NCBI GenBank assembly: GCA_963835065.1
Contig: CAWIEK010000071.1
Location: forward strand, 1-56,068
DNA length: 56,068 bases
Direction: 5' to 3'
Source of the DNA: an uncultured Chthonomonadaceae bacterium
Lineage (GTDB): Bacteria > Armatimonadota > Chthonomonadetes > Chthonomonadales > Chthonomonadaceae
Shown: positions 1-56,068 of the stretch, in pieces
How the letters are laid out: each line of letters starts with the position of its first letter
Position numbering within the stretch: the first letter of the stretch is position 1
Made by a program: the position numbers and the translations under genes
Notes under the pieces: generated by a model
Seen by the model: only the letters and a program-made list of their open reading frames with translations
The model's database searches: none
What the model was told of the DNA's origin: nothing

Positions 1-630
1 ACGTGCAGTTCGACAACGCCCCCCGCTTTCAAGGGCCACATCAGTTTGCCTGAGTGATTGGCACGGTGATGCGTCTGTGCCTGAGTGATTGGCACGGTGA
101 TGCGTCTGTGCCTGAGCCTGCGTGTCACGCCCGTGTTTGCTCCACAACGCGAAACCGGCTTTCAGGCTGCTCTTGAAAGTTACAACAATCGTTGGCAGCA
201 AAAGGTGTGGCCGCGTTTCCACCATGAAAGCCTGCTCGCGCTGCAAGCGCAGTCCGACAAGGTGCTGCGCGCGGCCCGCCAACGCAGGGTGCTGCGCGCG
301 GCCCGCCAACGCAGGGTGCTGCGCCAAGAAAGTGCCCCGTCGCGCCGCGCCTTTCCCGAAGCCGCGCTGCTGGACCTCAAGCAGTTGCGCCAGCAACGTC
401 CGCAGGGCAAGATTATCTATGTGCGGCGCACGGATGCGCAGGGACAAGCCAGCGTGTTCGGCCATACCTTCCTGGTCTCGCCGCCGTGGCTCCAACGCTT
501 GGTGCGCTGTGATGTAGACTTGGATCAAGACGTGATCCGCTTTCATGCCCTGCGGCGCAGTACGCCCGACCAACAACCGCTCTTGCAAGAAGCGGTGTAC
601 CGCTTGCCGAGCAAACACCAAGCGGACTGA
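1..630 (+). pseudogene. Integrase-core (DDE) transposase fragment, 5' truncated by the window and disrupted
   Basis: Reads VQFDNAPRFQGPH..VMRLCLSLRVTPVFAPQRETGFQAALESYNNRWQ, resembling an rve core (D..E). There is an in-frame TGA near 51, a 31-bp tandem duplication (47-116) and a 27-bp duplication (261-324). Confidence 0.6.
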
Positions 631-738
631 CGTAAACGACTGACTTGTATTACCTGAGACACGGCTAAATCAAAGGAAAACTGACTTGCATCAGGTGATA
701 CCTGTCTCCTTATCTCTTATCTCCACGAGGAAACAGCC

Positions 739-1686
739 ATTTCACCCGAAGACCTGGAAAAACTCAATATACGGCTGGCGTCGAAGCAGACGGAAGAGCG
801 GATGCGGGCGGTGGGGCAGTTGGCGCGGATTGCCGACGAGGACGCGCAGAAGTTGCTGCTCAAAGCGCTCAAGGATAAGAGCCATTACGTGGGGGGCATG
901 GCGGCGAAGGCGCTGGCCGAATGTGCCGAAGCGCGGCTGCTGCCGGAATTGCTGGCGCTGTTTGGCTGGTTTTCCGAAGAGGGAATCAAGCGCGATCCGG
1001 GCTGCCATATTCGGGCTAATCTGGCAACGCTGTTCGGCAGGATGGAAGCGCAAGTCGCTTTGGACGCGCTGCGCGTGGGCATTAAAACGCGGCAGACCGA
1101 ACCTGTCGGCGGCGTTCCCACCGATACCGCCGTGCATTTGCGCGCCAACAGCGCCTTAGCCCTGGCGCAGTTACGCCCGCCGGATATTCTGCGCGATTTC
1201 GCCTTATTGCTGTTCGACGAGGGTAAAACGACGTTTACTCCCTCCTCCAATATCAAGTTTGTCACGGCGGAAGCGCGTAAAGCGGCGGCGCAGGCGATTG
1301 CGTACCTTGCCAACCCGCAGGGAATCGTGCCGCTTGCCATCAAGCTCACCTACTTCAACGACGAAGCGCCGGAAGTGCTGCAGGAGTGCCTGCAGGCCGT
1401 CGTGGATTTGGAAGACGAGCGCGGCCTGGAACTGCTCACGCCCTATCTGTCCCACCATGACCAGCATCTCGCCGCCTTCGCCTGCCTGATGATTGCCCGA
1501 ACCCGCGACCCGCAAGCCCCGTTTCTCATCCGCCGCGCCCTCGCGGGCTTGTCCGGCAACCCGCTGGAAGCCGCCCTGCTTGCCCTGTCCACCCTCCGCA
1601 CCGAAGACGCCCAAAAAGTTCTCAAAGAACTCGCTGCCAGTGAGCGCAAGGAGGTGCGGCGGATAGTGAAGGAGTTAGGGTTCTAG
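739..1686 (+). CDS. HEAT-repeat protein
   Basis: ORF 802-1686 has helical repeats (LLLKALKDKSHYVGGMAAKALA; RKAAAQAIA). The frame extends to an ATT at 739 preceded by GAGG, so the start is uncertain. Confidence 0.7.
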   Translation: MSPEDLEKLNIRLASKQTEERMRAVGQLARIADEDAQKLLLKALKDKSHYVGGMAAKALAECAEARLLPELLALFGWFSEEGIKRDPGCHIRANLATLFGRMEAQVALDALRVGIKTRQTEPVGGVPTDTAVHLRANSALALAQLRPPDILRDFALLLFDEGKTTFTPSSNIKFVTAEARKAAAQAIAYLANPQGIVPLAIKLTYFNDEAPEVLQECLQAVVDLEDERGLELLTPYLSHHDQHLAAFACLMIARTRDPQAPFLIRRALAGLSGNPLEAALLALSTLRTEDAQKVLKELAASERKEVRRIVKELGF

Positions 1687-1805
1687 GGTTTTAGGGTTCT
1701 AAGGTTCTATGGTTTTAGGATAATGACTTGTTCTGCATACCTTCTTGAACAACAACTCTCACTGCCAAATCTTCAACCTAAAACCCTAAAAAGAATAAAC
1801 CTTAC

Positions 1806-2669
1806 CTACATGTACCCCGCCACGCCCAGCAGTTCCCGCGTTTCGAGATTTTTGCCTTCGGGGGATTGCAGCAATTGAGTTGTCAGGCCATTCGCGGGTT
1901 TTTCGCCGTAGATCGCGGGTTTTTGCCAGCCGGGGCCGTAGCCCCACAGGAGAAGACGCCGGATCGTGCCGCCGGGCTGCGTGGGCAGGGCGCGATGCCA
2001 CAGGCTGCCGTGACACAAGACCGCGCTGCCCGCTTTCAGTTTCAGCGTCACTTGATCCAGCTTGTCCGCGAAGTCTAAATTGTCCAGGTCGCGCTCGATC
2101 CACTGATGGGAGCCGGGAACCACGCATAGCGGGCCGTTGCGGTCATCTATGTCGTCCAGGTACAGCAGCACGTCTAAGGTTTGCGGGCGGCTGAACCAGG
2201 GCGGAATCGGGTCGGGAACCAGCCGCTGATGAAAGTGCCACTCGGTTTCCTGATTGGGGTTGTCCGGGTAGCAGATACGCCCCGTGAAGCCGCGCGTCTG
2301 CACATACGGCCCGAATACGGCGCGGGCAATGCTGACGGTGGGCGCGAAGTGCAGCAGTTCCAGAAAGGCCGGGTGCTTGTCCATCAAATGCCGGATGAAC
2401 ACGCCGCCGAACGCCTTGCCGCCCCCTTTTTCCAGTTTCTCATCTTTAGCAACCGTTTCATCCAGAGCGGTTCGCAGCCGCTCGACTTCCTCAGCGGGAA
2501 TCAAATCAGGCCGAACCAGATAGCCGTCCCGCGCCAGCCTTGCGATTTCCTCCGTCGTGGCAAGCACGTCAACCGTGCGCGTGGGATTGCCCGCCGCATG
2601 GTCACGAACGCGGTATTGCAGGGTATGATGGCCGGGGATACTGCTTTCATTGTAAGCAATGGTGTTCAT
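1806..2669 (-). CDS. Phytanoyl-CoA dioxygenase (PhyH)-family Fe(II)/2OG oxygenase
   Basis: RDGYLV, YLDDID..NGPLCVVPGSH, AGSAVLCHGSLWHRA and a distal R motif. Confidence 0.85.
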   Translation of the reverse strand: MNTIAYNESSIPGHHTLQYRVRDHAAGNPTRTVDVLATTEEIARLARDGYLVRPDLIPAEEVERLRTALDETVAKDEKLEKGGGKAFGGVFIRHLMDKHPAFLELLHFAPTVSIARAVFGPYVQTRGFTGRICYPDNPNQETEWHFHQRLVPDPIPPWFSRPQTLDVLLYLDDIDDRNGPLCVVPGSHQWIERDLDNLDFADKLDQVTLKLKAGSAVLCHGSLWHRALPTQPGGTIRRLLLWGYGPGWQKPAIYGEKPANGLTTQLLQSPEGKNLETRELLGVAGYM

Positions 2670-2787
2670 GGTTGGCTCCGGGGGTGGGTGTCGGGTGTTG
2701 GGTGTTCGGATGATAGTTTTATCGCGCTAAAGTAAACTTCCGTACTCTTGCATTGCCCAACACCTAACACCCAACACCCAACACCCC

Positions 2788-4899
2788 TTAATTGAACTGT
2801 TCTTCGCACCAGGCCAATACGTCGCCAAAACGGTAGGCTTCCCAAACGCCGAACATGTTGTGCCGGGACAGTTTGGCACGAGTCAGGGCGGGACTGGTCA
2901 GGCCGCAGAGGAAGCGGGCAATTTGGCGCGACTCGCCTAACGCGGTCGGGTGCGCGTCGCGCAGCATGTTTAGAAATTCAATATCTATATTGCCGGGCAG
3001 GGGCGGCAGGGCGTGGGCAAGCGGCAGGGTTTGCGCGCGCTTGGTCAGGCAGTAGGTGCAATGACCGCAAGGTTCCGCCCGCTTTTCACCGAAATAGCCG
3101 ACCAGTTGATTGATCTGGCAGCCGGGATAGGTGATGAGGTTCAGTACATCCTGCAGCCGCTTTACTTCCTGCTGTTCGCGGCGCACAAAGCGCTGCGTCA
3201 GTTCCGCCGCCAGCGCGTTCGTGTCCACATCCGGCTTCAGCAAGGTATAGCGCTGCCGCGCGTCCGAGACGGTGAGTTCCACCAATCCCCGCTCTTCCAG
3301 CACTTCCACCGCGCGCACGATGCGCTTACGCTCCTGCCCCAACGTTTCGGCCATCTCATCGGGGTTCAGGCGATACCACGTTTTTCCCTTTTGCGCATGG
3401 GCAAACATATCGGCTACCAACTTCGCCGGCTCCCCTTTGAACTGCGCCACGATCTCGTTGACGGTCTGCAAAGGTTTCAGCGCGTACCCGGCATAAAACG
3501 GCGTTCCCTGCCGCAACACCCCTTCCAGTTCCAGATACGTCAGCGCCGTCCGCAGCACAAGCGGGCGCAAGTCGTGCCGGTTGGCGAGTTCGTACTGGTT
3601 GACGGAAAATTCGATTGCCGATTGTGGATTTTCGATTGTGGATTTTCGATTTTCGATTGAAGAATGGCTGTCTTCTGTCTTCTCTTCTTCTTTTCTTCTT
3701 TTCTTCTTTTCTGTTCCCTGTTCCCTGTTCCCTGCTCCCTCTTCTCCTGTCTTTTCTTCTCGTATCAACTCTTCCAGCAAAGAGCGAAACGCGCTTTCCG
3801 CCGGGGTGTCGCCGTATGCGAAGTTTTCCAGCGTGGAAACGTCGTCGGGGCAGGCGAAGAGTTCGACGGTGGAGCGCAGGCCGTCGCGTCCCGCGCGCCC
3901 GATCTCCTGACTGTAGCTTTCCAGGCTTTTGGGCAGGTTGTAATGGTAGACGTAGCGCACATTGGCCTTGTCAATGCCCATGCCGAACGCGATAGTCGCC
4001 ACAACGATATGCTGTTCGCCCCCCATCCACCATTCCTGCGCCTGCGTTCGCTCCTCGGACTCCATGCCTGCATGGTAGGCGCGGGCGGCAAAACCGCTTT
4101 GCGTCAGGCGTTCGGCAACCGCTTCGGCGGTTTTTTGCAGCGTGACGTACACAATGGTCGGACCAGGCTTGCGGGACTGGAGGCGCTTGAGCAAGAGGGC
4201 ATCGCGGTCTTCCAAACGGACGGGCGTGGTGGCAAGATTGAGGTTGGGACGATAAAAGCCGGTGACGATGGCGGCTTCGGGCGGGATGGCAAACACTTCG
4301 CATATATCGCGCACAACGGCGGGCGTGGCCGTTGCGGTCAGGGCAAGAACGCGCTGCGCGCCCAGGTCGCGGGCGGCTTCGGCCAGTTTGAGATAATCGG
4401 GCCGGAAATTGTGACCCCATTCCGATATGCAGTGCGCTTCATCAACCGCAAACAGGGCAATGGGCGTTTGACGAATGAGACTGAGGAAACGCTCGTTGTT
4501 GAAGCGTTCGGGAGCCACGTACAGCAGTTTCAGTCTGCCGGAGCGCATGTCCTCCGTGACCTGATGCGTTTCCTGTACGGAAAGCGACGAGTCCAGGCGA
4601 GCGGCGCGGATGCCGTGCCGGTGCAGGAAATCTATCTGGTCTTTCATCAGGGCGATGAGTGGCGACACGACAAGGGTAACGCCGTCGAAGGCCAGGGCAG
4701 GCAGTTGGTAGCACAGGGATTTGCCGCTTCCGGTGGGAAACACGGCAAGCGCCGCGCCCTGCGTTTGCAGCGCGGCGATCACGGCTTCCTGTCCGGGGCG
4801 AAAAGCGTCGAAGCCGAAATGCTGCTGCAGCAATTGCAGTGGCGCGGGAACGTCGTGGCTGACCGTTTTGGGCGTTGTTTTCGTTTGTTTCAGGCTCAT
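2788..4899 (-). CDS. RecQ-family ATP-dependent DNA helicase
   Basis: FGFDAFRPGQ, PTGSGKSLCYQLP, VDEAHCISEWGHNFRPDY, ATIAFGMGIDK, YSQEIGRAGRDG and Zn-binding CGHCTYC. The ATG at 4899 overlaps the upstream stop (ATGA). Confidence 0.93.
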   Translation of the reverse strand: MSLKQTKTTPKTVSHDVPAPLQLLQQHFGFDAFRPGQEAVIAALQTQGAALAVFPTGSGKSLCYQLPALAFDGVTLVVSPLIALMKDQIDFLHRHGIRAARLDSSLSVQETHQVTEDMRSGRLKLLYVAPERFNNERFLSLIRQTPIALFAVDEAHCISEWGHNFRPDYLKLAEAARDLGAQRVLALTATATPAVVRDICEVFAIPPEAAIVTGFYRPNLNLATTPVRLEDRDALLLKRLQSRKPGPTIVYVTLQKTAEAVAERLTQSGFAARAYHAGMESEERTQAQEWWMGGEQHIVVATIAFGMGIDKANVRYVYHYNLPKSLESYSQEIGRAGRDGLRSTVELFACPDDVSTLENFAYGDTPAESAFRSLLEELIREEKTGEEGAGNREQGTEKKKRRKEEEKTEDSHSSIENRKSTIENPQSAIEFSVNQYELANRHDLRPLVLRTALTYLELEGVLRQGTPFYAGYALKPLQTVNEIVAQFKGEPAKLVADMFAHAQKGKTWYRLNPDEMAETLGQERKRIVRAVEVLEERGLVELTVSDARQRYTLLKPDVDTNALAAELTQRFVRREQQEVKRLQDVLNLITYPGCQINQLVGYFGEKRAEPCGHCTYCLTKRAQTLPLAHALPPLPGNIDIEFLNMLRDAHPTALGESRQIARFLCGLTSPALTRAKLSRHNMFGVWEAYRFGDVLAWCEEQFN

Positions 4900-5306
4900 A
4901 GGGGGTCGGGCATAAACGAATCCAGCAGGGTTTGGGCGGAATGGGATTGATGGGCGATCCACCAGGCGGCGTCGGCTTGATGGCGCAGGCGATTAAGCGC
5001 GGCCTGCGTTTGCTGCACCTGCGCATGCGTGACATGGGGCGGCGGAATGGCGGCAAGCGCGTGTTCTTCGGTCATGGCCTCGTTGCCGCGCATGGCCGAC
5101 AGCAGATCATCGGCCTCGATGAGTTTGGAAATCCGAATATCCCCGGCGGCTTGCACATCTGTGGAACTGCCGGTCAGGGGCGGCAGTCCCGCCTCGGCAA
5201 TGGCGCGAATGGCGCGGGGCGTACCGGGCACTTCATTGTCAGCAACTTCAATCCCGCGCGTTTCATCGTAGGGCATGGCATCCTCCAGCGTCGCCGTCAC
5301 GTTCAT
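4896..5306 (-). CDS. Hypothetical protein (LPxLxGS...IR...AxWWI type), translationally coupled to the helicase
   Basis: 136-aa ORF whose stop overlaps the helicase start. Confidence 0.6.
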   Translation of the reverse strand: MNVTATLEDAMPYDETRGIEVADNEVPGTPRAIRAIAEAGLPPLTGSSTDVQAAGDIRISKLIEADDLLSAMRGNEAMTEEHALAAIPPPHVTHAQVQQTQAALNRLRHQADAAWWIAHQSHSAQTLLDSFMPDPL

Positions 5307-5454
5307 TGCTCACGTTCATTGCTATTGTAGGGACGCGACGGCAATTTTCATGTTTGTTTGGTTTGCACAGTATACGCGGCAACAGCCACTTGCGTTCAAT
5401 AAGCCGGCATCCGCGCAACGCGGAGCGTCTTGCAGCGTAAATATGTGGAGCGCT

Positions 5455-5763
5455 TTACTCCTGTTTGCGCAGAAGCTGAACCAGCAGATACCCCATGTAC
5501 AGCACCATTCCGCCGCAAAGTATCATGCCAACCCACCACATTACCGACCAGGGCGACGTGACGATCTGGTTGCCGAATTTGTCCCTGCCAATCACGTCCT
5601 GATGCGTGAAGACCGAGGAAATCAGGTTGTAGCAGCCGCCACAACCGAAAATCATCATAACAATGATAAAGAAGGCCGTTCCGACATCCTGCCCGGACGT
5701 TTTGCGGGCAGGCGAAGCGTTTTGGCGGGCTGCGGGCGTGTCGCGTTTGTAAACTTGAGGCAT
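5455..5763 (-). CDS. Small two-TM membrane protein
   Basis: Two hydrophobic stretches; GGAG upstream of the ATG. Confidence 0.65.
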   Translation of the reverse strand: MPQVYKRDTPAARQNASPARKTSGQDVGTAFFIIVMMIFGCGGCYNLISSVFTHQDVIGRDKFGNQIVTSPWSVMWWVGMILCGGMVLYMGYLLVQLLRKQE

Positions 5764-5816
5764 GATGGTTTCTCCATTGAAATCAGCAGGCGAATTGTCT
5801 TGCTGTCAGAAAGTTG

Positions 5817-6818
5817 CTAGGGTTTGCGAATCAGGAGCGACAGTACAATGTAAATCAGGAACACAAAGATGCTGATAGCGGAGTAGCGCTGCAAGGCTTC
5901 CGACGTGTAATTCATGGCTTCACTGCGGCAGGCATCTACCAGAATGGCGCGGGTAGCGGGGGATAAATCCTGAAATTTGGGATTGTCCGCCCACAAACTG
6001 TCCAGCCCGTGCCGGCATGTGGCCCACGCGAAACACCAGACCGCCAATGCCGCCAGTCCCGACGCATACGGCAAATCCATGCCCGCGAACATCAGGCCGT
6101 AGCAGACCAGCAGGCCCACAAGCGTCGGTCCCCAGGGCCAGCCCAGGTAGTCCATCGCGGCGACCTGCAAGGCTTTGCGCGTTTCTTCATTGGTGGGGTT
6201 GCGGCGCAGGCTTTCGGCGTAATTTTCGACGGCTTCTTTCAAGCGCTTTTGACCGCGCAGGGCGTCTCCCAACAGGCGCAGGGCGCGGGGGTTTTCCGGT
6301 TCCAGGCGCAGGGCGGTGCGGCTGCTGGCTTCGGCTTCCACATACTTTTTCTGGTACACGTACACATACGCCCGCGTCCGGTGCGCAAGCGCGTCTTCGG
6401 CAGCAACAGCCAGCAGGCGCTGCACCGTCGCTTCCGCGTCCGGCAGGAGGTTGTTGCAGACCTGCGCTTCGGTCAGGGTGCTGAGGGTAAACGCGCCGTC
6501 GGGTTCCAGCCGAGCCGCTTCCAGAGCCGCGCTCAGAGCATCTTTCATGCGGCTGGTACGCATGAAGATCACGCTGCGCAGGCGATGCCCCCACTCCTCG
6601 CCGGGGTCAACGGCAACCGCCCGGTTCGCCCATTCGAGCGCGGGCGTGTATTCTTCCAGATTGACGTAAGCGTAGGACAGCATGCACAAAATCTCGCCGT
6701 TTTCCGCGTCAATCGCCAGGGCGTTGTGGAGCAGGGGAATGGCGTCACGATACCGGCCCACGTCGAGGGCGGCCTGCGCGCGTCGTTTCAATTGAAAAAG
6801 GTCGTTTTCGTCGGGCAT
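5817..6818 (-). CDS. TPR protein with C-terminal transmembrane helices
   Basis: Repeated A...LxPE/N TPR helices and a hydrophobic C-terminus. Confidence 0.8.
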   Translation of the reverse strand: MPDENDLFQLKRRAQAALDVGRYRDAIPLLHNALAIDAENGEILCMLSYAYVNLEEYTPALEWANRAVAVDPGEEWGHRLRSVIFMRTSRMKDALSAALEAARLEPDGAFTLSTLTEAQVCNNLLPDAEATVQRLLAVAAEDALAHRTRAYVYVYQKKYVEAEASSRTALRLEPENPRALRLLGDALRGQKRLKEAVENYAESLRRNPTNEETRKALQVAAMDYLGWPWGPTLVGLLVCYGLMFAGMDLPYASGLAALAVWCFAWATCRHGLDSLWADNPKFQDLSPATRAILVDACRSEAMNYTSEALQRYSAISIFVFLIYIVLSLLIRKP

Positions 6819-7190
6819 GGCGGGTTAGGTTTGTAGGGTTTTAGGGTTTTAGGGTGAACATACGGTCGTGATCCATAGATATTGTAAGTGTACCCTGTAG
6901 GGCGCGGCTCCTGAGACGGCAATGCAAAGATATTCTCGCAAACCTGATCGGTTCCCAAAGATACACGTTGTGCCTATAGAAATACGGGTTGCTCCGTGTG
7001 GTATAATAGGCGCATTGTGTTTGTTGACGGCTCCTTTCTGCGCATATCCTTCCTCTTTCCTGGTGATGCCAACGTCCTGCGCCCTTCGCCTGCCACGCGG
7101 TTCCGTCAACTCACAGCCGATTTACGGTCTATTTGCCTGTATGCCTATTTGCGCTTTCGTCTTCCTGCGGTTTCGGGAGAAACATGATTT

Positions 7191-7970
7191 ATGCCAGACA
7201 TCGTTCAAGCCATTGGCGCGGCGAAGCGCCGCCTGCTGCAAATGCACTATGAAAGCAAGGTCGGCCACATCGGCGGCAATCTTTCCTGCCTCGACGCCAT
7301 GATGGTGCTGCACCACAACATTATGCAGCCCGACGACGTGTTCGTGCTGTCCAAAGGCCATGCCGCGGGCGCGCTGTACGTCACGCTCTGGTCTATAGGC
7401 GTTCTGGAAGACGACGATTTGCGCCAGTTCCACAAGGACGACACCAAACTGAGCGGGCATCCCTCGCCCAATCACCTGCCGCATATCCCGTTTGCGACCG
7501 GCAGCCTGGGGCATGGCCTGTCCCTTGCGTCGGGAATCGCGCTAGGCAAGCGTTTGCAGAACCAGCCGGGGCGCGTGTACTGCCTGCTATCCGATGGCGA
7601 ATGGCAGGAAGGCTCCAATTGGGAAGCCCTGATCTTCGCCGCGCACAACAAACTTCCGATTACCCTGATTGTGGACACGAATGGCCTGCAGGGGTTTGGA
7701 ACCACGCGGGAAATCGCCAGTCAGGGTTCGCTTGCCGAGCGGTTCCGCGCTTTCGACGTGCCGGTTGTGCAGGAAGTGGACGGACACGACTGCCGCGCCC
7801 TCACCGCCGCGTTTGCCGACGCGCCCGATGGCTTAAAGGCCGTTGTCGCGCTCACCCGCAAAGGTTCCGGCGTCAGTTTCATGGAAAACCAGATGGAATG
7901 GCACTATTTGCCCATGTCCCCGGAACACTACGCGCAGGCGATACGGGAGGTATGCGGCGATGCGGAATGA
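7191..7970 (+). CDS. Transketolase-like enzyme, N-terminal (ThDP-binding) subunit
   Basis: GHIGGNLS, LSKGHAA, ATGSLGHG and SDGEWQEGSNWEA..N (GDG motif variant). Confidence 0.9.
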   Translation: MPDIVQAIGAAKRRLLQMHYESKVGHIGGNLSCLDAMMVLHHNIMQPDDVFVLSKGHAAGALYVTLWSIGVLEDDDLRQFHKDDTKLSGHPSPNHLPHIPFATGSLGHGLSLASGIALGKRLQNQPGRVYCLLSDGEWQEGSNWEALIFAAHNKLPITLIVDTNGLQGFGTTREIASQGSLAERFRAFDVPVVQEVDGHDCRALTAAFADAPDGLKAVVALTRKGSGVSFMENQMEWHYLPMSPEHYAQAIREVCGDAE

Positions 7971-8868
7971 AGTGAGTAATAGCCTTGTCAAATGCGCCGA
8001 TGATCCGCGCTTCGTGTTTCTCACAGGGGATTTGGGCTATAATGCCCTGGAACCGCTCATGGCCGCCGCCGGTCCGCGCTTCATCAATGCGGGCGTGGCC
8101 GAGCAGAATATGATTTCCGTTGCGGCGGGCATGGCGGCGACAGGCTTGCGTCCCTGGGCGTACAGCATCGCCCCGTTCGTGTATGCGCGTCCCTTCGAGC
8201 AGATACGCAACGATGTCTGCCTGCACGATCTGCCCGTGAAATTGGTCGGCAACGGTGGCGGCTACGGGTATGGCGTCATGGGCGGCACACATCACGCTCT
8301 GGAAGATTACGGCGCGATGCTGTGCCTGCGCAACATGCATGTCTTTGTGCCCGCGTTCGGCGCGGACGTGCCGCCCATTGTGGCGAAACTGCGCGAGTTC
8401 GACCATCCCGCGTACCTGCGCCTGGGACGCGACGAGAAGCCCCAAGACTTTGTTCTTCCTCCCTATGCGCCCTGGCGACGATTATTAACAGGTAACGGCC
8501 CGACGATTGTAGCCGTCGGCCCGCTTGCCGGCAGTTATCTTGACAGTCTTGCCGCGCTTGGGGAGGAACAGCGCCCCTGCTTCTGGGTCGCAACCGAATT
8601 GCCTTTTCTGGCCGACACGCTGCCCCCGCAACTGCTGACGGACATAAAGCGATCCCAACATTTAATTGTCGTTGAGGAACACGTTGCGCAGGGGGGCGCG
8701 GGACAGGGATTGGCGCACCTGCTGCTTTCTATGGGACACGCGCCCGCCCGCTTTACGCATCATTGCGCGGTCGGGTACGTTTCCGGCAGGTACGGTTCGC
8801 AGATTTACCACCGTAAGGAAAGCGGACTTGACCCCGCTGCCATTCTTGCCGCCGTAACCGCCTCGTAA
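7960..8868 (+). CDS. Transketolase-like enzyme, C-terminal subunit
   Basis: LTGDLG, FINAGVAEQNM, RPFEQIRND, THHALED and VEEH..GG; overlaps the upstream gene. Confidence 0.9.
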   Translation: MRNEVSNSLVKCADDPRFVFLTGDLGYNALEPLMAAAGPRFINAGVAEQNMISVAAGMAATGLRPWAYSIAPFVYARPFEQIRNDVCLHDLPVKLVGNGGGYGYGVMGGTHHALEDYGAMLCLRNMHVFVPAFGADVPPIVAKLREFDHPAYLRLGRDEKPQDFVLPPYAPWRRLLTGNGPTIVAVGPLAGSYLDSLAALGEEQRPCFWVATELPFLADTLPPQLLTDIKRSQHLIVVEEHVAQGGAGQGLAHLLLSMGHAPARFTHHCAVGYVSGRYGSQIYHRKESGLDPAAILAAVTAS

Positions 8869-8971
8869 TGCAGGCGCAGACAGCGCGATGGCAGCGCTTG
8901 CTGTGTGGATTTTGCGTCTGTCTGAACGCTAAATGCGCTGTTTACCCTATAAACTTGAGGAAATACGCCCT

Positions 8972-11723
8972 GATGAGTATGCTTCGCGATACGGACGTAT
9001 CTTATGACCCTTTTGCGCTTGTGACGGAGGCTCCCGAAGCCTCGCGCCTTTCCCAACGCCTCTTCGCCATCGGCCTGGCGGGAACCGTCTGGCTTGGCGT
9101 GATGATCGCGGTGTACCTGCAGTTCGCCGCGTTTGTCACCGTTGGGCCGAAAAACGTGTCGCCTGCTATGCAGACGTCCTTCACTCTATGGGGCCGCTTA
9201 TGCTATCGTCCTGAGCGCGATATTCCCATTTACGCGCTTGGCTGCCTGTTTGCCCTGCTGCTCAGTCTGGGCATGGCGCGTTTGTGGCTGAAACGGTTCG
9301 CGGCAGGGGAGGCTTTTCCGACGCGCAGTTCCGTTTCCGAGGCTGCCCTGGCTTCCAATGTTACCTTCAGCCTGGTTTTAGGCCTGGCCGCGACCCTCCT
9401 CAACCCCATCTGGCTGCTCGGCATACACTTTTTTGTCACCCGAAAACTGCGGCTTCATTACCTTGTGGAATTAGGACTGCTGGTTCCTCTCGCCGCCGGC
9501 GAATTGACGCTTTTCCTGCGCAGCCTCAACGCCCACACACAGATTTCCCTCCCGCGTCTCACGAACAGGCTGAAAAACGCGCTTGCTCAAGAGAGCGCTG
9601 CCAACGCGACGCCTCGTGAAAGTGGCCGCGTTCCTTCCATTCCGCCGGTTCGCCGGAGGTGGCGGGATGCCATCGCCTTGCTGATCATCGGCTTCCTGGC
9701 GTACATTCCGCGCCCCGACATTCTGGCCGGCAACATCTACCAGTCCGAACACTTCCACCATTGGGACTATTTCGCAATGGCTCCGGCTGTAGGCTACCTG
9801 CATGGCAAGGCGCTTTGTACGGAAATCTACTCGCAGTACGGCATCGGCTGGCCTTTGCTTTTCGCCAAACTCGACCCTATTTACCGCTTGAGTTACGGAC
9901 ACCTGATCCAATTTGCGAACGTGTATGGCTGCCTGTATTTCGGGGGCGTGTATCTGTTTTTCCGGGTTCTGCTCGGCAGCCGCCGGTGGGCGCTCGGCGG
10001 CGCGCTGCTGACGATGTATTACAAATTGGTGGCCTGGCCGGGGCCTTCCATGATCGCCTGGCAACTGCCTTCCATTACCATCATGCGTTCCCCATTCGAC
10101 ATCTGGTTTCTGCTGGCGCTCCTGCTGCATCAGCGGCAGAAACAAGCGCGGTGGCTGCTGACAGCCGGGACGCTCACGGGTTTAGCCCTGCTTTTTGAGA
10201 CGGATACCGGCATTTACATCACCTTTACCTTCGCCGTTTATTGCGTTCTCCATCTGTTTCAATATTCGCGGCGGCAATCTTTCGCGCTCCAGAACGCGCA
10301 GCATGTTTCTCCGCTGCAAGACGCGCAGCGCGTTTCTTCCTTGCGAGACTCGCGTGACGTTCCCATGCCGCAAAATGGGCGCGATGTTTCTGCGGGGCGA
10401 GTTTCGCGGGATGTTTCTCCCCTTGCAGCCATCGGAGCGGCCTGGCTTCTGGCGGGCGGGGCGCTGTTGTCCGGCATGGCGTTGGCGAGTCGGGGTACGC
10501 TGTTGTCCGGCGCTTTCTGGCGCGGCTGGATCGAATGTTTTACCCTGTACCCATCCGGCATGAGCATGACTCCCGTTGCCGACGTACCCGATAATGTCAA
10601 GTACGGGATGCTCATGATCGGGACTTTCTTATTCGCCCTTAGTTATTCTTTCCTGCGCTACCTGCTGCCCTTGCTGCGGCGTGACCGTACCCCTGACAGC
10701 CTCCCTGAAGCGCCTTCCGGTTTCGACCTGCTGATGATATGCGTGGCGTTGTACGGAACCTGCACGATGCTGCATTTCATCGGGCGCTCCAATCCGCCCA
10801 ATCTGCTTGTCAGCGCGCTTGGGTTTTGCCTGCTGACCGTGTATGCCCTGTACAAAGTTTCGCGCTCGGATCGGGCGTGTTTTTACGCCGCGCAAATTCT
10901 CGTGCCTATCCTGCTGTACAAAATCTTTCGCCTGCCCAACACGCCGCATGTGATTTCCATCGCGCTTGTCGCGCTATTGTGCTATCTTTTCCATAAGCAC
11001 GGGTTCTTGCAGGGCTTCGATTATGCCCGCAGCCGACCGTCGAAGGCCGTGAAACAATCCCTTGCCAACGCCCTGCTGCTGCTGTTGTTTTGTTACGGCG
11101 TGGCAAATTCCTGTTATCTGCACTACCCAAATCTGCCCTATACGCTGATGACGGGGGCGCGGACTGAGCATTACACGCAGTTGTATGAGCGAGCGCCAAC
11201 GGCAAAGATTGAAAACGAAGGGCTTTTCCGCCTGAACCGTTTGTACTATCCTTTGTCCGATGGTCCGCCGATTGCCCTATATCCCGGCAGTGACGTGGTT
11301 CTGCCGCAGGAAATGCGCGAAACCGTCGAGCAGTTCAACAACGTAGTCGGGGAAATGCGCCGACTTTCCGCGCAGCATAAGCGCATCGCCGTAATCGCCA
11401 ATGACGATACGGCGTACTATCTTGCCGCCGATGTGCCCCTGTGGAACAAGTATTCGCCCCTGCTTCCCAATCTCCTGATGAAGAAGCAGCTGGAACGTAT
11501 GCAGCAGTTGCTTGCGGCGGACGGCACGGACTATGTGTTCATAACGCCCTTTGACGCTTCGGAAACGTTTGTTTCCTGGTTCGCCATTTCCAGTACCGAC
11601 ACCTGGGCCGCGCTGTATATGACCGCGCGCTCCCATTACACCTTCGATCATCAGTGCGGAGCCTTCGATGTTTACCGCCGAGAAGGAACCGAGAGGAAGA
11701 GCAGTAATGCGCCGCCGCAGTAA
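8972..11723 (+). CDS. Large polytopic membrane protein, probable GT-C-type glycosyltransferase
   Basis: Many TM segments, EHFHHWDYF..P...SQYG loop motif, C-terminal soluble domain and glycosylation-locus context. The start is uncertain (8868-8978). Confidence 0.6.
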
Positions 11724-11805
11724 TGCGCCGAAAGGGAAAACCTTCCGCGCGGCGGAGGACGCGGCGCGTATTGGATACTGGAAAGATTGAAGGAGAAGAT
11801 CGAAA

Positions 11806-12714
11806 ATGCAGTTGAAAATGTGTCCCCGCTCCTGTCCCGTGTGTGGTTCTACGGACACATCTCAGGTATTTGCCGAAGAGGATTTTGACCCGGAAGCGTG
11901 GGGCAGCCTGGCCTTTGCTTCCCGCAAGCCCCCGGAGTACATGCACTACCGCCTGATTTCCTGTCGAACCTGCGACCTGCTGTACGCCAACCCGGTTCCC
12001 GACCTGCCGACGCTGGCGCACGCTTACGATGAAGCGGCCTTCGACAGCGGCGAGGAAGCGGCTTTCGCCGCCCATACCTACGCTTCGTTCCTGCCCGGCA
12101 TTTGCAAAAGTCTGCCGGATTTGAAGGGCGCGCTGGACATTGGAACGGGCGACGGCGCGTTCATGGAAGAACTGCTGAAGCACAACTTTACCGATGTGGC
12201 GGGCGTCGAGCCTTCCGCCGCGCCGATTGCGGCGGCAAAGGAACACATTCGCCCGCTCATCCGTCACGGGCTGTTTCGCCCGGAAGATTTTTCCGAGGAG
12301 CGCTTCCGGCTGATTACCTGCTTCCAGACCATCGAGCATTTGTACGAGCCGCTTGCGGTGTGCCGGGACGCTTACGGCCTGCTGAAAGAGCAGGGCGCCT
12401 TGTTTTTGATTTGCCACAACCGCAAGGGATTTGTCAACCGCGCGCTCAAATTCAAGTCGCCTATCATGGACATCGAGCATTTGCAGTTGTTTTCCCCGCA
12501 AAGCGCCCAGCGGCTGTTAAGCGAGGCCGGGTTCAAGAATATCGTCGTCAAGCCTGTCATCAACCGCTATCCGCTGCGTTACTGGATGCGCCTGTTTCCC
12601 TGGCCGAAATCCATGAAGGATAAAATTGTCAAGAACGTGGCGCAATCCAAATTGGGATCGCTTCCTGTCGCGCTTCCAGTCGGTAATCTGGCCGTAATCG
12701 GATACAAAGTTTGA
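11806..12714 (+). CDS. Class I SAM-dependent methyltransferase with N-terminal Zn ribbon
   Basis: CPVC..CRTC, LDIGTGDG, GVEPS and FQTIEHL. Confidence 0.88.
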   Translation: MQLKMCPRSCPVCGSTDTSQVFAEEDFDPEAWGSLAFASRKPPEYMHYRLISCRTCDLLYANPVPDLPTLAHAYDEAAFDSGEEAAFAAHTYASFLPGICKSLPDLKGALDIGTGDGAFMEELLKHNFTDVAGVEPSAAPIAAAKEHIRPLIRHGLFRPEDFSEERFRLITCFQTIEHLYEPLAVCRDAYGLLKEQGALFLICHNRKGFVNRALKFKSPIMDIEHLQLFSPQSAQRLLSEAGFKNIVVKPVINRYPLRYWMRLFPWPKSMKDKIVKNVAQSKLGSLPVALPVGNLAVIGYKV

Positions 12715-12765
12715 TATGGAAGCAAAAAACATGAAGCAGAAAAATATAACGCGGAAAAATAGCGC

Positions 12766-14730
12766 ATGACGGATTTGATGTTGAAAATTGCCCGACTGCA
12801 GGGGCCGATCCTTGTTTTGGGCGCGAGCGGGTTTGTGGGCGCGAACATTTTTCGGACGCTGTTGGCTGTCCGCAAAGATGTCTTCGGCACGGCTACGCAC
12901 ATGCCGACGTGGCGGCTGGAAGAACTGGCGGAAGACCATGTCCGCGTCACCGATTTGCTTGTAGACAGCAATCTCGACGCCCTGCTCGACGACATACGCC
13001 CGCGCACTATCTTCAACTGCATCGCATACGGCGCGTATTCCTTTGAAACCGATGGCGCGTTGATCTACCAGACGAATTTTAACATGACCGCCAAACTGGT
13101 GGCGCGGCTGGCGAAGCGCAGCATTGCCTGCTACGTCCATGCGGGCAGCAGTTCCGAGTATGGCGACCATGCGAGCGGGCCGGACGAAGAGGAACTCCCC
13201 GAACCCAACAGCGATTACTCGGTTTCCAAAGTGGCCTGCGCCAATCTCCTGCGCTATTATGGCTCCCACTACAAACTGCCGTGCGCCAACCTGCGCCTGT
13301 ACTCCGTTTATGGGCCGATGGAAGACAGTTCTCGCCTCCTCCCCACGCTGATTAAAAACGGCCTGGACGGGCATTATCCTGAATTCGTGCGCCCCGATAT
13401 TTCGCGCGACTTTGTGTACGTGGACGACGTGACCGAAGCGTTCGTGGATACCGCTCTGAACCTGCGCGAACAGGATTATGGCGAGTCGTTCAACATCGGC
13501 AGCGGCTGCAAAACCACGATTGCCGACATCGCGCAGATCGCCAAAAAGGTGTTCGACATTCAGGAAGAGCCGGTTTTCAAAGCCGAAGCGCGGGCGTGGG
13601 ACGTGTCGGACTGGTACGCGAACCCAAGCCGCGCCAAAGAGCGCCTGGGCTGGCAGGCCACGACGCGCTTTGAAGACGGTCTGCTAAAAATGATCGCCTG
13701 GTACAAGGGGATTGAAAACAAGGAGCGCTACCACCACTCGTCCAAAAAGTTCGGGCTGGACACCAAGTACAGCGTGAGCGCGATTGTGGCCTGCTACAAG
13801 GATGGGCAGGCGATTCCCATCATGGTGGGGCGCTTAAAGGAAACATTCGAGAAACTGCGCATCGAATACGAGATCATTCTGGTCAACGATTGCAGCCCCG
13901 ACGACAGCGAGGAAGTGATACGGGGCATCACGCGCAATGACCGGCACGTAATCGGCATTTCCCATTCCCGCAATTTCGGTTCGCAGGCGGCCTTTCGCAG
14001 CGGCATGGAAATCATGACGAAAAACGCGGCTGTGCTGCTGGATGGCGACCTTCAGGATCCCCCCGAAATCATTGCAGAGTTTGTGGAGAAGTGGCGCGAA
14101 GGCTATGATGTGGTTTATGGAAGGCGGGTAAAGCGGGAGGCCACGTTCCTGATGCAGGTCGCGTACAAAACGTTTTACCGCCTGTTCGACAAATTTTCCT
14201 ATCTGTCCATTCCTCATGACGCGGGCGATTTTTCCCTGATGGATCGCCGCGTGGTGCAGAACATGCTGCAATTCCCGGAGCGCGACTTGTTTTTGCGCGG
14301 CGTACGCGCGTTTGTCGGCTTCAAACAGATCGGCGTGGATTATAAGCGCCCGGAGCGGATGTTCGGCAGAACCACCAACAGCCTGGGCAAAAACATCGGC
14401 TGGGCTAAAAAGGGTATCTTATCTTACAGCAACACGCCCCTGACGATGCTGAGTTACTTCGGCACGGCCCTGTTCGGGATCGCTCTGGTTCTGGCCGCGC
14501 TGCAAGGGGTGTCCAAATTACTGTTCCCGTCTTCCGCGCCGCAGGGAATTACGACTGTACTCATCGTCGTCTTGTTCTTCGGAGCCGTGAACTTGTTCGC
14601 GTTGGGTATCATCGGGGAGTACATCGCGAAAATTTTTGAAGAAGTGAAGCAGCGCCCACACTTCATCCGCCGCAGCATCATCAAGGACGGCGATATTCGG
14701 GCGGCAAGCGACGTCTATGCTAAGGAGTGA
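12766..14730 (+). CDS. NAD-dependent epimerase/dehydratase fused to a GT2 polyprenol-phosphate glycosyltransferase
   Basis: N-terminus has GASGFVG, GSSSEYG, YSVSK and RDFVYVDD. C-terminus has VNDCSPD, SRNFGSQAA, DGDLQDPPE, GDFSLMDR and two TM helices ending GEYIAKIFEEVKQRP. Confidence 0.9.
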   Translation: MTDLMLKIARLQGPILVLGASGFVGANIFRTLLAVRKDVFGTATHMPTWRLEELAEDHVRVTDLLVDSNLDALLDDIRPRTIFNCIAYGAYSFETDGALIYQTNFNMTAKLVARLAKRSIACYVHAGSSSEYGDHASGPDEEELPEPNSDYSVSKVACANLLRYYGSHYKLPCANLRLYSVYGPMEDSSRLLPTLIKNGLDGHYPEFVRPDISRDFVYVDDVTEAFVDTALNLREQDYGESFNIGSGCKTTIADIAQIAKKVFDIQEEPVFKAEARAWDVSDWYANPSRAKERLGWQATTRFEDGLLKMIAWYKGIENKERYHHSSKKFGLDTKYSVSAIVACYKDGQAIPIMVGRLKETFEKLRIEYEIILVNDCSPDDSEEVIRGITRNDRHVIGISHSRNFGSQAAFRSGMEIMTKNAAVLLDGDLQDPPEIIAEFVEKWREGYDVVYGRRVKREATFLMQVAYKTFYRLFDKFSYLSIPHDAGDFSLMDRRVVQNMLQFPERDLFLRGVRAFVGFKQIGVDYKRPERMFGRTTNSLGKNIGWAKKGILSYSNTPLTMLSYFGTALFGIALVLAALQGVSKLLFPSSAPQGITTVLIVVLFFGAVNLFALGIIGEYIAKIFEEVKQRPHFIRRSIIKDGDIRAASDVYAKE

Positions 14731-14859
14731 TGAATGATGAATGATGAGTGATGAATAAAACGCTCTATTCTTCTCTGGCTGAAAATATTGGAAACTACAT
14801 GTCCTTCATTCATCATTCATCATTCATCACTCATCATTAGTGTCAAAGGAGCATTTCGC

Positions 14860-16551
14860 ATGGCTGTCACCGCGCAGGCTTCCCCGGTTGGTTCGGCTCG
14901 CAAGCCGCAGCCGCGTCATGGGGGGGTGATTGGGGCCGGCCTGTTGGCATTGCTGGCGCTGTGCTTTGTGCTGCTGCTGCACACGCGGCATGAGCCGCTG
15001 GAAAACAACATGCCGCAGTACGCGCTGATGGGGCATGAGATACTCGGCGGACGTCTGCTGTACACGGATATTTTCGACCAAAAGCCGCCGGCCATTTACG
15101 GAACCTACATGCTGGCGGAGATGGCGTTTGGATATAACCGCGACACCATTTTCTATTTGGAACTTATCGGCGTGGGGATTACGCTGCTCGGCGTGTACAA
15201 GGCCGGCGCGTCCCTGTTTGAAGATCGGCGTTGGGGATTATGGGGGGCTGCCGGGTACGCGCTTGCCTGCGGCGACATCGCCATTGAAGCCAATCAGCCC
15301 AATGCCGAAGTGTTCATTTCCGCTTGTTTGGTGTGGGGATTTGCGCTGCTTATCGGCGGAAAGCCTAAAGTCGCCACGTTTTTACCGGCATCGGCGGCTG
15401 GACTGCTGTTCGCGCTGGCAACGCTGTACAAGCCGAATGTCGTGGTTGTGCCCCTGCTGTTGATGACAGTTTATGTGGCTTTTCCACCCGGCGGCGCGGG
15501 CAATCGGCGGACTGCATTGCGCATGGCGCTGTGGATTGTGAGCCTGATTGCCCTCGCGTGGGCGGGCGTGTGCCTGTACTTCGCCGCGCATGGCCGGTTT
15601 GCCGACTTTTATTACGCGGTTGTCACGTACAATCAGGCGTATGCCGGCAGCCTGACCAAGAACCTGCTTACCGGCCTGCACCGCAGCCGTTGGGATGCCC
15701 GCTTTTTCCGCCTGTTTACCCTGTGCGGACTTGCCACTTTTCCCCTCGGCCTGCTGTCATGGAAATCCCCCGCCCGTTCCGCGTGGCTGCTGCTCTGGGC
15801 GTTCACGCTCGGCGCGTACATCGCCGTGATTTTGCCGGGACAGTATTTAAGTTACTATTATGTACTGCTGCTGCCGCCGCTGATGGTCGGCCTCAGTTGG
15901 GCGGGCGGCACACTGGCGCAAGCCCGCCCGCCGCAAACGCGGTATGCGGCGCTGGTTCTGGGAATTGCCTGCGTGGGCTTAATCGCGTGGCGCGAGTTGA
16001 AGTTTCAGCGCCAAAGCGTGGCCGAACTTTCTGTCAAAAAATACTCCAACGACATTTTTGTCCGCGCCGATGCGGTTGCGCATACTATCAACACGCTGCT
16101 GCTGCCCGAAGAAATTTTCTACGATGCGTCCACGAACCCGGAATTGTACTTCACGAGCAAGCGTCCCCTGCAGGCGGGCGTGTTCTATTCTGTGGCAACC
16201 GTGAAGGGACCCCGCGCTGAAGCATTTGCCGACAAGATTATCGCGTCCCTGGAGCGCCATCCTCCCGAACTCATCAGCCTGCGCGAGGGGTACTACATGA
16301 CGCCCCCCGATGACCGCAATCCGCGCATTTACGCCTGGATACGACAACGCTATGTTCCCCTGCCGTCGCAGTATCAGATAGAGCCGTTTGTGCTGCTGAT
16401 GCGGCGTGACGGCGTTTTGTCCCGGCGTCTGCCTGTCGCGCCAACGGTTTCGCAAACGCCGCCCTCCGCCCCAACGCAGAAGAACACTGTGAAGCCGAAG
16501 CCAACAACCAGGGCCGGCGCCTCTAAACGAGAAAAGAAAAAGAGTATGTAG
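14860..16551 (+). CDS. ArnT/PMT-like (GT-C) membrane glycosyltransferase
   Basis: LYTDIFDQKPP, NAEVF and AGLLFALATLYK motifs, many TMs, and AAGGAG before the ATG at 14860. Confidence 0.8.
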   Translation: MAVTAQASPVGSARKPQPRHGGVIGAGLLALLALCFVLLLHTRHEPLENNMPQYALMGHEILGGRLLYTDIFDQKPPAIYGTYMLAEMAFGYNRDTIFYLELIGVGITLLGVYKAGASLFEDRRWGLWGAAGYALACGDIAIEANQPNAEVFISACLVWGFALLIGGKPKVATFLPASAAGLLFALATLYKPNVVVVPLLLMTVYVAFPPGGAGNRRTALRMALWIVSLIALAWAGVCLYFAAHGRFADFYYAVVTYNQAYAGSLTKNLLTGLHRSRWDARFFRLFTLCGLATFPLGLLSWKSPARSAWLLLWAFTLGAYIAVILPGQYLSYYYVLLLPPLMVGLSWAGGTLAQARPPQTRYAALVLGIACVGLIAWRELKFQRQSVAELSVKKYSNDIFVRADAVAHTINTLLLPEEIFYDASTNPELYFTSKRPLQAGVFYSVATVKGPRAEAFADKIIASLERHPPELISLREGYYMTPPDDRNPRIYAWIRQRYVPLPSQYQIEPFVLLMRRDGVLSRRLPVAPTVSQTPPSAPTQKNTVKPKPTTRAGASKREKKKSM

Positions 16552-16785
16552 AGAGATCGTCGAAATCTTGGCAATGCAGCGCTTCCAGCCCGATGTCTCG
16601 TTGTGTCTGGTTGTAGAAGAGAGGCGTCGCGACCTCGTAAGCGTCAGGGCGAACGGGGAGAGGGTACAGGCATCTTCCAGCACCTCCTTTCCTGAGTTGA
16701 TAGTTGATAGTTGATAGTTGAGAGGAACTCCGAACTTCAACGTCCCGCCACCTGGCTGATGAGCCTGTCTAGTTAGTAGACGTGT
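16531..16785 (-). ncRNA. Putative structured RNA, copy 1
   Basis: Homologous to 43317-43550 with a 57-bp identical block (16558-16614 = 43343-43399). It has a conserved upstream promoter, 5'/3' complementarity and a U-rich 3' end. Boundaries are approximate. Confidence 0.5.
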
Positions 16786-16791
16786 GTATAC

Positions 16792-16822
16792 TTAGACGAG
16801 GCAGATGCAGAGAAGGTTCATT
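16792..16822 (-). promoter_or_regulatory. ECF-sigma-type promoter GAACC-N16-CGTCTAA
   Basis: Both boxes and the 16-nt spacing are identical in copy 2 while the spacer sequence differs. Confidence 0.65.
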
Positions 16823-17044
16823 CGTTGCTGCTATTTGTGCAGATATTTTTCTACTCTTTTGCGCGTTCTTTTTGGATTGGGCAGCCGGGAGGAAGGAGCA
16901 GGCGCAGGACAGGGACGAATGACCTACGATGGGATACGTGTTGAGCATTTTAGATGCGCCGACCCTGAGCCAACAACAAAAAAAGCCCCTGCCCGTCACT
17001 AACAGGTATACTAGAATCAGTGTGACGCAAGGAGAGAACAAGAA

Positions 17045-17392
17045 ATGCTTTCGGAAGACCGCATAAAAGGCAGCTTTGGTATCGGCATCGGCATGTTGTT
17101 AGGTTTGTTGCGGCAATGGCTGTGGATGTCTCATTTTCCCCAGGCCGTTACCCTTCCTGTGTTCGTTGTTGCAACTATCGTCTTTACCGTTGGATGTATC
17201 TTTTACTCAAAAAGCAAGGGATTTTCACCCTATCTCGGATTGATCGGGGCGCTTTGGATTCCGGGACTGGTGGTATTGATTTTGCTGCCTGACCGCCGCG
17301 ACAATTTCATGAAGGAACTGCAGGAAGAACTCAACAAACGACGCGCCATGCGGCAAAACAGCGATGTGGAAGAAAACGCGAACGTTTCGTAA
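17045..17392 (+). CDS. Small membrane protein
   Basis: Three hydrophobic segments, SKGFSPYLGL..GLVVLILLPDR, and a GGAGAG RBS. Confidence 0.7.
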   Translation: MLSEDRIKGSFGIGIGMLLGLLRQWLWMSHFPQAVTLPVFVVATIVFTVGCIFYSKSKGFSPYLGLIGALWIPGLVVLILLPDRRDNFMKELQEELNKRRAMRQNSDVEENANVS

Positions 17393-17461
17393 TACATACG
17401 GGAATAGCCGGGAATTGAAAATTCCTGGCATCCAATTTTCGGCAACGGCAATTTGGATTTG

Positions 17462-18257
17462 TCACGCGCCGGTACCTTCTATACAAGCGCGGAGTTCCGG
17501 CGTAATCGGGCTAATGATGTATCCACCGGCTTTGTCGCCAATCACCATGCACCGCTCGCCATCGCCCCATCGCCAGTAATAGGCCGCCACATACGCGCAA
17601 ATCAATGCGTCCAGCAAGTCCTCGTACTGCTTCAAGGCCAATCCCTGCTTGTCTGCTGGCACACGTACCCAGTCGGGCGTAACAAGCATCGGGTCATTGT
17701 CTTTCAACCCTTCAATCCCTGCGACCAGACTTGCATACGCTTCCATGCGCGAAGTTGTGTCGCGGCCAGTCTTCGCCTTGTATTTCAGGGTGCGCGACAA
17801 TTGGAACAGAACCACATGGGCGGGGTGCGGAAACACTTCCAGACACCGCCGCGCATTTCGGTCCCCGGCTGCAAAATCGTAGCCGTTGTGAATGTTTAGC
17901 TCCGACTGCTAACCGCGCCGCCAAGCGCTCGCCGCGCACATCGTTGCGGAATCGCGTTCGATTGGCGGGATGCGCGCCCGCCTGATACTTACCGAAGCAA
18001 CGCCGCAGCATGGCTTCAACTGGCCGCTCCCCGGTCAGGTTCGGAACGTCGAGGGGCGCATCAATTCCTAATACAATTCCAGTTCCGGTATCTGACCGCC
18101 GCACAAAATTTAGAATATCCTCATCGGTCAGCAGCGCGTCTGCCCAATCGTCCACCACAAGCCGCGTTTGCAGTCCCTCCGGCGCATCCAACTTCAGCGT
18201 CACCGCGCCCGTCGTGTTCTTCGCTCCCCACGCCAGATCAATGCCGACAAAGCGCAA
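17462..18257 (-). CDS. DUF429-family (RNase H-like nuclease) protein, frameshift near 17906
   Basis: FVGIDLAWG and IDAPL in the first frame; EVFPHPAH and EDLLDALICAYVA in the second. Confidence 0.8.
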
Positions 18258-18282
18258 ATTCGTGTTCTCCTGAAAGGTTTGG

Positions 18283-19407
18283 TTATTTCGCGTGTTTTAG
18301 TTCCACCAGTACGTCGCGCAAGGCGGCGAGGAAAACGGCGTTTTCGTCGGGTGTGCCGATGGTGACGCGGATATGGGTGGGGGCGCGGAAACTGTCGCTG
18401 ACGCGGACGATTACGCCCCGATGCAGCAATCCCTGAAACACGGCTTTCGCGTCTGTTTTCACATCCACCCACACGAAATTGGCATACGTGGGCGTGGCGC
18501 TCAGGCCGAGTTCCGTAAAGGCCGCGTACAAATCGCATTTGCCCTGCGCGTTCATGGCAAGGGTACGCGCTATGTGTTCCGTATCCGATAGAGCGGCAAC
18601 AGCCGCCGCCTGCGCCATATAGTTGACGTTGAACGGCTCGCGCGTTCGGTTCAGCCAGCCGGCGATTTCGGGCCGCATCACGCCGTACCCGATCCGATGC
18701 CCTGCCAACCCGTAGGCTTTGGAAAACGTGCGCAGCACGACCACATTACGCCCGTCTCGCACATACGCCAGCGCGTCCGGGTACTCCGGCGCGTGGGCGG
18801 CGTACTCGTAATAGGCTTCATCCAGAACCACAACAACCTGCGGCGGAATGGAATCCAGAAACCGCGCCAATTCTTCCCCGCTGATAATCGTGGAAGTCGG
18901 ATTGTTGGGATTGCAAAGGAAAATCAGGCGCGTCCGGTCATTGACGCGGGCGGCCATTGCGGGCAGGTCGTGACGGTAATCCGGCGTCAGAGGCACAAGA
19001 TGGCACACGGCGTTGTTCAGAATAGCCGCCGACTCGTAGCGCACAAAACTGGGGTCGGCCTGAATGATTTCGTCGCCCGGCAGCAGCAGCGTCACGCCCA
19101 ACAGATGAATAATATCATCCGAGCCGTTGCCGAAAACAAGCGTTTCGGGCGCGACATTTAGATGCGCGGCAAGCGCCATCCGCAGTTCATGCGCGTCGGC
19201 GTCCGGGTAGATGTGCATTTTGGAAGCCAATTTCTGAACGGCTTCAATCGCCTTCGGCGCGGGGCCAAGCGAGTTTTCATTGCTTGCCAGCTTGACGACC
19301 TGCGTCAAGCCGAGTTCGCGCTTCACTTCCTCGACAGGTTTTCCGGGTTTATAGGGGATCAGCCGCGTGATGTTTTCACTCACGGGCGGTAAGGGCGTCT
19401 GCGACAT
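18283..19407 (-). CDS. hisC: Histidinol-phosphate aminotransferase
   Basis: PYKPGKP, KLASNEN, GNGSDD, CNPNNPT, DEAYYEY and RTFSKAYGLAG. Confidence 0.95.
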   Translation of the reverse strand: MSQTPLPPVSENITRLIPYKPGKPVEEVKRELGLTQVVKLASNENSLGPAPKAIEAVQKLASKMHIYPDADAHELRMALAAHLNVAPETLVFGNGSDDIIHLLGVTLLLPGDEIIQADPSFVRYESAAILNNAVCHLVPLTPDYRHDLPAMAARVNDRTRLIFLCNPNNPTSTIISGEELARFLDSIPPQVVVVLDEAYYEYAAHAPEYPDALAYVRDGRNVVVLRTFSKAYGLAGHRIGYGVMRPEIAGWLNRTREPFNVNYMAQAAAVAALSDTEHIARTLAMNAQGKCDLYAAFTELGLSATPTYANFVWVDVKTDAKAVFQGLLHRGVIVRVSDSFRAPTHIRVTIGTPDENAVFLAALRDVLVELKHAK

Positions 19408-19827
19408 TGTTTCTGCTCCTGCATCCGAGCTTGCGCGGTCTTGTAGGTTTCAAGCGCGGCTTTTTATGTACGGCTTCTTTCAAACGGGCTTCTGCTTTAC
19501 TCCGCGTAACTGCCACAGCCTGCTTCGCGCTGTGAAGCCGAACAACAGCATTATACCCGACACACCTTGTCGGCTTCCCACTCATCCGGGCGCGGAATGT
19601 CTGCTTTTCAGGCCAAAAAAGCGTGAAAATGCTCGCTGGATAAACCAATGTGATATTTTTTATGAAGAAATTTCATTTTACGAGCAGGGAAGCAGGAATA
19701 ATCGTGCCGAATATGTAATAATTGGCAGGTAGTTCCTGCATCCGTCGCCATGCTGAACCTTTTTTTCTCATGCCGATGCGGAGCGTCCATGACAACGTGA
19801 GTTTAACACCGTCGGGAGGATTTGTAA

Positions 19828-20148
19828 ATGAAGAAGTTGCTTGCATTGTTGAGCGTCGCCACTCTGATGTTCGGCGTGATGGGTACCAGCATCGCCCAGG
19901 ACAAGATGGACAAAGACAAAATGGGTGGCGACAAGATGGGCAAGATGGACAAGATGGACAAGAGCAAAATGTCCAAGGGTGGCAAAATGTCCAAGGGTGG
20001 CAAGATGACCAAGGGTGGCAAAATGTCCAAGGGCGGCAAGATGACCAAGGGCGGCAAGATGACCAAGGGCGGCAAGATGGGCGACAGCAAGATGGGCAAA
20101 GACAAAATGGGTGGCGACAAGATGGACAAGGGCGACAAGAAAATGTAG
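19828..20148 (+). CDS. Secreted Met/Lys/Gly/Asp-rich repeat protein (MXKDX-pentapeptide-like)
   Basis: GGGAGG RBS, signal peptide, DKM repeats and six KM(S/T)KGG 18-bp repeats. Confidence 0.8.
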   Translation: MKKLLALLSVATLMFGVMGTSIAQDKMDKDKMGGDKMGKMDKMDKSKMSKGGKMSKGGKMTKGGKMSKGGKMTKGGKMTKGGKMGDSKMGKDKMGGDKMDKGDKKM

Positions 20149-20204
20149 TCCCTGCCGTTTTGTTGACGCTTACGCGCTTGCTCGCGCTCTTAGCGAAAAC
20201 AAAC

Positions 20205-20241
20205 AAACGCCCGCTGCCTGAACCAGGCGGCGGGCGTCTTT
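20205..20241. terminator. Probable bidirectional intrinsic terminator
   Basis: acgcccgctgcctg-aac-caggcggcgggcgt hairpin with A/T-rich flanks between convergent genes. Confidence 0.65.
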
Positions 20242-20286
20242 GGTAACGATGAGTGATGAATGATGAATGATGAATAGAATTCTTAT

Positions 20287-21478
20287 TCATCCTGCAAACA
20301 AATCATCAATCAGTCGGTAGCCTTCCGGCAGGCGGGTGCGGGCTTCGTGCAGGGCGCGCTCGTCGTAGGGCAGGCTGCCGCCCGAACGCAGGGCGCGGCG
20401 CGAGTCGTGCAGCAGGAACGGAACCGGGCCGACTGTGTGGCCGCGTTTGGCGACGGGCGTTTTGTGATCGGGCGCGATCAGCAGCCGGAAATCGTCCCGC
20501 TTGCGCATCTGCTCCAGCAGCGTACCGATAACCGATTTGTCTATATTTTCGATGGCGCGGATTTTCTCGTCAATGCTGCCCGCGTGTCCGGCTTCGTCCG
20601 GCGCTTCAATGTGTATCCACACAAAATCGTGCCGTTCCGTCGCGTCCACCGCTGCCTGCGCTTTGCCCACGTAGTTCGTATCGAAATACCCGGTCGCGCC
20701 CGGCACATTGACGATTTCCAGCCCCGTTAATTTGCCCAATCCGCGCACCACATCTACGGCGGAAATCACGGCCCCGGTCATGCCCCGCTTCTTGAAAAAC
20801 GACGGCAGTTCCGGCGTTCGTCCCGGACTCCACGGCCACAGCATGTTGGCGGGCGGTTTGCCTTCTCCCTTTGCGCTGACGATTGAAGGGCAGGTCGTCC
20901 AGCAGATTGAGCGAATCCTCGCTGAACCGGCGGATTTTGCTGTCCATGTCGCCCTGCGGATAAATTTCCGACAGCTTTTTGCCCATGCTTTCGTGCGGCG
21001 GATGAGTCTGTACTTCGGTCGGGCCGTCCGTCCAGCGCAGAATGTGCCGATATGACACGCCCGGAAACAGGCGCAGCGAACGAGTTCCTAACTTCTGGTT
21101 CGCCAGTTCGATAATCGGGCGGGCTTCTTCCGTCGTGATATGCCCGGCGCTGTAGTCGAGCAGGGTTTCGCCATCCGTGCTGACGAGCGAGCAGCGAAAC
21201 GCCACGTCTTTGGCGTCCAGCGGTATGCCCATCGCAGCCGCTTCAATCGGGCCGCGCCCCGTGTAATAGCGCGTGGGATCGTAGCCTAACAGCGCCATGT
21301 TTGCGGCGTCGCTGCCCGGATACATATCGAGTGGCGTCACCTGCACCGACCCGACAAGACTTGACTCCGCCAATTTGTCAAGATTGGGCGTCCGCGCCAC
21401 TTCCAGGGGCGTTTTACCGTCCAATTCGGCAAGGGGTTCGTCCGCCGCGCCGTCGGGAACAATCAGAAAGTATTTCAT
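20287..21478 (-). CDS. apgM: Cofactor-independent phosphoglycerate mutase (ApgM type), frameshift near 20868
   Basis: PDGAADEP..GKTPLEVARTPNLD, PGSDAAN, GRGPIEAA, HIEAPDEAGH and PDHKTP. Confidence 0.9.
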
Positions 21479-22107
21479 CGCTTCTTGCTCCCCGACTGCT
21501 TGCCGCTTTCCGGCGCGGACGATGCGAGCGGCTGTGCCTGCTTTTCTTCATACGCTTCCAGAGCATCCAATTCCTGAATCAGCCGTCCGGCATCCCCCGC
21601 CGTGATGCGCCCGTTTTGGATCATTTGCAGGATTTGCCGCCGCGCTTCAAACCGCTTGTCTTCGGCGGGCGCGATTTCCGGCTTGTCGTCTTCTTTGGGC
21701 TTTTTGCCGCCCTTGATGGCCGTTTTCAGCGTGTCGCGCACCTCGTCGTACTTGTTCTGCGCCATGATCTTCGCGCCTGCTACCGACTCTTTCACGACCT
21801 TTTTGGTATGCTGCTTGACAGCCTCGCCCACCATTCTGCCGATCATGGGCATCAGGCTGGACGGCACTTCAATGGTGCGCTCCGAGCCGTCCGCGCTGGG
21901 AATGGTGATTTTCTCCATCGCGGGCTTCGCTTTTTCCGCTTTTTCGGTTTTCTCTTTGTTGGCTTCCACTTTGGTTTTGGCCGTCGCCTGCGCTTTGGCG
22001 TCTTCCTCCTCTTCGGTCAGTTTGGCGAGGAGTTTGGCGGCTTCTTCCGGGCGCAGCGTACCGTCCGCCACCATCTTCATAATGCTGTCACGGTTGGCGT
22101 CGTTCAT
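21475..22107 (-). CDS. Protein with N- and C-terminal SHOCT-like helices
   Basis: IMKMVADGTLRPEEAAKLL and RRQILQMIQNGRITAGDAGRLI. Confidence 0.75.
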   Translation of the reverse strand: MNDANRDSIMKMVADGTLRPEEAAKLLAKLTEEEEDAKAQATAKTKVEANKEKTEKAEKAKPAMEKITIPSADGSERTIEVPSSLMPMIGRMVGEAVKQHTKKVVKESVAGAKIMAQNKYDEVRDTLKTAIKGGKKPKEDDKPEIAPAEDKRFEARRQILQMIQNGRITAGDAGRLIQELDALEAYEEKQAQPLASSAPESGKQSGSKKR

Positions 22108-22242
22108 GGGGTCACTCCGTTCCAGGCATTAGGCATTAGGCATCAGGCATTAGAGGGGATGCCGGTTCATAGCGCATGATTTCTCATTGTTTGAAGCAAG
22201 CGCTTTGCTCCTGTCTCCTGGCTAATGCCTAATGCCTAATGC

Positions 22243-23703
22243 CTAATGCCTAACAATGTTCACATCGCCCGAAATCGTCTGCACGTTGAGCGTTCCCGCG
22301 CCGGTTCCGATGGTTCCGGTGTACAGGGTTTCACCGGCGTTGACGTCCTGCGCCTCGAAGTCGGTTTTCAGGTCGCCGGAGGTGGTTGCGAGGGACAGAC
22401 GGACGTTGCTGCCTTCCATCAGGCCGATGGTCACGTCGCCGGAAACCGTGTTGACCTGCATGGCGCTGGAAAACGCTTCTTTTAGTTTCAGGGTCACATC
22501 GCCGCTGACGGTCTGCGCCTGCAAGCGGGTGGCAACCAAGGTTTTCCGCCTTAACATCGCCGGACACGGCTTTGATGGACAGGCTGCCGCCGGCATCGAG
22601 GAGGGTGGCGTTGCCGCTCACGGATTCGACGACGATATCAACCGGACTCTGCTGCCCCGCTCGCTCCACAACCGCATCGCCCGACACGGACTTGCACTCC
22701 ACGCGCCCGCCTTCGATGCCCGGTCGCTTTCACGTCGCCACTGGCGGCATTGGCGGTCAGTCCACGCCGGATGTCGTCGGCGGTAATGTCGCCGGACTGT
22801 GACGCGACAGTGGCGGAGCCGGCAATCCGCTCCACTTTCAGGTCGCCATTGGCGGTTTCACCCCGCGCATCGCCGTTCAGGTCGTGCAGATGCAGCAGGC
22901 CGCTTGTGGTCACGCCTTCCGCCAAGCCCGTCCAGTTCCGTCAATTCGACGGTTCCATAATGGCTGTTGACGCGGACATTGGCGGCATTGCGCGGAACCC
23001 GCAGTTCCAAATCCACCGTGCCTTCGCGGAACGTATCGGGCGCGGATACTTTGATGTCCAGGCGCGCGTCCGTGCCGTGCAGGTTAATTTCCATTTGCGC
23101 GGCGGCGGTTTTGGCCTCGTCTTCCGTCGTGCCCCAGGACGCTTTGCTGATCGTGACCGACGCGGTTCCTTCCGCAATCCCGATGACTTTCACGTTGCCC
23201 AACGGGTTTTCGACGTACACTTTCGCGCCGGGTTCCAGATGGAATTCCTGATCCACGCTTTCGCTGTGGTGCGGCAAATCCATGCTGTTGGCGGGCCGTC
23301 CGCCCTCGCCGTCCGACCAGGCGCGGACGCGGGACGTAACCGAGGTACTCCAATTCGCCCCGGCTTTGGACGCCTTGCGCAGTTCGTCCTGCACCCGCTT
23401 GACGATCTTTTCGGGCTGTACGCGAGCGACGGCTTTGGAAATGCGGTCGCCCAGATTGTTGAGTTCGATCTTGGGCGGTTTGATGTCCTTAAATTTGTCG
23501 AACGGCAGGCTGTCGAACAGCGACTTGTCTTCTTTTTCCGGCTTGTCTTTGCCCCCTTCCGCACTTGCGGCTTCGGCAGACGCGGCAGACGCGGCGGATT
23601 CCGGCGACTCGCCCCGCAGCGCGGCAATCAGGGTTTCCGCTTCCTGCGCGCTGATTTTCCCATCCTGCAGCATTTGCAGGACACTCATCACGTTTTCGTC
23701 CAT
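22243..23703 (-). CDS. SHOCT-like plus DUF4097 (Toastrack) beta-repeat protein, several frameshifts between 22530 and 22930
   Basis: VLQMLQDGKISAQEAETLI at the N-terminus; repeated (T/S)xSGD(V/I) strands spread over four track ORFs. Confidence 0.8.
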
Positions 23704-23789
23704 AGTAAGTTCCTTTTTAGGCATTAGGCATCAGGCATTAGGCATTAGATACAGAAGAAGCTGAGTTTGAAAGCGTACTCTTCTAATGC

Positions 23790-24209
23790 CTAATGCCTTC
23801 CCCGCAGCAGTTCGGCGGCTTCTTCGGCGTTGATGTCGCCGCCCGCCAGGGCTTCCAGAATGTTGCGGCGCTGCTGCCGCAGTTCCGGGTCGGTGTCGTT
23901 TTCTTCCGATAGTTCGGGGCTGGAATCAGCGTTGCTATCACTATTGGGGCTGAACCCAAGCGCATTGAGCGCGGCTGACAGTTTATTGCGCACAGTCGGG
24001 TACGAGAGGCCGAGTTGTTTTTCCACGCGGCTCAGGTTGCCCTCGCAGCGCAGGAACAATTCGATGAAGGCCAGGTGTTCGGGCGCAAGACGGCAAAAGC
24101 GGCAGGTGTCGAACGCGCTGCGCACCTGTGTTTTGCAGCGCAGGCACGTCAATTCCGTCACTTTCAGCGCGGCCTCACAGACGGGGCAACGCGTTAATAT
24201 CTTCGCCAT
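23790..24209 (-). CDS. DUF2089-family Zn-ribbon/HTH regulator with SHOCT-like tail
   Basis: CPVC..CLRC, FIELFLRCEGNLSRVEKQLGLSYPTVRNKL and ILEALAGGDINAEEAAELL. Confidence 0.88.
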   Translation of the reverse strand: MAKILTRCPVCEAALKVTELTCLRCKTQVRSAFDTCRFCRLAPEHLAFIELFLRCEGNLSRVEKQLGLSYPTVRNKLSAALNALGFSPNSDSNADSSPELSEENDTDPELRQQRRNILEALAGGDINAEEAAELLRGRH

Positions 24210-24221
24210 TGGTTTGAACTA

Positions 24222-24326
24222 CCTCACCCCAACCCCTCTCCTGGCCGCTCGTTCCTCGCTAGGAGAGGGGCTATTTTGTTGCAATCCTCTCCTGGCCGCG
24301 TTCCCTCCAGGAGAGGGGCTATTTTG
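24222..24326. repeat. Two tandem REP-like hairpins (CCTCTCCT...AGGAGAGGGG-CTATTTTG)
   Basis: The palindromic unit is directly repeated upstream of the DUF2089 gene. Confidence 0.65.
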
Positions 24327-24426
24327 TGTTTTTCCGTAAAGGATATGTCGGAGTTCTAACTTGAATACTTCAAAATCTCTAAAGATGGTTTCAGAATTAT
24401 TAAGGAAAGTTCAGGTTTGGTGAACT

Positions 24427-25500
24427 TTATTTCAGGGCAGGGTCGTTTAGAGGCTTGAATATGGGACCGCCGCTTGAGGTTTGGGTTGGGACGGCAGGCG
24501 GGGCGGGATGGGGAGGCGTTGTTACAGAGGGTGAGTTTGCAGGGGAGGCTTGCGGCGCTGCTGTTTGCTTGTCCGGCGAGGACGAATCAGGCGCAGAAGT
24601 CGCGGGGGCAGGCGAGGCAGGCGCAGACGAGGGCGGTGGCGGCAGAAGATTTATTTCTTTGCGGGCGTCGGCATCCTGTGGGTCATACACGAGGGCGATT
24701 TCCAGCGCGTGACGGGCTTCTTCAATCTGTCCTGCCGCATGGCAGGCCACGCCCAAATGGGTGTAGATGATTTTCTGTACGCCCGCCGGTCCGTCCGGCG
24801 GCAAATCGTCAATGGCCTGCCGGAGCGCGTCGGCGGCATGAGCATAATCCTCGGCATGGAAGCGCCCGCGCTTGTACAGCGCCCATCCATAACTGTCTTC
24901 GGTTTGCGCCAGCATTTCCGGCGAAACCCCTGCCTGATCATGCAGAATGGACAGAGCGCGATTGAGATAGCCAATGGCGATATTGGCTTCCGCTTCCGTT
25001 TGAACGTTTTCGGCAAGCGTGTAGCCCAGGCTGTTCAGCGCGGTAGGATCGTCAGGCGCGAGTTCGAGGGCGCGGCGGGCATATTCCGTTGCGCGGGGCT
25101 GCGGGGCCGGTTCATGCCCGCTCGAATAGCACTCCGATAGTTTTTCATACAATCCGACGCGGGCAGGCGTGGGCGCATAACGGCAGGCTTGTATCGCCCG
25201 CTCGCCGTAATAACAGGCCAAATCCATGCGCCCAACACTGCCACACGCTTCCATCACTGCAATATACAGCGCGGGTGAGTCGGGACTTGTCGCCAGCAGT
25301 TTTTCAAATTTCTGCCGCGCCTGCTCTACATTTTTGGCTTGCAGGGAAGTCACTGCCGCGCTTATTTCAGGAAGCGCGACGGGCTTCTGCGCCGCGCGCA
25401 TCTGCCATCCCCACAAACTCGCCGCAAGAAGTATGCTCACCAGTGGCAGCAACAGCGACAGTATAGATATTTGCTTGGGCGCGGAAGGCGGCTCTTCCAT
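24427..25500 (-). CDS. Membrane-anchored TPR protein with Pro/Ser-rich tail
   Basis: N-terminal TM helix, ALELAPDDPTALNSLGYTLAE and DSYGWALYK. Confidence 0.8.
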   Translation of the reverse strand: MEEPPSAPKQISILSLLLPLVSILLAASLWGWQMRAAQKPVALPEISAAVTSLQAKNVEQARQKFEKLLATSPDSPALYIAVMEACGSVGRMDLACYYGERAIQACRYAPTPARVGLYEKLSECYSSGHEPAPQPRATEYARRALELAPDDPTALNSLGYTLAENVQTEAEANIAIGYLNRALSILHDQAGVSPEMLAQTEDSYGWALYKRGRFHAEDYAHAADALRQAIDDLPPDGPAGVQKIIYTHLGVACHAAGQIEEARHALEIALVYDPQDADARKEINLLPPPPSSAPASPAPATSAPDSSSPDKQTAAPQASPANSPSVTTPPHPAPPAVPTQTSSGGPIFKPLNDPALK

Positions 25501-25616
25501 TATAGATAGTCCTTAAAGGTGTCAGGGACAGTGATGAATGATGAGTGATGAGTGATGAATTGGATGCACACTCATCATTCATCATTCATCACTCATCATT
25601 GTTCTCTTCTTTTCTT

Positions 25617-26303
25617 CTACACATGGCGGGTCAGCAGCAAAAAGCCTGCCGCGTTGTTGATGGCGTGCATTCCGATGGGAACCCATAGCGAACCGGTACG
25701 GATGTATGCGACAGCGAACGCAACGCCCATAACAAACAGAGGCAGCAGGGCTAAGGGACTGCCATGTACGAGCGCGAACAGCAGGGCGCTCAGGGCAATC
25801 GAAACGCTCGTTTCTGAACGCAGCCGCTCTTGCAGCGCATGGAAAATCAGGCCGCGAAACAGCATCTCCTCGCCGATAGGAGCCACAACCGAACCTACAA
25901 GGGCAAACCCGGCCATCATCCACCATGCGGGCAATTGCTGAAAGGCATGTTCGGCTCCGTAAGTCTCCGTGTACCGTTGTAAACGGTGAAACGCATCCGG
26001 CGAAATCGCCCGTTGCAGCAGCCAGACTTCCCATTCCCCAAGCCAGTATCCCACAAACGCAAGCGCAAGGCCATAACCCACCGCCAGCAAAACCTGCTGG
26101 CGCGTGGGACACGCCAGCCCGATAGACTTCCACGTTCGCCCACTTCGCCGCAGCCACCAGAGCGTGACGCCGACAAACAGCAGATTTTGCGCAATCAGCC
26201 CAAACAGCAAAATTCCAAATGCCTGACTGGACATTACGTGATTCAACATTGGATGAGCCACTGCGCTTCCCGCCCTATCCCAAAAACCGCGCCGGGTCCG
26301 CAT
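25617..26303 (-). CDS. CPBP (Abi/CAAX) intramembrane metalloprotease
   Basis: APIGEEMLFRG, FALVH and HAINN. The start is uncertain. Confidence 0.88.
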   Translation of the reverse strand: MRTRRGFWDRAGSAVAHPMLNHVMSSQAFGILLFGLIAQNLLFVGVTLWWLRRSGRTWKSIGLACPTRQQVLLAVGYGLALAFVGYWLGEWEVWLLQRAISPDAFHRLQRYTETYGAEHAFQQLPAWWMMAGFALVGSVVAPIGEEMLFRGLIFHALQERLRSETSVSIALSALLFALVHGSPLALLPLFVMGVAFAVAYIRTGSLWVPIGMHAINNAAGFLLLTRHV

Positions 26304-27156
26304 CTTCGCCCGTGCCGGTCAGTTGCAGGAAAATGTCTTCAAGAGAAGAGAGTGATGAGTGATGAGTGATGAGTGATGAGTGTGCATCCAATTCATCATT
26401 CATCATTCCGCGTTCAGCATTTCCCTGACCCCTCTCCTGTGCCATGCCGCGCAAATCTTCCAGTGTGCCCTGCGCGATAATGTGGCCTTTGTTGATGATG
26501 GCTACGCGGTCACAGAGGCGTTCGGCGATTTCCAGAATGTGCGTGGAGATGAAAACGGTTGTGCCGCGCTGCGTCATTTCGCGCAGAATGTCGCGCATGG
26601 TTCGCGCCCCGCGTGGATCGAGTCCCACTGTTGGCTCATCTAAAAAGATCACTTTGGGCGAGTGGATTAATGCTCCTGCAAGCGCAATTTTCTGCCGCAT
26701 ACCCCGCGAGTAGCCGCCGATAAGATCGTTGCCCTTGTCCTGCAAATTCAGCAGTTCCAGCAGATCGCCGATGCGCTCTTCCCGCTTTTCCTGCCCCACG
26801 CGGTACAGGTCGGCCATGAAGTGCAGAAACTCGCGCCCGGTCAATTTCTCGTACAAAAACGGATTGTCGGGAATGTAGCCCAACACGCGCCGGGCGTCCA
26901 GAGGCTGTTCATGCACATCGAACCCGCCGATGCGACAGATGCCGCCTGTAGGCCGCAGCAGACCGATGAGCATCTTAATGGTGGTGGTTTTGCCCGCGCC
27001 ATTCGGCCCCAAAAACCCGAACAGTTCCCCCGCGCCGATATTCAAATTCAGATTGTCCACAGCGGTCAAGTCGCCGAACTGCTTGGTCAAATTCTGGCAG
27101 ACAATCATGTCGTTTTGTAAAGGAATAGGGTTCATAATGGTTGATACTTCAGACAT
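26275..27156 (-). CDS. ABC transporter ATP-binding protein
   Basis: GPNGAGKTT, YSRGMRQK, LDEPTVGLDP and STH. Confidence 0.93.
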   Translation of the reverse strand: MSEVSTIMNPIPLQNDMIVCQNLTKQFGDLTAVDNLNLNIGAGELFGFLGPNGAGKTTTIKMLIGLLRPTGGICRIGGFDVHEQPLDARRVLGYIPDNPFLYEKLTGREFLHFMADLYRVGQEKREERIGDLLELLNLQDKGNDLIGGYSRGMRQKIALAGALIHSPKVIFLDEPTVGLDPRGARTMRDILREMTQRGTTVFISTHILEIAERLCDRVAIINKGHIIAQGTLEDLRGMAQERGQGNAERGMMNDELDAHSSLITHHSSLSSLEDIFLQLTGTGEDADPARFLG

Positions 27157-28006
27157 TGCCGCCTACAATGCGCTCAATGCCTGCATGGTCGGGGTAGGTT
27201 TGCACATCGGCATACCCCGCCTGTTCCAACAGGGCGCTGACCTCCTGCGCCTGTCCCTGCCCGACTTCCATCCACAGCCAGCCATTCGGCTTTAGCGCCC
27301 ATTTCGCCTGCTGTATCAAGGCGCGAAACAATGTCAATCCGTCACTGCCGCCATCCAGCGCCAGTTGCGGCTCATAACGCGCCACTTCCGGCTGCAAAGC
27401 GCTTACGTCCCTGCTTGGAATATACGGCGGATTGGACACAACAATGTCAAAACTTTCCGCGCCGACGCACGACAGCAAATCGGACTGCGCGAACCGCAGC
27501 CGCTCCAACACGCCATGACGCTGCGCGTTTCGCCGCGCCACCGCTAACGCCGCCGGGGAAATGTCAATCGCAACGGCCCGCGCCCCGACCTGCTGTTTGA
27601 GTATCGCTGCAGGAATACAGCCGCTCCCAGTTCCTACATCCGCAATCGTAACAACGCTTTGCGTTTGCAATATCTGTTCCGCTCGCTCCAATGCCAACTC
27701 CACCAGCCGTTCCGTTTCCGGGCGCGGGATCAGCACATCCGGCGTCACCTCGAACTCCAGCCCGTAAAACTCCTGCGTTCCCCGCAGATACGCCAGAGGA
27801 ACCCGCGCTTTCCGCCGCGCCACCAAGTTGTTAAACGCCTGCTCCTGCGCTTCCGTCGGCGCGGCATACGTTCCCGCCACTACGGAACTGCGCGGCACGT
27901 CCAATGCCAGCATCAGCAGCAATTGCGCTTCAAACCGCGCATTGTCCACCCCCGCCCCCGCCAACTCCCCCGCCGCCCCCGCCGCTAAATCATCCTTTGT
28001 ACTCAT
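27149..28006 (-). CDS. prmC: Release factor glutamine methyltransferase
   Basis: VLIPRPETERLVE, DVGTGSG, SNPPY and EPQLALDGG. Confidence 0.95.
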   Translation of the reverse strand: MSTKDDLAAGAAGELAGAGVDNARFEAQLLLMLALDVPRSSVVAGTYAAPTEAQEQAFNNLVARRKARVPLAYLRGTQEFYGLEFEVTPDVLIPRPETERLVELALERAEQILQTQSVVTIADVGTGSGCIPAAILKQQVGARAVAIDISPAALAVARRNAQRHGVLERLRFAQSDLLSCVGAESFDIVVSNPPYIPSRDVSALQPEVARYEPQLALDGGSDGLTLFRALIQQAKWALKPNGWLWMEVGQGQAQEVSALLEQAGYADVQTYPDHAGIERIVGGNV

Positions 28007-28040
28007 CGTTACGCAAATTCCAGCAGAGGCGAGGAGATGG

Positions 28041-28241
28041 AACCGCGAAACACGCGAACCAAACGAAAAGAAGAGGAAAAAGGAAATAGACAGGATTAAA
28101 AGGATTTTAAGGATTAAACAGGATTGCTAACAAGGCAGGTTCGGCTTGTTGTTCTTAATCCGCGTTGATCCGTTTCATCCGTGTCCTCCGTGGTTGGCAC
28201 TTTTGAATTTCTTTTTCGTTTATTTCGTGTGTTTCGCGGTT
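28041..28241. repeat. Nested 9-mer inverted-repeat element
   Basis: Outer arms 28041-28069 and 28213-28241 match 26/29 as an inverted pair; inner AGGATT-type and ATCCG-type 9-mer runs. Confidence 0.7.
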
Positions 28242-28281
28242 CCCCTCTCTTCTCTTCTTCTCTTCTTCTTTTCTTCTTTAT

Positions 28282-31200
28282 CTACTCGACAGGCACGGTG
28301 CGGGTGGCGAAGTCGTACCCCGCAATGGTCGGCTCGTTGGTCAGGAGGACAAAGTCGGCGCGTATGTCCCGGCCCTGTCGCGCTTTGAGGACGAGGGTAT
28401 GCGAGTCTTTGGACAGGTTGACTGTGCCGACGAGGAGGGTTTGGCCGGCGTTTGTTTTTTCCACGTCGTGGGAGCCGACGGGTTCGCCGTCGAGCAGCAC
28501 GTCGGCGGCTTCCAGTTTGCCGTTGCGCAGGCAGCGCGTGAACAATTTGTAGCGTCCCGGCACGTCAACCTTGAATTTGGTGACAATGGCGCTGCCGCTC
28601 GTGACGCGCACGGCGCTTGGCCCCTCGCCCGGACTGCAATCCGGGGCGGCAATAGGTTTGAGTGTGCCCAAACCGGTAAACGCCTCGCACTCGAAAAGCA
28701 ATTCCTGCGGCGGTGGATTGAGATAGATGGGAGTGATGCTGTGCGGCTCCAGTTTCAGCGTCCAGGCATTTTCCGTCGGCGTGGCGATTTGATTTTTCCA
28801 CTGCGCGAAATTGGCAGCGGGAATTTTCACCGTTTTCGTGACGGCCGTGTCTTTGGGGTTGTAGTACAGAATTTTATCCGTAAACAGGGTTGCGTAGATG
28901 CCATCGGCGTTGTCGTCAACCGGCAGGGCGTCGCGCCGCGTCGGGTCAATCTGCGACAGGTGGTACATGGCCTGCCGGACGACTTCAAGATAGCCTTTGA
29001 GCAGGGATTTATTCGCCGGGAAGTAAATGGTCAGCCCCTTGCCGTACAAACGCGCCCAGCTTTGTTCGGGCCTGTCGGTCTTCGGATTGAGGAAGCGCAA
29101 ATCCAGTTCGCGGGCCAATCGTCCGGGCGGGGGCAGGGCGTCGGCGTCTTCAGCCGTTCCCTGCTCCACAAGCTGCACGTACTGAACGCGGGTTCCCAAT
29201 GGCTTTGTATCCGCGCTGTCGGCAACGATCTTGTTTTTGGGCAGGGTATCCGATTGAATGGTCAGAGTTGCGAGCGTTCGGCCTGTCAGTACGCCTTCGG
29301 GAATGGGGAAGCGGTAGGTGACATCTCCGGTTGCCGACAGGTCGCCCAGTTTGATGTTGTCGCGGCGGGCGCTGAGAAAGACTTGATGCTTTAAGCCTTC
29401 GGCCTGCGGCGGCACAGTGGCGCGGACAATCAGGGTATAGCGCTTGTCGGGCAACGCGGGCAGGCGAACGGTGGCTTTGTCGCCCGTCCAGCGGAAAGTG
29501 GTTCCGTCTTCATCCTTTTCGGCATCCTGCCACGTTTCGCCTAAATAATCCGCCTGATCCGGCCTGCCGACGCTGATACGATATTGCGGCGGCACGTTGC
29601 CGCGATACGTTTCGGTAACGCGGGCGGGCGCAAGCTCTTTGTAATAGCCGAACAAATCCTGAAACCAACTGTCGTCGCCTGTAAACGTCCGTACCTTGCC
29701 GAAGTCATAGGCCAGCAGGACGCCGCCTTCTTCCACCCAAGCCTTGATTTTGGCGAGTGTTTCCGGTTCGGCAAGCAAGCCTTCCCATAAAACGAGGACG
29801 CGGTATTGGGACAGGCAGCCGTCTCGTACCATGCGGTCATCCACAATGTCGAAATTGCCCACATCGCGCAAATACGCGCAGGCGCGGGTAAAGGTCTGCG
29901 CAATCGGCTGCGTGACGCGCAGGCGCTGCGCTTCGGCGGGATAAAACATCGCCACATCTACAACCGGCTTTTCCACGCGCAGGAATTTGCCGTAACGGGT
30001 GTACACGTCGCGGTTGTTGACGGCATTGCTCGCCCAATCGAAGTAGCCCGTTGAACCCTGCGACACGGACTCGAAAATCCGCTCCACTTCCTCATTGGGC
30101 GTTAAGGCTCCGGGTGGCTCCGTCCAAAAAGGCGCTCCGTAAAAGCGGGACGCGCTGCCCAACCGCCCCAGCATGGACGCGGCGTTGTCGGCAAAGGGCT
30201 TGTACCGCCCATGCGTAGAGCGCACATCCGCCTTGTATTTGGCGGCCAGTTTGGCAATCAGACTGTTGTCGTTGCCGCCCCGCACGTCCTCATCGCCAAA
30301 GCCGGCGGGAAGCATCAGCAACGTGTCCGGGAAGCGGGTACGCGCCGCCCGCAAGTTCAATTCAATCGCGCGTCCCACGCCGCCCTGATACCATTCGACA
30401 AAATCCAGCCACGCCCGCCGATTTTCCAGCGTCGGCTCCGAGGTGGGAACGGGGGGATACACGATCTCATCCGCCGATTTCAGCGGCTTGTTCCACGCCG
30501 CGCCCACCGCCGACACGGAGCCGTACTTTTGCAGCATCTGCGCCCGGAAGTCCTGCCGCGCAATCGGGTCGGCGCACCAGAAGCCAAGATGGTCGTGCAG
30601 ATTGCCGAATCTTCGCTGCCAGTCCTCTTTCTGCCCAGGCACGTTCACCCGCGCCCCCGCAAACAGCCCCAATTCACCATAATCGCCGTGAATACCAACG
30701 TACAGGGCGGATAGGGGTGTTGGGTGTTGGGTGTTGGGTGTTGGGGAGTTCGTTCTGTTCCCTGTTCCCTGTTCCCTGTTCCCTCGGAATTGCTTTGCCA
30801 GCGCGTCGTAGCCGTGTTCGATGAAGCCGGGCCATTTGGGATCCCAGGGCGAGAAGGCCTGGATGGGCTGATTGTGTTCCAGGCATTGGATGCGGGTGAA
30901 ATCGGTATACCACTTTGGCGGGAAGGCTTCGTGCGGAAAATAGCACCAGTCAAGGCCGAGTTTATCTACCGCCAGATGCGCCGCTTCCGCAGCCCGAAAA
31001 TCCCACTGGCCGGGTTTGGTTTCTTCCGTAGACAGGTGGCCGGAGTCGGTTTGAAACAGGGTAAAGCCGACGTTGTTAAGTATCTGCATATCCGAGGAGG
31101 TAGATACGCTCGTTGCCAGAATCATGCGGTCGCCCGCGCTGCGCTGCCGTATGTACGGGTCTTCTTCGGGCTTGCCCCCGGCGCGTATATCCCACAGCCG

Positions 31201-32016
31201 CACCAGGCGTGTGTAGTCCGGGGTCGGAGCGCCGCGCAGGGTTCCCCAGGGCGCAGCCCCGGCAGGGGCGATTTCGGCTGCCATTTTCCAGGCTTTGTCG
31301 TCGAGCGCCAGGCTGTTCCAGGCAACCGGCGCGTTACGCGATGCCCGGACGCGCCCGCTGGAAACCAGCGTCAGCGTCTTGCCCGCCGATGTTTTAATAA
31401 TCAATTTGTACAGCAGCCCGCCCGCCCCGCCCGTGTTGCGGCAGGCAATGCCCAGCACGTTGTCTCCCGCTTTCAGCAGGCGGGTCACATCGTACTCGCG
31501 CACGGTTGTCCAGTCATTGGCTTCGGCAACGGGCTTCTGACTTTCATTTAAGTACGCCTGATAACTGTCATCCGCCGTAATCAGCAGCCGCGCCGCAACA
31601 GGCGCTTTGGCAAGCGTAAACCGCTGCCGAAAATACACCGTTTCGGGAGGGCGCGTCCCATCCGCCGCCCATATCCATTTCCAATTGACGATTGACGATT
31701 GACGATTGACGATTGGGGGTTGTGAATTGGGGGTTGCTGATTGCGTGCTACTGCCCGCTTCCTTGTTTTTTGGCAAGGCAGGAGGCGTGGACGGAGGCGT
31801 GGCGGTGTTGGCAGCGCCTTTTGATTGCATTGGCGCAGCCGCAGGCGTGGAAGCGGCAGGGGCAGAATTTGGCTTCCCCTGCGCCAGAGCCGCCGTCGAA
31901 AAACTACCAATCGGCAATCGAAAATCGAAAATCGCCAATGTACAATTCCCAATCGGCAATCGGCAATCGGCAATCAAAAATATGATGAGCGCAAGTAAAA
32001 CACGAGAGCGCGGCAT
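28282..32016 (-). CDS. Large secreted multidomain glycoside hydrolase-like protein (GH14/GH42-like barrel with carbohydrate-binding domains)
   Basis: Signal-like N-terminus, WKWIW..YFRQRF..ITADD beta-sandwich, KPGQWDF, GIHGDYGE, WLDFVEWYQ and a GH42-trimerisation-like segment (KIKAWVEEGGVLL). Confidence 0.7.
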   Translation of the reverse strand: MPRSRVLLALIIFLIADCRLPIGNCTLAIFDFRLPIGSFSTAALAQGKPNSAPAASTPAAAPMQSKGAANTATPPSTPPALPKNKEAGSSTQSATPNSQPPIVNRQSSIVNWKWIWAADGTRPPETVYFRQRFTLAKAPVAARLLITADDSYQAYLNESQKPVAEANDWTTVREYDVTRLLKAGDNVLGIACRNTGGAGGLLYKLIIKTSAGKTLTLVSSGRVRASRNAPVAWNSLALDDKAWKMAAEIAPAGAAPWGTLRGAPTPDYTRLVRLWDIRAGGKPEEDPYIRQRSAGDRMILATSVSTSSDMQILNNVGFTLFQTDSGHLSTEETKPGQWDFRAAEAAHLAVDKLGLDWCYFPHEAFPPKWYTDFTRIQCLEHNQPIQAFSPWDPKWPGFIEHGYDALAKQFRGNREQGTGNRTNSPTPNTQHPTPLSALYVGIHGDYGELGLFAGARVNVPGQKEDWQRRFGNLHDHLGFWCADPIARQDFRAQMLQKYGSVSAVGAAWNKPLKSADEIVYPPVPTSEPTLENRRAWLDFVEWYQGGVGRAIELNLRAARTRFPDTLLMLPAGFGDEDVRGGNDNSLIAKLAAKYKADVRSTHGRYKPFADNAASMLGRLGSASRFYGAPFWTEPPGALTPNEEVERIFESVSQGSTGYFDWASNAVNNRDVYTRYGKFLRVEKPVVDVAMFYPAEAQRLRVTQPIAQTFTRACAYLRDVGNFDIVDDRMVRDGCLSQYRVLVLWEGLLAEPETLAKIKAWVEEGGVLLAYDFGKVRTFTGDDSWFQDLFGYYKELAPARVTETYRGNVPPQYRISVGRPDQADYLGETWQDAEKDEDGTTFRWTGDKATVRLPALPDKRYTLIVRATVPPQAEGLKHQVFLSARRDNIKLGDLSATGDVTYRFPIPEGVLTGRTLATLTIQSDTLPKNKIVADSADTKPLGTRVQYVQLVEQGTAEDADALPPPGRLARELDLRFLNPKTDRPEQSWARLYGKGLTIYFPANKSLLKGYLEVVRQAMYHLSQIDPTRRDALPVDDNADGIYATLFTDKILYYNPKDTAVTKTVKIPAANFAQWKNQIATPTENAWTLKLEPHSITPIYLNPPPQELLFECEAFTGLGTLKPIAAPDCSPGEGPSAVRVTSGSAIVTKFKVDVPGRYKLFTRCLRNGKLEAADVLLDGEPVGSHDVEKTNAGQTLLVGTVNLSKDSHTLVLKARQGRDIRADFVLLTNEPTIAGYDFATRTVPVE

Positions 32017-32310
32017 ACGGCTAATCCTTCATGGGTAAATCTTCTCGAGTAAATCTAAAAGAGCAACGAATCAGTATAGCAAATTTATGTTGCCTAATGT
32101 CGGGTACGCGCCTGATTTGTCCTTTGGTTTCCGCAACGCCCAATTCCTGCTTGCGACAGCAAACGCGCCTGCCCCCACCACCCGTCTCCTTTTTCTTCTT
32201 TTTCTCCCGTACGGCGACAGAATATCTTACGCGCAAAAACGGCCTGCGCTTTCTGATTTGAGAGAACGCAGGCCAAATGATGTTGTCACTGTAGTTAAGA
32301 ATGCAGTGGA

Positions 32311-32556
32311 TCAGGCGGCCACCTTTTCCATTACTCCCACCGCCGCGCGTTCGCCCGTTTCTTCTGCCACCAGGGCAACATTGCAAACACGGTCCAGCCG
32401 AATATCGTCCACATCCGTCACCAGGTAGCCGCCGTACAAGGGCACAAAGGTTGCATCGTACACTTTGGACATTGTGATCTGCTCTTTGCCGGCGCGATCT
32501 TTCCAGACAATCGTACACTGTTTGCCGATAAAATTCTTCGCTTCATTAAGCAACAT
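32311..32556 (-). CDS. Small hypothetical protein
   Basis: GGGGAG RBS before the ATG at 32556; 81-aa beta-rich sequence. Confidence 0.7.
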   Translation of the reverse strand: MLLNEAKNFIGKQCTIVWKDRAGKEQITMSKVYDATFVPLYGGYLVTDVDDIRLDRVCNVALVAEETGERAAVGVMEKVAA

Positions 32557-32804
32557 GATAAACTCCCCTGACGTGCCTTTCTCAGACTGCCGCACCTATT
32601 GGGCAGCGCGTTGACGCCTGAGATTAACGGCATATTGTCGGGCAGGGTCTATCAGTGTAACTACGGGAATTTGGGAAGAGGGATGAAGGATACAGGAAAG
32701 GATGAAGGATGAATTAGGAGAAGAGAAGACGGAAGAAGTTCAATCGGAAATCGGAAATCGGCAATCCACAATCGGCAATCGAAAATCGGCAATGTCTTCA
32801 TCCT

Positions 32805-33674
32805 TCATCCTTCATCCTTCATCCTTGCTTCTGGTCGCAGCAGTTCGTCAGGAGGATCGGCAGCAGTGGCACACGTGGGGCGCAGCAGGGTTTCGGGAGT
32901 GGAGAGAGTTTTGTTGGCGGAAGCGCGCAGCAGGAATTGCGCCTGCCACGTTTTATCGTGACGGGCGCGTATCTGTTCCAGGCAGGTGTTGGAAGTGGCG
33001 TGAATACGCCGACCGTTATCGGTGCGAATAGCGCCCTGCGCCACGCGCTCAATTGTTGGGAGGTGTCGTTTTTCGCCCACCAATGCCAACAACGCAAGAA
33101 TGTTCAGTGTCAGGTCCACATTTCTGTAAGGATACTCAAGAGGGATCAGCAGGGCGTCACATTGTTTGGGAGACAGGCTGCAATCTTCCGGCGTGACAAG
33201 GGGCAGGAGATGGTTCAGAACAGCCAGCAATCGGTTTATTGTGGAACGAGTGAGGGGAGGGGGAGGCGTATCGCCCAAAATACAATTGATGCGTATTTGC
33301 CGCGCCATTGGAGAGGAAGGAACAGGTTCCAGTTTTCTGGTTCGGGCTGCCGTTCGCGCCAGAACGGAGAGTATCAATCCAACCGCCCGCGCATCTGGCG
33401 TGACCTCCCCATGAAAAATCACGATCAAGTCTAAAATAGCGGAAACGGGCGGCGGTTCTTCCGGGGGCGACCACTTGCGGCGAAAGCGCTCCCAACGGGC
33501 GGCGGGTTCCGGGCGGGGCAAATCGTAGCCTTGCGGCCAGTATAAGGTAAGCAGGCGTAAAACAGTTTCATAGGACCAGCTTTGTATCTCCTGCCGCGCC
33601 GATTGCCGCGTCTGCTCATCAGCATCCAGCAGGCGTTCCAGCAGTTTGTTCAGTTCCTCCGCGTTAATATCCAT
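32805..33674 (-). CDS. Helical hypothetical protein with triple-LLR C-terminal tail
   Basis: GGAGG RBS before MDINAEE; HEAT-like helices; LLR x3 tail. Confidence 0.7.
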   Translation of the reverse strand: MDINAEELNKLLERLLDADEQTRQSARQEIQSWSYETVLRLLTLYWPQGYDLPRPEPAARWERFRRKWSPPEEPPPVSAILDLIVIFHGEVTPDARAVGLILSVLARTAARTRKLEPVPSSPMARQIRINCILGDTPPPPLTRSTINRLLAVLNHLLPLVTPEDCSLSPKQCDALLIPLEYPYRNVDLTLNILALLALVGEKRHLPTIERVAQGAIRTDNGRRIHATSNTCLEQIRARHDKTWQAQFLLRASANKTLSTPETLLRPTCATAADPPDELLRPEARMKDEG

Positions 33675-33713
33675 GCCCTGCCGCCTCCGTATAAAGTCGT
33701 TACCGTTGTGCAA

Positions 33714-34620
33714 TTAGGATTGCGAGGGGCGTAATAGTTGTTCGGGCTGTTCGTCTTCGGTTTGAGCAGGCGCGGCGCGGAGCAGGGTTTCGGGGCTTGC
33801 GCTGTTGTTGGAAGAAGGGCGCAGCAGCGTACTTGATCTTTTGGCTTCGGCCTCTCGCTGTTGAAGGGCGAGCAGGCAGCGACTTGCGGCAAAGGTCAGT
33901 TCGCGGTCCGGGTCGGCGTAAGTCAAGCCGCGAACCGCGCTGACAGCCTCCGATGTTCCCCATTCTTCCAGCAGTCCAAGAAGGATGATTTTCAAGCCAT
34001 CGGAAATATGGGCTTCTCCAAGCAGATAAGGCCACAGGCTTTTATAACGGCGCGTAATTTCCTGCTGCTCCTCCCGGTTAAGCATGGGCAATCCGTTTTC
34101 CAGCGCCATGCAGAAGCTGATGCAGGGTTCCGAATGTGACATATTGCGGTGTCCCTCATGCCCCGGCCAATCCAGCCATTCCAAAATCAGGAAAACCAGC
34201 ATCGGGTCGCGGTTTGCCCGGATTGCCGCGCACAAATGTTCCCGCGCCTGTTCGGAATGGGCGCAGCTTTGTCGCGCCGCCCGTACAAACAGCCATTTGC
34301 CCGCCATTGCCATCCCCGCGTAAAACATCACAACCAGGCAACACACCGCTTCCATGCCACATCCATTGCGGCATAGAAGCGGTGACGAATACCGTCAGGG
34401 CAACACAGGCCCAAACGCCGAGCGCACACGGTAAAACCAGCGCTTCCGCCTGCCTCTGCTGAGTGGCTTCCTCTTGCAGCAGGCGCATCAGCACATCGGG
34501 CGGCGCGTTTCGCAACTCGCGCACGGCCTCTTCCACAACATTGCCCTCACTGCTATTCAATTGCCGCAGGAACTGACGCGAAACCTCCTGCGGATCACGG
34601 CTCCACTTTTCAAGCATCAT
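33714..34620 (-). CDS. Membrane/HEAT-like hypothetical protein with triple-LLR tail, probable frameshift near 34355
   Basis: GGAGG RBS before the ATG at 34620. Two overlapping ORFs join into a TM hairpin followed by helices, similar in layout to the downstream gene. Confidence 0.6.
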
Positions 34621-34797
34621 GGCTCCTCCAGCTTTTGCCGTGCGTCCAGCAGCCACATGGCGGCAATTTGGGTCAAAGCAACATCCATGCCCTTGATCCT
34701 CGTAGCTGTACACGCTTTGCAGGCTGTTGCTAGAATTGAACAATAGCCCTACTTCATCTTTGCTGTCAGGTGTTTGACACACTTCCAAAACAGTGAT

Positions 34798-35250
34798 TTA
34801 CGTTAGGTCATCTGGTGGTAATATCCAGGCAGGCGGTATTGCTCCCAACCGCAGCCACATAGTTCGCAGGCGAACCATTCTTTCGTGATTGAGTTGATAA
34901 GCCAGAATTGTCGCTCGTCCACAGGCAGTGCGCCCCTCCAACGTTTTGCCATCCTGCGACCAGGCAAAACGTCGTTCCCACCGTTGCCTGCGCGGGTGAA
35001 ACAGTTGTACTCGTCTTCCTGTCAGCGGGTCGTTCTCGTACTGCTGCTCCCTTTTATAACTGTTACACAGGGGACAGGCATAGCACAGATTATCGCGTAT
35101 TGTTGCGCCTTCAGCAAATTCAGGCACGATGTGGTCTATTTCGTACTGGGTATCAAGCAGTTGTTCAGGACTGTGGCAGTAGGCGCAGCATCCATCAAAA
35201 TCTGCAATGATTAGCCGTCGTAGCGCAACGGGAATATAGGTTTTGCTCAT
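34798..35250 (-). CDS. HNH endonuclease
   Basis: CCAYC..EIDHIVP..GAT..NLCYACPLCNSYK and LFHPRRQRW. Confidence 0.88.
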   Translation of the reverse strand: MSKTYIPVALRRLIIADFDGCCAYCHSPEQLLDTQYEIDHIVPEFAEGATIRDNLCYACPLCNSYKREQQYENDPLTGRRVQLFHPRRQRWERRFAWSQDGKTLEGRTACGRATILAYQLNHERMVRLRTMWLRLGAIPPAWILPPDDLT

Positions 35251-35678
35251 GACTTGGTTGTTGTTTTCGAGCGTTGCTGCAATAGCCACATCGCTGCCGC
35301 CCGCATGGTCTCGACAGCCTCTACTCGATTTAATAATGTTTCTCGTTCCTGAACTTCCTGTTCGGAGAGCGCGGCCTGTTTATTCTTGGCGGTCAATTGC
35401 GAAAGGCGTGTTTGCTCCGGCTGCGTCAATTTTGCTTCTATGTGTTTTTGCAACTGTTCTTCACTCAGCATAGAGAACTCTTGAACGCGCCGATCAAACT
35501 CTGTTTCGCCCTCCCTCTTCAATAGTGGCAGATGGTTGTCAATCAATTCCGTAACGACGCTATCGGGAGAAGCATGCTGCGAATCCACAGCCGCGTTCAA
35601 TCGCGCAATGGAAGCAGAGGGCAACCGCAGCGTAATCTCCTGCGCGTCCGATGAAGCATCCAAAACAATCGCCGTCAT
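35247..35678 (-). CDS. Putative antitoxin-like partner of the HNH nuclease
   Basis: AGGAGGTG RBS, ITLRLP RHH-like N-terminus, RLSQLTAKNKQAALSEQE..E helix and ATGA overlap with the HNH gene. Confidence 0.65.
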   Translation of the reverse strand: MTAIVLDASSDAQEITLRLPSASIARLNAAVDSQHASPDSVVTELIDNHLPLLKREGETEFDRRVQEFSMLSEEQLQKHIEAKLTQPEQTRLSQLTAKNKQAALSEQEVQERETLLNRVEAVETMRAAAMWLLQQRSKTTTKS

Positions 35679-35701
35679 TTTGCACCTCCTGTACATACTA
35701 A

Positions 35702-36665
35702 GAATCTATCTCAAAATAAGCGAGTGGCCTGCCGATGATAAAGTTACGACTACTTTTTTGGAGTGACTTATGGCGCAGACACCCTCTTTACCGACGATCT
35801 GGCGTGTTCCCGACGAGTTATGGGAACACATTCAGGCGTTGATCAACCAGTACGATCCCCCTTGCAAACGCGGACGCAAGCGCATTGATGCCCGTCTTGC
35901 TCTCAACGGCATTATCTACCGAGCGCGTACCGGCTGCCAATGGAACCAACTCCCGAAGGAGTTTGGCGACGATGCCAGCATCCACCGCACCTTGCAGCGG
36001 TGGGAGAAGCTGGACTTGTTCGGCAAGTTGTGGGCGGTTCTTCTGCGCAATTGCGACTTCTTGGGCGGCGTAGAGTGGGACTGGCAATCTGCCGATGCCT
36101 GCCTGAGCAAAGCGCGCGGTGTGCCTAAAAAGGGGCACAAGACGACGCCTGTGTCGGTCCCAATCCCACGGATCGTGGGAAGCAAGGCGTCAAAAAGAGC
36201 CTTTTAGTGGAAGGCGACGGCGGGCCGACCGGCATTTGTATCAGCAGCGCCAACACCAATGACGCGCATCTGCTCGCGGCCACGATCAGCGCGGTGGTGG
36301 TGTACCGTCCGCAGCCCACGCCCGAAGAACCTCAAAACCTGTGCCTGGACAAAGGCTATGACAATCCGCGTGGGGAAGAAGCCGCTAAGAAAGCAGGCTA
36401 TACGCCCCACATTCGCCGCATTGGCGAAGAAAAGAAAGACGAAGCGGGCGAGAAAACGCATCCGGCGCGGCGTTGGGTGGTGGAGCGCACGTTTGCTTGG
36501 CTGTCGCGTTGGCGCGGCATCCTCATCCGGTGGGACAAAAAGCCCAGCAACTACCTGGCAACCTGCAAACTCGCCTGTGCCCTCCTGTGGTTCCGCAAGT
36601 TGCACGTATTAAAGCAAGAGGTCATCTTGCCCGTTGCAGAGCCACTTTCGTTTTGAGATAGATTC
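35702..36665 (+). mobile_element. IS5-family insertion sequence (IS1031/IS427-like), 964 bp
   Basis: Perfect 15-bp terminal IRs GAATCTATCTCAAAA / TTTTGAGATAGATTC and a TAA duplication (35699-35701, 36666-36668). Confidence 0.92.
35770..36656 (+). CDS. IS5-family transposase in two ORFs joined by a probable -1 programmed frameshift
   Basis: IIYRARTGCQWNQLP in ORF1; LDKGYD and RWVVERTFAWLSRWR in ORF2 (-1 frame); AAAAAGGGG at 36127-36135. Confidence 0.88.
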
Positions 36666-36674
36666 TAAGATAGA

Positions 36675-39319
<2,645 letters not shown>

Positions 39320-39430
39320 CGGATTGCCGCCTCTCAAAAAGTAGCCGGTAACTGGTGACTGGTGGCTGGAAATGATAAGCCGCGCTTATCGGTTATACGC
39401 CTGCCACGAAACACCTCGCACTTTGGACGA

Positions 39431-39459
39431 AGTATAGCAGAATTTTGGCGAGGGGTCAA
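39431..39459 (-). promoter_or_regulatory. Sigma70-type promoter for ftsK
   Basis: TTGACC-N17-TATACT. Confidence 0.65.
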
Positions 39460-39904
39460 TCGGCTCAGGCGCTTGCGGCTGTTCATCCGGGGCAATGGCG
39501 TTTACGAGGACTTCCTGAATGTGGCGGATTGCCGTCTTTGCGGCTTAAAAACTCGCGTTTCTACGGAAATTTGTCAAGATTCCGCGCAAAATTTATTTTG
39601 ATAGCGTATAATTCTTTCAGGCATCGCGCTTGTGTCAATTTCCGCGCCTGGAATGTGCTTCCATCTGCCAATTTGCTTCCTCTGCCCGGTACATCTTTGC
39701 GTAGGTAAGTGTTCCGTTCTCCGCGTTCGCAGGGCATTTCAGCCGTGTCTTTGCGCCGCAGTCCGCTCTGACAGCAACAGCAGGGACGGGGCTTAATAGA
39801 CGCTTGCTTACTGCCCATGCCGGTAAAATTTGTTTTGAACTATACTCCGCTAGCTCTGCGCTGCCGCCCCCACTTTGGGCGGACGCAGCTTCGGGAGGGC
39901 CAGG

Positions 39905-42598
39905 ATGCCAGATGCGCTTGATTCATCGAACTCGCGGCGCGAACCGCACATTGCCTCGAACGGCTACGCTTTCGCCGCCGCTTCTGCCAATGGGTTTTCC
40001 GCCGCGCTGCCCGATTCGAACTTTAATTCAAACTTCAATATGAATGTCAATAAGAGTTCCAGCCCCGCGCAGGGAACGTCGCCGGTAACGCCCGGCAGCC
40101 CGCTGTGGGAGCAGATACTGGACAGTGTTTCGCTTGGCGTTGCCGTTTTAGAGGGGCGCGAGGGGCATACGCTGTGGACGAACACAGCGCTGCGACGCCT
40201 TCTTCTGGCGGGCGTCGGACTGGGCGATGTTTTGCAATGGCAGCCGCACGAATACCTTCCCAACCTGGAACTCGACACCTGGCACACCATCCTGCAGCGC
40301 GTAGTCGGCAATGTCGGCGGAGAAGCGGGAAGTGATTTCGGACGGCTGCAATTCGTCCATCATGCCACCCGCAACATCGCGTATTGGGAATGGAACCTGC
40401 AGAAAATGCCCGGCGCTTCCGCCGACGCGCCCTGCCTGCTGCTGACTGTTCAGAATGTTACCGATGTGGTGATGAACGAGCGGCAACTGGCAACCGCTGT
40501 TCGCACGGCGCAGCAAGCCCGCCGGGACGCGGAGTCGCTTGGCACTCTGGCGCAGCGAGTGAATCAATCGCTGACCACTCCCGATTTATTGCGCACCATT
40601 ACGCAGGAAGCCGCCCGCTATTTCGATACCGAACATGCCGCCGTTTTGCTCCTGTCCCCGGATGCGCGGCAATTTCAGGTAGGCTACGGCATCGGCCTGC
40701 ATGGGGTTTCCAATCTCACTTCGGGCGTACCCTTGACCGGCGTGGGCGCGACGGCCTTCCCCGGCGCGAAGTGCGGGAATACGCCTGCCGACAAAGCCAT
40801 TGCCGAGCGTATCACGCTGGTCACTTCGGGCGCCCTCGCGCCGGATATGGAACTGCCTCTGCTGTCCAATGGGAAACGCCCCGCAACCCTGATTTGCAGC
40901 CCCATTCGCCAGAATGACCGCATCTTCGGCGCGGTGGAAGTGTACTTTCCCGAAGCCCGCGACATTCCCGACGCTTCCGTCGCGCTGCTGACCGCCATTG
41001 CCGATCAAGCCGCCGTGAGTCTGGTAAAAGCCGATTTGTATGAGCAGATCGCTGTCCAGCGCCGGCAATTGCAGTCTATCTTTGACAACGCGCCCGTCGG
41101 TATTTTGTATTTCAATGCGGACGGCGTTGCGGCAACGGCCAACGCCGCCATTGCGCGCAGTTACGGGCAGTCTGTAGAAGAGATTTTGGGAAGGCATGGC
41201 ACAGAGTTGATGCCCGGCTTGCCGGGGCGCGTGTTTGAAATGGCGCAGGAGGGTACGCCGTTTCATGCCAGCCATGTGGTCTTTGCCCGCGCCGTCGGCG
41301 AAGAAGTGATTTATGACGTATCCCTTATTCCCGTGCAAAGCGACAACGGCCTATCGGGACTGCTGCTGCTGTTGTTTGAAGTGACGGAACTGGTAGCCGC
41401 GCGCCAGGAAGCGGACGCGGCGCGCAAGGATGCCGAAGACGCCCTGACCTCGGTACGCGCCGCGCAGTCGCAAATGGTTCAGATGGAAAAGATGCGCGCG
41501 GTGGGCGAACTGGCGCAGGGTGTGGCTCACGATATTAATAACGCGCTGATGGCTGTGCTGGGCTATACGGAACTGGCCGAAGACGATCTGGAAGAGCCGG
41601 AAGCGCTGGCAAATCATCTGGCGACCATTAAAAAAGCCGCGCTCGACGCTTCCTCCACCGTGCAGCGCCTGAACCGCTTCGCCAAGCGCGGTATCGTCAC
41701 GCATGCCGATCAGACCGACATTAATGAAGTGGTCACGGATGTGGTTCAAATGACCCGCCCGCGCTGGCGCGACGCCGCGCAAAAAGAGGGGCGCGTGTAT
41801 AAAGTGGAAACGCAGTTGGCGGAGTTGCCGCCGATTCTAGGCGACCCAAGCGGCCTGCGCGAAGTGCTGATGAACATGATTCACAACGCGCTCAACGCCA
41901 TGCCGGAGGGCGGCAGCCTGACGCTTTCCACGCGGACGACGGTGGACAAGCAGGTGGAAATCGAAATTGCGGACACGGGCCTGGGCATGACGCCCGAAGT
42001 GATGAACCGTATTTTTGAGGCGTTCTTTACGACGCGGGGCGTGGAAGGCACGGGGCTGGGACTGGCAATGTCGTGGGGCATCATCCAAAGGCACGGCGGA
42101 ACCATTGATGTGGAAAGCGAACCGGGCAAGGGAACGCGCTTCTTTATTCGCCTGCCCCTCAGCCTGACGGAACGCAGGGAAGCCGCGCCTGTTACTCCCG
42201 TCGCCGCGCCTGCGGATGCGCCGGGTACGCCGATTCTGGTGGTGGACGATGAGCCGATGATTGCGGGCGTGTTGAGCAGTATTCTGGGCCGGCACGGGTA
42301 TCGCGTCACGCTCGTCAACAGCGGGCAAGAGGCGCTGGAAAAATTGCGCGCGCCGGGTTCGGACTTCCAATTGGTGACAACGGATCACGGTATGCCCGGC
42401 ATGAACGGCCTGCAATTGGTGGCCGAAATCAAGCGTACGCACCCGCATTTGCCCGTCCTGCTGCTCACGGGCTGGGGCGAATCCGTGCTGCAAACCAACG
42501 TGCCCGAAGCCATGCCGGACGCCGTGCTGGGCAAGCCCATCAACCAGGCCGATCTGCTGGAAGCGCTCGCCAAATTAATGCCACAGAGTAGGCATTAG
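39905..42598 (+). CDS. Hybrid sensor histidine kinase (PAS-GAF-PAS-HisKA-HATPase-REC)
   Basis: GVAHDINNAL, NMIHNALNAM, DTGLGM, FFTT, GTGLGL and receiver ILVVDDE..TDHGMPGMNG..KP. The start is uncertain. Confidence 0.92.
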   Translation: MPDALDSSNSRREPHIASNGYAFAAASANGFSAALPDSNFNSNFNMNVNKSSSPAQGTSPVTPGSPLWEQILDSVSLGVAVLEGREGHTLWTNTALRRLLLAGVGLGDVLQWQPHEYLPNLELDTWHTILQRVVGNVGGEAGSDFGRLQFVHHATRNIAYWEWNLQKMPGASADAPCLLLTVQNVTDVVMNERQLATAVRTAQQARRDAESLGTLAQRVNQSLTTPDLLRTITQEAARYFDTEHAAVLLLSPDARQFQVGYGIGLHGVSNLTSGVPLTGVGATAFPGAKCGNTPADKAIAERITLVTSGALAPDMELPLLSNGKRPATLICSPIRQNDRIFGAVEVYFPEARDIPDASVALLTAIADQAAVSLVKADLYEQIAVQRRQLQSIFDNAPVGILYFNADGVAATANAAIARSYGQSVEEILGRHGTELMPGLPGRVFEMAQEGTPFHASHVVFARAVGEEVIYDVSLIPVQSDNGLSGLLLLLFEVTELVAARQEADAARKDAEDALTSVRAAQSQMVQMEKMRAVGELAQGVAHDINNALMAVLGYTELAEDDLEEPEALANHLATIKKAALDASSTVQRLNRFAKRGIVTHADQTDINEVVTDVVQMTRPRWRDAAQKEGRVYKVETQLAELPPILGDPSGLREVLMNMIHNALNAMPEGGSLTLSTRTTVDKQVEIEIADTGLGMTPEVMNRIFEAFFTTRGVEGTGLGLAMSWGIIQRHGGTIDVESEPGKGTRFFIRLPLSLTERREAAPVTPVAAPADAPGTPILVVDDEPMIAGVLSSILGRHGYRVTLVNSGQEALEKLRAPGSDFQLVTTDHGMPGMNGLQLVAEIKRTHPHLPVLLLTGWGESVLQTNVPEAMPDAVLGKPINQADLLEALAKLMPQSRH

Positions 42599-42697
42599 GC
42601 ATTAGGCATTAGAGAAGAAACAGAAGACAGAAGAACTTCGTATCTGCTTGCTAATGCCTAATGCCTAACTAGCCTACTCCCTACCCATGAGGCTACC

Positions 42698-43204
42698 ATG
42701 ATGAAGGACAAAAGCGCGGACAAGAAAAACGAGGCTCCGCGCGATTCAAACGCGAAGAAAATGATTTCGGTCAACCGCCGCGCCCGGCATGAGTTCGAGA
42801 TTGAAGATACGTATGACGCAGGCATGGTGCTGGTCGGCACGGAGGTCAAATCCCTGCGCGCGGGGCGGCTGAACTTTGTGGACTCCTTTTGCCGCATTGA
42901 ACGCGACGAGGTGTGGCTGTACAACATGAACATCACGCCCTATGAGCAGGGCAACCGCGCCAGTACGGTGGAAGCCAAGCGCAAGCGCAAGCTGCTGCTG
43001 CACAAGTGGCAGGTGCGGGAACTGCGGACGAAATCCGAGCAAAAGGGGCTGACGATTGTGCCGCTTGCGCTGTATTTTCAGCGCGGGTTTGCCAAACTGG
43101 AAATCGCGCTGGCAAAAGGCAAAAAACTCTACGACAAGCGCGAAAGCATCGCGGAACGGGATCAGGAGCGCGAAACCCGGCGTCAGTTCGTCAATCGTGA
43201 GTAG
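42698..43204 (+). CDS. smpB: SsrA-binding protein
   Basis: NRRARHEF, AGMVLVGTEVKSLR, RKLLLHK and KGKKLYDKRE. Confidence 0.97.
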   Translation: MMKDKSADKKNEAPRDSNAKKMISVNRRARHEFEIEDTYDAGMVLVGTEVKSLRAGRLNFVDSFCRIERDEVWLYNMNITPYEQGNRASTVEAKRKRKLLLHKWQVRELRTKSEQKGLTIVPLALYFQRGFAKLEIALAKGKKLYDKRESIAERDQERETRRQFVNRE

Positions 43205-43316
43205 CCCGTTTAGGCATCAGGCATCAGGCATTAGATATTAGGCGGCAGATACTCGTCATTTATCCGCGTTGGCGATGGTTTGCAGACCGGGCAGAGCGCG
43301 TCGAAGGCTGTATCCT

Positions 43317-43550
43317 GAAAAAAAAGAAATATGTAGAGGCAGCGTCGAAATCTTGGCAATGCAGCGCTTCCAGCCCGATGTCTCGTTGTGTCTGGTTGTC
43401 ATAAGAAGAGGCGTCGTGGCCTCAGAAGCGTCAGGGCGGATGAGAGTGTACAGGCATCTTTTTGCACCTCCCTTCCAGGTTAGATTGTTGAGAGTTGGAG
43501 GGAACTCCGAACTTTCAACGGCCCGCCACCTGGCTGATTAGTATACATTT
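43317..43550 (-). ncRNA. Putative structured RNA, copy 2 (convergent with smpB)
   Basis: Homologue of 16531-16785. Confidence 0.5.
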
Positions 43551-43557
43551 GTACCTT

Positions 43558-43588
43558 TTAGACGCGATGCAAACGATAAAGGTTCATT
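43558..43588 (-). promoter_or_regulatory. ECF-sigma-type promoter GAACC-N16-CGTCTAA
   Basis: Same boxes and spacing as 16792-16822. Confidence 0.65.
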
Positions 43589-43697
43589 GTTTTCTCATTT
43601 TTTTGGGCTTTTTCTGACTATTTTTCGGGGTTGGCAGCAATGAAGAAGGAGGCAGGCGCAGGTTCCGGGCACGGAAAACGCTTGCTGTGAAATGGGA

Positions 43698-43746
43698 GGC
43701 CGGGGCTTTGCAATCCCCGGCAGGAAAGTGCAAGCGTCTTGCAGAC
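43698..43746. repeat. REP-like palindromic repeat, copy A
   Basis: 47/49 identical to 50611-50659; GCCGGGG...CCCCGGC hairpin. Confidence 0.75.
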
Positions 43747-43996
43747 CATAGGTATCTACACAAGTCTGACAACCGTATCACATGAGATTGAGCGCATCTA
43801 TTTCGGCACCTATATTCGCTCCGATAGCGAACGAGCATTTCAGGTTATCCGAGCTAGAACGAGATTGAGCGAGTGATCTTCGTTCGATTCTGATAGGCTG
43901 CAACTGTCTCATCGAGAATCTGTGTAGATACCTATGCTTCTAGGGTGTGACTTTTCCTCGCTCCCCACACTTGTCGCAATTGAAAGTAGAGCACAC

Positions 43997-44914
43997 ATGA
44001 AGATAGGTCTTCGTGATATCGATCCGAATATCGCCAGGCAAATCCGCGAAATGCTCGATTACTTGCGGACGATGGGATTTCAAAACCATCAGCATCCGCA
44101 CACGCCGGAGCGAGATGCGCAGCTTGCGGCGCGCACCGTACTTCATCGGACAGATACGGTACCGTTCGTACTGAGATTGGCATCCAGCGTTGGAGTGGGC
44201 TTTCTTACCCTGTTTATGGTGGCTGGGGGTATTAATTCCGGCGCGATTCCAGGACCAATGGTAGTGGCCGCGCCTGCGCTCGGGGGACTAACATACTGGC
44301 TATCCTGGTGGGTGAACAAGCAGCAGCGGGTTGACGACTTGGATAGATCAATGACCAGCGAAGAGGTACGCGCCGCTTGCTCGGTGATTAAGGCTACGCC
44401 CTCTGAGACCTCGTACTTCGAATCGATGGCCCTCATTCTCGAAATCGGCGCTCAACTCGATGCGCAAACCGGCAAGGACATTCTGTCCGAGCTGAACGTG
44501 TTGATTGCTCAGGCGTGCCAACTCCAGGCACATCGCGACAATCTCAGAGCTGCCATCAACGCCGATTCTGCCGATGCGCTGGTCGCTCAGCGCGAGGATA
44601 TTCGGACTAAGCTATCGCGAACCACCGATGAAGCGGCACGACGGGCGTTCGAGCAGAGCATTGAGTTGCTCGAAACCCGCTGTCAGGTGGCGCAAACTCT
44701 TCAGCCCAGCCTGGAGCGCGTCGAAGCCCAGCAGGAAGTGATCCGGCAGACCCTTGCGTCCGTCCAATCGAGTCTCGCTCGGATGAAAGTCGCGCCCGAC
44801 GCGCTCATCGCTCCCGACATCGCAGTGATTCAGAGCAGCATTTCGGAAGTCACAGGGCAAACGCGGGCAGTAGAGCAAGCGGTACAGGAAGTCATGTCGA
44901 TTCGCAGTGGATGA
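43997..44914 (+). CDS. Hypothetical membrane protein with long coiled-coil C-terminus
   Basis: Two TM helices followed by a heptad-rich helical region. Confidence 0.7.
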   Translation: MKIGLRDIDPNIARQIREMLDYLRTMGFQNHQHPHTPERDAQLAARTVLHRTDTVPFVLRLASSVGVGFLTLFMVAGGINSGAIPGPMVVAAPALGGLTYWLSWWVNKQQRVDDLDRSMTSEEVRAACSVIKATPSETSYFESMALILEIGAQLDAQTGKDILSELNVLIAQACQLQAHRDNLRAAINADSADALVAQREDIRTKLSRTTDEAARRAFEQSIELLETRCQVAQTLQPSLERVEAQQEVIRQTLASVQSSLARMKVAPDALIAPDIAVIQSSISEVTGQTRAVEQAVQEVMSIRSG

Positions 44915-44959
44915 AAACGACATAATGATGAAACCGACAAGCATTCCCTGATGGAAAGG

Positions 44960-46380
44960 AATATCCGATAAGCCTTTGCCCCGCCTTGCCGAGATTGTCG
45001 AGCAGATTGGCGTCTTCTGTAGGAGCCGACGCGCGTTTGTTTTCGTCCACATAGCCGCCAAGTCCATACCGAGGCAACATCAATTTCTCAATTGTTGCCA
45101 CAACCGTCGGATTGAACAGACGGGCGTATTGATCGTTGGCGCTCCGGGTATCAAGCGGAAACTTCAGGGTAATGGGAATGCGCCTGGGGAAGTAACTGCG
45201 CGTACCATTGGCAAGCGTCAAATAGTAGCGGTCTTTTTGCGCCTCATAATCGGCATGGTTCTGAATGATATAGCCGCGCGTGCGCCGAACCATAAACTTG
45301 CTGAGGAGGTCGCGCCATTCATCGGCGCTATGGCTTCGCTCAAAGGCCAGCAGACAACGCGGCGTGGACGCCTGAAACTGAGAAAGAAAACCTTGTTCGC
45401 TATGTTCGCGGAAGTAATCTTCCGGGCGCGTTCCCAAGTCGGCTTTCTCGTCAAGGGCCAGCCGGAGTTGACTGCTTAAATCCTGATAATGCTTGTTGTA
45501 GGGCGTTGCGGAAAGCAGAAGCACTTTGGCATCCTGATCCCGAATGAAGTCCCTGATGTGGCTCCACGCGACCGTTTCGCGGTTTCTGAGATTGTGGCTT
45601 TCATCAAGGATAATCAGGCGGCATCGGCCTTTCTGCTGCCGGAGCTGATGGGATTGGCTGTAGGGAATTACTTCGCCTGCAATGATGATAGGCGATTTTC
45701 AAATAGACCAGATAGGGACTGAGCGGCATTTCGCGCGCCCAACTGTTCTCAATAATTTCCGCCAGAAGGTCGCTAATGTCCCGCGCATACGGGTCCTCCC
45801 AACGCGCCAGAAACCACCGGCGGAGTTTACCGGCGGCGTCCCCATCCGTCACGTCAACATTCAGTTCGCCCTGTTCCGAAAGCCCCGGCCCGGTTAGATT
45901 GCTGCTTCCCACGAACGCGACGGTAGGCGCTCCCGGATGGCTGGAATACGTGAGATAGAGTTTGGCATGAAGCGGATGGCGCAGAAAAAGTTTTACCACT
46001 ACCTTGCGCTGTCTTAGTTGACGCGCCAATTGGCGCAGTCCCGCAATCGTGGCATTATCCGGCATCCCATAAACCAGTTGCTGCCGGAATGACTCGACCA
46101 TCTCTATTTCCTGTTGCTTGATCCTGCGGAGATCCCCTTTTTCCTCTGGAACAAGCCGCAGACCGTCCAGCAGTTCCTGCTCCGGTTTCTTCACCATCCC
46201 AACCAGAACCCGCGCCTGAGCGCCCTGTTGCCCCGGAAAGCGGTCAATCAAATCACCGATCTTGCGCCAGCCCCGCAAATGGAAATAGCCTACGCTGAAA
46301 TCGGCGGAATGAGCCACCGCAAGCATCTGTCGGAGGGCATCCAGCAAATTCAGCTCAATATTATCCAGAACTTTGGGCAA
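44960..46380 (-). pseudogene. Decayed PLD-nuclease plus SNF2-type helicase (restriction/defence-associated)
   Basis: PLD HKD motif LHAKLYL..VGSSNLT, then IILDESHNLRN and LLLSATPYN in another frame. Walker A and the helicase C-domain are absent. Confidence 0.75.
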
Positions 46381-46416
46381 CGGACACTCCTTCTTTGTGT
46401 CTTGAATGCTTTCATC

Positions 46417-47655
46417 CTACTTTGCAGCATCGTCAACATTCGCTATGGTTTGCAATCCGGGGAGGGGCGCGTCCGGTTTGTAATTTTCCAGCGATTGGGT
46501 CAGGACGGCGACGTTTTTGAACAGCAGCATGTGGCCTGCGTTGCGGGGCTGCTTTCCATCCTGTAGGCCATCATAGGAGGCGGTTGCCATGCCGCTGTCT
46601 ATTTTCAGCAGGCGATAGTTGGCAACATGTTTGTCCGGGTCTGTGTAGGGGCCAACCGCATCCTTCAGTCCGAAGGCGGCGGGCTGATGCCCGAACACCA
46701 CGCCCGTAAACCCGTACTGATCCAGCCGGGTCAGCAAACGCCCCACTTCCTGCTCGGACTCCCACCACTTTGCCGCGCCTTCGCCCTGCAATTCCTGACT
46801 GCCGCCCTCGCCCACGAATTTCTTTTCCAATACGCCATATTCCGGCCCGGCCTTGCCTTCTGAGGCTTCCTGCGTGAGCGCGGCGTAATCCTGCTTCCGC
46901 GCCTGCTCCTGCCATGCCGTCCACAGTATCTGCGGCGTGGATTTCGTGGTCGTCAGGCTTTGCGGGTCGGGCGGCCAGCCGGCATGGCAGAACAGCCAAC
47001 TCCCGATTTTCGCGCCAAGCGGCATTTGCCGCAGAAAGATGCCAAGTTTGTAGCCTTTCGGGTCCGGCGCATCGCCCGTCAGTTGTTCCGCTGTCATGCC
47101 CTCCGCGTCCAATTCCCTGCGCAAATCCGGCGACACGCTCTTGCCGTTTGCGCCCGCCAGCAGTTCTGCCTCATGGTTGCCCAATAGCACGAGTACGCGC
47201 CCGCCCACTTTGCCTGCCTGCGCCTGCAAGTCCAGCCAGCAGCGGAGCATCGGAATACTGGAAGGTCCTTTGTCTATGGAGTCGCCAATTACGACAAGCA
47301 GCGTTTTGTCTCCCGACCATTTGCCACTGGAATCCACGATTTGCGCTTTTTGCAGCAGATGCAGCGCGTTCAGGTAATGCCCATGCACATCGCTGACAGC
47401 TGCCACCTGCCGGTATTTCGTTACTTCATCCGCTTTGATTTCCACAAGTCCGGGATTAAGAGCCGCTTCGCCCGGTTTCTCAAAGCCGGTTGCTTCCGGC
47501 TTGCTGTCAGTCTTGTGTTCTTCCGAGGGCAGGGGCCGCGTGGAAACAGCCGTTGCCCGCGACAGGGTTTCTCCATCCGCCGCGCTTGTTCTGCACCCCG
47601 CAAAACCGGGCATAACCAGAATACAGGCCACCAATGCCGCATAATTACGCGGCAT
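46417..47655 (-). CDS. Metallophosphoesterase lipoprotein (Shewanella-like phosphatase type)
   Basis: FAGC lipobox, SDVHG, GDSIDKG, LGNHE, FCHAG and FGHQP. Confidence 0.88.
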   Translation of the reverse strand: MPRNYAALVACILVMPGFAGCRTSAADGETLSRATAVSTRPLPSEEHKTDSKPEATGFEKPGEAALNPGLVEIKADEVTKYRQVAAVSDVHGHYLNALHLLQKAQIVDSSGKWSGDKTLLVVIGDSIDKGPSSIPMLRCWLDLQAQAGKVGGRVLVLLGNHEAELLAGANGKSVSPDLRRELDAEGMTAEQLTGDAPDPKGYKLGIFLRQMPLGAKIGSWLFCHAGWPPDPQSLTTTKSTPQILWTAWQEQARKQDYAALTQEASEGKAGPEYGVLEKKFVGEGGSQELQGEGAAKWWESEQEVGRLLTRLDQYGFTGVVFGHQPAAFGLKDAVGPYTDPDKHVANYRLLKIDSGMATASYDGLQDGKQPRNAGHMLLFKNVAVLTQSLENYKPDAPLPGLQTIANVDDAAK

Positions 47656-47835
47656 GGCGCAGGAATGACACAATTTTCTCTCCAAGTGTTCCACAGCCAC
47701 CGGCGCTCTCCTCATTCATCATCGTGACCCAATTTATTCACCCCGCGTTCAACGCGCTCGTATAACGGCAGAGTTGACCGGGCAGTCTTAGGTTCCTCTT
47801 ATTTTTAGCCTGTCCTTAAAAATTGTTACAAACTC

Positions 47836-47891
47836 TTGACTCTTTCAATTTAGCAGGGTATAGTCATTCTTGTCCGACTGATGCAGTCGGA
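47836..47891 (+). promoter_or_regulatory. Sigma70-type promoter with downstream palindrome
   Basis: TTGACT-N17-TATAGT followed by TCCGACTG-atg-CAGTCGGA. Confidence 0.6.
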
Positions 47892-48103
47892 TATACAACA
47901 TTGCCGAACAAGGAAGACGCTCCGAACGTTTGCAGACGCCCGGAGCGTGGAGCGGAATGAGAAACGATCTCACCCTGACCAATGTTATCGTACCTCACAC
48001 CGTTCCTCCCCGGCAACTCTCCCGAAGGCTTTTCCCGCCGCGCCCGCCCATACAGCAGGCGCATGGCAACACGCCTTCACGATTTATTAAGAGGAGGAAC
48101 CTC

Positions 48104-49003
48104 ATGTTTCACGCAGGAGATAGGGAACAGGACACAGGAAACAGGGAACAGAAGAGAAGAAGACAGAAGACAGAAGGCAGAAGCCGCATCCACAATCGGC
48201 AATCGGCAATCGAAAATTCCTCACCCCTCAACCAGGCTTTCACCCTCATTGAATTGCTCGTGGTTATCGCCATTATCGCGATTCTCGCGGCCATTCTGTT
48301 TCCGGTGTTTGCGCAGGCAAGGGAGAAAGCGCGCGCCACGATGTGCCTGTCCAACATGAAGCAGATTGGAACGGGGCTTCAGATGTACATTCAGGATTAT
48401 GACGAGCGGCTGTTCTTCCGTCAAACCGCCAATGCCGACAACACGCGCATCAACGCGGCCACGCCCAAAATTCCCGAACTTCAATGGTTCAACCAGATCA
48501 TGCCGTATGTCAAAAACAACCCGATTTTCAAATGCCCAGACGATCCCGGCCCCACGCCGGAACAAGACCTGCGCGGCAATCTCACCATACCGCGCTCGTA
48601 TGTGGCCGCGGTTGCCGCCGAATCGCTGTCGCTGGCGCAAATCAACGTACCTACGGACATCATCGTAATCGGGGAAAAGTGGGACAAGGACGCTTCCGGC
48701 AGGGTGGTCACGGAAAAATGGCTGGAAGCCTACGACGGCGATATGTCTCCCGACCCCGCCGACCCAAAGCGCATGAAAGATTTCGCCACCCGCCATCAGG
48801 GATTTATGAACGCGACATTTTTCGACGGTCACGCCAAGCCCTTGCAGGCCGCAACCCTCTGGGCCAGCCGTGACCTATCGGGATGCAGTCTGATTCACGC
48901 CTACCCCACGCCGCGTATGTGCGACAAGTCCTTTCCCGGCTGCCAGAGTTCGGGCGCCACCAACCTTTGCAACCTGCCGCCGATGTTTCCTTATCCAAAC
49001 TGA
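48104..49003 (+). CDS. Prepilin-type N-terminal cleavage/methylation protein, DUF1559/H-X9-DG family
   Basis: [48 protein letters not shown] and [16 protein letters not shown]. Confidence 0.92.
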
Positions 49004-49145
49004 AGAAAAGGATGAAGGATGAAGGATGAAGGATGAAGAATAACACTACGACTTTAGAAGACGGGAGATGAACCGGAAACTGCGTAACTCAGGCGTATTT
49101 TCATCCTTCATCCTTCATCCTTCATCCTTGCTCTCGGAGGTTCTC

Positions 49146-49763
49146 ATGCCCAACGATGTATTTTTGGTTCTGCACGGGTGGGGCGGCAACAAGCCCGAAC
49201 ACTGGCAGGAACACCTTGTCAACAAACTCAAAGCGGAAGGGGCGCGGGTACATTACCCGAAGATGCCCGAACCCACCGCGCCGGAGTTGGACGCCTGGCA
49301 AGCGCGATTGCGCGGCGAACTGGACGAAATCGCCGGGCAAACGCCGGACGCGCCCCTGACCATTCTGGCGCACAGCCTGGGCAGCATCAACTGGCTGCAC
49401 TTCACAGCCGCTAACGGCGCAAGCGGCAAACAGATCGCGGACCGCGTAATGCTTGTCGCGCCGCCCTATGTGCTGCCACAGGCTCCGCCGCCGGATGCGC
49501 CGCCGAGCGTCGTCGGCTTCTTCCCGCCCCCGCTCGATCCCGCTGCCCTCAAAGCCGCGGCGCGGGAAACGTTTATTGTCGCTTCCGATACGGACGATTA
49601 CGCCACCTTCGACCAGACAAGCGGCTACGCGGCCAAGCTGGAAGTTCCCCTTCACCTGCTCAAAGGAGCCGGGCATATCAGCCCCTATTACGGCTACGGC
49701 GAATGGCCCTGGGTACTGGAATGGTGCCTGAAACGCGCCGAGTTGCCGCCGCAGACGCGGTGA
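49146..49763 (+). CDS. RBBP9/YdeN-family alpha/beta hydrolase
   Basis: LHGWGG..HWQ, AHSLG, ASDTDDY and GAGHI. Confidence 0.88.
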   Translation: MPNDVFLVLHGWGGNKPEHWQEHLVNKLKAEGARVHYPKMPEPTAPELDAWQARLRGELDEIAGQTPDAPLTILAHSLGSINWLHFTAANGASGKQIADRVMLVAPPYVLPQAPPPDAPPSVVGFFPPPLDPAALKAAARETFIVASDTDDYATFDQTSGYAAKLEVPLHLLKGAGHISPYYGYGEWPWVLEWCLKRAELPPQTR

Positions 49764-49904
49764 GGAAGTTGATAGTTGATAGTTGATAGCCGATGCCGCG
49801 TCACTGGCAGTTTCCTGCTTCTTCCAACCGGAGGCACAAGGCTAACATACTGCGTATTTCCTATCAACTATCAACTATCAACTATCAACCACAAGGAGCT
49901 TGCT

Positions 49905-50501
49905 TTGCCCCCGAATCCAAAAGCGTTTACCGGTGAATGGTGGCATCAGATGATGCTGCCGGATGTGTCCTGGGCGGAAAAACTGATGCGCCCGATTATG
50001 GTGTATGTGGCGCTGCTGATAATCTTCCGCATTGCGTCGAAGCGGGAATTGGCGCAGGCAACGCTGTTTGACTTTCTCATCATCCTGCTGATTTCCAACG
50101 TGGTACAAAACGCCATTATCGGCAACGATAACAGCGTTTTGGGAGCGTTGGGCGGGGCGCTCACGCTGGTTTTCCTTGCGGGCGCGCTGAACCGCGTAAC
50201 TTCGCGCAGCCGCAAGGCCAGAGTGTTTCTGGAAGGCAAGCCCGTTCTGCTGGTCAACAAGGGTGAAATTGACAACGAGATGATGAAAAAGCAGTCCGTT
50301 TCGCGCAATGACTTGCTTTCCGCCATCCGCAGTCAGGGCATTGTTGAGATGAACAATGTAGGCTACGCCATTCTGGAACTCGACGGCAGCATCAGCGTGA
50401 TCAAAATGGAGGACTGCAAGGGCAAACCGGACTGCCTGCCGCTCGACATTGTGGGAGACGAAAGCATTGAATGTGATGACCCGATGGAGAAAAGGCATTA
50501 G
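49905..50501 (+). CDS. YetF/DUF421 membrane protein
   Basis: KRELAQATLFDF, LEGKPVLLV and AILELDGSISVI; AAGGAG then TTG at 49905. Confidence 0.88.
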   Translation: MPPNPKAFTGEWWHQMMLPDVSWAEKLMRPIMVYVALLIIFRIASKRELAQATLFDFLIILLISNVVQNAIIGNDNSVLGALGGALTLVFLAGALNRVTSRSRKARVFLEGKPVLLVNKGEIDNEMMKKQSVSRNDLLSAIRSQGIVEMNNVGYAILELDGSISVIKMEDCKGKPDCLPLDIVGDESIECDDPMEKRH

Positions 50502-50610
50502 GCATTAGGCAGTAGGCATTAGGCAGTAGGTTGTTCATTGTCGGTTTTGAACGTGATGTGCCTTTAGACAAAAGTAGCCTAATGCCTGATGCCTAATGCC
50601 TATCCCAATT

Positions 50611-50659
50611 GGCCGGGGCTTTGCAATACCCGGCAGGAAAGTGCAAGCGTCTTTCAGAC
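50611..50659. repeat. REP-like palindromic repeat, copy B
   Basis: 47/49 identical to 43698-43746. Confidence 0.75.
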
Positions 50660-50714
50660 GCAAGGACAAGCTCTATCGGGATAGGCTCCTAATGCCTAAT
50701 GCCTAATGCCTCTC

Positions 50715-51629
50715 CTACTGCGCAATTAACTGCGCGCGCAGCTCTCCGCCGCTGTGGGCCGTTGTGGTGATGAGCAGATAGGTGTTGCCGCTCAGGAGAG
50801 CGTTGACCGCATCGGCGTAAGTGGAAATGCCGCTGTTGGTCTGCTTTTTCAAATCGGTTTCGGTAAAGGTGCGCGTAATGGAACCCGTGAAAACGCTGTC
50901 TGTGTTGCTGTCGAAAACGGTGAACAACTCGGGGCCATTGCCGCCGAGCGGCGCATAATAAACGCCGATATGTCGGACGTTGGACAGGTTCGCCGTGTTT
51001 CCCACCGTCACGGTCAGCACGGATTGCTTGGCGTTCAATTGCACGTTGGCGGTTGCCGTCGCATTCGTAGTCACAGATGGCACAACCGCCGTTCCCGTCG
51101 GCGTCACCTGAAACGAGGCCGCGCCGATCTGCCCGCGCAGTTCGCCGGTGGGGTTGGCCTGTGTGCTGATGTTGATATACGTGTTGCCCGCCGTGACAAT
51201 GGCATTGACGGCATCGCTGAAGGTGCTGATGCCCGCGCTCGACTGCGCCTGCAAATCGCTTGCCGACAGGTCTTTATGGAAACTGGAAGGCAGGCTGCCG
51301 TTGTTGGAAGCGGTGTACAGCGTGAAAATCACGGGGCCGTTCGTGCCGGGTTTGCCGACGCGAATATCTACCGCCGTGACGCCCGCGAGATTTTGCGTGG
51401 TGATGTCAATCCGCAAGGAGTTGGTGTTTTGGGTAACGGTGGCCGCTCCGGTGGCCGCCGTCGCCACCTGCGTGGGGCGTTCCTGCGTACCGCGCAGGGC
51501 GGCGAAAACCTGGGGCGTTGTGGCCGAATTGGTTCCATTGCCGCAGGCGGTCAGGCCCGTTCCGGCGAGCGCGCCGAGCAGCAGCAAACCGGACAATCGG
51601 CAAAGTTGCCGTCGTGTGAGGGTATGCAA
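50715..51629 (-). CDS. Tat-lipoprotein with two CHRD domains
   Basis: TRRQL and LTAC lipobox; LRGTQE..., YINIST..NPTGELRGQI, and a second repeat ending GGELRAQL. Confidence 0.85.
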   Translation of the reverse strand: MHTLTRRQLCRLSGLLLLGALAGTGLTACGNGTNSATTPQVFAALRGTQERPTQVATAATGAATVTQNTNSLRIDITTQNLAGVTAVDIRVGKPGTNGPVIFTLYTASNNGSLPSSFHKDLSASDLQAQSSAGISTFSDAVNAIVTAGNTYINISTQANPTGELRGQIGAASFQVTPTGTAVVPSVTTNATATANVQLNAKQSVLTVTVGNTANLSNVRHIGVYYAPLGGNGPELFTVFDSNTDSVFTGSITRTFTETDLKKQTNSGISTYADAVNALLSGNTYLLITTTAHSGGELRAQLIAQ

Positions 51630-51792
51630 TGAGTTCTCCTTAGACTATAGGCTTACATATTTATGAAACTACGTTTCGCGGTTGGAGACGTGACGTAAAG
51701 TGGAACATTTCTGAAAAGTTTGCATTGAGCGGCGATGCCGGAACCCACTTTTTGAAGCGTGATTATGCGCCGCTGTGCGCCGGCTGCAAACA

Positions 51793-52677
51793 TTATTCGC
51801 CGGGTGGCAGGCTCGCCTGCTCTTCCGTCTGTAATGCTGCCGGTTGAGGCGTTGCCCGCAACAGTTGTTCGGCGGGAGATTGCGCGCTGGCGAACACCCC
51901 GCGCAGCAGCGCAGCAGGCCCTCGTGAGGGCGGTTCCGTTCCACGCAGCAAGCTTTCTTTATCCACTGCCTTCATGTCGTTAAGCCATCCCTGGCAGTTT
52001 CTCCAATCACGAATGAAACCTACAACCCCGAGATAAATAAAGAATAGGCTGAACCCAAAACCTCCGGTCAGCGCGAGAGTCCAGAAACCCACATGAAGCG
52101 ACCATTTTATCAGGTTTAACCCATCGCCCTTGAGACGACTGACATTCGGCTTTTCCGGCAGGTATTCGATTTGAACCGGGTCGGCTTTCTGGTGGTAGCG
52201 CGGCTCATCAGCAAGATAACCGTAACCTAGGTATGTAGAGGCAGAGAACTTGCGCCCATCAGACAGACGGTATTCGTACACCCCCCCATGCGCCCGAAAG
52301 ATACCAAGCTCGTCCGCCGAGTTTTCCCATACACTGACGATACAGCCAGAAACCGTTTGAGAGCGTTGGATCAAGGCAAAGTCAGTTCTATAATGCCTGA
52401 CGACGTCGGCTCCAATGCAGCAAAGGATAATCATCAGCACCCCTGCCGCCAGCACACTCATCACATCCTGCACCATTTTTTCGATGGTGCCAGGACGCGC
52501 CGGAAGATGGAAGACGGATACAATGACGGATACAATTGCGTTGCTGGCAGCCTCTAAAAGCGGCCAAATCACATGCACGAAAACCAAAAGGCTTATGTAC
52601 ACTATGATAAAATATCCCACATATTGAGTAATAGCTCCAAAAAAGTTTAGAATCAAATAGTTAAAAATTTTTTCCAT
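51793..52677 (-). CDS. Membrane protein (DUF3592-like OB region) with triple-LLR tail
   Basis: GGAGG RBS, TM helices, YEYRLSDG..VQIEYLPEKPNVSRL and LLR x3 tail. Confidence 0.7.
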   Translation of the reverse strand: MEKIFNYLILNFFGAITQYVGYFIIVYISLLVFVHVIWPLLEAASNAIVSVIVSVFHLPARPGTIEKMVQDVMSVLAAGVLMIILCCIGADVVRHYRTDFALIQRSQTVSGCIVSVWENSADELGIFRAHGGVYEYRLSDGRKFSASTYLGYGYLADEPRYHQKADPVQIEYLPEKPNVSRLKGDGLNLIKWSLHVGFWTLALTGGFGFSLFFIYLGVVGFIRDWRNCQGWLNDMKAVDKESLLRGTEPPSRGPAALLRGVFASAQSPAEQLLRATPQPAALQTEEQASLPPGE

Positions 52678-52866
52678 CAGCGTCCTCCATTAAGACTGGA
52701 ACACTGTCCAAGATAAGGGTATAGGATTGCGAAAGGTTAAAGACATTTAACCATGAAAGGTTGTGTTTGTCAATGAATTCACCACGAATGATTCACTCTT
52801 TTGTTTGGAGAGGCCGCGGGTAGATTTCAGAGGCTGCGCTGTTCGGTTTGCGGCATGATGGAAAGC

Positions 52867-52909
52867 AAAAAGCCTTCTGAAAGCAAACTACGCGCTTTCA
52901 GAAGGCTTT
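52867..52909 (-). terminator. Intrinsic terminator of tRNA-Glu
   Basis: gccttctgaaagc / gctttcagaaggc stem with a T5 tail on the minus strand. Confidence 0.75.
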
Positions 52910-52917
52910 ATATCAGA

Positions 52918-52989
52918 TAGGGATACGGGGAATCGAACCCCGGTTAACGAGCTGAGAACCCGCCGTCCTGACCGCTAGACGATATCCCC
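52918..52989 (-). tRNA. tRNA-Glu (anticodon CTC), CCA not encoded
   Basis: GGGGATATCGTCTAGCGGTCAGGACGGCGGGTTCTCAGCTCGTTAACCGGGGTTCGATTCCCCGTATCCCTA folds as a cloverleaf. Confidence 0.95.
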
Positions 52990-53035
52990 AAAACAAACGC
53001 CGGAACCGGCAAAGGGCAGTCCCATATGCAGGATT

Positions 53036-53064
53036 ATTGTACTGCAAACCCTCCCTCCTGTCAA
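53036..53064 (-). promoter_or_regulatory. Sigma70 promoter of tRNA-Glu
   Basis: TTGACA-N17-TACAAT. Confidence 0.8.
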
Positions 53065-53355
53065 GGACGGCGGCGGGAATTCTCTTGTTTTTCCGCGCCC
53101 TTTAGGGTATACTAACCTGAAAAATAGGCACTTTTCGAGGGTGAGTGGGTTCATCTTCGGGCAAAAACACGCTTGCGCGTTTGTTTTCTGCCGTGTCCTT
53201 CCCGCTCCGGGACTGACCGGGGCCGAAGCAAAGGAAGGCATTAGGCATTAGGCATTAGGCATTAGGAGAGGATGGCGATACCAGTTCTTTCTAATGCCTC
53301 ATATCTAATGCCTAATGCCTCCCTCGCTATTCCGTCCGAGGGGAGGTGAAACGCA

Positions 53356-53670
53356 ATGCGCCATTACGAGGCGATGTATATCGTAGACGCCGACACGTCT
53401 GACGAAAACCTGACAGCCGTACTTGAAAAGTACAGGAAGGTTATCAGCGACGGCGGGGGCGAGGTGGCCGACGCGGGCAAATGGGAAAAAGGCCGCCGTC
53501 CGCTGGCTTACGAGATCAAGCACGACAACAAGAAGAAAAAAGAAGGCATGTATCTGATAATGCACTTTACTTCCGGTTCCGACGTGCCGCAAGAACTCGA
53601 CCGTATCTTCCGCATCAGTGATGAAGTGATCCGTCACATCATCGTGCGGCAAGACCACAGCGAAGAGTAG
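53356..53670 (+). CDS. rpsF: 30S ribosomal protein S6
   Basis: MRHYEAMYI, GRRPLAYEIK and VIRHIIV. Confidence 0.96.
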   Translation: MRHYEAMYIVDADTSDENLTAVLEKYRKVISDGGGEVADAGKWEKGRRPLAYEIKHDNKKKKEGMYLIMHFTSGSDVPQELDRIFRISDEVIRHIIVRQDHSEE

Positions 53671-53938
53671 ATTCCACTCTGACATTTATTTTTACTGCGG
53701 CGCGTATGTCTTTCCGGCTTTATGCGGCCTGCCGTAGTATTAAAAGAAGCAATCATCGGGCGGCGTAATCGGCGTCGCCAATTCTACACATCATCATGAG
53801 AACCGTTGTTCGCGCTTGTGAACCGCAGCGTAAAGATTGCTGCGGAACACGCGCTTGCTTACAGAAGGCTTCAACCGAGTTCTTCAGGACGCAAACGCGC
53901 ATAATCGGCGCAGGCATCAGGGCAAAGGAGAGTCGGAA

Positions 53939-54451
53939 ATGTTGAATCGCATCGTCTTGATCGGTCGTTTGACCCGTGACCCCGAACTGAAGTACACCCC
54001 GCAGGGAATGTCTATCGCAACAATGGGCATTGCCGTTGATCGTTTTACCAAAGATGAAAACGGTCAGAAGGAAGTTGACTTCTTTGATTTGGTTGCCTTC
54101 TCGCGTAAAGCGGATTTCGCCTCGCAGTATCTGGGTAAGGGCCGTTTGATTTCGGTTGAAGGTCGCCTGCAAAGTCGTTCCTGGGTTGCTCAGGACGGTA
54201 CGAAGCGCAAAACTTTCGAGATAATCGTTGACAACATTGACGGCCTGGATCGCAAGGGCGACACCGAAGGTCAAAGCGGCGGAGCGCAGGCAAATAACGG
54301 GTACTCTCAGGAGGCGGCTCCGTCTGCTCCCGCCGCTCCCGCCACACGACCGACAGCGGCTCCTGCAGCCGCGTCTGGTGGTGGACGCAAGCCGGCTCCC
54401 CCGCCCGTAGACGACGATGCCGACGAAGCCGATCCCTTTGCGGATGAGTAG
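53939..54451 (+). CDS. ssb: Single-stranded DNA-binding protein
   Basis: MLNRIVLIGRLTRDPELKYT, KGRLISVEGRLQSRSW and acidic DPF tail. Confidence 0.96.
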   Translation: MLNRIVLIGRLTRDPELKYTPQGMSIATMGIAVDRFTKDENGQKEVDFFDLVAFSRKADFASQYLGKGRLISVEGRLQSRSWVAQDGTKRKTFEIIVDNIDGLDRKGDTEGQSGGAQANNGYSQEAAPSAPAAPATRPTAAPAAASGGGRKPAPPPVDDDADEADPFADE

Positions 54452-54582
54452 GAGGAAGATTAGGATTAGATTAGATTAAGAGATTGACGGTGATACAGGT
54501 TCCTCCTAATGTCTCATATCTAATATCTAATATCTACCCCAGCCGATTACCCCGTTTCGCGATTGCGGAAAGGGAAGTTCCT

Positions 54583-54855
54583 ATGGCTCCTGGGATGCGA
54601 CCCCGCCCACCGGGCGGAAAACCCAATAAGTTCCGTAAACCCCGGCGAAAAGTCTGCATGTTCTGCGTGGACAAGATTGTGTCCATTGATTACAAGCAGG
54701 TCCCGATGCCGAAGTATCGCAACCGCCTGCTGTCCGACCGGGGCAAAATCGTCCCGCGCCGCACAACGGGCACATGCGCCAAGCATCAGCGCATGGTCAC
54801 GGAAGCGATCAAGCAGGCGCGACACGTCGCCCTGGTCCCGTTCGTTACCGACTAA
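54583..54855 (+). CDS. rpsR: 30S ribosomal protein S18 (Zn-binding form)
   Basis: [28 protein letters not shown]. Confidence 0.96.
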
Positions 54856-54891
54856 GTAGTTGTGAGTTGAAACGCGCGGCGGCAGTAACGC

Positions 54892-54915
54892 AGGGACATA
54901 ACATGTTATGTCCCT
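54892..54915. repeat. Perfect 24-bp palindrome (REP-like)
   Basis: AGGGACATAACATGTTATGTCCCT. Confidence 0.65.
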
Positions 54916-54976
54916 CCTGCCTTGCTATCAACTGCGAACTATCAACTATCAACTGCTTAGTGTTTGCGCTGTTTGC

Positions 54977-55008
54977 AGCCGCCTCTGCCCTACAGAGGCG
55001 GCTTTTTT
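54977..55008 (+). terminator. Intrinsic terminator of rpsF-ssb-rpsR
   Basis: agccgcctctg / cagaggcggct stem followed by a T run. Confidence 0.85.
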
Positions 55009-55070
55009 GTGTCAGAATGAATGTTGTTGATACCGTTGTTTGAGACAAAGGGCGCGGGGAGGGATCGGAC

Positions 55071-56068
55071 GTGACGGGGAAATATCCTTTGCAATTGCAG
55101 CCGGATACGCGGGAGCGGGTTTGGGGCGGACAGTGGCTGGCGGAGAAATTGGGGCGGAAGGGCGCGGAAGGCGCGAAATTGGGGGAAAGCTGGGAAGCCT
55201 TTTCCGACAGCGTGATTGTAAACGGCGAGTGGCGGGGGCAAACGCTCGGCCAATGGTTTGCGCAGGCGGCGGACGCAGAAGCGGAAAGCAATCCAGCCGG
55301 AACTTATGCAACACGGTACGCGCGATTTCCCCTGCTGGCAAAGTTTTTGGATGCGCGGGAAAACCTTTCCATTCAGGTGCATCCCAACGACGCGCTGGCG
55401 CGGCAGTTGGAGAATTACCCGTTCGGCAAAACGGAGTTCTGGTACATTCTGGACGCCGTACCCGACGCGCATGTGTATTACGGCCTCAATGCGCCCGGTA
55501 TTTCCCACGAGGAACTGCAAGCCGCGCTCAATAACAACGATCTGCTGCGTTACCTCAATCGCGTTCCTGTTCGAGCGGGCGATGTGGTGTTTATGCCTGC
55601 CGGCACGGTACATGCGCTGACGGCGGGGATCGTCGCTTACGAACTTCAGCAGGATTGCGACATCACGTACCGGCTTTACGATTGGGAGCGAACCGACCGG
55701 GAAATGCACCTTGAAAAAGGCGCGTTGTCCATTGACCCCGGCTGCGCCAACATGAGCGTGACGCGCCCGGATTTTCAGCATCAGGAGGGCCGGGAAGCGG
55801 CGGTTCTGGTTTCATGCGCGTACTTCCATTCCGAATTATGGCGTGTTTCCGACGCGACGCGGGCGGCAGCGACCACAGGAGAGTTTTGTCCTGCTTTCCA
55901 CGCTGGCAGGGGAAGGGCATATCGTCTCCCCAAACAAATCGTTTGCGGACATGCCTTTGCTGCCGGGATCAACCGTCTGCCTGCCTGCCGGATTGGAATA
56001 CGCGCTGCAAGCCGATACCCGCAACGAACAAAACAACGCTGGAAGTTATATTGGGCTGGATGGCGGCC
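55071..56068 (+). CDS. Type I mannose-6-phosphate isomerase-like cupin protein, runs off the window, frameshift near 55880 (absent from the ORF track)
   Basis: GGAGGG then GTG at 55071; RVWGG, GESWE, FPLLAKFLDARENLSIQVHP, GKTEFWYIL, PAGTVHA and ELQQDCDITYRLYDWER. Confidence 0.9.
   Translation, partial: MTGKYPLQLQPDTRERVWGGQWLAEKLGRKGAEGAKLGESWEAFSDSVIVNGEWRGQTLGQWFAQAADAEAESNPAGTYATRYARFPLLAKFLDARENLSIQVHPNDALARQLENYPFGKTEFWYILDAVPDAHVYYGLNAPGISHEELQAALNNNDLLRYLNRVPVRAGDVVFMPAGTVHALTAGIVAYELQQDCDITYRLYDWERTDREMHLEKGALSIDPGCANMSVTRPDFQHQEGREAAVLVSCAYFHSELWRVSDATRAAATTGEFCPAFHAGRGRAYRLPKQIVCGHAFAAGINRLPACRIGIRAASRYPQRTKQRWKLYWAGWR

Follow-up and report, generated by a model that had tools for sequence, protein, structure and literature searches.

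Organization of the element

The window, that is, the whole stretch of 56,068 nucleotides analysed here, carries on its minus strand two copies of an element that comprises, in this order, an ECF-type promoter, a strong Shine-Dalgarno (SD) sequence, a mini-ORF, a hairpin (H1), a 3' domain of ~60 nt and a U-tract (Table 1). The similarity between the two copies is far beyond chance (blastn E value of 5e-60). The features listed in an earlier note made from the letters alone, namely a 57-bp identical block, CCCGCCACCTGGCTGAT, GGAACTCCGAACTT, U-rich ends, a TATCAAC expansion and a shared motif upstream of the promoter, are all present in the sequence, and GAACC-N16-CGTCTAA lies on the minus strand of both copies, as described there. 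However, that note overlooked the conserved SD sequence and mini-ORF. Across the family, the predicted RNA is 171–257 nt long (5th to 95th percentile).

Table 1. Features of the two copies of the element in the window
Feature	Position	Strand	Evidence or remark
Copy 1: target-site duplication, left, AGCCAACAAC	16499–16508	.	10/10 identical to 16968–16977
Copy 1: terminal inverted repeat, 3' end of element, ISAs1 type	16509–16527	.	1 mismatch to one end of G002 ISAs1 (L032)
Copy 1: U-rich tract, probable RNA 3' end	16528–16544	-	Sequence; contigs X5 and X6 end at ~16548–16556
Copy 1: conserved 3' RNA domain	16545–16603	-	95.5% identity among 15 MITE copies; compensatory changes; low ensemble probability
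Copy 1: hairpin H1, GAGG-N8-CCUC, just 3' of stop codon	16621–16636	-	99% of cells paired; covariation
Copy 1: mini-ORF MPVPSPRSP*, Pro-stop end	16644–16673	-	Conserved in frame and ending among copies and between species
Copy 1: Shine-Dalgarno AGGAGGT, 8 nt before ATG	16682–16688	-	Tends to pair with mini-ORF
Copy 1: variable 5' leader (second GTCTAC motif, subfamily-A hairpin, TATCAAC expansion)	16689–16791	-	
Copy 1: predicted transcription start	~16785	-	Placed from the promoter motif
Copy 1: ECF-type promoter GAACC-N16-CGTCTAA	16792–16819	-	Genome-wide motif and profile matches
Copy 1: A-rich upstream region and MITE body, including upstream shared motif	16820–16948	-	77% identity among MITE copies
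Copy 1: terminal inverted repeat, 5' end of element	16949–16967	.	Sequence
Copy 1: target-site duplication, right	16968–16977	.	Sequence
Copy 2: U-rich tract	43318–43329	-	Sequence
Copy 2: conserved 3' domain, invariant loop 43368–43354	43330–43388	-	
Copy 2: hairpin H1	43408–43423	-	
Copy 2: mini-ORF MPVHSHPP*	43431–43457	-	
Copy 2: Shine-Dalgarno GGGAGGT	43466–43472	-	
Copy 2: ECF-type promoter	43558–43585	-	

In what follows, G000 designates the genome that holds the window, G001 and G002 are two congeners, and C- and L-numbers denote contigs and loci, respectively. Copy 1 is a 459-bp element (16509–16967) bounded by 19-bp inverted repeats and flanked by a target-site duplication (TSD) in which all 10 bp agree. 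It has inserted into the final codons of the gene upstream; at the orthologous place, G002 has a short gap with no insertion. Copy 2 is convergent with smpB (42698–43204), an adjacency that had prompted a tmRNA reading; this was rejected, as ARAGORN gives no hit on the element and places the real tmRNA on another contig (C15) and the smpB neighbourhoods of G001 and G002 contain no copy of the element.

Copy number and phylogenetic range

Far from being a unit duplicated in two copies, as it had first appeared, the element occurs at 162 sites in G000, as counted by genome-wide matches to the 57-bp core; the 160 copies with full flanks were used for the analyses below. A profile search returned exactly 162 matches at E≤1e-30 and, between that threshold and E=1, no decayed copies in G000. 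All 162 copies are linked to a match of the SD/ORF profile and all 162 to a match of the 3' domain profile, with no orphans of either (E<0.01), and the promoter profile gave 156 matches linked to copies and three orphans.

A covariance model built on 46 diverse rows found the element in three of 68 genomes of the order Chthonomonadales, all three from a single genus of Chthonomonadaceae, with 13 copies in G001 and at least 47 in G002 (46 exact matches to the loop pattern in the latter), and in none of the 65 other genomes of the order. Outside the genus, absence means that the element was not seen in the genomes searched. A pattern search of 401 genomes of the phylum gave only two additional single matches, each with one mismatch and in other families, which is the control rate. 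Named records with the element come from Chthonomonadaceae in 25 of 26 cases among the matches listed. The 26th, a Solirubrobacteraceae record (L121), is probably an assembly chimera and was not counted as a case of transfer: the piece is truncated at its 5' end and has an interrupted penicillin-binding-protein-like gene on one side and an oxidase-like gene, unrelated to it, on the other. In a metagenome scan with an over-degenerate pattern, 80 of the 117 loci were scored with the covariance model and none exceeded 14 bits, and the viral contigs searched gave no matches.

Searched against Rfam at the gathering threshold, the whole window matched only a tRNA; at permissive thresholds, nothing credible was found for copy 2 (E≤10) and no match for seven diverse loci (E≤1). 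No covariance-model score linked the element to any Rfam family, including 6S, RNase P, SRP, riboswitches and ribozymes; the note had likewise not recognised it as tmRNA, 6S, RNase P, SRP or a riboswitch. The literature searched, mostly open-access text without supplements, holds no description of the element, and motif lists in the supplements of RNA-discovery papers could bear on its novelty. The family is mobile, has about 160 copies in G000 and, among the genomes searched, is restricted to one genus. The proposal of an undescribed, promoter-bearing RNA gene under selection is supported, except that the gene is not purely non-coding and carries a mini-ORF that looks translated.

Transposon ends and mobility

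Both terminal inverted repeats (TIRs) are present in 17 of the 160 copies (copy 1 and 16 others) and are lacking in 143. These 19-bp CAGGG-type repeats show at most one mismatch to the ends of an ISAs1 element in G002 (L032, 1390–2660; 1,271 bp, PF13808 and PF01609), which carries the same repeat at its ends, lacks the core and has no TSD itself. The target-site duplication of the ISAs1 family is about 10 bp; among the 17 TIR-bearing copies, the TSD is identical at 10/10 positions in six, at 9/10 in three, at 7–8 in four and at six or fewer in four. Copy 1 is a bona fide MITE, and the TIR-bearing subset belongs to the ISAs1-type MITEs. Taken together, the copies match none of the RNA, leader and toxin families that could be tested here. 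The earlier view that there are no terminal inverted repeats or TSDs holds for copy 2 but not for copy 1, which has both.

There are four PF13808 matches in G002, and none was found in G000, a genome that is 92% complete; the transposase trace in G000 is a remnant beside a TIR on C48. No autonomous element with the core was found in G000 or in the ISAs1 loci. Subfamily B (117 copies) has ragged flanks with a TSD or inverted-repeat signal not above that of shuffled pairing, so its route of spread is not explained by either. Insertion positions are mostly species-specific, as judged from a part of the G002 copies, and at a few loci, for instance L073 and L122, both neighbours are common to a G000 copy. 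Nearest copies are 89% identical in the median, which indicates that there was no recent burst.

An almost dedicated promoter

The promoter has a GAACC/GCAACC-type -35 and a (C/T)GTCTA -10; in 143 of 152 copies the distance between them takes one of two adjacent values, and the sequence of the spacer is free. The conservation claimed for it is borne out in that the spacing is kept across copies while the spacer varies. AAC-type -35 and CGTC-type -10 elements define the ECF consensus class, and the layout seen here (AAC-type -35, CGTC-type -10, fixed spacing) is, by its motifs, of the ECF-dependent type. Across G000, strict matches to the motif are concentrated in the elements (132 of 159). The 27 that lie outside equal the control level (26 and 26), and a broad ECF regulon was rejected on this count. 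Of the 6,212 upstream regions of host genes, only five score as high as the 10th percentile of the element promoters. In a small number of copies, chiefly five in G001, the upstream region is of another kind. G000 has 57 sigma-70 region-2 matches, and no sigma gene is preceded by a strong promoter match.

A mini-ORF ending in Pro-stop

The mini-ORF has 8–16 codons and ends in [R/L/H]-[S/P/A]-P-stop. Of the 150 parsed G000 copies, 145 have an in-frame stop (10 more were unparsed); ATG and stop lie a whole number of codons apart in 147 of 152, and the commonest peptide, MFHPSRSP, occurs in 50. The spacer behind the stop is shifted by -1, +1 or +2 in 33 of 160 copies and by three in none. Outside G000, where the search for mini-ORFs required a Pro-stop ending, 45 of 47 distinct copies end in Pro-stop and two, from G002, in Ser or Thr; an in-frame start lies behind an SD-like motif in 44 of the 45, among them one copy from G001 whose frame is interrupted by a stop and one that was misparsed. 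Peptides in these copies are 8–16 aa long, for example MLHLLPLPP and MPTRTPRDGLYSRPP. Their proline codon is CCC in 20, CCT in 11, CCG in eight and CCA in six, the stop codon is TAA in 22, TGA in 22 and TAG in one, and all four CGN arginine codons are used. The pattern of synonymous variation around a conserved x-Pro-stop is what would be expected of a translated mini-ORF. A longer protein, made by readthrough or by a +1 frameshift at CCC-UGA, was rejected because the spacer differs in length among copies and TAA serves as the stop in half of those from relatives; among the forward frames of the 3' domain, none is free of stops in all rows.

The same ending is avoided by host genes: with a crude gene caller, none of 4,942 host ORFs ends in [RHL][SAP]P as against ~11 expected, and PP-stop endings are likewise depleted (5 observed, 26 expected). 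The former depletion is driven mostly by L[SAP]P, since R[SAP]P alone has an expectation of only 2.6. In 96 of 146 folds, the SD sequence is paired mainly with the mini-ORF. Ribosomes stall on NSP-stop and NAP-stop peptides with the stop codon in the A site, as reported in the available text of PMC10987492, and tmRNA tagging at the Pro-stop of pheL and ybeL is described in that of PMC3082878. In view of these two precedents, we infer that termination at the Pro-stop of the mini-ORF would be slow, with stalling of the ribosome.

The 3' domain and its structure

The 3' domain is strongly conserved in sequence, with 46 of 64 positions at least 98% invariant and an almost invariant 15-nt loop. In copy 1, an irregular stem (GAGAC.../...GUCUC and UGGAA/UUUCG) surrounds the loop AGCGCUGYAUUGCCA (16583–16569). 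In the 46-row alignment, 95.9% of the cells are paired over 18 named pairs. Compensatory change is seen in four of the 18, amounting to 20 cells as against 4.2 after shuffling (0/500; slid controls were all lower), in rows that are related and from which the tested structure was itself derived, and the number of covarying pairs is not above that of the shuffles (101/500). Overall, covariation is modest. The hairpin GAGG/CCUC that the note had listed, here H1, is supported, being paired in 99% of cells, with an A-U to U-A change in five of 46 rows. The helix that it drew between 5' CGUUGAA and 3' UUUCGACG is not general, because [CTG]GTTGAA occurs in the leader of only 36 of 160 copies; when the two copies of the window are folded, GUUGA is part of the pairing that closes a local hairpin.

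As a structure, the 3' domain is only moderately supported, because RNAalifold predicts only H1 and two apical pairs, the folding stability of the window copies is unremarkable (MFE z-scores of 0.38 and -1.10), the main long helix has a mean ensemble probability of 0.23–0.37 in G000 copies and covarying pairs are no more numerous than in the shuffles. One pair of the main helix is mismatched in 81% of G000 copies. Duplexes of the loop with 16S, 23S and tmRNA are no better than shuffled ones (49, 20 and 18 of 100), a search for genomic base-pairing targets gave no telling matches, and no binding partner of the 3' domain was found. Since the search for base-pairing targets came back empty, the loop and 3' domain would most likely serve as a protein-binding site or decoy, a role suggested by their conservation.

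Selection, genomic neighbours and traces of expression

Among 15 MITE copies, pairwise identity is 95.5% in the 3' domain, 86.5% in the SD-ORF segment, 77% in the upstream body and 74–83% in the TIRs. The far stronger conservation of the 3' domain than of the transposon wrapper speaks for the selection on the RNA that had been suggested. Gene conversion probably contributes to the homogeneity within the genome: four gametes are seen in 12 of 21 polymorphic site pairs, and alleles are mosaic. The synonymous and compensatory changes extend across three species and are therefore not explained by within-genome conversion.

Between co-directional genes, copies lie antisense in 63 cases and sense in 24 (p=3.5e-5), a bias expected if transcription or translation of the element disturbs sense neighbours. 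No downstream gene family is common to the copies; 100 of 159 downstream genes are convergent, often ending within 100 bp of the element, and neighbours are not conserved between species.

Words of the element make up a small share of six runs on record as RNA and of one that is possibly RNA; the shares in runs X1, X4 and X7 are small and are not counted as evidence. Four metatranscriptome runs yielded one contig each, from relatives and unstranded, at a depth of 2–5. Two of these contigs (157 and 186 nt) lie wholly within the predicted RNA, one starts near the predicted start and continues 182 nt beyond the 3' end, and one extends 255 nt upstream into unlike sequence. They are a weak hint of transcription and could also stem from carried-over DNA, given a repeat of 100 copies. 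From the promoter sequence, we infer a minus-strand transcript that would be induced by stress.

Possible function

The sequences show how the unit is built, that it is conserved in the manner of a coding segment, that some copies are packaged as MITEs, that the copies are intact and that their orientation is biased. The explanation that we prefer, and to which we give slightly less than an even chance, is a mobile, stress-induced, stand-alone RNA gene in which a stalled ribosome shields a functional 3' domain. As the promoter motif suggests, an ECF sigma factor would transcribe an RNA of ~170–260 nt; a ribosome would load at the strong SD, translate 8–16 codons and, if it stalls as predicted, terminate slowly at x-Pro-stop. 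Parked there, it might bar the way from the 5' side to RNase J, an enzyme that the genome encodes, and might prevent mispairing between the SD/ORF segment and the 3' part. Conservation points to H1 and the irregular stem with its near-invariant 15-nt loop as the putative functional domain. The copies would spread at the DNA level together with their own promoter, ~10% of them as ISAs1-type MITEs, as their ends and TSDs show, and the rest by another route, and selection would preserve the whole unit, promoter through 3' end, as its flanks decay. More tentatively, and with doubts that outweigh our confidence, we suggest a new class of element, in which ~160 transposon-amplified stand-alone RNA genes would make up almost all of the regulon of a single ECF sigma factor and, once induced, would load ribosomes, stall them at a Pro-stop and present a conserved RNA domain, as a dosage-tunable translation brake or a ribosome-anchored decoy built from selfish DNA.

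The stall could itself be the function, with the RNAs of ~160 genes, induced by the ECF factor, trapping ribosomes or peptidyl-tRNA-Pro to slow growth in the manner of a CreT-type toxin or a hibernation device, and the 3' domain regulating, stabilising or releasing them. The combination of strong SD, mini-ORF and hairpin does resemble CreT (as outlined in PMC12737573), the ending is one that host ORFs avoid, and both the extreme copy number and the almost dedicated promoter would suit a brake; on the other hand, the most conserved part is the 3' domain rather than the ORF, copies vary from 13 to 162 between species and the SD is often tied up in pairing with the ORF, and we regard this explanation as unlikely. 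An equally unlikely one is a selfish or near-neutral mobile repeat with no host function, whose features serve its own copying and persistence or are cargo homogenised by gene conversion. Its genuine MITE form with TSDs, species-specific positions, confinement to one genus, mosaic alleles and the landing of copy 1 in the last codons of a host gene would all be expected of such a repeat. Yet paired TIRs are absent from 143 of 160 copies, subfamily B has no TSD or inverted-repeat signal above the shuffled control, the autonomous ISAs1 lacks the core, fragments are missing, there was no recent burst, and the changes spanning three species go beyond what within-genome conversion provides.

The antisense bias and the convergent genes that end so close to the element would be compatible with a portable cis-acting module, be it an orphaned attenuator leader of the pheL kind, an ECF promoter cassette that rewires its neighbours mostly by antisense or convergent transcription, or a device for sigma titration; pheL leaders likewise end in CCC_UGA in the part of PMC3082878 that treats them. 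Such a module is nevertheless improbable, given that no downstream gene family is shared, most downstream genes are convergent, there is no terminator hairpin and neighbours differ between species. An attenuator leader in particular was rejected for lack of a co-oriented conserved downstream operon and of a terminator. The least credible reading, to which we give hardly any weight, makes the element the trans-encoded msr-msd of the type XIII retron of the genus, or its retro-copies, as proposed for Nannocystis repeats, a precedent cited in the available portion of PMC6868368. The retron RT is present in all three genomes of the genus and no ncRNA-like segment lies directly upstream of it, but the same RT occurs in four genomes where the element was not found, the element has no similarity to the RT loci, and copying through RNA would lose the promoter, which lies inside the copied unit. 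Neither a conserved end-to-end a1/a2 stem, a priming G and a long msd hairpin nor a link to the RT was detected, and the retron reading is unsupported.

Comparison with known systems

What sets the family apart is that a promoter, a putative stalling mini-ORF and an RNA domain stand alone in 13–162 copies that move at least partly as a MITE, and that nearly all strong sites of the promoter motif lie in copies of the family. Bacterial sRNA families usually have few copies, and known arrest peptides regulate an adjacent gene, whereas no such gene is seen here. If the element is transcribed and stalls ribosomes as predicted, transposition would tune the dose of an RNA regulator, arrest peptides would be used without a downstream gene, and the mini-ORFs would provide very short (8-aa) natural termination-arrest sequences that are easily tested in vitro.

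With ISAs1 MITEs, the element shares the 19-bp CAGGG-type TIRs of 17 copies, nine of which have ten-bp TSDs matching at 9–10 positions; it differs from them in that its likeness to the IS is limited to the ends, which enclose a complete transcription unit more conserved than the TIRs, and in that ~90% of copies have no TIRs. Sibling and dual-function sRNAs under ECF control (LhrC, Qrr, SgrS, GsrN) number from few to ~15 copies; they too are paralogous small RNAs with a common promoter motif and a conserved loop, but they are not transposon-borne and have no stalling mini-ORF. In CreT, a hairpin lies downstream of the mini-ORF. The likeness to this type VIII TA toxin is one of architecture only, a small RNA with a strong SD and a mini-ORF in the account available from PMC12737573; unlike CreT, the element needs no tandem rare arginine codons and has an ECF promoter, a very high copy number and an extra 3' domain. 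Attenuators of the pheL type, in the relevant part of PMC3082878, similarly place hairpins and a U-run behind a short ORF whose Pro-stop end is often CCC UGA, but the element has no run of a single amino acid, no canonical terminator at 16528–16544 by a terminator scan and no downstream operon, and it is dispersed over 162 sites. Finally, the NSP-stop, NAP-stop and RAPP-like peptides share with the mini-ORFs the C-terminal [S/A]-P-stop and an Arg or His at the RAPP/HAPP position; as far as the available text of PMC10987492 describes them, those peptides come from long uORFs that precede sec genes and include localisation signals, whereas the ORFs described here are stand-alone, 8–16 aa long and accompanied by no regulated gene.

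C-terminal endings of host genes

The genome of the window (G000) appears to avoid the endings with which the mini-ORF of the element terminates. None of its 4,942 host genes, as predicted by the crude gene caller made for this analysis, ends in [RHL][SAP]P-stop, as opposed to approximately 11 expected, and the same crude caller finds only five genes ending in PP-stop, as opposed to 26 expected. The rarity of both endings among host genes suggests a strong termination penalty at these sequences in this lineage.

Mobile sequences and neighboring loci

In G000, an ISAs1 terminal inverted repeat (TIR) is followed by a short transposase remnant at C48:46866 (minus strand), and several further orphan TIRs are found on contigs C3, C7, C16, C37, C49, and C63. 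Heptamer tandem repeats are plentiful genome-wide (408 TATCAAC and 214 CATCCTT doublets), as is the REP-like hairpin GCACTTTCCTGCCGG, with 74 exact occurrences; both are frequently nested with other MITE-like ends surrounding the element.

Features of the window and of retron loci
Feature	Location	Strand	Remark
Heptamer tandem repeats / REP-like hairpin	window 16697-16720, 43213-43232, 49767-49889		
PF01609 transposase fragment	window 36168-36590		several near-identical copies across genome
tRNA gene	window 52918-52989	minus	sole Rfam match within window
Type XIII retron RT	L295 (G000 C50:52482-56034); also L293, L294, L296-L299		immediately after SWIM-BRCT gene

At the type XIII retron loci (L293-L299), there is no space for msr-msd upstream of the reverse transcriptase (RT) gene, which overlaps the SWIM-BRCT gene in four genomes; in the genus of the element, a repeat hairpin lies there. 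Cas2-like, stand-alone RT and Cas1-like genes, so labeled by reading the sequences, are inserted next to the ribosomal protein operon at G000 C49:679-684 kb (L292). A Solirubrobacteraceae record (L121), in which a ~190-bp piece of the element is flanked by two unrelated gene fragments, is probably a long-read chimera.

Promoter types

Judged by their upstream sequences, the sigma factor genes C69:22507-23280 and C28:41192-41785 / C53:569792-570385 of G000 are candidates for the cognate sigma factor, being the best matches to the element's promoter, all of them weak. A ~1.1 kb tandem duplication (G000 C30:36931 and 38023) includes a promoter-variant copy, with ATT in place of ATG, and the adjoining gene. 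At least two promoter types have become joined to the RNA core of the element. A divergent upstream region, CCTTCTAAA, is present at G000 C57:111123, in one copy (L073) of the congener G002, and in five copies of another congener, G001 (L056, L060, L064, L070, L072), whose variant copies have 15-codon ORFs starting with GTG, CTG or TTG. In these five copies, CCTTCTAAA is followed by CAACATATAGT, which is similar to the NrdR box.
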